A stretch of DNA of 64,000 nt from NCBI GenBank assembly GCA_964234715.1, contig OZ174276.1; one strand, 5' to 3'. A program made the position numbers and the translations under genes. The notes beneath the pieces are model-generated. The model had not been told where the DNA came from. It saw only the letters and a list, made by a program, of their open reading frames with translations, and searched no databases. Shown here piece by piece: positions 1 through 64,000 of this stretch (position 1 is the first letter of the stretch; each line of letters begins with the position of its first letter). Source of the DNA: Podarcis melisellensis. Its lineage: Eukaryota.

Positions 1-1420
1 TTAGCCCTTCCTCGCCACACACGCATAAAGGTTGTAGGGCCCCAGAGCTTGTCTCCTATTTATTTTGCCATGTGGTTTCCATATACGCTCACTCTGGGGC
101 CTCCAATCGGAAGGCGCTCCTACCTCAAGACACTAGCGAGGGTAGGGAGAGGTGTGGCAAATGCTTTTGTTTGCTTTGTAATGGAGAACCAGACTAATGC
201 AAAACACTTGTCTTGGAGTGGGCATAATAGCTACCCCTACACGCAAGTATTTGAATTTCAGTCTTTGGCTAAGTACAGTCTGGCCTAAAGCAAGTGAGTA
301 TGTTGTAGCTCAACTGGTTGTCATCATCACGGTACTCTTAAATGAGGGAGGGGGAGAGATAAAGCAGTCCACAAAGGGGGGGGGGATATAATAAAGACTC
401 TGTAAGAAAACAAAAAGTAGGAGTTCATGTTCTCACTAGAATTAGCAGAGGTTCAGATATACAAAGTCAGGCAGTTCAGGGATGCTAGGCTCATTCTCAT
501 AGTATTCATGGCTTTCTGTGCCCAGAAATTGTCATCATTGTCAGTTTATGATGTTATTATTGGAGTTTTATGACTGGCACGCGCTTTTTGAAATACTGCT
601 TGATGTTTTTGGGGTGGGAGTAGCCACTTTTGCAGGGGTTTTTTGTTTTTAGAAATGAGGATAATAAGTTTTAAAAATGCAGATACATACATACAAATAT
701 AAATACATACATACTGAAACTCATCTCCAGGGGATGCTGTTGAGGACATAGGCAGGAAAAGATGAAAAGAGGGATTTTTTAGTAGTCAATGCTACTATAA
801 AAAAGGGGTTTTTTTAGAAGAAGTTATTTTTTTCTGAAGGGAGATGGAACCTCATTATTAGGATTTCCAGTACATTACTTTGAAAGACATGTGAAAACAA
901 GGTAGGCAATGTTCCAGCTTCCAGATGTCATGATAAGCCCCATTAAATAATGCAGAATTATATCTTCTAGTAGAGTTGCATTAAAGTTGTCAAGTATTTT
1001 CAGTTTTATAATACTTTCTGTTGCAATTTCAGAACATCAGAATGCACAGAACCCAAGAGGTGCCTCATATTCCATTTTCATTTCAAAATTTTAGATGCTA
1101 CTACTTACTTTGGAGCCTGCCTTCTCAGGAGTCCTCAGAGCCATTTATTTTCAACCCTTGCTTCTGTTTGCCAGCCCAGACTGAGTACTTGTATGGTGAA
1201 GTTCTCATTCATGTGCTCCCTCATACAAACACAACCAGTGCAACCTGAGCCATTGAGAAGAATCCCTAAAGAGCGTTTGCATTGGAATTTCAGCTTTGGT
1301 GTCACTGTAGATTCAGGTCCACAAAAACTAGCATACATTACCAGCAGTCACACATTAAGTGCAGCCTAGAATCCAACTCATGGGAAGGGATTTAGCCAGG
1401 CAGAGTCCCCTCCCCCCTCC

Positions 1421-1483
<63 letters not shown>
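1421..1483 (+). repeat. (GAAA)n microsatellite
   Basis: Direct tandem array of GAAA units. Confidence 0.95.
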
Positions 1484-1484
<1 letters not shown>

Positions 1485-1596
1485 CAGGCTAGAATGAGGG
1501 AGGAATAGGAAGGAAACTGGAGGGAACCAGAGAGCCATCTAAATACAGCTGCTCTGTTCAGGAGGTGGAGTTGCTGATGGTGTTTCCTGCTTGGCA

Positions 1597-1650
1597 GGGG
1601 GTTGGACTCGATGGCCCTTGTGGTCTCTTCCAACTCTATGATTCTATGAA
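1597..1650 (+). mobile_element. CR1-type LINE/SINE 3' tail fragment
   Basis: gggttggactcgatggccc...ttccaactctatgattctatga, the typical CR1 3' end with (ATTCTATG)n. Related tails occur at about 3722-3805 (-) and 9080-9153 (+). Confidence 0.75.
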
Positions 1651-1659
1651 AACCATATT

Positions 1660-1878
1660 CAGTGCTACCTCAGTTTTCGAGAGTCTTGGAAGTCAAACGT
1701 TTCGGCTTTTGAACACCAAAAACCTGGAAGTAACTGCTTCAGTTTTCGAATGCTTTTTGGAAGTCGAATGTGCCACACGGCTTCTGTTTTGAGTTTTCCA
1801 GAAGTAAACGCTTTGTTTTTTGAATGTTTAAGAATGGTCTTCCGGAATGGATTACCTTCAAAAACCAAGGTACCACTG
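1660..1878. mobile_element. Tc1/mariner (Tigger-like) MITE
   Basis: Terminal inverted repeats cagtgctacctc / aaggtaccactg, followed by TA. Confidence 0.75.
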
Positions 1879-2135
1879 TATAGATAGCAGGAGGTAACCG
1901 AGAACCAGCCATAGACCTCCTATTACATTTAACTTAAAGAATCCCCCTTTTTTCCTTATGATGTTATTGTCTTATAGATTGGTTTCTCATCCTTTCCTCC
2001 CATTTATGCATGCCTGAATCTTGTATCTCTATCTTAGTCAGGTGGTCAGGTTTGTTTGTTTTTTGTAAAAAAAAGGGCAAGACATCTGACACCTTTAATA
2101 GCTGTATAGAAGAGGTAGCTTCAGCAGGTGAATAA

Positions 2136-2265
2136 NNNNNNNNNNNNNNNNNNNNNNNNNNNNNNNNNNNNNNNNNNNNNNNNNNNNNNNNNNNNNNNNN
2201 NNNNNNNNNNNNNNNNNNNNNNNNNNNNNNNNNNNNNNNNNNNNNNNNNNNNNNNNNNNNNNNNN
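2136..2265. other. Assembly gap (130 N)
   Basis: Run of n characters. Confidence 1.
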
Positions 2266-3344
2266 TCCAAAGAACTAGTCCTTAAGTTAATCTAGCTAGA
2301 AAGCTAGAACAGTTCCTAGAGATGTATTTTCTTGGGAGAAGATGCCATCTCCATCACAATTATCAATCTTTTTTTCTTTGAAGACTCCCCGCCCCCCTTT
2401 TTTTTCCTGCAAAGGAATACACTGAGTTTTGGCTGCCGCTGCTGTACACAGAAACAGCCCCCTGTGCCTCCTGCAATGAGGCTATATTTTCCGTTGTGTT
2501 TGTACAATGATCGTGCTCATATTGCAGGAATGACTCGGCTGCTACTGTTGCACTAACAGTAAAATGGCTGGGGTGGAGCAGGGTGGGTGGGGAGTGATTC
2601 TGCAAACTCTTAAGGCAAGCTCGGGAATGCATCGAGTAAGAGAGCTGGGAAACTTTTCCTGGACCAGTTTTTTGCTTTTGTTTTAACTGGGAAGGCCTAT
2701 CCAGGTCAGTGACCCTGGCCTCAATTCCAGTGTTTTCACATATGCCTTTTCCCCCGTGCGGGTGAGAAAGCTTTGCTATATGAATGGACCCTTCTGCCTG
2801 GTGCCGACTGCACCACGCTATGGAGGAGCAAAGTTAAATATGGCCCCTTGGCAGGAAGGCACAGCTCACAGATATTTGGGGGTGGAGGAGAGAGCTTGCT
2901 AATGTGAAATGCCAAGGCAACAAATAGTTGACATTAGAATTGCATGCAGGCTGTGGGACTAGGCTATTCCTTTCAGGCACTCACACAAAGGGCCCCTTTT
3001 TTGTCTCGCTGCTAAAGACAAGCAACAGAACGAGAAATACAGAAACGATATTGATAGCTAGGGGAAAGGCCTGTGGAATTTCTGGGGAGGGTTTGCTATC
3101 CCAAAAGCACAATGGCCTGTGCTTTGAAATGCACAGACCACGTAGGACGCAAAAGGCCACTGGGGTCTCACGTGACCATGGATTTGCCTTCCCCGCCTAC
3201 CCCGGCCGATTCCCCCTCACCCAGAACTTGGTGAGAGTTCTTGCTGCTCTCCAACGTCTACGGCAACAATCCTGCCACACATTCAGGCAGCCTTACTGCA
3301 TGCCCTCCAGCATTTCTCCAGTGAAAGTAGGGATGCCCTATTCC

Positions 3345-3525
3345 ATCATCATCATCATCATCATTTTATTATTGATACCCCACCCATCTGACTGGCCCAG
3401 CCACTATGGGAGGCTTCCAACGTATATAAAAACATAATAAAACATTAAACATAAAAACTCCGCTTCCCCATACAGGGCTGTCTTCAGAGGTTTTCTAAAG
3501 GTTGTATAGTTACTTAGCTCCTTGG
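3345..3525 (-). mobile_element. L2-like LINE 3' end fragment with microsatellite tail
   Basis: Reverse complement of the family seen at 21640-21918 (cccacccatctg...cagccact...gg.ggcttccaac), with a (CAT)n tail. Confidence 0.6.
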
Positions 3526-4060
3526 CTTGGAGGTTACATAACTCCATACTTTCCATACATTTCTCTGATTAAATTGGGGTGTCTTAAGGAAGAGCGGGAC
3601 ATTTCGGGATCAAATCAGAAACCAAGATGGCTTCTGTAAATCCGGGACTGTCCTTGGAAAATAGGGACATTTGCAGGGTCTGTGACTGCACAGCATGGCG
3701 GCTCAGATTGCCTTCCACTGATTCATAGAACCAAAGAATCATAGAGTTGTAGAGTTGGAAGTGACCGCAAAGGGTCATCCAGTCCCAACCCCCTGCAATG
3801 CAGGAATTTCAGCTAAAGCATCCATAGCAGATGGCCATCCACAGGCAAATCTTTAGCATATGCGCCGCCGGGGTGCAAAGATCTGCCCAGTGTCCCGAAA
3901 TTTAGTTTAGCTCCCCCAATTAACTTTTGCATCACCGTTGTGAGCGCTGTCGTTGAGTCTGATGAGCGGCACCATTGTGAATGAAAAGCACCACCGCTGG
4001 CGCGGTGTGTCTTTGGTAAATGAGTGTGCAAACAGTAGGTATACATCTTATATACCTAGT

Positions 4061-4196
4061 TACAGGTGGGTAGATGTGTTGGTCTGCCGTAGTTGAAACA
4101 AAATAAATAAATAAAATTCAGTCCAGTAGCACCTTAGAGACCAACTAAATTTCTTATTGGCATGAGCTTTCGTGCGCATGCATCTGAAGAAGTGTG
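4061..4196. mobile_element. Penelope-like element fragment
   Basis: caggtgggtag..gtgttggtctg...ccagtagcaccttagagaccaac...gagctttcgtgcgcatgca then tctgaagaagtgtg; resembles squamate Penelope-like terminal repeats with the usual inverted junction. Confidence 0.55.
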
Positions 4197-6939
4197 GTAG
4201 ATAGTTAAGAGCTTAAGCGGCTTCAGTGGTGGGTGCCTGGTGCCCTCCAGAATCCGCGCCCAGGTGCCCTGCACCCCTTGCACCCCAGGTAAAGATGGCC
4301 CTGGCCATCCAACCTCTGCTTAAAAACCTCCAAGGAAGGAGTTGTTCAGAACTGTTGACAGGTGCCAGGCCAGAGAAGCTTAGGTCTGGAGCAACACATG
4401 GGGTGTCCAAGTCAGGTTTGCAGACTTCAGGTGTTGCTTCTTTGCTGCAAAGCAGAATCCAGTGAGGGATATTTATAAAAGGAGCAGTTGGAGGAGGTCA
4501 CATAGTTGTAGAATTGTCTGTGCCTGCCTCCTCCTTCCATTTTGCCCCAACCTACAGTTCCAGACCCATAGTTCTGTCACAGTGAAGCAGTTTGGAAATG
4601 TAACTTGGATAAATAAAGTGTGTTTCTACTCTAAGGGCCTTCTCTCGGATGATAATAGGCCCACAGTCGTTGCTCATTTTGGGGGAGGATCCAGATGGTT
4701 TCATTCGGTGGCAGGGATAGAGCATTTTCCAAGGACTTGGGAGGAAATATAGCTCAATGCTTGTGCTGGGTACAGATGAGCACGAAAGGAGCGCAAAGCA
4801 GGAAGATGACTTTTTTTCTTTTCTTTTCTTTTCAAAAAGGCAGCTAGAAAGGCCTCAGCAATTTAGCATTTTATCTATAGCTAACGGGGGAAGAGGAAGC
4901 TTTGCTGCACAGCAAATGAACCATATTAAACGTTGGCTATTTGTGGCACTGCCAGCCAAAGGAACAATCCTAACACCTAAGATTCATCAAGCTAGACCTT
5001 ACAACTTCATTGTTTCCCTAGCTACTAGGACCCTAAAATGTCCTATTCCCAGAATGTAATCTAAACTGGAATCTAGAAACATATAAAAAATGCTGTGAAA
5101 ATTGTTTTTTTTTTAAAAAAAAGCGTTTTGAATAATATATTAAATTTGCCATAAGCTCACCATAGCCATCTAGTGTCACATTTGTATAATGCACTTAAAA
5201 CATTATATTTGCAGCTGTACAGCTGAGTCCTAAGGTTAGCCAGTAACCAATTACTTGAACTGGAGTGGGGGGGGGGGGCACACTGTTCTGATTCATTAGA
5301 TGCAACTTGTGAACCCTGTACCATGTGCAACTTCAAAATCTGGAATTACACAATATGGGCAGCTGGGTTTAGACCACCAACAAGGAGTTCTGCCCCCTCC
5401 CACCTTGTGTAGGAGGAATTGAAGACATCATTTTTAAAGCCCCTTTGAACATTGCCACCATTTCCATGGCAAATACATGCATACTGGGAGATAATATCAG
5501 GGTCATTTAAGACAAGGCCGTGCATTTGAATGGGCTGCATGGCACATCACTCTGGCGCCAAGGGAGTTAGCAATGCAGCTTGAGCACGGCCCACAGTGGG
5601 ATTGTAGATAGTGCAAACAATCCTGGACATTGTGGATAGAGATGAAGGAGGCACATAATAGCATGAACGTATTCCAGGGGGTGGTCACGTAGCCAGTTGA
5701 CCACCATCAACACCCTGTGCTTTTTCACCTTTAACACCTGCATGATGCAGACATTTTAAAAGTAAATGTCATTTTCATTTGAGACCTTTGATTACTACAG
5801 CTGCTAGTCAGAGCAGACAACAAAGGCTGAGCTGCTCTGTGCTTTGATGCTGAAACCAGCCCTGCCAAAGAGCCCCGCCTTTCACAAATCCTCGCCACTT
5901 TCAGCAGTGATCTGCCCCTAAAGCATCATTCAACAGCTGTTTTGCTCGTTTCCCCCTGAAGTGGTATTCTGTTGCTGTTGCTGCACAGACACTCCTCCAT
6001 GCCCATCAGACAGTGAAACCTTGGATATAAGTGACTGCCCAATTTCCAAACAGTCAGAGAAAGAGAGGAAGTGCTGTAGCAGCCCGAACAAAGGCCGCCT
6101 TTGTGAGCTTGGAGAACAAGCCAGGAAAACACAACACGGCATTAAAAATTACATGCTAGGCTGGCAGGATCGTTCAGAAGGGGATCAACCAATACAGACG
6201 GCGTTTCCCCGGGACTCCAGTGAGAAATTCCGGTACCGCCGTTTCAGAGCAGAGCTAAGTCTGAAGACATTTGAGTTCTTCTCAAACTGTTCTAAGAAAA
6301 GCACCGCAAATTCTGGAGCGGACACACGGCTGTCATTCCCGGCTTGCGTGTCCTAATAATACATGCCAGGTTTGAAAAGTCCATGGAATCTGGTTGTCAT
6401 TAACTCTCTGCTGATGTTATTGAGGAGGAGTGAATGGTGAGCCTGCAAAGGGCACAGGATTGAAAGACCCAACGGTCTTCCTGCTACAAAAATTAGGCGG
6501 CTGCTAATTTTATTTGCCCTGAAATTACCCGTGAGCAAATGCCAATTCCATGTGGCGGCAGATATCACTAGGTGGCACTGTTGTGAAACTTGCCTTTTAA
6601 GGCTTATTTGACCCAGGAAGTTGACCATGTGCATTGATTTAGGGCACCGCTGGATGGTGAGTATTGGGATTCAAGAGCATGCCAGAAAATTGAGGTTTGC
6701 GCAATTAAAGTGGATTAAAGCGCTATGTCGCCTAGTGCAACAAATCCACTTTTACAAAAGAAACAGATTTCTTTGCAGTTCAGAAAGTGATGGGGAAATG
6801 GACAGAAAATGTGGAATAAATGAATGAATCATTCATGGGAATGCATGCCAACAACCTGCAAACAAATTAGGAGAAATGCAAAAGGAATGTTCATCATCGT
6901 ATAACCTCCTTGCAAGCAAATCACAATAAATGCTCAGTA

Positions 6940-7165
6940 CAGTGGTACCTCAGGTTACAGACGCTTCAGGTTACAAACTCCGCTAACCCATAAATAGTAC
7001 CTTGGGTTAAGAACTTTGCTTCAGGATGAGAACAGAAATTGCGCGGCAGTGGCTCAGTGGCAGTGGGAGGCCCCATTAGCCAAAGTGGTACCTCAGGTTA
7101 AGAACAGTTTCAGGTTAAGAATGGACCTCCAGAACGAATTAAGTTCTTAACCCGAGGTACCACTG
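6940..7165 (+). mobile_element. Tc1/mariner (Tigger-like) MITE, family A
   Basis: TA|cagtggtacctc ... gaggtaccactg|TA; close copies at 11304, 35979 and 42252. Confidence 0.9.
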
Positions 7166-7462
7166 TAAAGATTCTGTATAATCAAACTGTGTGATCTTTG
7201 TGCAAGAAAATCAGAATGAATGCTCACAACATAGGTTAAAGCCTTTCTTCATTATTGCAGTTTAGATTCCACCTTCATTCAAGGTAGGTAATAACCACAA
7301 ACCCCAGCAGACACCTTTTCTTTTTAAAAAACTAAATCGGGTATCCGGGCTGCAAAGCCCACTGAGAGATTGATGCATGCTGCAGGACTTGGCCCTTTCC
7401 ACACTACTGATTTTAAACCTCCAAACTGCCCCTCCCAGATGCTTACTCCCATGGGCCTTTGC

Positions 7463-7692
7463 CAGTGATACCCTGGAACCCAAATGCCTTGGCTCCCAAA
7501 CAAATCGGCTCCCAAACGATCAAAACCTAGAAGTGAGTCTTCTGGTTTTCGAGCTATTTTTGGAAGCTGAACATCCGACAGGGCTTCTGTGGCTTCCTGC
7601 AGCAAATCAGAAGACACGCTTTGGTTTCCGAAAGTTTTGGAAGTTGAACAGACTTCCGGAACGGATTCTGTTCAACTTCCAAGGTACAGCTG
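7463..7692. mobile_element. Degenerate Tigger-like MITE
   Basis: cagtgataccct ... aaggtacagctg ends; interior resembles the 1660-1878 and 39908-40137 elements. Confidence 0.55.
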
Positions 7693-7834
7693 TTGAGTAC
7701 AAGTTGAGGGGGAAAGAACAGGCACTCATTCAGGTGGATCTGCTACCCCATATCTCCAAAAAAAAAAAAGGCCTGACAGTCCTCAGGTGATTTGAGCTAA
7801 CTCATGGCTCATTTTTTCTCCCTCTCTCTTGCCT

Positions 7835-8193
7835 AAAGGTAAAGGTACCTCTAACTATTAGATCCAGTCGTGGACAACTCCGGGGTTGCATGCTCATCTC
7901 GCTCTACAGGCCAAGGAAGCCAGCGTTTGTCCACAGACAGCTTCCGGGTCATGTGGCCAGCATGACTAAGCCACTTCTAGCAAACCATAGCAGTGCACGA
8001 AAACACTGTTTACCTTCCCACTAGAGTGGTACCTATTTATCTACTTACACTTTGACATGCTTTCAAACTGCTAGGTTGGCAGGAGCAGGGATCGAGCAAC
8101 GGGAGCTCACCCCATCATGGGGATTCGAACCGCCGACCTTCTGATTGGCAAGCCCTAGGCTCTGTGGCTTAGACCACAGCGCCACCCGTGTCC
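7835..8193 (-). mobile_element. Sauria SINE
   Basis: About 360 bp; tRNA-like head (gtggcgctgtgg...ggttcgaatccc on the minus strand), (ACCTTT)n tail, flanking direct repeat ctctctcttgccta. Confidence 0.9.
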
Positions 8194-9868
8194 ATTCTCT
8201 CTCTCTCTTGCCTACCTCTGCCCATTTCTTCCAAAATGCATCACCTGATGTTTCTATGCAAACACATCTACTACACCCGCCCACAAACCTATCTGTGTGT
8301 GCATGTGTCCTTCTACAAGCTGTAATGATGGCTGAGTGCTTCTCAACGCTCAAGAGATGCCCCCACTTATCAGGAGACCATCTTCTAACCTCAGTTAGCT
8401 GATATCTTATCAACGGGAGCTCACTATTACAGCCAGCAATATTCCTAAGAAAAGCAACACTCACCCAGCGGCTAATAATAATAGGAATCAAATCCTTATG
8501 AAGCCCCCTGAGGATGTAGCAGTGCCTGAGAGTACAATTTTGCTATGTGAAGAAATACCCTTGGGCTGAAAAAAAATCCCTGAAGGTATGATCGGCACTG
8601 CAATACCATTTACTTGGGCCTAATTCTCAAGGAATGTGCTTCTGAGCAAATGTGATTAGAGGTGTGCTGCACATCACATATGAAACCATGAAATATAAGA
8701 CATGCTTGTAAAGAAGGAAGTGGGTGTTGGCTTTTCCTAAGATACTCAGCCACTTGCACAGCACTCTGTTGTTAAAATTTCACCCCTCAAGGGGACTATC
8801 CTTGGAGCTCTCTAAGCTGATCAACTCAGGACCATTGCAGACTAGGCAAAAATGCTACCAAAGGACTGAAGTTCTAAAGAAGAAGGCTTAATACATCCCA
8901 GATCCTATTTTTCCTGAAATTATTAGGAAAGGAATGGGATACCAGGTCCTGGTATCAGGAGGCCAGACTATTTGTCCTCCTAGGACGGCATTTTCTACTA
9001 TTGCCTGCTGACCGATTTCCAGCATTGGTTCTCCAGCCTCACTTGATACCTGATTAAATTTTATTATTATATGCTGAGATTCCTTCATTGCAGGGGGTTG
9101 GACTAGATGACCCATGCGGTCCCTTCAGACTCTACAATTCTATGATTCTATATGAGATCTCACAGATTGCTGCATACACAGTATTTTTTGCTGCTTCCTA
9201 GCTAGCCTATAGCCCCCCATCCCTGACAACATTACATAATGGGATAGCAGATACTAAATAACCATTGAAATCACTTTTCCTACTCTAAGGGACAACTTTA
9301 AAATCTGGCCCAAATAACGTGTTTGGTGTAAAGAGGTGTGCACACAATAAGGTATATAAGGAGTCACTGGGCTCCTTGTATTTTTTTATTTTATTTTTTG
9401 CTAAAATGGATTGATAATATGGCTGTATTTTCCAACTGCGCTCTCAATGGATCATGCATTCCTGCACCTCCCAACTCAGTATCCATGCATTAAGTCCTTG
9501 AATAAACTGAAAGCATATTTCCCTGGTCCCTAGAAAAACAAAAACAAAAGCCAGGCATCACTTCCTCTCCAAAGAAGCCTCAGGCTTATTTCATATCTGC
9601 CATCATCTTAAAATAACTGAGCTTTGCAAGCTGGACATGATGCCATCCGTGATTGGGCTCATGCTATGCATCACCAATAGGTCACTCTCTGGCTCAGTTA
9701 CAGTATAAAAGTAGGATTGTGCACCAAACCCTCAACGGCCACTCCAGGACAGGAAACGCAGGTTCATGAGAGGGCAATTTGAAGCAGAAAAGTGGTAGGG
9801 GGAGAGTGTGCTTAACCCTTCCTTCATTAGTGTTTCCACTGAAAACTCTCCCTTCAAACTACAATATG

Positions 9869-9900
9869 CACGCGCGCGCGCACACACACACACACACACA
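9869..9900. repeat. (CG)n(CA)n alternating purine-pyrimidine tract
   Basis: cacgcgcgcgcgcacacacacacacacacaca. Confidence 0.9.
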
Positions 9901-11303
9901 GCTGCTTTTCACACCAAGAAGCTCCTCCAAATGTACATTTACTCCATTCCAAACCAGAAATGTGGACCTCCCTGTCTTTTTAATAAAGACAGTTCCATTT
10001 TTAAAAGAATTAGTAAGAAGACGCCTGTGAAACCTGCAAGTTCTGATGTGAGAAAGGAGAATTTCCCAGAAAGGGAAGGAAACAAACACACAAATAAATG
10101 GCTGCACCCTGCGAAATAGTTTCACCGGGCAGCGCTGATCAGGCTGGCTCCTCTACTACGAAAGCCCACTGCTGTCTTTGGCGCTCTGCTTGTTTTCACT
10201 GTTTAATGAAACAATAATTCTGTTTTAAGCATTGGCAGCTGTCTTATGCACTGAGGTTTTGTGTAAATTTGTTATCCTTCATGGTGAAAACCATATAAAT
10301 AAACACAGCAGCTTTTCCTTCCTGCCTGGACTCCCCACAAGAACCAGGCTAGTGGCTCTGGGCTCCCCTTCTCTGTCTCTCTCGCTTGCTCGGCTTGATA
10401 GCCTCAGACGCCAGCAATCACAACCCTGCCTCCCACTGAGCGAGCAGCCAGCTTTGGTTTAAATCAGCTTCTCCCTGGAACTCGTAATAAACACAGCGCA
10501 AAGTTTTGGAGCCATCAATGAATGGGATTGGCCAGGCTGGTCCAGCGTTCCCAGTGTTAATACTGCGGTGGCTTCAGCCCAAAGTCCAGCTTGGCTTGAT
10601 AAGGTTGTCAAAGCTTCCTGTTCTGGCTGACTACATTCAAATAGAACCTGCTTACATGAGCTCAAATCCCAACATGTGCTGAATGCTTCAGTGCCCCCTG
10701 AAAAACTGTCCCAGCAAAGCTCAACTTGTTTCTTTCAGGTCTGCAAATTGGGAGAGACCGATTGGAACAAGTGGGTCTTTCAGAGGCCCAGATTCAAGAA
10801 CAGAATAGCCCTTTCAATTCCTTTGACTTTTCCAATTTAAAACCGCCCTCTTCAAATCCTGCCCCAGTGAACCTTGACTAGCTTTAATGGGGGAAATTGC
10901 TTAGTTTGAAATGTCTCAAAATTCTAAGTGCCTGGCTCTTGGATTTTGGAATAATTTAGAAAATATATATATATACTGTTTGTTGTTTGTCGGCTAATTC
11001 AATTCAAAATTGCCAACAATTTACTAAGCTAGTTGTAAATGATGAATAACAACAACAATAATAAAATTGACTATCAACGTAGCATCAAAGTTCCTGCTTT
11101 GATGAGAATTCAAATTTTGCCAAGTGTGAGGAATCTATTGCATTGACTGCTATTCCAATTCATTTTGCTCTTACTGTTGAAGGCCACCCCACTCAACCAT
11201 GGCAATGTTAGAGAGGGTTGAGGGTTGCCCACCATGACATACAGGATGAAAGTGTGTGTGTGTGTGTGAACACACACAAAAGAATTTGGGGCTGACTACA
11301 TTA

Positions 11304-11545
11304 CAGTGGTACCTCGGGTTACATATGCTTCAGGTTACATACACTTCAGGTTACAGACTCCGCTAACCCAGAAATAGTACCTCGGGTTAAGAACTTTACT
11401 TCAGGATGAGAACAGAAATCGTGCTCCGGCAGCACAGCAGCAGCAGGAGGCCCCATTAGCTAAAGTGGTGCTTCAGGTTAAGAACAGTTTCAGGTTAACA
11501 ACGGACCTCCGGAACAAATTAAGTACTTAACCCAAGGTACCACTG
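11304..11545 (+). mobile_element. Tc1/mariner (Tigger-like) MITE, family A
   Basis: TA|cagtggtacctc ... aaggtaccactg|TA. Confidence 0.9.
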
Positions 11546-12090
11546 TAATGTGAGTGATTAAGTGTGCCTATTTCAAATTGCTGCACACTGAGGGCAGGTT
11601 CATTTATTTAGAAGATAAACCAACCTTTTAACATTATTTTTAATAGGGAGGTTTTGCACAAGTTGGCTCTTGCACAAAACTGCTCTATTAAAAAAAATAT
11701 AGAAACAGGTATCGACAGATAAACAGGAACTGGGAGTGAAGGGTTCTTATGCCCCTCCCTCCCTGCTTCCTCCATTGCACCTAGGCCCCATAAAACTCAT
11801 ATTTTGGAGTATCATCCTTCACTCACTGTCTGAAGGATGTAATGTATGTGGTTCATCTTAGGGCTGCATGTTGCTTTTTAGCCTTCATGTGGCAAGTCAG
11901 CATGAGAAGAAACATGAGCCATTTTTGAAATTGTCACCATGTGACTACTTACTCTATTGCTTCCTTAAATACAGAGGCAAAGCAGATGCCCGAAAAATGT
12001 GATTTAGCATGTCTGAACCGTTCCCTAGATGATAAAGTTCAAGTAAACATAGCTGCAAATATTGAAGTGCTCTTCTTCTGCACATGTAAT

Positions 12091-12240
12091 GGGATAGAGC
12101 TCAGTCCAAAGAGCATGAGACTCTCTATCTCAAGGTCATGCGTTCGAGCCCCACGTTGGGCAGAAGATTCTTGCATGGCAGGGGGTTGGACTAGGTGACC
12201 CTCAGGGTCTCTTCCAACTCTGCAATTCTATGTTTCTATG
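12091..12240 (+). mobile_element. tRNA-headed SINE with CR1-type 3' tail
   Basis: A-box-like agctcagt and B-box-like gttcgagccc, followed by gggttggactaggtgaccc...ttccaactctgcaattctatg. Confidence 0.75.
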
Positions 12241-12636
12241 TCACTTCCATTATTATGCTTATGCCAGCATCCCCATTCAAAGGCTCTTTTCTTGTGGATT
12301 CCTAAAAAAAGCTCTTAGAAACCTTGTGTTAAATTATTCTGCAGCTATCCCTCAATCCCAGTGAAGGCCTGTAGCTGGAGCAAAAAGAAAAAACTGTAAG
12401 CCTTTCCATAGAGAGAACCTTTTGTCAAGATTGCCTTCAGCTACATTTCAGGCTCACATAATATGTGGTATATTCTTGTCATCTTCGGGGTGGGGGTGGG
12501 GAGACCTCCCCCCAAAGAGACCCTTGGAATTCTGCTATGGAAGCCAGGAATGCTGAGTGTTCTGTTCCTTAATCACCAGCCTATAACTTCTCTGTTTCAT
12601 CAGCTCTGTTTTCAGTTTAAAAATTATAGCACAGAG

Positions 12637-12776
12637 CAGTGGCGTAGCGTGGGTTGTCAGCACCCGGGGCAAGGCAAGTAATCCCTAACCCGTGGATTTG
12701 CGCCCCCTAACCCTAACCCCCAGATGTTGCGCCCGGTGCGGCCGGGCCCCCCCTGCACCCCCACACTACGCCACTG
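12637..12776. mobile_element. hAT-type MITE
   Basis: TIR cagtggcgtag / ctacgccactg; perfect 8-bp TSD gcacagag (12629-12636, 12777-12784). Confidence 0.9.
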
Positions 12777-12862
12777 GCACAGAGCGATGTGATTTTTGTA
12801 AATACTGTGAACACAGGATGGAATGGCAAGCTGGTAGATTTACAAGCCCTTAATAACTTGGG

Positions 12863-12952
12863 CATAGCTGTCAACTTTTCCTTTTTCTTGTGAGGAATCC
12901 TATTCGGAATAAGGGAATTTCCCTTTAAAAAAGGGAAACGTTGACAGCTATG
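12863..12952. mobile_element. 90-bp hAT-type MITE
   Basis: 13-bp TIR catagctgtcaac / gttgacagctatg; perfect 8-bp TSD aacttggg (12855-12862, 12953-12960). Confidence 0.9.
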
Positions 12953-14574
12953 AACTTGGGTCCAGGATACCTTAAGAATTGCCTTACAAATTAGGTTGCA
13001 CTTCAGCTTCCATCAGCCCCAGCCAGCATGGCAAAAGGTCAGGGATGTTGGGAGTTGGAGTCGAACGACTATTTTGGTGTTAAGCGGTATAAAAATTAAA
13101 GAATAAAAAGAATAAAACATCTGGAGGGCCAGAGCTTCCCTATCCCCGACATACAGCAAGGAACTGCACACTCTGGGGTGTAGAAGGCACATACAAAACT
13201 GTTGTTTTAACTGAGGATTTGAGCTATCCATTCATCCTCTGAATATGCCAGATTTTCAAAGCTTAGTGCACTCTGCTGCTCATTTCTAATAGACAACTGC
13301 TGAATGATCATCCATTTGTTTTTGACAGTAATGACTAACCCTGCTCTTTATACTGCTCCTCTCTTATAGAAGTCCAAATGAGCTCATGCTTCCATGTCAA
13401 TTTGAGGATATATTGAATTTGTTTCCAGGAAGACAATATAGAATTTCCAATCCAAAGTTCATGGGAGTGTTTAAAATGTGAAATGTCCTGATCTCATATT
13501 TGGATGACATTTCTACCTTCCTTTCACTTCTTGGTAGGAAAAAAAAAGCCACAGCTGAATTTAGAGGTTACTCTGATTTGTTTTGACCTTAAGATAATAG
13601 TGGAGAATTGAATCCAGAAGCTTTGTTTTTAAAGAACCAATTTTCTTCTTCCAGAAATAGCTCCCCCCCACAAATAGGATCCACTAATTATCATTCAAAC
13701 AAGATTGCATCTGCCTACACCAGGGTAAATCTCCTGGTTCCCTATGACATATATTAGAGGAGGCCTAGTCTTCATTATCTCTTCATGATATGCCCCCTTT
13801 CCTTATCTCTCATCCTCTTCCTTGTCCGCAACGCAAGAGAGAGATTCTCATCTTCTATAAAAGCAACAAATGGGGAAACTGCTGCAGTACAAATTCCCCC
13901 TCCAGATGTTGATAACCTGCAACTCCCATCCCCCCTTGACCATTGGCCATGCTGGAGTCCAACAACATCTGGAGAGCCATAGGTTCCGCAGCCCTTTCTA
14001 GATAAGTTATTCACTTCCCTGTGAGAACTGTTCCAGTGGGTGAACCAGATAAACAAGGACAAAATGAAGTGGGATAATTACAGACATTCCTAGAGCCTGG
14101 AAGTGTCCTGTAAGGCCTTTTGGCAAGAGGACTGTCAGCTGGCTTACAAGTGAAATGGTGATGCCCTTCATCCTCCTGCTTTGCTCAGAAAATCACTCTG
14201 CCTCAGGAAAAACCTGGTCTGCTGGGCTACAACAATTAAGAAAGTAAGACAAACCCATCCTGCTGCTTCCCACAATGGCCAACCATTGTTGGAGATGCAG
14301 AAAGCCCACAAGACACCAAGGCAATAGCCCCACCCTGCTATTTGCCACAAAGCAAGTGGTAATCAAGGGCATGCTACTTCTGAACAAAGGAGTTCCACCC
14401 AGCCACCATGCCTGATAGATAGCTTTATCTGCCATAAATTTGCCTAATCTACTTTTAGGAACAGAGAGAGGCTGTCTTACACCAAGTGAAGGTATTTATA
14501 AGTCAAGTGCATTTTTGTTTATTCTGACTGGCAGCAACTATCTAGGTTTTCCGGCAGAGCTCTCCCACACTACA

Positions 14575-14695
14575 GCAGTGTGTAGTGTAGCGGTTAGAGT
14601 GTTGGCCTAAGACCTGGGAGACCAGGGTTCAAATCCCCACTCGGCCACAAAGTTCACTGGGTGGCATTGAACCAGTCACAGTCTCTCAGCAGTCT
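14575..14695 (+). mobile_element. tRNA-derived SINE 5' part (MIR/Squam3-like)
   Basis: gtgtagcggttagagtgttgg...gacctgggagaccagggttcaaatccccactcggcca: A and B boxes followed by SINE body. Confidence 0.65.
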
Positions 14696-15902
14696 CTCGT
14701 GCCACTTTAGGCGCCAATTAATATCAGCGACTAGGGCTTAAAATGCCTACCACAACAGCGCAATCCTACACCTGTCTCCTAGTCAATTCCACCCAGTTCA
14801 ACAAGGCTTATTCCCAGGTAAGTGGATATTAGATTACAGTCTAAATTCCGAAATGCAAGGACTGCCACCTCCCGCTTCTGCAATTGCAGCACGGATTCAG
14901 AAACCTGAAAGATTTTAATGCCTAGTAGATTCAGACACAGATCACAGTGTTCAAAGTAAACACTTCAACCCCTCATTCATCACCCAGGAATGCTAATCCA
15001 GCATGGCCTTGAACTCAGCAACTCTTGCTGAGATGGGTGTGTGTGGCCCAGATTCCTCTTAAGGCCTGCGTCAGGGATGAATAAATGGAGGGACCATGTT
15101 TCAGAGTTTATTGCTCCACTTCCACTCTATCATACAGAAAAGCTGTCTGCTTGCCATGATAGAGTGATGCTCTTTCCTCCAAGATTGTTCCTATCTGTGT
15201 TTCCTCCGAGGCAAAGGACCAGCAGCCTCCAGCCAGCATGCTTGAGGGGTGGCTTTTGTAAGATTTTCTCTCCCTTCCAGGCTAATTAGAAACAGGTGCT
15301 TGTTTCCTGGGAATGACAGCAACCGGTTCTATAGGCTCACACCCTTAATTGTGAGCTATGCCAAATAACCTGTTTATTGAGTGCCTGGCTTGTACTTTAC
15401 ATTACGGTGAAGGAACACATGTCATTATCATCTTTATTAAATATTGTGAGAGCAGTAGGGCAGCTCTAGAGGCACTCTCGCCAAATCCAGTCCAAATGCG
15501 CCTTTCTCAAGCCCTTGGGGAGAAATGCGCCTGTCAGTTCAAAGCAGGAGCCCAGGCACTGAGTTCAAAGGAGAATTCCACCCTGCCCCTGTTTCCCATG
15601 ATATCACCCAGAAACCTCCTGCTCATACTGGGCAAAATTCTGCAGTTTTTAAAAGCAAGTTTCCTTCTTTTAATTGGCAATGAATGGATAAGTGCACAAA
15701 CCTTTCTGTGAGACTCTGTTAAAGATACATGAGGGCGATTTGCTGCCTGAAGCATATTGGGAGGAGAAGACTGATGTCTGAAATAGTGGCCTGATTCAGA
15801 CATAATGCTAAGACAACCTATGGATTAGTGTGAATGAGCAAGCATGTGGCAATGTAGAGAAAAAATCTGGCATTGCTGCTACCACATTACCAACAGCAAA
15901 AC

Positions 15903-16077
15903 CAGTGCTTTTTTTCTGGGGAGACGCAGGGGGACACATGCCCCTAAACATTTTGTGAATCTTTGTACTTTTGTCCATTTACTGTGTTTATTTTTCCTGA
16001 TTTGGACTATAAAATGGTGATGTTCTTGAGTCAAAATGAGAGTACCCCTAAACATTTTTTTAGAAAAAAAAGCACTG
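15903..16077. mobile_element. hAT-type MITE
   Basis: TIR cagtgcttttttt / aaaaaaagcactg; TSD agcaaaac / agcaaaaa (7 of 8 match). Confidence 0.8.
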
Positions 16078-16099
16078 AGCAAAACTATGTTTTATATAA

Positions 16100-16149
16100 T
16101 CTGTAAGCCACCCAGAGTGGCTGGGGAAACCCAGCCAGATGGGTGGGGA

Positions 16150-16199
<50 letters not shown>
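16100..16199 (+). mobile_element. L2-like LINE extreme 3' end with (TTA)n tail
   Basis: gtaagccacccagagtggctggggaaacccagccagatgggtgggg followed by a (TTA)n run. Confidence 0.7.
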
Positions 16200-16248
16200 G
16201 TTTGGCTTAGCATTACGTGCAAACCTGGTCTCATGGTATGTCTTGCTC

Positions 16249-16293
16249 CAAACAAACAAACAAACAAACAAACAAACAAACAAACAAACAAAC
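16249..16293 (+). repeat. (AAAC)n microsatellite
   Basis: Direct tandem array. Confidence 0.95.
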
Positions 16294-18961
16294 AGGGTTT
16301 TGCTGAGCATACTCTGCCATACACACTTTTGCCTGGTCTGAAATCTATGCTGACTGAAAGTGGCTCTTTGGGGGTTTCCAACAGGAGCCATTCCCAGTCC
16401 AAACTGGAGATGCTGGGGATGGATGGATGGAACCTGGGACCTTCTGCATGCAAAGCAGATGCTCCAACACAGTCCTTCCCAGAGCAAGTGGGAGCTGCTC
16501 AGCTTTCGCAGCCTCCACTGCAGGCTGAGAGCCAAATGCCTCAGACCCTGAGGAGTGAGAAGGAAGCTGACATCAGAGCTGGCAGCATGCGTACATACAG
16601 CTTATCCATTGGATCGCCATCGGAGCAACATCTGTTTTCTGTGTCTTCTTGGGCAGGGTGCCAAGCTTCTAACAATATGCAGCCTCATAGACCCATCTGT
16701 GCCCGGGATATCTTATTTGCCCGCTGAAGCTCTCAGATGGCAACAGCTCCATGTGGGGACCCTGCAAGCAGCAGCATCTGTCACCAGCGCCATCCTGCCC
16801 TGCCCGCTTTTGAAGGAGCCCCTCGCAAGAAAGATCATGAAAAGGAGGCCGCTCTGAGCGAAAGCTAATGATCTTTCTGGCTCGAAGAGCATTCTCTCCC
16901 CGAGGCAGAGGCGGCGCTTCCGCAGCCCACAGCCGCCAAGCCCAATCGCTGCAGACAGTGTTTTCGTAACCCCCACCACCTGGGTGGCAACCAGCACATC
17001 TGCTGCCTGGATGAACTAAAGCAGAGCTTGACCTTCCTGTTCTCCAGAAGGCAGCTCAGTCGGCTGCTAAAAAGAGGAGGGAGAGAAGAACTGAAAATGC
17101 AATTCAGATTTCTCAGCTATCTGCTCCTCGAACTTTAAAGAAGTTCCAGGTTTCACCTCGAAAGAAGTTCGCGCACCCACAGCTATGTCAGTCATGGAAG
17201 AGGTAGTCTCTTTCCTTCCACCAGGCACAGGCTCTGGAATCTGCTCCCTTCATCCCGATGCTGTCTGACAGCTGTCGGCAGCTGAGCAAGGTGAGCCAGG
17301 AGTTGAGTCAGAGCTGAGGAATCAAGCCAGGAAGGCTTTGCTACTCAGGCAGGATCCCAGCCCAAATGGCAAGCCTTTTACAGGTCTTCCTGTCCAAGAT
17401 GACCCAATGGGGTGGAGCCAATCCAAAATGACCCAATGGGGCGGAGCCAATACATAGCCAACTTTGCTGCCAGGAACTATACTTCTCATAGGTCACAACG
17501 TGGGGCAGCTAGACACAGATTTCTGGTCCTAGCCCTCACCTAGAAGTTATTCCGGCCAATGTGGCACCCTCTAGATGTTGTGTACTACAACTCACAGCAG
17601 CATAGTCAATGATCAGGGATGATGTGGGGCATAGGTTCCCCATCCCTGTTCTAAAGGCAGGATTCACATTTTCTAGGTCCCAAACCCCTCGGAACTCAGG
17701 ACAACTTCACCTCACTTGCTTCAGATCAGAGAAGCTGGGTTCATCCTGGGAAGGGGGAAATAGACAACACATTTTGCCAATCCCCACCAGTTCCTTCCAT
17801 AGGAGGCCATTTCAGGCTGGTTCTCCCCCTCTTTTTCATAGTTCTTTCTGAGGCTTATATGCCATCAGGAGAAATCTGAGAGCTTGCAGCCTCTCATCAG
17901 CTCCACCCTTACCCATCTGGGCTGATGGGTCTAGTGCAGATATGCAGAACCAATGGCCTGCCACATATAATTGGACTCAAAAGTTTGGTCAGCATCATTA
18001 AGCATGGGAAAATATCAGGGATGATTGGGAGCTGGAGTCCAGCAACACCTGAGAGGGTCACAGGTTCCTCATGACTGTTCTACTGGCTTTTTCTCCATCA
18101 CTGGGAACAGCTTCCTTTCTGAAGCTGCTATCAGTGAACCAATCCAGGGTAGCTAGGTCACATAGAATGGCAACCTTCATTACTACAACACACTAAGGCC
18201 CAAGCCTAGGCATTTTGGGGGGAAGCAAATAATGCAGAAGCCAAGAGAAAGCAGAGCAACTTAAAGGTTGCTTGTGAGAAAGAGGAGTGGCAGAAGCGAT
18301 GCACCTCTAATGGATCCTTTAAGTTCCCCAGTAAGACATCTGGCTGGCCACTGTGAGAACAGGATGCTGGAGTAGGTTGGCCTTTGGTCTGATCCAGCAG
18401 AACTCTCTTGTGTTAAGGCAGACAAAGGTGAGAAGAATATCAGTGAATTGTGGTTACATTCCCATCCCATGACCCTTGCACGTTAGCCATCACTCACTGT
18501 GCTGAGTAAGGAGGCTAATGGAGAGAGTTAACATTATGGAGCCACAGACCTGGTTAAGCCATGAAGGACTGTTGGTCATGGGTTTATTTCATGTTTTTAG
18601 AGGAGACTTGGATGACTCTGGTCCCATAACCCCAATTTCTCTGGGCAGCTTCCACAGGAGGCTTTTGAAGCCACTCAAAGAGAGCTACAAATCCCTAAGA
18701 AGCAAGCCTGCAGAGGATGGGGTGGACCAGTGGCAGAGCTTCATGCTCCGGCACTGGGGGGCAGAGAGCAGGTGGGGGCATGGTGCGCCGTCTGCAGGGG
18801 CGTGGCACCCACGCAGGCAGGGGCAGTCATAATGGCACCCCACTGGGATTGTGCTGCTGGGGGTGGTGTGTTCCCCCTGCTCCCCTCTTCCTCCACCAGT
18901 GGGGTGGACTCCCCTATTTGGCACCCAGGTAACTTTGGCACCCAGGTAACTATCAATCACT

Positions 18962-19314
18962 GGGATGTGGGTGATGCTGTGGGTTAAACCACAGAGCTTA
19001 GGACTTGCTGATCAGAAGGTTGGCAGTTCGAATCCCTGCGATGGGGTGAGCTCCCATTGCTCGGTCCCTGTTCCTGCCAACCTAGCAGTTCGAAAGCACG
19101 TCAAAGTGCAAGTAGATAAAAAGGTACTGCTCCGGCAGGAAAGTAAACGGCATTTCCATGCACTGCTCTGGTTCGCCAGAAGTGGCTTTTGTCATGCTGT
19201 CCACATGACCCGGAAGCTGTACGCTGGCTCCCTTGGCCAATAAAGTGAGATGAGTGCCGCAACCCCAGAGTCAGTCACGACTGGACCTAATGGTCAGGGG
19301 TCCCTTTACCTTTT
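18962..19314 (+). mobile_element. Sauria SINE
   Basis: Full-length body ending ggtccctttaccttt; 12-bp TSD taactatcaatc (18947-18958, 19315-19326). Confidence 0.9.
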
Positions 19315-20530
19315 TAACTATCAATCGGGCTGAAATTCTGAACATTTTCATTGCCTACTCAAACCAAAATGTAACACTTAGAAACCACTGAGATAAAAAT
19401 AAATAAACATCAAAAGTAATATGAGTTAGCCCAAACCTCTTCAAGTGAAAGCATTGCCAGAAACTTTATCCAAAAAACACACCGAGCTTTCTTCTGGTTT
19501 TGTCCTTCAGACCTCAGTGAAAAGGAAAACATTGCTCTAACATGTGGAAGGGTTTGCTTTTGTGCTTCAGCAACTTTTGCAGTAATAACAGTGAACTCTC
19601 TCTTCTAAAACAAACCATTGTGCTTTCCAATATATAAAGAAAGAAGGAAATTAATTCTGGCTGCAAGGATAGTGGTTGATTAAGAAATACAAACCAGGGT
19701 TGCCAGATTATCAGGTTGGAACTGTCAACACAGAACCTTCAAATTATTGGATTTTGCTTCAAAATTCTCATGCCCAGTGGTGGGGCCTAGGAACTGGGAG
19801 AAAATTAAATTCAGTTTGCATTTGAAGATGAACAACATAATTTGCACTTTCCAAAACAATACGTGAACTGAAACACAGCAGTGCTTCAAAATTTGTGCTC
19901 TCCATATTTCACAATGCATATTTCCAACCTATGGCTCACGCACACTTCCACTTGTCCCACCACTTTCCCTTGGGAAAAGCTGCTATTTGCTGCTGAATTG
20001 GGACAAATGTCTATGGCAATTTTTCATGTGATCTGCTGAGTATAATCATGCAAGGAAGTGGAGCTGCCTGCACTACACATTCTATGGTCATTCAGTGGTC
20101 ATTCTCCACTTTCTTGTTTTCTCGAACGCCACAAAAAATAGGTGCAAAACATTTTTGTTTAGTTTGGATAGGAGCCATCTTCCTAGCTGTAGTTCTATTC
20201 CTTCTTCAGTATGAAAGTCTTTCAATGAAAGTGAATTTATGTCTTTGCAACCATGACCACCCCCTTGCCTCCGAGAATATGGTAACTTCTATTAATTTCT
20301 TTTGGCATAAGCTAAACACAGGTGCTATATAGTCCAATCTCAAGGATCACTCTCTTCCCCAAACCCACCTTTAAAAAATAACAACAACACTTCATTCAAT
20401 ATATTGGAATATGCAGGGTTGCAACTGTGCAAATTCACCATGTACCAAGAAAACTTTAAACATGTAATTCAATGAAGATGTATCATCAATACCAGTAATA
20501 TAACACCACTTGGATGCTCCTTTTGGTTAA

Positions 20531-20858
20531 GCAGTGGCGCTGTGGGTTAAATCACAGGGCCTAGGGCTTGTCAGTGGTTCAAATCCCCGCGATGGGGTCA
20601 GCTCCCGTTGTTCAGTCTCTGCTCCTGCCAACCTAGCAGTTCGAAAGCACCAAGTGCAAGTAATAAATAAGTACGCTTTAGTGGGAAGGTAAATGGTGTT
20701 TCCGTGTGCTGCTCTGATTCGCCAGAAGCAGCTTAGTCATGTTGGCCACATGACCCGGAAGCTGTACACCGGCTCCCTCAGCCAGTAAAGCGAGATGAGC
20801 GCCGCAACCCCAGAGTTGTCTGCAACTGGACCTAATGGTCAGGGGTCCCTTTACCTTT
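20531..20858 (+). mobile_element. Sauria SINE
   Basis: Same family as 18962-19314; ends ggtccctttaccttt; short flanking ttaagc repeat. Confidence 0.88.
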
Positions 20859-21639
20859 TTAAGCTTTCCTAACAAAATAGAGGACAGTACCCCAACTCTT
20901 CAGTAATTTTGTTCAGATTGGGATTTGGCCACAACAGATGATTGGCTCTCTGATGGTGATGTAGCAAGTCAACCCAGAATGCCTTACCTTTCAGTGCGCT
21001 CTTAAAAGGGACTGCCATGATTGTTTTCGTCCGTGTCAAGTGATTGAAGATGTCCCTCTGAGAAGGCTCTAAGAGATCCTTTAAGAAAATATCCATTTGT
21101 CAGGCTTAATAAGATACAGGTTGGCACACAGCAAACAGGATGCATTTCTGTTTCTTTTGCTCTCCCAGAAGGTAGGTGCAGTTTAGTAAGTTGCAAATGC
21201 CTGCCAGTAAACAGGGCGGTTGCCATAGAGCTGCTATATTGAAGTCCTGCTCAAGGAAATAAAGGCTCACGAGGGACATTGCTAAGTTCACAGACCATCT
21301 AAAATGAAGAGGTGTTTTATCATTCACTTCCATAATTATGAGGCACTTTGGTGCAAAAGTTTGTTTCACACAACACAAGGCAGTGCGATAACCTTGAGCG
21401 TCTTTTCTATTAACAGTTGTAGACAATGCCTCATGCAAAAACTATGATTACAGAATGGAAGTTTATGCAAATTGCCATAATTAATCAAGCTGCCCTTCGA
21501 GGACCAATGCTTTTTCGGCATTACTCATGGACCAGTACTAAACAGACTGTTCTTTACCTTCCCTGTGTCTCTTTTTCCATGCCATTTACCACCTCTTTTT
21601 AGTTCAGTTCCCATGTTGGCTAATGGAGCAATGCAAATT

Positions 21640-21918
21640 AAGACTGAGCAAAACAGAGCAATATAGCATGAAGCCCTTGGCCAGGCAGAGAGCCTTCTTG
21701 GTAGTGGCGCCCGCCCTGTGGAATGCCCTCCCATCAGATGTCAAGGAAATAAACAACTATCTGACGTTTAGAAGACAGGCAGCCCTGTTTAGGGAAGTTT
21801 TTAATGCCTGATGTTTTATCATGTTTTTAATGTTCTGTTGGGAGCCGCCCAGAGTGACTGGGGAAACCCAGCCAGGTGGGTGGGGTATAAATAATAAATT
21901 ATCATCATCATCATCATC
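21640..21918 (+). mobile_element. L2-like LINE 3' fragment (ORF2 C-terminus, 3' UTR and simple-repeat tail)
   Basis: Translates RAFLVVAPALWNALP, the typical L2/CR1-clade ORF2 end, then the shared 3' UTR and a (TCA)n tail. Confidence 0.75.
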
Positions 21919-21954
21919 GACTGCTAGTGTCATCTGGCTCCGTACCGTCAACAC

Positions 21955-22077
21955 CAGGGTTTCCCAAACTTGGGTCTCCATCTGTTTTTTGGACTATAAT
22001 TCCCATCATCCTGATAGCTAGGGATGATGGGAGTTGTAGTCCAACAACAACTGGAGATCCAAGTTTGGGAAACCCTG
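21955..22077. mobile_element. Palindromic hAT-type MITE
   Basis: Long TIR cagggtttcccaaacttgggtctcca / tggagatccaagtttgggaaaccctg; degenerate 8-bp TSD gtcaacac / gtctacat. Confidence 0.8.
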
Positions 22078-25000
22078 GTCTACATGGACTGACACTGGAT
22101 TTCCAAAGTTTGAGGCAGAGGCCTTTCCCAGCCCTGCTTAGAGATTTCAAGGCTTGAACCTGGAACCTTCTGCATGCAAATCATGGGTTCTACCATTGAG
22201 CTACAACCCTTCCTGGTGTCATGAATACTGTATATGGTACCTAAGGAAGGCTCTCTCTTCTTTCCTGACTATCAGGTGCAATGGGAAGTTCAAGTCCCTC
22301 TGGAAGAAACCCTCTCATGTGTTATCGTGCTAGTAGGAGTGGTTTTCTCCTGCAAATAGAATTAGGAATCAATACTCATGCAGCTGTTGTTCTGCTCTGC
22401 TCCTTGAGGCTCCTTTGGTGTAAATCATTGTGGCAGCCTCATACCACTCTCCAACATACCATTGTAGATTATTGCTAGGAGCTGGGATTATGACATAGTT
22501 GGCACAGTAATCCAGTTATATTATTCCTCCATTTTAGGGATCTTGCATCCTGCAGCTCTGCTAGCTAAGTTGCCTTCAAGCCTTGGTGGAATTAAAAGAT
22601 TTACAACTGAGAACATGTTGTGTCAGCTACCAGGCAACTGCAGGGCAAATACATAGAAGAGTTGGGCACATGGGAGCCTAAGTGAGAGTTTGATTATGCT
22701 TTCTAAGGATGTGCCTTCATGGAAGCTTCCTGCACTGGTAGTCTGTGGTAAGTTAACGTGTACAAAGCATCATTTGAACAATCATGCCCTGCTGAGAAGA
22801 TTTTGCAGAATTCCATCAGTGTAAATGCTGCAAATGTCCCCTTTCTCTTGGGTTGATGAATGGGGATCAGCCCTGTTGTTCTGCAGATTGAGGTGGTGGT
22901 GGGGTCCAGCCCTATGAGCTCAACAAAAACTTAATAACACTATGACTTATGTAAAACAGCTGGCAATTTCTTCCAAGTTTGGTCGGCATTGACAGAAAGT
23001 GAAGATGAGGAAAGGAGAGGAACAGAGATGGGAAGGAGGCAGAGAGCAGTGAAAAGGAGATTAGGTGCATAAGAATTAGACAGATGGTGTGGTGGGAAAT
23101 TGCTGATGAATAGCCCCAGAGGAGCAGGCAAAAGCAGGTGAAGAGAGAGTGCCCCAAACAGGCAAGAGGACACAGAGAGAAAGTTGGTGTATACCCAGTC
23201 AAGCCACTAGTCCATCCAGTTCAATATTGACTGTATACTGACAGTCAGTGGCTCTCCAGGGGTTCAGACAGGGGCCTCTCCCAGCTTTATCTGGAGATCC
23301 TGGGCATTCAACTTGGGACCCTTTTCATACAATGGATATGGTTTTTTATGGCACACCACAGAGTTATGGCCCTCTCCCTTAAGGAAATTGACAAAGCTCT
23401 GTGGAAAGGTGGGGGAGGCAAAAGGACAAAAGGTTGAGAGCTAAAAGAACCATAGAGAATGGGGCAGGGAAGGAAGCAGGAACAGAGAAGTAAGTTCCCA
23501 GTTGGCCAAGATGATGGAACAAGAAGGCAGTCTGTGACTGAGCATGGCAACCTATATGGCAAGAGGTTCTGTGGGGCCCAAAAGAGGCCTTGACCAAGGA
23601 AGATTTATACCTAGTGTTGGGGTTGTCCAACAGGGGCTTATAGAAGAGCGTAGCCCAACTGTACTACAAATTCCAGCAAACTTATTTGTTGAATTGGTAA
23701 CCTGGCCTTAGAGTGTTGTTATAGCCCACAGGGGACATTGTGAAGTGGGTAGTCCCAAAGTGCTACTCCCTATCAAGGTAGTGGTACCCATGAGCCTCTG
23801 CAGGAATTATCCCAGAGAGGTAAAACACTGAAAGGGGAGGAGCAGGCTAGTTTCACACACACAAAAAGATAGGAGAATACCGCCTGTACATTTTGCTTCA
23901 TATCTGAGGTTCTAAAAATGTTAGAAACTTACTTTTTTTTTGTAAAATGATAGGAATCTGGGGGTTATGGGTCATGGGCGAGGAGCACCTGTCCACTTTA
24001 TCTCCTAACCCACAGATGCCCATGACAGTACTCTAACCTCACCAGCATTTCAATGCTACTATAAATCCTCCTCAAACCCCTGTTGGACTGAGCATTGTAA
24101 ATGGTATGTTTCTGCAGGAGATATTTCTGTTCCTGTTGCTGCCAGGTTGGAAGCAATCTGAGATAAATGATTTTCTAACAGGAATACTGGAAGAGTCACT
24201 GTGGGGGAAGCTTCCCTGAGGTAAAATCAAGACTGTCAAAGCAAAGAATGATGCACTTTTTTGGCATCCTCAGAAGAAAGAGAGAGAGAGAGAGATGCCT
24301 CTTGTAGATCTAGATTAAGTCATCCTCCTGGCAGGCTCACAGCTCACACTGGAACTGTGCATGTGATGCTGTACAGTGTGGGAGTCACAAACAACTGGCA
24401 GGGAGTCAACTAGGGAAAAGACAATGCAAGAAACCACAAAGGCCAGGGCTACTTGGACTGGCTTGAAATCCAAGGCTCCAAGTCAACATCTCTCCTTGTG
24501 TCAGGAGTCCACTGGAAGGCTGCCACTCCAAGTGGCTGGACACTCTGTAACAACATCCTCTCTCCTTTGAGTTCCTGCAGCCTCTTCCTCACTTTCATTT
24601 CCTCTCTGCATCCGCCTCAGGGGCATGGTGCAACCCAGAGATACAGGCATTGGTTCTTTGTTACCTGCTAGGCATTACCTGCACCACTGCTACTAATATT
24701 GTTGAAGTATTGTGACTTCTCCACATGGTAGAAAGCTCCTGAGGCAAAGCAGTTACGCAAGTTTGGTTCCCTTTGGAAGGTGGTCAGTGGAGTCTTGATA
24801 GCATTTTGTATAATTTATTTGCAGATACATAGATTGAGTAGAACTGGAGCCCCAGTTTGCACATGACAGCAGATAGCCAAACCGTTGTCCACTTCAGATC
24901 TCCAAAGAGGTGTGTCCCAAAGCTGCTTACAGAACCCAAACTCACCTTTCTGCCCTCTTGGTTTTCTCAGTCTTTCTTCTTCCCGACTTCAACCACAGCT

Positions 25001-28000
25001 TCTGTCAGGAGAAGAAAGGCATGTCACTTTTCATGACCTTCCAGGTATTTCCCTTTCAGAACAATGCAAGGTGGTCTTGTATTAAGAAGCAATCATCTAA
25101 CAATTATCTCCCATGGAGACACATCACCTGAATACCCTGAGCTATTAACATTCCGATCCTAGGTGTCCAGGTGCTGCTTTAAGGCAGGGGTGGGAATTGG
25201 ATCTAGCAGATGAGCCAGATCCCAACCTCCCGCAAGTCCCGTGGGCTATTTTGACAGGTGGGTGGGGCCACCACATGTCAATCACTTAATGTCACCATGT
25301 CAAGTAAAGTGTTTAACTTTGCTTATGTGGCATGAAATCCAGCCACGCAGGGAAAGACTATGGGGTTTGCAGGTGACACTAGTCACGATGACCACCTCAG
25401 GTGGCAGGACCCACAGGGGCAGCAGAACCTGATGTCTTTATCTCTCCCCCCCCCATTCCTGGCAAGGAAAGGGGGTGCCATTTTGTGGTTCACCTCAGGT
25501 GCCCAAATGTATTGGACCAGCCTTGGCTCAGATCATAATGGCCATTATTTAATCGGGCCACAACTAGCAGTTTCACAATTCTTTATTTAACATCAGGCAA
25601 GCTGTAACTTTCATCTTCGGAGAAGAACCCAAGAGGAACCATGTGCTGCTGATGCATAGATGTGTATGAGCACAGAGTGAGGGTGGGTCGGGAGCATGTG
25701 GGTGGATGAAGGGATGAGTGTGAATGGAAGGTATATGTGTGAATGGAAGGTATATGGAGCTCTGGCCCCACCCTCTGTTGGCATGTCAACTCTGGAAGGT
25801 AACGTATGGCAGGAATGCAGTCCTCAGGCTGAAGAAGTCTCCCCACCCCTCATTTAGAGGATTTTGTATCGGGGATTAACTTAGTCAAAGGGTACTGATT
25901 ATTTCTGGGAACAGAACCATCTGAAGCATCCGCCCGCTGTAAATAAAGCAACATTGCTCTCCCATCTATTTGTTGGGATGTGAAGTGCATGGTCTCATGG
26001 AGAGAGGCAGTGTCATCAACTGAAGTGCTGCCAAGTGCTCCCTTGACTTCCAGCATTCCTGGAAGTGAATAAGTTTTTCCTTCTCTTTACTGCCATCGTG
26101 AGCCGCAAAGACATTTGTTCTTTCCTTTGTTCTGGGTTAAGGGGGGGAACTAGCAGGAGACAATGCAACAGCACGTTGCTATGAACCACTGGGCGGAGAT
26201 ACAACCAGTACATGTGCGTTTGACTACTGTTCCAAGGAAGGGATATTTGGCAAAGCCCCGTTTGTATCTTTGAAGGATATGCTAGTGAATGATTTGTTCT
26301 GAGATCACCACCTACACAGCCAGGATTTCTGTCTGTACACACAGGCGTGACTGGTTGGCCGTACAGCCCTGGAGCCTTGCCTCTTTTTCCTTCCTTCCCT
26401 GGGCAGTCTCCCTTCCTCTCCACACAAATGCCTCCAGGCTGTATGTCATTGACAAGCAGCAGTTACCTCATGAATCAGACAACCCCCTGTTCAGACCTTG
26501 GGCTCTTCCAAAGGAAATTCCTTAATGTGGAGCACAGGGGGGATGTCTGACTCACATCTTAACTCAGGGTGATCCTGTGGGGTTTGGAATGGACTATGGG
26601 AAAGTATCCCAGAGCACCTGCCATGTTAAGCCAATCCTATTTTCACCCAAGTTATGACAAACACCTAACAAAAATGGCTTTTTTTTTACTGAGAAAAAAG
26701 CCACAAAAGAAACCCCACCTCACAACCAATAGACAATGGTGACTGAGAGTAAAATTCTCCTTTGGCCCAGAAAACCAGCCGCCATTTGAAGCTTCAGTGA
26801 AGAGACTCTAAACTGAGAGAGGGTGAGTTGGGGAAGCTTGATGAAGGGAAAGACCATGACGAGCCCTTTTGAAAAGGCCAGCATTCCACCCACAAGGCCA
26901 CACAAGTGCAGGGCAAGGCCTTGTGAGATGACACAAAAGACCAGGAGGGCCCCTTGCAATTGGAGCTAGCAGCACCGTCCCACAAATTGGTCCCCGGTGC
27001 GCAAAAGAACACAGAACCATGAGTTAAAAGTATGATGTGGAGGTGACCATAGAGTCAGAAGGGGGCCTTGTAGGCCACCAAGTTCATCTCCCTGCTTGAT
27101 ACAGAACTGGATCCTCTCCAACAGATGACTGTCCAGCCTCTGCTTGAAGATCAGCTTGCATTAAGGAAGCAGGATTTCAAGTTTTGCAGAATTTTGATCC
27201 AGTTACATACATGAGGATGGGAAAAGACTGGAGTAAACATGGATATAAAAATGAGAATTTTCTTTAAGGTGATTGCAGATATCTTGAGGTGGTTGGAGAC
27301 TGCAGGCTATTAGTTGACAAGGACCATTAAAGACTGGGATTTCCCAGGATCAAGGATGTCAGACTACCTATTTCCTCCTAAGATGTTTCCTGCATTCTTG
27401 AGTGCTTTGGCCAGAGTAGAAACTTGGAAAGTGGCCTACCGGGCATGCCCTAAATATCTGAGATTCACCACCACCACCCCTCCATTAAAAAGGTGAAAAT
27501 AGAACAAATGGATTCACCATATAATCGTAATCAGTATTTTAAAATATGTAATACTGTCCAATATGTAAAACTAGTTGTACAAATGTGCACACATGTAAGC
27601 CAGCAATTAAAATCTGGCTAAAATTTCTGAAAGTTGTATTATCTTTTTCTGTCACAGTAGGAATCAGTATGTGGGGTTCACCTGACTCCTTCTCATGCAG
27701 TGAGACTTGTACCCTTTTCTTCACCCCATGTACTCACTGATATTGGCTCTGGGCAGGTCAGGAGAACCCCCAAAACAAAGTGTGAAAGGGGAGAGAAGAT
27801 TTCCCTGTAAGCTGAAATGCTTGAGCTGTCAGAACGATCAACTTAATACAGAAGTGAATCTTAATACAATGCTGAGTTCCTCCCAGTGACTATTGAAAGT
27901 TGCCCAAAGAAGGTATTTGCTGCACAATGAACTGTTTTCGCCATAATTATTGTTCAGCATCTGGGACTGGCTCTGATGTGCAGGTGCTAATTTGAGGGAT

Positions 28001-28678
28001 AGTCCCGGTTCTCTCTCAGTCATCTTCTTGCGACTAACCAGAAAAGGGGTGTTCTTTTTCACATGAAGCATCTACAGCGTTTGAGGAATGGTAAGGCTGT
28101 GAGAAGGTCCTAAGCAGCCAGGAAAGCTGATAACCACTGGTTACGCTAATCATCCAAATGTCACCTTGGTCACATTTCAAAGTGGAGACTGGGCCAAAAA
28201 TACAAGAGGCAGAAGAGCATTTTGAGGCTCAGTTCCAAAATAGAGGAGGAGGCGTGTTTGTGGGTGTGTGGAAGAGGAAGGTGTCTTTGTTGCCTTGGGT
28301 ATCATGGTAATCTGAGTTTGTGGGAGTCAGGTTTGTGATAGTCTTGGCTGTGCCAAAAAAATAATTTAATCTACGTACTTAGGAAAATATTTTTTCATAC
28401 GAATAGGGACATCTGAGGCTCGTTTCTTTCCTCATTCCACTTTGATTGTTTTGGATAGCTATACTGTACAGAGGTCTTTGCCGTTGAGGGTGCCCACTCT
28501 GATACACAGAAGGTCAGTCAGTCAGGGTATAAATAGCCAAGCCTACCTCACAGGGATGCTGTGAGGATGAAATCAGGGTGGAGAACCATTTATGCTATCT
28601 TGAGCTCCTTGGTGGTGGGACACAAATGGCATAAGTATTTAAGACGGTCTCTAGTTCTATCAAAGCATCAGATTTTTG

Positions 28679-28874
28679 CCTTACAAAGACCTTTTGAATC
28701 CACACACCATCAGAATCTGAATTTTCAAAACTGGGAGTTCATCACATTTGACCCTCCCCACCCCAGTTCAGCTGTAGTCCAATTTGTTGGTGGGAAATGT
28801 GGACAGAGTAGAATCCACTGGCAATATAAAACCCCTGTATAATACCTGAATAGCCATTTAATCTCCATAATGTG
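28679..28874 (+). repeat. 196-bp segment duplicated in inverted orientation at 29837-30032
   Basis: Reverse-complement match with about 5 mismatches by eye. Confidence 0.95.
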
Positions 28875-29685
28875 TTTGTGATGCGGATTGTAGGGCCATA
28901 ACTTGTAGCTACTATGTAGCTACTGACCTCTGAGCATATCTGTGAGGATGAAGATTTGATAAATATATGTGTACACTTGCAAATATACACACACATACAC
29001 AATGGAGGGACAATGTCAATTGCCAAAAACAGGTGGCTTGAAAGTAAACAGCAAATGCAACTCCAAAACGATGAGTTGACATGTTATTCCCTGAACATAC
29101 GCGAACTCCAGTGGAATGCAAGCTCAGTCATAACTGAATCCAGTATAAACAGCTTTGTATAATCCCACTGGGGAAAGCTTTGGCTTGATAGGAGACATAA
29201 GCAACTAGACTGTGACTGCTTACCTGGTGTGTTTTAGTCATCCCTCCCACCAAAGGCTCCATAAGGAATTGTCTCTGTGGCTGAAGTTTTGGAATAAGGC
29301 ATCAAGCTTAGGCAGTAATGTGATACTCTGTCAACAGAGGAGAAGGCCATGGTTTGAATTCCCAGTGAAGATTTGTACTCATGATCTAAGCTCCATCCTG
29401 GATACTTGAAAACTGAACTTTGCACTTTCAGGAAAGGAGCAGCCAAACTAACCCAAAGAGCTATCATATGAATTGAACCCACCTGTTAACAGGGCAACCT
29501 CAAGTTTCTGCAGTTTCCTCTGTGATAAGGTAAGAAGACAACATGTTGCAGTTGGGTTGATTCCGACATCATGGCGCTAAGGTTGGTTATGCACAAACCT
29601 GTTTGTTGCACGGAAAATGTAGTTTTTCCTCAATCAGGAATCATTCATGCTCAACATGCTGTTTTCCATCTAGATTGATTCTAGA

Positions 29686-30058
29686 CAGGGGTGGAGGAAG
29701 GGGGTGTGGTGGGGGCGGGCCGATCTGGGTGTCACTACTAAGGGGGGTGACAAAATGCCAGGCGGCACTCACCGTGAGGCCTGCTGTGCGCCTGAGCCAC
29801 GCATCTCTCCTGGGAGTGAGGTGGAGGCTTGGCGCCCACATTATGGAAATTAAATGGCTATTCAGGTATTATACAGAGGTTGTATATTGCCAGTGGATTC
29901 TACTCTGTCCACATTTCCCACCAACAGATTAGACTACAGCTGAACTGGGGTGGGGAGGGTCAAATGTGATGAACTCCCAGTTTTGAAAATTCAGATTCTG
30001 ATGGTGTGTGGATTCAAAAGGTCTTTGTAAGGTGCCCAATCGGCTTGCTCCACCACTG
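29686..30058. mobile_element. hAT-type MITE carrying captured flanking DNA
   Basis: TIR caggggtggag / ctccaccactg; perfect 8-bp TSD attctaga (29678-29685, 30059-30066). Confidence 0.85.
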
Positions 30059-30087
30059 ATTCTAGATCCTGCGCTCCATAAGGCTAT

Positions 30088-30474
30088 TAGGGCTGAGTGA
30101 TGTCCAGTTTTCAACATCATGATATATCACCAGCTAAACATCATGATATACCAATATATGACAATGTCAGAAATCAGGATGGAATTGTGTGGAAGCGAAT
30201 GGGGCAATGTCCTGACAACTGCAACTACTTAGGAGTCTAAAACAGAGATATTTTTACTTACCTTTAATGTATTGTTACAACTGTTATTTTATAGTATAGA
30301 GCAACAGGGATGGCAGGAATCATGAGGGAATCCTGATTTTCCCCCACGTCATGATTTTTTACATAGCACACACACACATCATGATTTGCGATATATTGCC
30401 ATGCCAAATATTATTAAACTGTTACCATGATGTGGACTTCAAACCAATTTTGGATGATATATCACCCAGCCCTA
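30088..30474. mobile_element. Old hAT-type non-autonomous element
   Basis: TIR tagggctgagtgat / atcacccagcccta with subterminal gatatat repeats; TSD eroded. Confidence 0.65.
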
Positions 30475-33400
30475 AATGTTAGTTTTTCTCAATTTGGGAT
30501 CACTCATGCTTGGTACAGAAGGACCACCCTCCCTGTTTTTTCAGGATGTATAAGAAGCTTCTGCGAAAGAGTCCAGGTGTCAGACAGGAAGTAAGGACTA
30601 TGGTCACATCTGCACCTCCCCCCCAAAAAAAACCCAGACTCCTGGTGATGTCAATGATGATAATTTTATTATTTATACCCTACCCATCTGTCTGTAGTTT
30701 GTTAAGGTGGCTGGGAATCGTAGTTCTGTTAAGGATAAACTACAGTTCCCAGGATTCTTTGAGAGAAACCATGTGCTTTAAATATATTGTGTGGCTGTGT
30801 TGGGAACCTTCCAGTGGGAAAAATGGGTACAGGGTCTGCAAAAACAGATTTCCCCACCCATGTCCTCATTACATAAAAAGGAAACTCTGCTTATTTTGAG
30901 GGAAGGGAATAATATTCTGTGTTTGTGTAAGTTGAAGAATTAATTGGATAATTGCATTTTTTTAAAAAACCTCTCCCACTATGAAATGCTGGGTCACCAT
31001 GTCTCCCGTGAGTATCAAAGATGTCTGGAAAGCTACTCTAGGGATGCACAATTCCTGTCTGCATTTGTAGGAAGCCTCTCTCTCAGCCACGGATGAAGTC
31101 GATGAAGTCCTTCATTCAATACAGATATATTTTTAGAATTGTGAGCAAAGAAGAGGGTCATGCTGTTGACAGATGCAACCTTGCCTCAGCTCCGAAGCAT
31201 GATGTCAATTTTATTGCATTCCCTGATAATCCCTCACTCCAACCAGCACATCAGCATTAGCAGCAAGTCAGCACTCACTAAAAGCAATGATGCACTTTAT
31301 GCTGGGGCTCTGAGATTCCTCTGGCATTTGCTCTGCAATCTAGATTCTTGCCAGCGCTTCTCTTTCCATGAGCTCACACTATAAACATTTTCACACACCC
31401 TTCCCCTAATGCAATGTTCAGTACAATCAGGCAGAAGGGGGCTCTTTTTCATTGACTGATGCTGAAAGGTGGTGGACGGAGAAGGCAAGGTTGGAGCAGG
31501 GCAGGAATAGTATTTCCTGCTCAGCTAACTTGCCAATCAACACTGGAGGCCAGCAGAGCAGGGACATGTCTTTCTAACTAGCTGTGCTTGCCCCCTGAGT
31601 GTGAATGAATGCAACCTTCAGCCATCCAAGCGGTTCTCTGAAAGACAGCAGCAGTGAGGGACCTGGACAGCCCCCTGTTACTTAATGCAGCCAGGGGGTG
31701 ACTTAAGAGAAAGAAGAGAATTTGCTTGCTTAATATGGAATAATTCAACACTGGTTGAATAGCAGAGCAAAAGAAAAGCGTAATAGCTCAGATGGAATGG
31801 GGTGGAAGATGGAGAAACCTACTAAATTTTGGGCATGCTGTTTGATGTGCAAACACAATGAGCAGTTTAACCCAGATTATTCAGCTAATAGTTTGTCTCT
31901 CAAAGGGAACTGGATCAAGCAACACACATATTGCTACAAGTTATAAAGGAGAAATCATATGATGAATTTAGCAGCAAGAGGTCTAGCTGCATGGAGAGTT
32001 GGGCTGTTTCCATGCTAGAGTCCTTCTTCTTACCTGGATCAAGCAAAATTAAAAGAGATCACACAAACTCGCCTACAAAAGAAGACTCAGAAATATGTCC
32101 TATTGAATTCAGTGGTGTTTCCTCTCAGGAAAACAGGAGCAGAATCTGCAGCCTTAACTTATAGCCATTTTATCCATCAATGACCCTTTCCCATAGTAAA
32201 ATATCCTGATATAATGCTTACTCAGTAAACTCCATTCAGCAAAGTTCCCCAGCAATGTTAGTTAACAGTTTCTTCTTTGCAGGATCAACCCACTTTATTG
32301 CTTCCCTCAGTTGAGGGCTAAACTAGATTTGTGTGATGAGCATTTTTCTTCTTCAAATGAATAGTTGAGCTCTTCAAGATGGCCTGGTTTTGGAGCATTC
32401 ATCCTGATTTGTTTTCAAGGAGGTTAGATGACATTGCTTCAGAACCAATTTTATCCCACACTTTCCAGCACATTTTCCCATCAGTTTCCTTATCATAAAA
32501 GGTCTGATCCTCTTGAGAAGTGGGTTAACCCTTATTGCACAGCCTGGATTTGCTGTGAAGTGATTGAATAGCAGCAGTTTGGAAACAGCCCTGCTCACTA
32601 GGTAGGCCCAATGTCAGCTAGTAGAGTTCTGAAGTGGTTCTGGTCATAACTCCAGGGATGGTTCCAGAAGGTAGGTAGCACTGGTTGGCTAGGATCATGT
32701 GGGCATCAGGATGAATTCTTTTTAAAGATATGCCCCCCCCCAAGCATATGCTACCTGTGGAAGTAAAAAGGGCGTAAGCTGGCACCAAAATAAAAGGAAA
32801 CGTATTTTGCTCTCCAAGTCCCCCTTTTGCACCAAAACTGTTCACCGGCAAAACAATTTGGCATGGCATGAATTGAAATAACCACTCACAACTTGGGCAG
32901 ATTACATATAAAAACAGTTGTAGCTTTGGAAACCATCCAGTCAAGAACCAAAGAATGGAGAGAGAATCCTTTCCTTTTGGTGCTGGGTGCCCTCTCTGCT
33001 AGACATTGGCACTGGGGCTTGGGAGATAATGTACACAGAGTCAGACAAAGGGGATTTAGAGAGCAGGCAGCAGAGCTGTTAAGCTTTGGGATCATTCTCC
33101 CTGTGTCATCTCTGGGACCCATGTTGGTCCAGTTTAAGCACTAGCATGATGATTTCATTCCTGAAGCTTTTCCAATTTCTGTTTGTTTATGAAAAGAATT
33201 ATCTTGACAACACTGTTTCCAAATGAGTGTTCAAGGCTGGGAGGACTTGCTGGACTTCCATCACATATGATGACAGCAGCTAGGTGTGTCCCCGTGTGTG
33301 AGCCTAGGATTTGTGTGACGGAGTCTGAGATTCAGGAAACTCAGTGAGGAAACCAGAAGGACTGGTATGTGCTCTCTGGGAAAGGCAAAGTTTGCACTTT

Positions 33401-34780
33401 GCAAGGCCTCCAGGATTTTTGTTCCTGGAGAGGATGAGATAAGCTCATCTCCAGGAAGCATGATTCACCTCAGCAGTGGAAATGTATTTAAAGAGTTTAT
33501 CTTGATAAATAATGGCTGGTATAAAAATACCTTCCTCCTTAGCCATCTCCAAGCACCAGCATGGCTAGCCAAGGAGCAGCAGTCAAGCATCTCTTTCGCT
33601 TGTCCAGATCTTTTGCTGAGCAGTTTCCAAGTTGCAATTCTCTGCTTTTCAGGGCCTCAGGGCAACTGTTGGGTGGCACATCTTCTTGAATTGAATGTAT
33701 TGACACAGAGACGATGTCACTGGTTTCGTTAGGGCACTGAAACAAGATAGAAGTCCCAGGAATCTAATAATCAGCCCTCAAAGTTTCCATGCATGGACTT
33801 TAAAATAGCCATTGAACTTCTCTCACACATTCATTATGTGGGCTTGTGCTGTCAGACTGGAAGGCAACTGGTCACTCAGATGAACATTCCGGCCAATGTA
33901 GATTTGACATTCATCTGCAAAGAGATGTAGGCAAAAAGGAATCCGCTGGAAGGTTCGCATGTGTAAAAAGCACCACTAGAGTCATGTGGCTCTTGAGACC
34001 TAACTGTCCTCGTAAGTGCGCCATTCATAGGAAATGGCTGCAAAACACATGTGGAAGGTTGGAGATAGCTGAACAGCTCTGTTTACATCTGGAATGTCAG
34101 AGAGTTCACATGGCTAGAAGGGCTTTTGTGTGGCTTTTGTGGTTCCCCAAACAGAAAGAGAGGAGGGCTGGCTGTTGGCGAAGAACCACCACCTTGCTCT
34201 TTTTCCAAAAAAAAAAAAAATGTACACAATCCCTTTTGCCGGGTTGCTGCCTGCAGAGGAGATGCTGGATTTCTTCAGCCAAAGGATGTGTCATTGATGA
34301 GAAATGCTTCTAGCAACTTTGAAACCTGACGCCAAACAGAAAGCAATGACCACACCAACCCGGCATAATCCAGAAGTTGTGCAGCCTTAGGAAGCTGCCT
34401 TATCCTATGCCACACTATAAGCCCATCAAGCTCAAGATTGTTTACATCATGTGTCTCTCTGTGTGTGTTTGTGTAATCTGTGGCCCTCCAGAGGTTGTTA
34501 AACTACAACTCCTATCACTCCTGAGCATTGGCCCTGCTTGCTTGAGGCTGAGAGGAGTTGCCAGGCATGGGCCCTGGGCCCTCTTGAAAAGAAGGCAGGT
34601 GCTCTACCACTAACTTACAGCCCCTTCCTAGAAGGCAAGGGCTAACTACTTAGGCAGCTGGGCAAATGGTTTTTATAATGAATATATCAGGGATGAGGTC
34701 TTCTTGCAGTGCAGCTCCCATCATCCTTGAACACTAGTCCTGGTAGCTGGGATTGGTGGAAGCTGGAGCCCAAGAACATT

Positions 34781-34927
34781 TCATAGAAGCACAGAACTGC
34801 AAACTTGGAAGGGACCACAAGGGTCATCTAATCCAACGCCCTGCAATGCAGGAATCTTTTGTCCAACAAGGGACTCAAACCCCCAGCCCTGAAATTAAGA
34901 GACTCATGCTCTACTGGCTGAGCTATC
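34781..34927 (-). mobile_element. tRNA-headed SINE with CR1-type 3' tail
   Basis: Reverse complement of the family at 12091-12240; a related element lies at about 58003-58128. Confidence 0.7.
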
Positions 34928-35042
34928 TTCTACTATATTGACGAAGCTCAGGTTCCCCATCCTTTAAACATGTACATTATAGCTCTTCCCAGAAAACAGT
35001 GTAAGATTCAAAATAACTCAAGTGAAATGCTCCACCACTGTT

Positions 35043-35073
35043 TCCTCCTCCTCCTCCTCCTCCTCCTCCTCCT
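35043..35073 (+). repeat. (TCC)n microsatellite
   Basis: Direct tandem array. Confidence 0.9.
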
Positions 35074-35326
35074 TCAATTGGCCTTGTTTGAGTAAGAGGC
35101 TCCATCCTGAGGCTTCCTTTGATCCTTGCAGCTGTTTCAACTCACTGGGGATATACTGACAGACCACATTCTAAAGCTTGTCTGCTGTTCAAGAATATGG
35201 CATGATTTGATCCCCCCAGTGATTGGAGGAGGGAAATTATTGCAGAGAACATCTGGGCATGCCTGCCTTGCATATGTAGACAGGATTACCATCGCACTCC
35301 CCAAAAAGGCCACCAGGGATTGTAAG

Positions 35327-36248
35327 GGGGTAAAAATGGTCGGAGAGGGAAGCAACAGGAACCATACTGTGGGTGTCTGTTATAGACCTCAAAGCCAGAC
35401 CAAAGACCTGAATGATGCCTTCCTAGAGCAATTACCAAACATTCAAAAAGGAGAGATATAGTAGTGATGGGAGACTTCAGCTATCCGGATGTGTGTTGGA
35501 ACTGAAACTCTGCCAATAATGCAAGCTCCAACAAATTCCTCCATTGCCTCGCTGAGGATTTCATTTCCCTGAAGGTGGAAGAAGTGACAAGGGGATGAAC
35601 TATCTTGGACCTGGTTCTCACCAACAGGGAGGAACTGATCAACAAACTGGAAGTACTGGGAAACCTGGGAGGAAGTGATCATGTCCTCTTGGGTTTCATC
35701 ACACAGAGGCAAGGAAAAGCTGAATGTAGTCTGACATGCACACTGGACATTCAGGAGGCTGATTTCAAAAAGCTTAAGGATCTACTGGGTGAGATCCCAT
35801 GGTCTAAAATACTCAAAGAGAAGGGAGTCCAAGATGGATGGAAGTTTCTTAAGGGTGGAATGTAGAGGGCACAAAGGCAGACACACCTGACAAGAAATTA
35901 AAGTGGGAGGCATCTAAAGAAACCAGAGTGGCCACATAAGCAGCTTACAGATGAGCTGAGATGTAAGAAATGAATGTACAGCGGTACCTCAGGTTAAGAA
36001 CTTAATTCCTTCTGGAGGTCTGCTCTTAACCTGAAACTGTTCTTAACCTGAAGCACCACTTTAGCTAATGGGGCCTCCTGCTGCTGCACCACCACTGCAC
36101 AATTTCTGTTCTCATCCTGAAGCAAAGTTCTTAACCTGAGGTAATATTTCTGGGTTTGCAGAGTCTGTAACCTGAAGTGTATGTAACCTGAAGCGTATGT
36201 AGCCCGAGGTACCACTGTATAAGAAATGGAAGAAAGGAGAAATCAGAA
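35327..36248 (+). mobile_element. CR1 LINE ORF2 endonuclease-region fragment (decayed, interrupted by a MITE)
   Basis: Translated motifs VGVCYRP, VVMGDF, LDLVLTNREEL, LGGSDH and ADFKKL, with stops and frameshifts. Confidence 0.85.
35979..36217 (-). mobile_element. Tc1/mariner (Tigger-like) MITE, family A, nested in CR1
   Basis: TA|cagcggtacctc ... gaggtaccactg|TA; reverse orientation relative to 6940-7165. Confidence 0.9.
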
Positions 36249-38239
36249 AGGAGCGCGCGCGCACCCCCCCCCCCAACTTAATGGGCATTGCCATTCAAGT
36301 GGGGGGGTGCCATGTCATGTGATCGATTACGTGGAGCAGGGCTTACCCCCCCAATATTTTATTCAAGTTAGCACCTCTGGCTATACATAGGAATGCCGTG
36401 CAAGGCACTTATATTTTCTTGACAGCCAGCAGGTTTCCATCTGTTTCTGCTGAGCTAAGATGTATTTTATGGAACAGCCACTGGAAGGAAACCAAGCATC
36501 ACTTGGAAATCGAGTGGAGTTCAGGTGGGGGTCTGATTTCCAACTTGATTTGTGATGATGAGGGAGGGCTGTGAAATCAGGGCAAACAGGACTGCAGCCT
36601 GAAATGCTTAATAAGAGGCGTTCAGTGGGGAGCAAGCCCCGTTTCCCGAAACTGGAGCCTGCGAGTCTAAATGGAGCTCAAAACGCCTCCTAAGTGGAGC
36701 CAGGCTGTGGGTCTTGGTCTTGCACTCCTGCACACTCCTCCTTCACACTCCTCCTTCACACAACTGCCTGGTTCCAATTTGCTTCTTCCCACTTGGCTCT
36801 TTGCTCCAAGAAAGCTCAGCGAAATCATCTTCCTCCCCCCAATCCCCCATCACTGCACCGATGACCCAAAGGGAGCAGTGAGCGGGATATGAGAAAGGGT
36901 GGAAACAGCGACTCTTGCTCTGTTTTGTCATGGATTTCCTGTCAAGAACTTCTGCTGCAGCAGCCAAGGAATGTAGGCACAGGCCAAGAGTGACCCCGTA
37001 TTGTGGCTCCACCCGGCTCCGCATCTACTTGTACTCTCGTCTCCCCGCTCTGTTCCCTCCTCTTTCCGGGCAAGTGAAGCTCTGGCAGGGAAGGGCTGCC
37101 TTATTCTTTTCCACTTCTCGCACTTAAATTGATTCCTGGAGCCATTTCAAAGGAGTTCTTCCAAAAAGGACTCTGTGCCAAAAGTAGCCATTTTCTAGCC
37201 TGCTCCTCCTGCTTTGCAAAGGAAAGAAGGGTTGTGGCTCCCTCTGCTGGTAAGACAAGAACTTGCAGCATAAGATTCTGAAAACAAAAGTCTATAGAGT
37301 ACCACTGATAGGAAAAGAGGAGCAAAAAGTCCCCTTGACCTGGCTCGCTTGGACCACTAAATACACCTTCTCTATCCCCTTTTCTCATTACAACCCATTT
37401 TCCTCTTCTACTGTCTGTTCATTAAAAAAACAAAACCCGAAGTAGCTAAATACAGAAATTATTAACTATAAAAAAGCTCTGTGTGAAATTTGTATTGACG
37501 CAAGTATGCATTTACCTGCATACATCCTCATTTTCTAGGCTTTCCTTACTTTTTCTCCTGCTGTGTCTCAACTCGGATACTGCGCAATCTGTGACAACTG
37601 GAACATTTTACTTCTTACTATCTATCTGCTTTATGTGATCCCCAAGCTAAGGAGATAAGTAACTAAACAACCTTTAGAAGACCTCTGAAGGCAGCCCTGC
37701 ATAGGGAAGATTTTTAATGTTTCATTTTTTATTATGTTCTTATATATGTTGAAATCTACCCAGAGCGGTTGGGGCAGAGAGAGAAAGAGAGGGAAATGGG
37801 TAAATGTTTATTTTCTGTACAAAAAGAGTCAATTGCCTGTGGCCCCCAGGAAAGTTCCAGCTCAGCAAGCCGCTAGAAATGGCCTGCTACCCCTGAAAGC
37901 TTTGTCTTTTAAAACCATCTTCCCACTAGATAAGAGTAACAGGTAGCATTTCTGCTCATCCCAGTATTGGACAGTGTACCTGCACAGACTGTATTTCTGA
38001 AGTGCCTATATAAATTTGGGGGTGCGGTTGCCTTAAATTGTTTTTCAATGTTAAATGTTAATTTGGATGTTTGCATTTGTATCTGTGGGCTGTTTAGGGG
38101 CCTTTATTGGGGAGTGTATTTTTAATTAGTTTGTATACATTAGTATCGTTAATTATTTTAATTATTTTTATTATGTATTTTGTGCTTTTATATTGTGTTG
38201 TGAACCACCCTGATACCTTCGGGTATAGGGTGGCATACA

Positions 38240-38287
<48 letters not shown>

Positions 38288-38400
38288 TTATTATTTCTAC
38301 CCCGCCCATCTGGCTGGGTTTCCCCAGCCACTCTGGGCGGCTTCCAACAAAATATTAAAATACAATCATTCATCAAATATTAAAAGCTTCCCTAAACAAA
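38240..38400 (-). mobile_element. L2-like LINE 3' end with (TAA)n array
   Basis: (TAA)n at 38240-38287, then cccgcccatctggctgggtttccccagccactctgggcggcttccaac. Confidence 0.7.
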
Positions 38401-39449
38401 TATTAAAAGCATCCCTAAAATAATGATGTTGATGATGTAGATACCGCTGCCAAAATCAAAGATTATTTGTTGGGTGTAAGGAAAGCAGAACTAGGAATAA
38501 GACTTGCACCCACTTAAAACTGGAAGTGTGTCAAGGTTTCCCTTCTATTTTTGACCCGTGAGCCACTTTGTGAACCCTGACCCACCCTATTGTTCCTCTA
38601 AGAAGAGTAGCGTGAAGGACACGAGGCGAGGCTCCCTCATCACCTTCCTGTCAAACCATGACGGCTTCTATTTCTATTATTACACAGGAAAACCCGTCCA
38701 AGCTTTATTTATTTTTTATTTTTAAGTTCCCACAGCAGCCCAAGTGGAAATGAGATAAAGGCTATTTAGTTCCGACCCCCTCATAGCATCACAATGGGAA
38801 AGTGTGGCTTCTCAACAGCCGGGAGCCTAGATACACAGCAAAGGGTATAAAAAGCTGCAGAGGGTGCTATATTTATCTGAGCTTATTAATAGACTTTTTC
38901 TGGTCTTGAGGAAATTAATTGCATTTCCAAGAAACAGTAAATGACTTTCAGGAAATAATTCAAACCAGCAAGCAAGCAAGCGGAAGAAGAATTCTCCACA
39001 CCCAATAGGGCTTTGGTCGGCCAAAATTGGGTGGCTTTAAAAGAAAGAAGCAATGTATTTACTATGTGGTAAAGCCAACTCTCTCCAACAGCACACTACA
39101 CATTGTAACGAAGGCAGGCATTTTGCCCCCTCAGTATTTGTTGAAAGGGGGCTGGGCCCTCTCAATGTTGAGGGGGTGGAGGAGGCCGAACATGGAGCCG
39201 AGCACAGCTTAGCTTCAGTGGCTGGCTTCTCCTGAGTGTTCAGCCTCCTCCAGACATCGTCACATCATGCATGTGCAATGTGCACTGGGCCCCCTCAATC
39301 TTGGGGGCAATTTTGTGCCTCTGCTCCTTGATGCATGGTTGGTAATCAATATTCCCTAGATGGTACTATGCCAGCCACATGACGCCCAATTCCTTTAACT
39401 GTGCTTGTGAAGCCATCACAATTAAATTGCTATGAAACTAAAACAAGTA

Positions 39450-39663
39450 CAGTGGTACCTTGGTTCTCAAATTTAATCCATTCCGGAAGTCTGTTCCAAA
39501 ACCAAAGCATTCCAAACCAAGGCACGCTTTCTCATAGAAAGTAATGCAAAATGGATTAATTCATTCCAGATTCCCACTAAAAGGGAAATCTGACATGGAT
39601 TTTACTATCTAACGAGACCATTGATCCATAAAATGAAAGCAATAAACAATGTACTGCAGTCAC

Positions 39664-39694
<31 letters not shown>

Positions 39695-39905
39695 GTGGCT
39701 GAACAAAAAAAAAAAAGAGCAGCAAAAATGCAAAATAAATAGCAAAAACAGACAGACCTCAGCATAACACTCAAAACGGAAGTGTGGCATTCAAATTGGA
39801 AGCGTAACACCCAAAACGGAGCACGTCCGGCTTCCGAAGAAAGTTCGCAAACCGGGACACTTTGCAGTGTTTGGGTTCCAAGTTGTTTGAGTACCAAGTA
39901 CCAAG
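39450..39905 (+). mobile_element. Tigger-like non-autonomous element, 3'-truncated
   Basis: TA|cagtggtaccttgg start; internal (TCAA)n; right TIR missing where the next element starts. Confidence 0.7.
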
Positions 39906-39907
39906 TA

Positions 39908-40137
39908 CAGTGGTACCTTGGTTTTCGAATGTCTCCATTGCCGAACATTTCGGTTTCCGAACACTGTAAACCCAGAAGTAAATGCTTTGGTTTTTGAACA
40001 CACCTCAGAAACTGAACATGCAATGAGGCTTCTGCACTGAGTTTTCCGTATTGAAGCTTCCGTATTGGGTTTTTGAACATTTAGGAACTTGAACAGTCTT
40101 CTGGAATGGATTACATTCGAAAACTGAGGTGCCACTG
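39908..40137. mobile_element. Tigger-like MITE
   Basis: TA|cagtggtaccttggttttcgaa ... ttcgaaaactgaggtgccactg|TA. Confidence 0.85.
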
Positions 40138-40775
40138 TATATAGACAGGTAAAAGGGAAAGAGAATAAAAGGGGGAATGGGGACACTGAGGCTTCCATCA
40201 CTGTTTGAAGCAAGTTGGGAAGCAGCATGAGCACGTGATACGAAAGAAGCAGAGAAAGCTACCCACAATTAGTGAAAGGTGTGAGAAACCGCAGGGAGGA
40301 AGGAAACAAGGCAGTGGGTGGGAAGCGAGTGTGAAGAAATTGCTCATCCTGCAAAGAACAAGCTGTGCAGTGAGGCAACAATTGCAACCGAAAGGAAAGG
40401 AATCTTGGAACGTGACCTCTGCTTCCTGACAGGAAACGAGGAAGCCCACAGTACGCAGGGAGTGCCCTGTTACAACATGTACTCGCATCACACCACCAAA
40501 TGGAAGGTGCTTATAACCACACCAAGGCCACTGCAGCGGAAATTTATAGGATATATTCTGCTATGTAGCCTGCATGTGAAGAGATGTAGAAACCGTAAAA
40601 GAGAGTGTGAAAGCATGTTAGGAGAATTTGCTTACTCAGGCTGTATTAAGAATGGGTCAATAATGTTTGTGCAGGAGGAACTTGGCCTTGAGCTAGACTG
40701 ATAGAAAGTAGGCACCCTGTCCTTCTCTCTGAATGAGAGAACACAGGCATGTTTTTCCTCCAAGAATGTGACTTA

Positions 40776-41312
40776 CCGTATTTTTCGCTCTATAGGACGC
40801 ACCTTGTTTTAGAGGGGGAGAACAAGAAAAAAAATATCCCCCTCTCTGTGCAGCGCCCCTTCAGCGAAGCGGCAGGAGAAATGGAGCCCTTTCAATTTCT
40901 CCTCCCGCTTAGCTGAAGGGGCACTGCGCCTTAGCTGAAGGGGCACCTACCCTTCAGCGAAAGGAACACGAAGCCTCCAGAGCGCAGTGGGAGCTCCCGC
41001 TGCGCTCCGGAAACTTCAGGCAGCTATCTGGAGAGCGAGAGAGGGCGGTGCGGAAGGAGAGAGACTGTCCTGGCTTCAGCAAAAGGAACCCGAAGCCAAC
41101 CCCTCTCGCTCTCCAGATAGCCACCTGAAGCCTCCGGAGTGCAGCGGGAGTTTCTGCTGCGCTCTGGAGGCTTCGGGTGCCCACTGCGCTTCAGAGGCTT
41201 CGTGTTGCTATTGCTGAAGCCAAGGAGCCTGCATTCGCTCCATAAGACGCACACACATTTCCCCTTAATTTTTGGAGGGGGAAATGTGCGTCTTATAGAG
41301 CGAAAAATACAG
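40776..41312. mobile_element. Tc1/mariner (pogo/Tc2-like) non-autonomous element with GC-rich palindromic interior
   Basis: TIR ccgtatttttcgctctata / tatagagcgaaaaatacag; TA on the left flank. Confidence 0.8.
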
Positions 41313-42215
41313 TGCATGTGTCAAGCTAAGGCGAGGGAATGCCTCTATATAAGCCTGTGTAACTTTAAGGCCTGGACATTCCACTTTTGTGGGTTCCACA
41401 GTGGCTGCTGCTATGACCAAGTTTCCTTAAACACCACAGTGGGATGTTTATTGAAGAAATCCACTAAACAACAAAGGCTTTTTAAATTTGAGGGAGATTT
41501 TATCAGGCCTCTCATCGATCCTACGCACAAGCACCTATACTTACGTGGAAATGTACATCAGAAGAGACCGTTCTGCAATAGGACAAGGCTTCACAACAGC
41601 AAAGCTGTTTACTGTTGTTGTAGCTAGATCCCAGGCTGGTGTCAAATCAGACCTAATTGTCTGCCCCCTCACCTTCAAAATTACTACTGCTTTGTAAGAG
41701 TTTTATTTTTTAAAAGTTTACCCTAAGCTGAGATTTCAGGTTTTGTTACAATTTAAAAATTAAAAGCATCACAACATACACTATAAAGCATCAACAATAC
41801 TTCACAACCCCCCTCCCCAAGTCTAACAAGATTAAATCTCCCAAACAACCTTGGGACCCACTTGGCATTGGAGCCCACCCTCAACAACCAGTAAGTATTG
41901 GGTGGCACAAAACTGTGGGCAATTTGCTCAGAGAACCCCCCCCCCCAGGCTAGGCTTCTCATCTACCCCATTTTTCACTGAGATTACCAAATATCCTTTG
42001 AAGCGCTATCTCCTTTCTCTTAAGACACTTTCTAAGTGATCCAATATATTTTTAAATTGTATTTTGGTATTTCGTTCACTGACTAAAAGGGCCTCAGAAC
42101 TCTATATGAATAAATGAATAAAAGATGCCTAGCTCGGAACAGGATGAGCAAAACCAAATTTCCAAGTGTTTAAAAAGTCAAATGCTTTTCAGTGCGGTGC
42201 ACTTGTAACCACACA

Positions 42216-42229
42216 CTGCCACCTAGTGG
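42216..42229 (-). promoter_or_regulatory. Candidate CTCF site
   Basis: Minus strand reads CCACTAGGTGGCAG, matching the CTCF core consensus. Confidence 0.55.
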
Positions 42230-42251
42230 GTTTTCTGATAACTCTACTGTA

Positions 42252-42477
42252 CAGTGGTACCTCAGGTTACATACACTTCAGGTTACAGACTCCGCTAACC
42301 CAGAAATATTACCTCGGGTTAAGACCTTTGCTTCAGGATGAGAACAGAAATTGTGCTCTGGCGGCATGGCAGCAGCAGGAGGCCCCATTAGCTAAAGTGG
42401 TGCTTCAGGTTAAGAACAGTTTCAGGTTAAGAACGGACCTCTGGAACGAATTAAGTACTCAGCCTGAGGTACCACTG
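42252..42477 (+). mobile_element. Tc1/mariner (Tigger-like) MITE, family A
   Basis: TA|cagtggtacctc ... gaggtaccactg|TA. Confidence 0.9.
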
Positions 42478-42859
42478 TATTCATTGCACATTTGTTTAGA
42501 ATTCATTCCTGCTTGCTAAAGAATCCAATACAGTACTATATTTGCTCACAGTCTGCTCAGAAATAAGTCAAACCAAGAGTTTCTAATGAAGATATTAATC
42601 TGCTCTTCCACAGAGTATTTGCTTATGACTCAACTACCTAGTACAGTGTTTTAGGTTCCACAATAACATGAAGATATTACAAAGTGTGCTTCAAGATTAG
42701 GGCTTCATATCGCAATTGGGTTGCTCCAGTCCGACTTTCCTGTGTGTGCAACTGACACAGTCACTACCACACATTTTGGCCCCAACCCACCTTGACCCCA
42801 GTCATGGCTATTTGTTGCTCTTCCACAGCTTGTGGAACTCTACAAAATGGCCCCCTTAA

Positions 42860-43010
42860 AATAGCTTCACTGGTTGCCAATATGTTTCCAGGTCTAATTC
42901 AAGGTGCTCACATTACTGTTCAAAGCCCTAAATAACTTGGGGGCCCAAACAACTGAAAGACCACCTCCTTTCCTATTGACCCTCTAAGGTGTTAAGATCA
43001 GCAAAGGGAT
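42860..43010 (+). mobile_element. Old L2-like LINE ORF2 fragment
   Basis: Translates LHWLPICF...FKVL...FKALNNLG, a conserved L2-clade C-terminal motif, with a stop. Confidence 0.6.
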
Positions 43011-46000
43011 CTTAGTTGAATTCCCTCGCTCCATTATGTAGTGAATAGAATGTCCCTATTTTCATGTGGAAGGTTGCAGAGCTATAGCTGTGGGGGCGCC
43101 GGCTAGGGTTTTTTGCCCTGGGTGAAGCCTCCAGAGGGGTGCCATTGAGGCTCCCAGCCTATGTGTGCCTGCAAATACACGTGTGTGCGTGTGCCAAACT
43201 GGGTCTTTGACCCGGGTGAAATAAAGCCTAGTTTTGCCCCTGAATGTTAGGAGGGTATGTGATCATATGAATTGCATTTGAAATCATATAAAAGATCTAT
43301 CGGTTGCATGCACTCTGCAATGGCTATTCCTATATCTGTCAGTCACTACCTGATGTGGCAACCATTTCGCCAGCGACTCTGGGTCTTAGGATTGTTTTTT
43401 GTTGTCCTGCTGTTTCATCATTTTAATCTGCTGCAATTTTAAACAGTATTTTATTTATTTTCAATGGCACAATGCTTCGTTTCAAATGGTGCTGGAAATG
43501 GCTCTGTGGCATGAAGAGTGGTCTAGAAGCTTGACACATAAATAAAATGAGCCAGACCTAGCTATGGCTTGCAATGGCCTCATTAATAGCAAACTCAGAG
43601 CACTAAATCACACCAGTGCTGTAGCATCCCAAGCTTAACTCTTCTTGGGCTGCTTATACCTTCCCTTGGGGATTCCAGCAACCAATTAGCAGGCTCCTCT
43701 TCCTAGAGTTCCATTGACCAGCCAATGAGGACAGAACCCTTTCTGATTGGTCATCAAGATTAACAATTAGCAGTGGCATTCATATGAACAAAAAGGACTA
43801 CACGATCCTGTGGAGAAAGGAGATTGTCAATAACTGTGCCAATATCTCTTGCATGCACGTGTATGTTTGTATGTGTATGTGCACACACTCACACTTTGCA
43901 TGTACAAAGGTAAAAGTCTCATTGGTTGCTCTGGTGACTTTTGCCTCTGGGCCATGCCCATCACTGGCCCACAGAGCACTAGGTGATGGTTCTCTGCAAA
44001 AGACATCAAATGCGGGTCTGTGAAAAATGGGTACTGGCAGCCACCCATACTGGCAAGCACAACATACAAAAAAAGGAGGGCTTTAGGAGGCCAAGTTAAA
44101 AATGTAAGCTTGTTAATCGGCCAGACAGACATTACACATCACTGCAGGCAAAGAAATCCAGGACACTAATCAAACCAGTTCAAAGGTACAGAACTTTTAA
44201 AAAAATATATTTCTTTTGAAAAACATGTTAATTCAAAAGGCTTCACAAGCGTGCACAAGAATTTTTAAATACATTGCTTTAGTATCCCTCAAAGAAACAA
44301 TAACCCACAGCTTTACATTACCCAGATATCCAAACACAAACATTTAACTATCAGTATTCAGCACTCCGTTGAATATAATGTTGCCCAATAAATGGATTCT
44401 TCTTTTTAACCAGTATCAGACAACATTGTATTCTCCTCTTTGTAACAGAGCTTCTTTGCCAGTCATCTCACTACATTTTCTTAACAGTAATTGAATAATA
44501 CAGCTGCAACTTCCATTTAAACACCTTGAGATTAATGCAAATATGTCATATTAAAAGTGTTGTATTTGATTAGAAAACTGCATCCAGCCAGCGTTAGTAA
44601 TGCTCGTATGATTTAGCACTTTGTCTGAAAGTAACCCAGCCAGCCAGCCAGCTACATAATATGGTCAATCCAGGAGCCTGTTCACATGACTCCAAAGGGA
44701 GTGTGAGGAAATGCAGTTTTTAAAGAGGGTCGTTTGATGTAAAGGACCACAATCCTAATCCTGGATGAAATGTGACTGTGACTTTAACAAGCAGATGACT
44801 GGCTCAAGGTAGTTTTTCTAATTCCTCTGGCCATCACAGGTTGTGTGTATGAACGAGCCCCCAAATTTAACACACACACCCTTCTCAAATTGAACCAGTT
44901 AAATTACCCTTTTTAAAATGTAATGGTTTGGTGTTCCAGTATCTTAGGGTTCATTCTCATACTGCACTGAGTTGCTCTACAAGTGATGCAGGAGAAGTCG
45001 TCTCAGGCTTGCATTCTATACCTGTAGAATGTTGTGCATGCACACAATAACACCCCATATGTAGATGGGAAGATTACATGGATGCAGAATACATATGACT
45101 GCATGAAAACAAGCTCCAGTTCATATAATACATTTTATGTGCACGGGAGTGTGCATGTATGTGAACACATGTTCATGTATGTGAACACATGCATGCAAGC
45201 CACAGATGCTTTCCTGTCCCACAATGTCTGTAGCATGGACACATTGGGGCAATATGTGCACTGGACCTTTAACTGGCATTGGCTGTGTTTGAACAGAGCG
45301 CTAAACTATGGTATAAGCATTAGGTAAATGAGCCTCAGACTCATGCCCTCACCCATCCCTCAGCCATGAAGAAGAGATGGGAAGCCTTGGCTTCTCTTTC
45401 CAATTAATCAAGAGTATACTCATCCAAAGTGTGGTTGCTCATACCATGGTTTGTTTATTGAAACAAGCCAATTTCTTAACACACAGTTTGAAATTGACAC
45501 GCTTCTGTAAACCACAGTTAATACAAACCACACTCTTGTCAAGGTTCAGGCATAACACTGAACTGGGGTCGGTGAAAACAGAAGCAAAACCTTCTGATCG
45601 CCCTATGGGTGCGCTAGAGGAACAGATGGGAGAGAAGCATGCAAGCTTGAGACACCACACTGGAACACAGCTATTACGTATCTGTAAAAGGAGGAAGGGT
45701 TCTGAAGTCAGGTTTGCAGATATTCTATACGAAAATATGGACTACCACATTAGTTATTTATCTCCTGTGGCAAGAACAGAGATAAAATTCTATAGGAAAG
45801 GTCTGTTATAATCACATCAGCATGAATCTTCTCTACTTTCTACTGATTACCTACAGCATGTTTTACCTATATTAACTTATTACCAAGGAAAGGATGGCCA
45901 GATGCATTAAATACTCTACATAACTTTATTAGGATGCAAATACATTCCTCTTTCTTTTTACCTCTGCTGGCTATTTAGGAAAAAAAGCCGAAAACCACAA

Positions 46001-46794
46001 AGGGTTGCTCCGATGCAATCCTAGCAGCCTACTTTATAGTTGCACCATGAGAATTTGGTCCTCCCAAGAAAGTAAAGAAAATGTTTTATAAAGAAGAGGG
46101 AGGGGAAAGAGACCAATCCGTACTAGCCAGGTGCTCTGAAATCCACACTAAAAAGTCTCAGGTCCTACACAAAAGAAAACGTTTGAGCTGAAATCAGTTT
46201 TGAAAGTTGAGACATCCAAGTGCTTTTGTTCAACTTTCAAAATTGGTACTCTACCGCAATTTCCCCAATTCCTGGTAGAAGAAGTTATCAACATGTTTTT
46301 CAAGTTGCCCCCTCCACATTTATGGGCTAAAATACTTCCTCGTTTTAAAAGAAAACAAGAAACCTATAATATTGTAATTATGTAGATAATATCTCAGATT
46401 TCATATTAGAGGTCAGATTTTGTAGTTCCCAGGGGATGAGAGATTACTCAAGTCCCTGCTCAAAGGGCTTCTCAGCTTTTGGGACTGCCTCAAATTTCAC
46501 AAAAATGCTGATGGCAATAAACCGTGGTACTTATCATGAACTCTCTGCCATCAATATATTTTACTTATGTATAAGTGGAGCTATTGCACCTAGAGAGCAC
46601 AAGAAGGACTCTGCAAAATAGAAGCTGTAAGGAATATGAGAGGTAACCTGCATTTCTAGAAGATGCATTTCTAGAAGATGCATTTAATTACGAAAAATCC
46701 ACACATAGATTATAAATCTTCTGTACAGGGGGTCAAGGAAATATTTCTCATTCTCCAGAAGGAATTGAAAACAAAATGGGACTCTTCCTGATCT

Positions 46795-46827
46795 TCAAGA
46801 CACTGCTTGCTCCTCTTTGGGCACAGT
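46795..46827 (-). CDS. TVP23B: TVP23B coding exon 7 (last; TVPKEEQAVS*)
   Basis: Strong acceptor ctttctttccttttatag, phase 0 after exon 6, TGA at 46795-46797; short last exon as in mammals. Total CDS 624 nt = 207 aa. Confidence 0.8.
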   Translation of the reverse strand, partial: TVPKEEQAVS

Positions 46828-48069
46828 CTATAAAAGGAAAGAAAGCAGCATTAGATCAGGACTTTAAAAGACAGGGGAATTGCCTGGGGGAGAAAGATCA
46901 CCAAGAAGCTGAACTGTTCCCAACTTTGGAAAAGTATTCCCTTTAATATCTTTTTAAATAGCAGCAGGGTAGAAGGCTAAAGAGCAGCAGAGGGCCAAAA
47001 CAAGAATTAAATGATTGAGTGTGGATAGTGGAGGAAGGTATCCTGCTCAGACCCTCTGTTATCAGCTGAGATACTGAACTAATTGTTAATCATCTAGTAT
47101 TGCTTAATTTGTAACTTCTCATTGAGAAACCCTGGATTTCAGGATTCTGAACCTCACTTATGGATAATTAGCTGGGCATCATTTTCACTCCCCGAGACCT
47201 GGAAACCTTTTTTAAAAATGATATAAGTGTGGACAGTAATATACGGGTCTTATGTTGAAAACCCTGAAGCAGCCTCCTATTATTTTCTGGACCAATTAAA
47301 AACTGTTACAAACTTTGCATGGCCAAGGCTTTGAGAAATAATGCCCTATAGAAAGATCCCAGAAGATGGAAGCCACACATCTTTTCAGAGAAAACAATGC
47401 TGTATTAGCATTTATCAAAAGGCAAGGCAACATCAGGAATGAGAAGGAAGAAACAGAAGGGAATGACCCAAATTACAGATGGCTGGATTGCTTTTGTCAA
47501 TATTTGGACTTTTCCTCTAAGGAATTCAGGGGCTCCAAGGAACTACATGGGACTTACTGTTACTGTGCTCTGCACCTTGCATCGATCTGATGAGCATACT
47601 CCTCCCAGAGCCAATCAGTTTCGTGGCTCAATGGGATGTTGACATGCTGGCAGGAGGGGTTTAAAACTACTCATCCCTACATGCTAAGAGAAGAGAGGGT
47701 GAATGAGTGTGGAGAAGGCAGTGTGGCCACAAACTCACAAGGTCTTAGGACCCCAAAAGGATGTGCCCTCCTGCCTCACCGAATAGGAAAGGAGGTGTGG
47801 GAAAAGTCAAAGACGAGCACTGGGAGATGTACAGAAAGACTTGTTGTCTTTCTCAAGGTGGTCATTAAGCCACAGGCCTTGAGGAAACAATTCTCCTTTC
47901 TCCACATGGTTCCAGGTGCCCGGCAAACTACAGAACAGGGCACATTAAAGATCCTGTACTTTACTTTCTCAGAAGGATAAGGCAGAGGAAAAATTGTGAA
48001 GTAATGTACCTGTGAAGCTCAGAACAAACTCTCTTTCCAGTAATCATACTGTGATTTAGACTGAATTCA

Positions 48070-48544
<475 letters not shown>

Positions 48545-49474
48545 CTAATAATTTGGAGAGAAATACAGAAGTTTTCTTTTTTAACGTGGCTTACCAAATG
48601 TAATGCTCTGAACCAGCAGGACCTAAAAATTGCACTGGCAAGTCATACAGGTAGAACACTTAACTGCATTTTTGCAACCATGTTTCCTACTGAGAAAAAT
48701 ATATTTCAGCCTGTTATTTTAGAAGGGGAAAAAAAGAGCCACCTAATCAGAATACCATGGATTTCCACCACCTTAAGCCACAAACCATCACCCCAACATT
48801 TCCAGGCATGGCACAATGCCATGACACAATAGCCTCTTTATAAAGCTTCTAAAAATTGGGAGCACTGACCTTGGACATACAATAGCCTGAAAAAAAGATC
48901 ATTCAGCAAACTGAACTAAAACATCCGAATGAAAAGCAGCTGAGGTATTTTTTAAGTAACAGAATGTGATATTTTAATTGCATACAGCAAAATAAAGGAT
49001 CAAACCAAAGTAGTTTTTGAGCAGTGCTGCATATACTGAAAATGAGTGTTAGTCGAATAATGATGAGAGGTGTTCCACTACTAGCCAACTAAAATCAATG
49101 AATTCTTCTATAAATAATGGGGAAGGAAAGCATGCCACAACTGGAAATAGTATCTCAGAGTAGCCATAGTGGAGGTGAAGGTTATTTTATCTTTGGAATG
49201 CTCATTATTCCTATCATTTTAAAGGCCTGTACAGATGTAACAGGGCTTGAATCCCACATATTATTACTGGATCAAGACCAAGCTCTAGGATGTTTGCTTC
49301 CTGCCACAAGGCTTCTCCTTTTCCATTGTAAGACTTCACAATAATTAAAAGTTACATTTCAATAATTAAAAGTTACATGCCATCGTTTTAATAGTAACCA
49401 GGGTATTCTGCTATACAGGCTCCGAAACACTTAATGAAATCTGGTTAGTACAAAACAGTTGACATCACTGTTCA

Positions 49475-49886
49475 TGTCAGGGAACTGCCATCGGAAAGAG
49501 AGATGGTGCAGAGGCTCCAGCAGACTAGGAGAGATTCTGCAGCGGAGGAGGGAACCAGCAGGGGGAGAGCAGAAGCTCCGGCAGAAGGGGAGTCGGAGGA
49601 GGGAGGGCTCTGGGATACTTCTAGTGAGAATAGTGCAGAGGTAACAAGACCCCCGTTGGCAACTCCCACCCTTCGCCGGAAGCTGTCACGCAGAGAGTCA
49701 CGAAGGCGCATGTCCGTGAAACAACTTTTATGTTGGCGTAAATTTCGTAGACGCCCACTGTCAGATTCTACCAGCGACTAACGGAGTCATGCCTTGGGAG
49801 GCTCCGTTAGTGCCTCGGTTTGGTTGACCAGCCAAACACCAGAGGGATCAAGCTTTTACGCACAAGCAGCTCATTATCCCATCACA
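49475..49886 (+). repeat. 5' LTR (412 bp)
   Basis: Starts tgtcagggaact, ends cccatcaca; no difference from the 3' LTR found by eye. Confidence 0.97.
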
Positions 49887-49888
49887 GC

Positions 49889-49899
49889 AATCTGACAGT
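49889..49899 (+). promoter_or_regulatory. Primer-binding site, self-priming type
   Basis: aatctgacagt, 2 nt after the LTR, is the exact reverse complement of LTR bases 49757-49767 (actgtcagatt); no TGG tRNA-type PBS. Confidence 0.8.
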
Positions 49900-49932
49900 C
49901 TTTGAAAGCAGCTTGTGCAAGCAGAGGGCATC

Positions 49933-50943
49933 ATGAGCGAACCAGCCGGAACCACAGGAGCTGGAGCTGGAGCAGGTCCAAGCCTGGAGGAAAGGTACAG
50001 GGCGTTGGAGGTCCAGCTCGCGCTGCAAACGGCGAGGCTTGAGGAGAGGAGGGCTCAAGATGCGGATAAGGGGAAAACCGCCCCACTTGCCAGAAAGGTG
50101 CCTGGATTGGTGCAGAGATTTGGGGGGGATCCCAGGAACTATCAAGCCTTTAGAACGGAGATGCAATATGCTCTCAATCTACTGTTTGATGACTTCACCG
50201 ATGAGAGCTCTAGAGTGGCGTCCGTAATTAGCCATCTAAAGGGAGGGGCGAAGGACTGGGTTCGACCCCTGATGGCAGCCAATAATGATATCTTAAAGGA
50301 CACGAGGAAGTTTTTTCGCGCCATGGACTTGATGTTTTCCAGCGAGATTGAGCAGGGGGTGGTGCGGAGGCAGTTGATGGCGTGCAAACAGGGGAGCCGA
50401 TCTGTACGTGAGTACTGGACTGAGTTCACTATGCTTATTCATAGACTGGGGTGGGATCTAGCAAGTGAACCTATTCAAATGTTATTTGAAGAAGGGCTCT
50501 CTCCGACAGTGAAAGATGAACTTTCCCGGGTGCCCAGGGCGGAGTCTATGGATCAGCTGACTAAATCTGCGCTGTCCATAGGAGCGCGCCAAGAAGCAAG
50601 AGCTTTGGAAAAGCGGGAAGGAAAGGGGGAACGTTGGAAGGACTTCCGCATTCCAGAGATTCCGGAGCAGTCTTTCCCGCCCGCAGAGCCGATGGAACTG
50701 GGAACAGCGCGCGCGCGCGCAGTTTCAAACACCAGTGAAGGGCGGAAGAAGGAGGGAAAGAGTGCCAAGAGATGTTATCTCTGCCAACAGCCAGGGCACT
50801 TTGCCAGAGTTTGTCCGCAAAGGAAGGAATGGCAGGGCATGGCGGGAACTGTTGGGGAAAAGGAGGAAGGAGAAATAGAGGAACAAGTAAAAGCCAACGC
50901 CTGGTTGCCAACATCAGGGCACAGCAGCCAGGCCAGGGAGTAG
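49933..50943 (+). CDS. gag: Gag (coiled coil, capsid, CCHC zinc knuckle)
   Basis: First ATG at 49933; FGGDP..., QGSRSVREYWTEF major-homology-like region, EPMELG, and CYLCQQPGHFARVC (CX2CX4HX4C). Confidence 0.95.
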   Translation: MSEPAGTTGAGAGAGPSLEERYRALEVQLALQTARLEERRAQDADKGKTAPLARKVPGLVQRFGGDPRNYQAFRTEMQYALNLLFDDFTDESSRVASVISHLKGGAKDWVRPLMAANNDILKDTRKFFRAMDLMFSSEIEQGVVRRQLMACKQGSRSVREYWTEFTMLIHRLGWDLASEPIQMLFEEGLSPTVKDELSRVPRAESMDQLTKSALSIGARQEARALEKREGKGERWKDFRIPEIPEQSFPPAEPMELGTARARAVSNTSEGRKKEGKSAKRCYLCQQPGHFARVCPQRKEWQGMAGTVGEKEEGEIEEQVKANAWLPTSGHSSQARE

Positions 50944-53900
50944 TGAATGTGCCCACGCCGGAACCTCCAAGACCAGCGCTTGTGATAGAGGTGTTGCTGG
51001 AACTGTCAAACGGACACCCACTAAAGATAAAAGCACTATTGGATTCAGGCAGCTCCTGTAATTTCATGAGTAAGGAGTTTGCTGCTGAACATCAGATACA
51101 AACTCTCCCATTAAGTAAGCCTTTGCAAGTAACCACGATTGATGGGAGGGAACTGTTGGGGGGAGAAGTGAGCCAACAGACTGTACCAATGATTATGAGG
51201 GTGGCAAGACACACAGAACTGATAGCGTTTAATGTAGCCACCTTGGGAGGAGCTCCCATCATTCTGGGAATGAGCTGGCTGGCACTACACGATCCGCTAG
51301 TAGGCTGGCATCAGAGGGTGGTTTCCTTTGGATCAGCACATTGCCTAGAACACTGCAAGGAGGGAGAGGGTCAGGCAGGGGCCAGAGCCACTCTAGCAGG
51401 GATGGAAGTGACTGACAAGGGGAAGGTGCCACCACAATACGCTGATTTGATTGACGTCTTCAGTGAAAAGGAAGCAGATAAACTGCCCCCGCACAGACCC
51501 TTTGACTGTCAAATCACCTTACTCCCAGGAGCACAATTGCCAGTGGGCAAGCTGTATGCCATGTCAGACCGTGAGATGCAGGAGTTAAGGGAGTTCATTG
51601 ACAAGAACCTCAAGCGAGGTTTCATCAGAGAGTCACGAGCGGTGGGGGGCAGCCCAGTGTTCTTTGTGGACAAAAAAAACACGGGCAAACCCAGGCTTGT
51701 GTGTGATTTCAGGGCTCTAAATGCTGTGTCAGAACCAGTGACTTTCCCTATGCCCAGAATTGATGACATTCTGACACGGGTGAGAAAAGGGAAGATTTTT
51801 ACCAAGCTGGACCTTAGGGGGGCATATAACTTGATACGTGTGAGGAAGGGGGATGAGTGGAAGACCACTATGTTCACCCCCTTGGGGGCGTTTGAGTACC
51901 TAGTTATGCCTTTCGGATTACAAGGGGGCTCCGCCTGCTTTCAATCATTCATGAATCACGTCCTGGGGCCATTGCTCTACAAGAACTGCGTGGCGTTCTT
52001 AGATGACGTCCTGGTGTACTCAGAGAATGAGGAGCAGCATGTGCAAGATGTTAGAGAAGTACTGAGCAAACTGCGAGAAAATCGGCTGTGGGTGAAACTG
52101 GAGAAATGCCAGTTTCATAGCAGGGAGGTGGAATTCCTGGGGTACCGGTTGTCTGACAAGGGGTTGGCTATGGATCCCAGCAAGGTTCAAGCGGTACTGG
52201 AATGGAAAACAGCAAAGACCAAGAAGGACGTGCAAAGGTTCCTGGGCTTCGGAAACTTCTATAGGAAGTTCATCAAGAACTTTGCCCATTTAACCGCGCC
52301 CATCACGGATTGTCTTAGCAGCAAGAAAAAATTTGCTTGGACGGAAGAAGCGCAACGGGCATTTGAACGCTTAAAGGCAGCGTTTGCGTCGGAGGAGCAA
52401 CTTTTGCACGTGGATCTACAGCAACCAATGCGAGTGGAGACTGACGCATCAGACCGAGCGGTAGGGGCCGTGCTTCTCCAGCCGGGGAAAGATACGTCTG
52501 AATGGAGACCGTGTGCATTCTTCTCGCGGAAGTTGAACAAATCCGAGAGGAACTACATAGTATACGACCGAGAACTGCTCGCCATTCATGAAGCATTCCG
52601 GAGATGGCGGCACTTGCTGATTGGGGCGCAGCACAAGGTTCACGTCCGGACTGACCACAAAAATCTGGAGTACTGGAGAACAGCCCGAGTGCTGAACCAG
52701 AGACAAGTGAGATGGGCCCAGGAGTTCTCCAAATTCAATTTTGAGATTCGTTACGTGCCAGGGTCCGAGAACGTAAGGGCGGACGCTCTTTCCAGAAAGC
52801 CTGAGTACTTAGAGGGGGAGGGCGCGCCGGAAGCAAGGCATGTAATCCCTGAAGACTGCTGGGTGTGTGGGGCGGCTTTGGTGGGGCAGAAAGAACTGTT
52901 AGAGGGTACGGAGAACGACGAATACGCCCAAGAGAAACTCAGAGAACTCAGGAGGACAGAGGAGAACACAGGGGGGTTTGAAGAAAAGAGTGGGGCGTTG
53001 TATTACAAAGGGGCACTGTACATACCCGATGGGGAACTGAGGGGCAGGGTACTCAAGCAGTTGCATGATAGCCCCACAGCGGGGCATTTTGGACAGCACA
53101 AAACCATGTGGTTGGTTACCAGGGAGTTTTGGTGGCCCAAGGTGAGGGAGGACGTACGGGAATATGTCAGGGGTTGCGACAGGTGCCAGCGAGCGAAAGG
53201 GGAGAGGGTGGCGCCAGCGGGGCTCTTACAACCCTTACCCACACCAGAAAGGCCATGGGAGGCAGTCTCCATAGATTTTATGACGGACCTGCCAAAATCC
53301 AAGGGCAAAACGGCGGTCATGGTAGTGGTAGATCTATTAACTAAGATGTGTCATTTTATAGCCTGTTCACATGCGGTCACAGCGGAGGAAACCGCCAAGT
53401 TGTTCGTAGAGCATATTTTCCGGTTGCATGGCGCCCCCTTGAGGGTGGTCAGCGACAGAGGGAAACAGTTTACTTCCAGGTTCTGGAGGAAACTTATGAG
53501 CTTACTGCACGTGGAAATCAATTTCTCCACTGCCCGGCACCCGGAAACAAATGGGCAAGCGGAAAGGGCAAACGGGATTTTACAACAATACCTGAGGTGT
53601 TATGTAAAGGACCGAGAAAATGATTGGGTAGATAAGTTACCTCTGGCAGAATTTGCCTACAACAACGCTGAGAACGTGTCCACAGGGATGAGTCCCTTTA
53701 TGGCAAATTATGGGTGTCATCCCAGGGCATTTCCAGGAGAAGGAGGGGAGAGGTGGAGCGTGCCGGCGGCGGAACATTTTGTTGAAGAGATGGAAGCCAT
53801 CCACCGTCAGCTACAACTTAACTTAGAGAGAGCCAAGGAAGAATATAAAAAGCAAGCAGACAGAAATAGGAGGGAAGGTGAAACTATAAGGGTGGGAGAC

Positions 53901-54110
53901 CGGGTGTGGCTATCCACCCAGGGACTACCTTTCAAGGGGGGTTGTAAGAAACTGAAACCCAAAAGATTGGGACCCTTTGAGGTCATACAGCAGGTGAACC
54001 CAGTAGCATTCAAACTCAGACTGCCCAGTCACATGAAATTGCACCCAGTATTTCACAGGTCATTACTGTCGCCGTACCGAGAGGGACGTGAATGGGGGGG
54101 GGGAGCGTGA
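50889..54110 (+). CDS. pol: Pol (aspartic protease, RT, RNase H, integrase) in the -1 frame relative to gag
   Basis: LLDSGS (D at 51042), MPFGL, FLDD (51996-52007), TDAS/ELLAI/TDHKNL, HHCC zinc finger, D,D(35)E, GPF. The frame is open from 50772; the start given is the inferred frameshift point. Confidence 0.96.
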   Translation, partial: KSQRLVANIRAQQPGQGVVNVPTPEPPRPALVIEVLLELSNGHPLKIKALLDSGSSCNFMSKEFAAEHQIQTLPLSKPLQVTTIDGRELLGGEVSQQTVPMIMRVARHTELIAFNVATLGGAPIILGMSWLALHDPLVGWHQRVVSFGSAHCLEHCKEGEGQAGARATLAGMEVTDKGKVPPQYADLIDVFSEKEADKLPPHRPFDCQITLLPGAQLPVGKLYAMSDREMQELREFIDKNLKRGFIRESRAVGGSPVFFVDKKNTGKPRLVCDFRALNAVSEPVTFPMPRIDDILTRVRKGKIFTKLDLRGAYNLIRVRKGDEWKTTMFTPLGAFEYLVMPFGLQGGSACFQSFMNHVLGPLLYKNCVAFLDDVLVYSENEEQHVQDVREVLSKLRENRLWVKLEKCQFHSREVEFLGYRLSDKGLAMDPSKVQAVLEWKTAKTKKDVQRFLGFGNFYRKFIKNFAHLTAPITDCLSSKKKFAWTEEAQRAFERLKAAFASEEQLLHVDLQQPMRVETDASDRAVGAVLLQPGKDTSEWRPCAFFSRKLNKSERNYIVYDRELLAIHEAFRRWRHLLIGAQHKVHVRTDHKNLEYWRTARVLNQRQVRWAQEFSKFNFEIRYVPGSENVRADALSRKPEYLEGEGAPEARHVIPEDCWVCGAALVGQKELLEGTENDEYAQEKLRELRRTEENTGGFEEKSGALYYKGALYIPDGELRGRVLKQLHDSPTAGHFGQHKTMWLVTREFWWPKVREDVREYVRGCDRCQRAKGERVAPAGLLQPLPTPERPWEAVSIDFMTDLPKSKGKTAVMVVVDLLTKMCHFIACSHAVTAEETAKLFVEHIFRLHGAPLRVVSDRGKQFTSRFWRKLMSLLHVEINFSTARHPETNGQAERANGILQQYLRCYVKDRENDWVDKLPLAEFAYNNAENVSTGMSPFMANYGCHPRAFPGEGGERWSVPAAEHFVEEMEAIHRQLQLNLERAKEEYKKQADRNRREGETIRVGDRVWLSTQGLPFKGGCKKLKPKRLGPFEVIQQVNPVAFKLRLPSHMKLHPVFHRSLLSPYREGREWGGGA

Positions 54111-54885
54111 GAGAGAGGTCTCCCGAACGCCCGTGATAGAAGAGAGAGAACGCGACATGAACGTGGCAGGAATCATTGATTCCAGGTGGAAGGGGGATCA
54201 GGTGGAATATCTGGTAGAATGGGAGGGGGAAGTAGAGTCGGAAAACACTTGGGTACCAGCTGAGGTAGTCAATGACGAGGTTTTAATAGAAACATTTCAT
54301 CGGCGTTTCCCAAAAAAACCGCAACCCGTGGCACGATTTAGAAGGGAACACTTTGGGACCACCGATGAGGAAGGAGAGTTTGGAGGGTTCCCAGAGTCAG
54401 GGGTGGGTGAGGAAGCCGACTCCGACGAAGAAGAGGAAGACGGGGAGAGAGACGGTACGCCATGGTTAGAAGTGTTTGAATCCTCGGACGACGATGAGAG
54501 TTCCTTTAGGGGCTTTCCGCCCTCACCGCCAGTGGGAGAGAAAGCGGGGGGTGAAGGGGGCCCTGAGGGGGAGGTGGATGTCAGGGAACTGCCATCGGAA
54601 AGAGAGATGGTGCAGAGGCTCCAGCAGACTAGGAGAGATTCTGCAGCGGAGGAGGGAACCAGCAGGGGGAGAGCAGAAGCTCCGGCAGAAGGGGAGTCGG
54701 AGGAGGGAGGGCTCTGGGATACTTCTAGTGAGAATAGTGCAGAGGTAACAAGACCCCCGTTGGCAACTCCCACCCTTCGCCGGAAGCTGTCACGCAGAGA
54801 GTCACGAAGGCGCATGTCCGTGAAACAACTTTTATGTTGGCGTAAATTTCGTAGACGCCCACTGTCAGATTCTACCAGCGACTAA
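54104..54885 (+). CDS. Integrase C-terminal extension: chromodomain, acidic FxGF motifs and LTR-encoded basic tail (+1 frame relative to pol)
   Basis: VAGIIDSRW...VEYLVEWEG...ENTWVP...LIETFH is a chromodomain pattern (54157-54321); separated from pol by a G10 run at 54094-54103. Confidence 0.85.
54565..54578 (+). promoter_or_regulatory. Polypurine tract
   Basis: gagggggaggtgga directly abutting the 3' LTR. Confidence 0.85.
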
Positions 54886-54990
54886 CGGAGTCATGCCTTG
54901 GGAGGCTCCGTTAGTGCCTCGGTTTGGTTGACCAGCCAAACACCAGAGGGATCAAGCTTTTACGCACAAGCAGCTCATTATCCCATCACA
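54579..54990 (+). repeat. 3' LTR (412 bp)
   Basis: Direct repeat of 49475-49886, followed by TSD gttca. Confidence 0.97.
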
Positions 54991-55151
54991 GTTCATATAG
55001 CTTGTATAAATATAGTTTGGTCTTTATATGCCTAACTGTAAATACTCTATTCCATGTTCAGTAATATAATCTGTGTTCTTTCGCTGGGAAATTCATGACA
55101 GGTCTTTGTAGCATTGTCTCTAAAGCAGAGGATAGGGAAAGCCAGATTTCA

Positions 55152-55382
<231 letters not shown>

Positions 55383-56008
55383 CTAGAGAGAGAAATACGA
55401 AATTACTCCATGGGATAAGTGAAGGCAGGAATGAATTGATTCCTCCTATTACATAGCAGCCTGCCTGGTGGCTTTGGATGCTTCTGAATGTGCCTGGGAT
55501 TTGCAGCACCTTGGGAAACCACAGACATCTCATGCCCTAGAGGGGACTGCAGTCTGAAAAGGGGGGGTATTTATTTTTTTGTATTCCTCCCCACCAAATG
55601 GCTTTACATGGGTGGTATGTAGGGTGCAACTCCATCACAGATGCTGAGTTCTACTCAGGAGCGGTCTAGATGCCTCTCTGCATGAAACCAGCCAGTTACA
55701 ATCATCCCGAGAAATGGCTGGATCTCAATTCATGTTGGCAGCCATTGTGGTGTAGTGGTTAGTGTATCACACCAGGACTAGGGATACCCTGGGTTTAATC
55801 AATACCCTATCCCCCCCACGCTTTCAAAAGGAAGCTTGTTCCTTCAGAGGTTAAATGTACTCTGCACATACCTAGAGGTATGAGAGTACATGCAAAAACA
55901 CTTGCTTACTTTTCCTACTGAAGTTAAGGGATTTAGAAGAGAGAATTCTAATTCAAAATCTAAGAACTTGGCCAATCTGCCCACTCTCCTTTGAGAACAG
56001 CCATGTTA

Positions 56009-56230
<222 letters not shown>

Positions 56231-57500
56231 TCACTCTGTCCAAATCAAAAGGCCTAACAAGGGTTATAGTTTCAATCGTAATTCCATGTTATGGCACTTC
56301 ATAAAAACAGAAGTAATTATAAAAACCAACTAATTAATTACCATAGCATAATCAGTGTGGGCAGACAGAAAGCGTCAATCTTTAGCTGGTGAGATAGACC
56401 TCTCTAACAGCACTTCCTTGCAAAGTTTGCTAAGAATACAGCGGCAAGTAAACATTGCAGTTCAGAAGAATACATCTATTTCCTTCTAAAATAATAATCT
56501 GCATGCACAGGTAAATCATTCAGATGGAACCTATCCAGAGCTTTGTCAAACACTTTCAGACACCAGAAGACTGGCCTGGAGCAGTTCTGTGCTTAATGAT
56601 ACATTGTGCATTCAATGCTATGCATATGTCAAATCCATTTACTCTGTTTGGATCAATTTTTCTTTGCTCACTCTGAACTAGAGAATTTCAAAGCCACCTT
56701 AGCATGCCAGCATCTGTAAATGCTCCAAACCAGGTTTCTTGCACCTGGATAAGAACATAAACACACCCTTTGTGTCAGACAGTATAAATAAACCATAGCA
56801 GCAACAATGCATTGGCAAGCAAATGCTGAGTTGTCTGGAAAGCTATCCACTGTAGCATTTTGAATTTTATTTTTAGCCCCCAAAAGTCTTTGGTTGATAA
56901 GGTTTTATTTATTTGCAAATAATCTTATATACCACCAATGGATATAAATAATCGAGGTGATGCAGAACAATATCTGTGATAAAACTTAAAACAAAGTGGA
57001 TGGCATGCAACATTGGGGGGCTGTTCCATGAAGGGAAGGGCCATATCACAGTAGCAGAGCAGAAGGTCCGAGGTTTCATCATCAGCATCTCCAGGTAGAG
57101 CTGAAAAAGACCCGTCTGAAATCCCACAGAGCCAGTGTAGACAACAGTGAGCTGAATGGACCACTGGTCTGACTTACTACAAGAGAGCTTCCTATCCAGT
57201 GCTGCAGCCACAATTCCCTACGGGTGGCAAGAGACCCCAATTGTGATTCCATATGCATCCACAGGCCTTAGTACCTACATGGCAGTTAAGGCAATCAAAC
57301 TCCTGCTGTGATCAAATTTACATGGTCCCCAGCACAAACAAAGAGCATGGGGTTGCGTCACAAGATCTCCTCCATTTCATATAATCCTGGTCTATTTCCA
57401 GAATAGCACCACAGTGCCATTTCCTCAAGGTAAATGGGAAGGGTTTCCAGAGCTATTAGAATGGAAGCCCTTGCCCAGCTTGACTGGATTTCTCTATGAC

Positions 57501-57601
57501 TGATTCCTTACCAAAATATATCAAAAATACTTCTTACTAGATACAGACAGTATGGTTGATTCCTTACCAAAATATATCAAAAATACTTATTAGATGCAGA
57601 C
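57501..57601 (+). repeat. Local tandem duplication (32-bp identical core)
   Basis: tgattccttaccaaaatatatcaaaaatactt at 57501 and 57557. Confidence 0.9.
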
Positions 57602-57859
57602 TCTCTCTCTATATATATTTGATGTGACCTATTTTGACCCATACAAAACAAGAATATAAAGCATGTGAAATTTAAATATATATATCATATGATATTCAAG
57701 ACAGAAATCCTACAAGAAAGCTATTCAATAAAGCATATAAGAAAGCCAGTGCCAGAGCTTTTATTTCCCCCAAGCTCACTCCCACAACAGACAGACACAA
57801 GAAATGACAGGTCTTGTACCAAAGAGACGGCAGCCCAAGACAATTCTAGCAATTACTTA

Positions 57860-58027
<168 letters not shown>

Positions 58028-59129
58028 TCATCTAGTCCAACCCCTGCAATGCAGGAATCCTGCCACAGCCATCCCTTGGTAAGCTTGAACCCCCAACCTT
58101 CTGGCTAACAGTCAGACGCACTGACCACAGGAGGGCAGCTTATACAGTCAGACAATACATTCTGAACACTTTATCTGATCTCTGTTCTCTTGAGACATTA
58201 TAGAGCATAACAAATTATTTCAGAGAACAGTAATGACTTCAACTGCATAAACATCCTTTTCCTTAGATAATGTAGTTGTCAGTTATCTATTTTTTTCTGG
58301 CCACTTGTTTCAGATCCGAAATATGTGGGGGGTTTTAATGCATTTTTAAAACCTTCAGCATTTTGTAAATTTCTGCAAATGCCTGAAAAAGTCCAATGAT
58401 ATTTTAATATTTTCTCATCTTAAAGGACCATTCAAAGTGGTATTTCATATAGTTTCATTTTCAGGGGTATTAATTATTATGAAAAGGCACTTTGCACAGC
58501 AAGAACCAAATCATTTGGGAGAACGCCAAGACAATTAATTGGAAAGAAAATTTGCCACTTAATATGTTTGCTGCCTTCGAGTCCCTGTCAGGGAAAAAGG
58601 TGGGGTATGAATAAATAAATAATAAAAATATACAAATAAAAATATGCTTACTCAGAAATAAGTAGCACAAAGGTAAATGAAACTGACTCCTATGTGTGCA
58701 CAAGGAATACAGCAGTCAAAGTGTGTTGTGGTGGCAACTTATTTGTTTGTTTGTTGATTGAATTGATATACAGCCCTGAACTCGAAGATCTCTGGGCGGT
58801 TCACAGAACAGAATTAGAATATACAACCACAAAATACATAACCAAAATAAAAGCAACAATCCAATACTCCCCCCCCCCCAATAACTTGGAATCATGTTAG
58901 TTTACTACGGCCGAAAAAACTTCACAGCCACCGCTACTCTTCATTTTGACACAGAGTGTTTCCTTCTAATGATGCCTAGCTTCTAGGGTTTGGGAAATCC
59001 TAAAGAAATGCGATGCATATAAAGCAAATGCAAAAAAAAAGAAGAGGGGTAAAAGAAAACCAAGTGCGAAGAAAGCAACATTTCCCCCCCAAACAAACAA
59101 GCCCTTAGCTTTGTGCATAGAGGAAAGGA

Positions 59130-59780
59130 GGTCGGTGGTGAGGCTCATCCCGCCGCCCGCCCCTTCCTCCTCTGTAAGCAAAGCAGCCCCCAAGTCGTGC
59201 AGCCCCAGACAACGACCCCACCTGCGACCCACTTTCCCCCGCGGCCCCCCAGCCATCTAGCCCCTCCCCCGAGCCCTCCCCCAACTCGCGCCCCCTCAAG
59301 GACTCCCTCTGACCCGCCCTGCTCGCAAGGAAACCGAGTCACCCACCCGCTGTCCCCCACATCCCCACCTGCCGCAACATCGCTTCCGCCTTCTGCCACG
59401 TCACAATGCCGCCCAGCGGGCGAAACCCGACACGCCGTCGCTCTGCGACCGACGCGCGCGATTAGTTAGAACTAGAAAAAATACAAGAGCGACCCGCTTC
59501 TTGAACTTCCGGGAGTAAAAAACAGCAACGAAGAGCATCCATTTTGGCCGACAGATAAAAGAAAAGAGAGACACATCTCAGGTTCCGTGTACCAGTATTC
59601 CGCATTTTCATCGGCAGCTGTTTTAAACGTGTCCTAGGGCGGCGCGGAGAATATCAGATGTCTTCGCCGGCGTATTGGGGACTGAGCTGCTGCAGCAGGA
59701 TGTCCACCCAAAAACGAAAGGAAGCGGCAGGAAGGACGGGGGACTGTGCTTTTCCCGGCTCACGGCTTATTTCGTGTGTT
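59130..59780. promoter_or_regulatory. CpG island / TVP23B promoter
   Basis: GC- and CpG-rich stretch around exon 1, with ETS-like (cttccg), YY1-like (ccatttt) and CCACGTCA motifs. Confidence 0.8.
59369..59380 (-). CDS. TVP23B: TVP23B coding exon 1 (MLRQ)
   Basis: ATG TTG CGG CAG|gtgggg inside the CpG island; corresponds to the mammalian MLQQ start; phase 0 to exon 2. Confidence 0.88.
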
Positions 59781-60136
59781 TTAATGCCGTTGCATGTGAA
59801 TCCGTATGCCAAATATATATAGCCGCTTATTGCAAAGGGAAGCAATGATGCTGAGAGAATGGCTCACAATATTTTCCATCCACCACCACGCCACTCCTCC
59901 TAAGATACTGTCCATATATACAAGGAGAGACCAATCATCCTATATTGCCCCCTCAGGACCCATCCAAACCCAGGTGTCAGTTGCACGCAGAAGCCTTCCC
60001 TTCCAGGACTTGCATGGCTTCAAATGTTGACAAACTTGCTCTTTATTGCTACCTGCCTGTTCATTCACTGTGAGCAACATTAAAATCTTGAATTTCTCAG
60101 TTGATTTCTACAGGCTGCAGTCAGTTCTGCCTCCGT

Positions 60137-60450
60137 CAGTGCCAGATGTACGTATAAGCTAAGCAAGCTATAGCTTAGTCCCCCCCCAAAAATAATAATA
60201 ATAATAAAGGGGGGGAGCACCTGGATGTACATTTCCAAAATATAAGATAAAAAACCAAGTAAAATAAAATCTACATACAGCAACAGTGGCAAATGGCTTT
60301 AGATAACTATTAGGTCCATAAATTACCACATAGCATATATTCAACACAAAAACCAGCGACAATTTGTTGTTGACAAAGGACAGGTGGACATATAAAGGGC
60401 CCCATTACCTTCAGTAGCTTAGGGCCTCATCAAATCTAAATCTGGCCCTG
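60137..60450. mobile_element. hAT-type MITE
   Basis: TIR cagtgccagat / atctggccctg; TSD gcctccgt / gcctcagt (7 of 8 match). Confidence 0.8.
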
Positions 60451-60719
60451 GCCTCAGTGGAGATCTCCCCTGTCCTTCCCTGTTTGTTTCTGTTTCCGTA
60501 TCATTCAGTTTGTCATGCTTCTTCTGCAGGTGGTTTCATCATTTCCAGAAGGCTTTAACTATTCAGACTGTTTTAACTATTCAATGCAGCTATTTGAGGC
60601 TGTTCCCATCGAAGCTATGAGGAGGAGTATAGTCAAAATCAACTGTATATGTGCAAGAGCAGCATGGTTAAAATGCTGCTGGGCCCAAGAAACTCGTGCA
60701 ATGTGATGCAAATTCTTCG

Positions 60720-60847
60720 CAGGTTTGGCCAAACTTGGCCCTCCAGATGTTTTGGGACTACAACTCCCATTATCCCTAGCTAACAGGACCAGTGGTCAGG
60801 GAATTGTAGTTCTAAAACATCCAGAGGGCCAAGTTTGGCCATGCCTG
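60720..60847. mobile_element. Palindromic MITE
   Basis: ggccaaacttggccctc...gatgttttgggactacaactccc / gggaattgtagttctaaaacatc...gagggccaagtttggcc. Confidence 0.7.
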
Positions 60848-62504
60848 CTTTACAGGCAGTAAGCACCCCTAGGCTCTAGTTTCAAATGTGGTGAGGTAGT
60901 CTCCCTCCTACCCCCATATTTCAAGTTGCTGTTCCCACCAGAGAGGGGGCAGGGAGGTCTTCATATGATGTTCATTGCCTAATCCAGTTCACTGAAGCTG
61001 CCCTCTGTGCAAGTGCTGTCACCCGTGAGTGCACAATGCTACCCGAAATGTACACACCTCACCTTAACTGTGGCTTCTGTTTTCTAATCAGATTAAAACT
61101 GGATTGAGGGAAAACACATCAAACAGAAGTATTTCTCAAGAAGTCACAGGATACCTATGGATTATGGCTATTGTCATGTCTACTCAGCTTCAAACACCAG
61201 TGGTGGGAAGGTGCTGGAGGCAAGCAGTAATGTGCACATAGCTTGCAATCTGCGAATCAGTCACATTGAACATGAGGGTACATAGTAGAAATGACTAGGA
61301 TAGCACTGTAATTTCAGAGTAAATCTGCAAAGGTACAGCCCAAAAGGCAGATCATTTCAGCATGGCAAAAGCTGTTAAATGTGAACAGTTTGTAGGTTTG
61401 TGTCTCTGCTAGGAACCTCCATATCAAATATGGTATTTTATGTCAATAAGAAGAACTAAATACTGATAGTAACTCAGTGGCCAGAGTCAGGAAAAACTAG
61501 ATGGTGGTTTAAACTATCTTTGCAAACATATGAGATGGTTAGCTGTTGCTAAAACTGCTAATAAACGGTAAAAAGAAGTCTAAAGGACAGAAAGACCAGC
61601 ACCAACTCGACTGCAATTTCCATAGAAAATTACATTTATTCATTATATTTTCCCTTGGCCCCACCCCCAAAGCAGGACTAAGGACAAATTTATTTATTTT
61701 GTTTATTAATTTATCTGCAATATTAACACAAAGTCTGTAAACTGTCAGGATCTTTGGGTGGCTTACAATGTTCAAATTAAAACAACAACAGTAAAACCAA
61801 CCACAAAATAATAATTTAATTTAAACAATTTAAACAACATTTCAGTTTCAGCTGGTCTCACCCAGTTAGATTTACAGCTATGGGATTAGTTATCCCCTTG
61901 TCTTCCCCCTTGTATAATTTGTGAACCACACAAAGCAGGTGTCAAAGATGAATCAATGCCAAAACCACACCAGCATCAGGGACAAAATGGATCTGCTCAA
62001 CTTCTTCCTGTGAAGGAGATGCTAAGCATACTCTCAGACCTGTCACTCTAAGGTATATTTTAGGCTTTCAGTGTTAGAGGAACAATATTGTCCTAGATAC
62101 TTCGAAGTTTAATAAATAAACTTAATAAATATACAAAAGACACCAACGAATACAAGTAACATTTTAAAACACTAAATAAAAAACACACTAATAACTAAAA
62201 AGTTACCCCAAACTATTAGCTATCCCAGCATAAACTCAACATATTAACAATTTAGAATATTGTATAGTATTAGCAGTCTAATTTATTTCAACTAGTGAAG
62301 GCTGCAGAGAGAAAAAAATTGTCTTTAAGGCCCACTTAAACATGAAGTGGGATAGAGACAGTCTGATATTGCGGGGAATTTAATATGCTGCTCCTTCCAC
62401 CCTGTTTGGAAGGTGGGAACAAGACCCACATGAAAAGCAACAAGTAAGGAAACAAGTTCATTACAAAGCAGGTACCGCTGTAAGAGCTGTTGTAGCCAGG
62501 TTTC

Positions 62505-62510
62505 TTTATT
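62505..62510 (-). terminator. Candidate polyadenylation signal of FBXW10
   Basis: AATAAA on the minus strand about 475 nt after the stop codon. Confidence 0.5.
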
Positions 62511-62984
62511 TTGTGAACATATATTAATTGATGGTGACTCTTGGACACCTGGAGGATGTCCTCAATAAGACTGCAAAGTTTAGAACATTTTCATTAAGAT
62601 TTGGGCTATATGGTGAGCTTTGAGAAGTGTACACACAGTCTTTGAAACAAAGCTTTCAAACAGAATCATTGTAGAGTCATGTTAATAAACCTTTCTCTAG
62701 AGACCAGGAGTATTTGTAAACTGCACTCACTGCAAACTGGAAAGACATTTCTTTGGAGAGTGAAGTAGCTTCCCCATCATATCCACCCCACCCCACCTCC
62801 AGTGCAGCCCAGAGTCCCACCTTCCCATGTGAAAATCTGGATAATTCAATAGAGTTTGTTAGCATTTTCTGAAAGGTAGCTTCAAGCTGAGGGTAAAAAT
62901 TCAGCCCAAAGCTCTCCAGTGCCAGCTGTTTGGTTTGTAGGCAGTTGTTTGGAAGGACTAGCAGGCTGCTTTGAAAAGCGAAGT

Positions 62985-63859
62985 TCAGATGAAAACATTC
63001 TCTCCAAGTTCAGGAGCTGCAACTTTGCCCTCCTTGTTGAAATCGTCGATGGGGAGACCTTTAATTTTCCTTAGCCAGGCATTTTTACACTCTTTTTCTC
63101 TGTTTGCTATAACCTTGGTCTTCTGTGCCTGATACTCGTGCGCCTTAGCTTCTTCATACTCTTTCATCTGTTGGGTTGTCAGAAGCCGGAACCCAGAATT
63201 GAGCCGGTATGGGTTTGGAGTGTGGGTGAAGAAGAGTTTGGGTCGCCGTGGTATCATGTCTCTATCGGGTTGGGCAATCTTCATTCGAGGCACTTTGATG
63301 GATTCGACAGAGCTTGTAAAGTGACCAACGACATGCCCTATGGCAGGTGGAGATGGTATCTTTGCCTGGCGAGAAATCTTTCCCCCTCTGGCCAAGTTGC
63401 TGCATGATTGGGAACGTGTAATAGTGGGGGCTGGGATGAAAGATTTCACCCTGCTTCCAAGCAAGGAGTTCTTCAAGCTTAACTGCAGCGTTTTGGTTTC
63501 ATAAGGTGTGGAAATCCTTTCCATGCCAATCATGCAACGGGCAGCCTTCAGTCGTTTCAGCTGGGTTGATGGATCCATTTTCAGTTGCTCTGGACTTTGG
63601 GCAGCAGGGGTCTTTTGGGGCAATTTTTTCTGGAGAAAGGCAGGCCCCCAGGCATCTTTGATTTTCATATTGTATGCCATGTTGGCACTGACTTGGTCTG
63701 TCTGGTAGGCATGCTGCATTGTGCTAACAGTGAGAAGTATCTGGTCACCAGACAGGGGACCATGGAAACGCCTCTTCTTTATGTGCTTTACGAAAGCATC
63801 AGCATCCTGGCCCGATGCAAAGTTGCTGGCTAAGGGCTTGTTTTCCTCTAACTCATCTC
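62985..63859 (-). CDS. FBXW10: F-box/WD-repeat protein 10, terminal coding exon (rest of the gene lies beyond the window)
   Basis: C-terminus AWLRKIKGLPIDDFNKEGKVAAPELGENVFI* matches the recalled FBXW10 end; acceptor ttttgaaaacag ending at 63860; FBXW10 is the upstream neighbour of TVP23B in mammals. Confidence 0.9.
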
Positions 63860-64000
63860 CTGTTTTCAAAAATAAAAGTGAGATGAGTGAAGATTAGCAC
63901 CTGGGGGAAGGCAGGGCAGAACTTGGAGAACAGGTCTGGGCCCCTACTTGGGAGATCAGAAGACCCCCCAAATGAAGTCTTTTAAAAATCCATGGATTGA

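Follow-up and report, generated by a model that had tools for sequence, protein, structure and literature searches.

Two short peptides encoded in tandem on the integrase tail of a lizard retrotransposon are in all likelihood functional, selected short linear motifs, and from their sequence we lean towards reading them as candidate docking motifs for TFIIS-N-terminal-type domains (TNDs) and the integrase-binding domain (IBD) of LEDGF/p75, carried on the disordered integrase tail of a squamate chromovirus lineage. The DNA analysed is a stretch of 64,000 nucleotides from Podarcis melisellensis (contig OZ174276.1 of assembly GCA_964234715.1), referred to below as the window, in which a single complete element houses both motifs. 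Such motifs matter because tethering of the integrase sets the landing sites of a retroelement, and hence its harm to the host or its tolerance by it.

The element shows the full architecture of a Ty3/Gypsy chromovirus, with all its features on the plus strand: LTRs, gag, a pol of the order PR-RT-RH-IN, and a chromodomain 3' of the integrase. The 5' and 3' LTRs (49475..49886 and 54579..54990) are each 412 bp long with TG...CA termini, are 100% identical to each other and are bordered by the same five bases, GTTCA, as target site duplication (TSD; 49470..49474 and 54991..54995). The gag ORF (49915..50943) specifies a capsid and a CCHC zinc knuckle (Pfam Retrotrans_gag, 1.1e-11; zf-CCHC, 1.7e-5). 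The pol ORF (50772..54110) encodes protease, RT, RNase H and an integrase comprising the zinc-binding domain, catalytic core and SH3-like domain (Pfam RVP_2, RVT_1, RT_RNaseH, Integrase_H2C2, rve and SH3_Tf2-1); it overlaps gag by about 170 nt (50772-50943) and lies in the -1 frame, the usual frameshift arrangement. This lizard Gypsy-type retrotransposon with identical LTRs is young. Its closest database proteins come from the wall lizard Podarcis muralis, with 91-94% identity in the integrase. The integrase domains of this family are also found inside a P. muralis gene model annotated as vomeronasal type-2 receptor 26-like (P0007), which indicates that an element insertion was taken up into a host gene model. 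In the DNA runs X1 and X4, which represent at least two organisms, the element (49475-54990) is matched by thousands of contigs at 90-100% identity; the family is abundant, and has lately been active, in more than one related species. Elsewhere in the 64-kb window five further long ORFs gave no Pfam match, and no host gene was recognised to which the transcribed intron proposed in the sequence-only reading could be assigned. Within the element, an antisense ORF at 54297-54815 likewise gave no Pfam match.

The chromodomain (54163..54306; Pfam Chromo, 1.3e-9; AF2 pLDDT about 90) and the motif-bearing tail share one ORF (54088-54885), with the Chromo match at its start. In the window copy this ORF is shifted relative to that of pol, which stops at 54110, and the frame changes at a run of G (54092..54103) whose length differs by one letter in some of the DNA-run contigs of related copies. 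The frame change may be a true break, an assembly error or the result of slippage. The two pieces, pol and chromodomain/tail, were searched separately and the frame break was left as read. In the relatives L001 and L002 the integrase, chromodomain and tail form one unbroken ORF, in each case on a single contig. Past the motifs, the ORF is open through the polypurine tract (PPT; 54565..54578), a purine run abutting the 3' LTR and translated within the tail, and continues into about 100 codons of the U3 of the 3' LTR (54579..54885), ending in a basic C-terminus with the stop at 54883-54885. This LTR-encoded end is conserved in P0002, P0005 and P0121 and partly in P0006, the member with 69% integrase identity; as the basic C-terminal end is kept down to that level of divergence, the LTR seems to code for protein in part. 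A Gly/Glu-rich stretch of the GGEGG type, just 5' of the PPT, is present in all relatives. Bulk RNA-seq of a related species gave no read coverage over 54075-54442, and sparse reads over gag and pol.

Translation of 54337..54390 and 54463..54516 recovers exactly the two 18-residue peptides which the sequence-only reading had singled out, and both show the plan it ascribed to them: a hydrophobic anchor ending in F, 8-9 acidic and Ser/Thr residues, and a terminal FxGF. Motif 1 (54337..54390) comprises a helix ending in F, an 8-residue acidic/Thr linker and FGGF, with a helix predicted over its N-terminal part; motif 2 (54463..54516) has a W-x-x-V-F anchor, a 9-residue acidic/Ser linker and FRGF. 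The linkers contain 4-5 acidic and 2-4 Ser/Thr residues, and each motif has two predicted CK2-type sites of the form S/T-x-x-D/E, a type of site that the earlier reading had also named. Between them lies a variable, acidic inter-motif linker (54391..54462). The first motif begins 9 codons past the Chromo match, and both lie 5' of the PPT and the 3' LTR. Thus, the earlier placement of the motifs on the integrase tail after the chromodomain holds as to position, with the qualification that pol and the tail are in different frames in the window copy. AF2 models the chromodomain with confidence and places a helix over the motif 1 anchor, with pLDDT below 50 in most of the remaining tail; it gave no helix for motif 2 in isolation. 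Pfam recognised no domain in the tail, and the best score of a protein atlas search with the tail, 0.84, concerns a disordered stretch and carries little information.

A scan of the related proteins for FxGF in the tail singled out three families. Members of the window family have integrase identities of 88-91% (P0001, P0002 and P0005) or 69% (P0006) and usually carry two motifs. A second Podarcis family (P0008-P0014 and P0030), with about 55% integrase identity, has a single motif that adjoins the chromodomain and whose Ser/Thr linker reads TPTLSAST. The third family, from Anolis carolinensis (P0071 and P0075, clusters of 75 and 46 sequences), has 46% integrase identity, one motif and no chromodomain. 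The fragments P0121, P0123, P0125 and P0171 group with the window family, at 60%, 58%, 45% and 49% identity to the chromodomain/tail ORF respectively, and both motifs are present in P0121; searches with the tail regions of full-length relatives returned known clusters only. Several of these relatives are automatic UniRef gene models; L001 and L002 are plain contig ORFs.

Across 20 aligned motif instances from these proteins the anchor F, the G of FxGF and its final F are invariant, a hydrophobic residue stands 1-4 positions upstream of the anchor F, and no linker is shorter than 8 or longer than 9 residues. FxGF starts with F in 17 instances; the other three, which start with L or M, are motif 1 of the three closest relatives (M/L-E-G-F). 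Motif 1 occupies the same position in all three chromodomain-bearing subfamilies and is degenerate in P0006; motif 2 is conserved in P0001, P0002, P0005, P0121 and P0006 and is missing from one of the three families. In the 55% Podarcis family (P0008:1112-1170, P0010, P0013 and P0014) a conserved Trp-rich element stands where the window family has motif 2. The linker of that family's single motif is devoid of acidic residues and has five Ser/Thr, including a TP site; going by its composition, binding might in this family depend wholly on phosphorylation.

The contrast between the motifs and their surroundings is marked. In the tail alignment the motifs retain 66-70% pairwise identity with 0-2% gaps, whereas identity drops to 32-35%, with about 19% gaps, between the motifs and downstream of motif 2; conservation of the motifs against a diverging linker is what the earlier reading had named as a check. 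Non-synonymous change (pN) between the window copy and L001 amounts to 0.157 in the motifs, as against 0.38 in the linker and 0.225 in the chromodomain. In the same comparison the synonymous sites have reached saturation, and the codons for F, G and R in the motif cores show synonymous differences, which indicates that selection acts on the peptide and not on the nucleotides. Hence, the motifs are under purifying selection at the protein level.

The TND-interacting motif (TIM) is defined by an obligate short helix anchored by F, V, L or I and by a linker of 8-16 residues that is acidic and has much G and CK2-phosphorylated S/T, while the FxGF is optional in general and essential in proteins that bind LEDGF and HRP2; many proteins carry several such motifs, for example two in JPO2 and three in IWS1 (PMC9987994). 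The window motifs agree with this definition in every feature that can be read from sequence: anchor, linker, FxGF, CK2-type sites and disordered context. Thus, the assignment of both peptides to the IBM/TIM type, which the sequence-only reading had proposed, conforms to the published description (PMC9987994). Docking of FxGF on a LEDGF-type domain is conserved from flies, where it is seen in JIL-1 and JASPer, to humans (PMC6877644), which makes the lizard orthologue a reasonable target.

A profile built from the 20 instances and run against 177,635 distinct PDB chain sequences retrieved a single match, 6EMO_A, at a weak E-value of 0.77. This chain is the LEDGF/p75 IBD fused to motif 1 of JPO2, and the profile aligns on the JPO2 motif itself; the JPO2 peptide, which the earlier reading had listed for comparison, is the one that the search recovers. 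The Anolis motif alone has the same chain as its top PDB match (E-value 0.095, again weak), with 12 of 20 residues identical; neither E-value is significant by itself. Motif 2 of the window alone gave no match in the PDB, a longer stretch of P0121 gave chance-level matches only, and none of the PDB searches with the motifs retrieved the remaining IBM/TIM peptides of solved structure. As for the Anolis proteins themselves (P0071:976-995 and P0075, which have no chromodomain), their motif shares these 12 of 20 residues with human JPO2 motif 1 (6EMO), a likeness that could be due to capture of a host sequence or to tight convergence. Full-text searches of a limited corpus, which did not include the primary IBM papers, found no paper linking FxGF, TIM or IBM motifs to transposable-element integrases; this accords with the earlier statement that no such description was known for an LTR retrotransposon.

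Conservation and purifying selection establish that the peptides have a function without naming their partner, and real, selected motifs might therefore serve another role: an intramolecular contact, either with the integrase or with the chromodomain that has lost its cage, binding of H2A-H2B by an acidic-aromatic stretch, or a CK2-regulated signal for import or stability. The direct adjacency of motif 1 to the chromodomain would suit the first of these, and the family with the TPTLSAST linker, not being acidic, also speaks for a role other than docking. Against this, the IBM is defined by just these features, namely a fixed spacing, a G that never varies and the precise order of helix, linker and FxGF; the sole look-alike in the PDB is an IBM bound to LEDGF, and in the AF2 model the motif is not packed against the chromodomain. 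We regard such roles as less likely than docking, yet as its strongest competitors.

Far less probable is that the motifs arose by chance in a tail of low complexity and acidic composition, or as a by-product of a nucleotide-level signal near the PPT. The tail is indeed rich in E, D and G and lies close to both the PPT and the LTR. With the search pattern set as F, then 7-11 residues including at least five D/E/S/T, then FxGF, two or more full patterns arose in only 0.047% of cases when the 89-residue tail was shuffled 200,000 times with its composition kept, which argues against chance. When the window is translated in all six frames (127,996 residues), the pattern occurs only at the two motif sites, and in the gathered related proteins (207,285 residues) all 28 matches fall in integrase C-terminal tails of squamate elements. 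A nucleotide signal is contradicted by the synonymous variation of the key codons, at saturated synonymous sites, with the residues kept; moreover, Rfam found no match on either strand of 49000-55500, and the motifs lie 50-240 nt upstream of the PPT, at a distance that differs between families.

Least credible of all is that the FGGF of motif 1 acts in particle trafficking as an AP-1/GGA gamma-ear (GAE) binding motif: the gamma-ear pattern is one of acidic residues followed by F-G-x-hydrophobic, which the acidic-F-G-G-F of window motif 1 fits, but the FRGF of motif 2 does not, and in the relatives, which show F/L/M-x-G-F, the first position is followed by E, V, I, Q, R, H or L, so that the conserved G stands at +2 and not at +1. 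Judged by eye, the conserved positions fit neither the gamma-ear nor the FFAT nor the KEAP1 ETGE pattern.

The phyletic distribution of the motif was assessed on an integrase tree of 117 rows. Squamate elements form one clade in it with 95% support. Nested in this clade is a subclade of 13 rows (99% support) whose members all carry the motif where the tail is preserved; the Anolis motif family forms a separate long branch. The motif is absent from seven squamate rows and from all of the roughly 95 non-squamate chromoviruses. It is thus spread over three squamate lineages, with integrase identities of 46-91%.

Targeting to heterochromatin via a chromodomain has its textbook example in the chromoviruses, and the state of the aromatic cage with which this domain holds methyl-lysine follows the distribution of the motif. 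In the window element the cage is degenerate, with M, W and E at its three positions. More generally, all three aromatic residues are intact in 95 of 100 motif-less chromodomains, as against none of the 16 motif-bearing ones, nine of which retain one aromatic cage residue, one retains two and six have none; in the Anolis motif lineage the chromodomain has been lost altogether. As the link between motif and cage loss represents only one or two independent events, it is suggestive and no statistical proof. On these sequences, the coupling would suit a swap of targeting mode. The sequence-only reading had put forward just such a swap of heterochromatin reading for a linear motif: the cage is lost in exactly those lineages that bear the motif, in keeping with the proposal, while the persistence of a chromodomain, albeit a degenerate one, departs from it.

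Under the docking reading, the anchor helix and the FxGF would insert into two hydrophobic pockets of a TFIIS-N-terminal-type domain, and the linker would be phosphorylated at its CK2-type sites, which probably strengthens the contact. To judge by the resemblance, the partner may be LEDGF/PSIP1 or HDGFL2, possibly IWS1 or another TND protein. Points that weaken this reading are the M/L-E-G-F form of motif 1 in the closest relatives, its decay in P0006, the non-acidic linker of the single motif in the 55% family, the frame shift of the window tail, the missing RNA coverage of the motif region and the weak PDB E-values. The integration complex would in this way be tethered to transcribed chromatin marked by H3K36me3, and such tethering might take over from the reading of H3K9me that was presumably lost with the decay of the aromatic cage. 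From this we tentatively derive a wider proposal: one lineage of vertebrate LTR retrotransposons may have converged with lentiviruses on the LEDGF/TND hub by mimicking the host docking motif, with the Anolis branch nearly copying JPO2 motif 1, and may have dropped methyl-H3K9 reading, a retargeting from heterochromatin to transcribed gene bodies which possibly evolved or was captured more than once in squamates.

If true, this would be the first retrotransposon case of linear-motif mimicry of the LEDGF/TND hub, a natural counterpart to engineered LEDGF retargeting, and a second, independent route to the factor used by HIV. Sister families with and without the motif within one genome would offer built-in controls.

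Among known systems, the motifs are closest to the IBM/TIM of host proteins (JPO2/CDCA7L, IWS1, POGZ, MLL1, MED1, ASK and fly JIL-1), with which they share the helix leading to an F anchor, the CK2-type linker, here of 8-9 residues, the FxGF and the disorder; their tandem arrangement in the window tail is likewise seen in JPO2 (PMC9987994). Unlike the host motifs, they are located on a retrotransposon integrase instead of a host transcription factor, and in some element copies the first F is replaced by L or M, or the Ser/Thr linker lacks acidic residues.

With the lentiviral integrase-LEDGF/p75 pair the element would share two things, both as proposed: the host hub, formed by the IBD/TND of an H3K36me3 reader, and integration in transcribed gene bodies as the outcome. 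HIV integrase binds the IBD via a folded interface of its catalytic-core dimer, whereas in the lizard element a disordered linear motif would take the site used by the cellular partners.

Among retroelements that use integrase tails, the MLV tail mimics host ligands of the domain it binds, and the contact of Ty5 with Sir4 is controlled by phosphorylation. The gammaretroviral (MLV) integrase C-terminal tail bound to the BET ET domain, the Ty5 integrase targeting domain bound to Sir4 and the Ty1 integrase bound to AC40 (PMC7459421) are established tethers, and in the lizard element too a short C-terminal integrase peptide is proposed to link the integration complex with a chromatin or transcription factor of the host. 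The differences lie in the host domain, in the class of motif and in the element, which is a vertebrate Ty3/Gypsy. The proposed mechanism belongs with integrase tethering by a C-terminal host-binding peptide. Finally, the element has the same architecture as canonical chromoviruses such as Tf1, MAGGY and those of vertebrates, with the chromodomain following the SH3-like domain of the integrase, but is distinguished from them by the loss of the aromatic cage and by a tail extended with the motifs and an LTR-encoded end.
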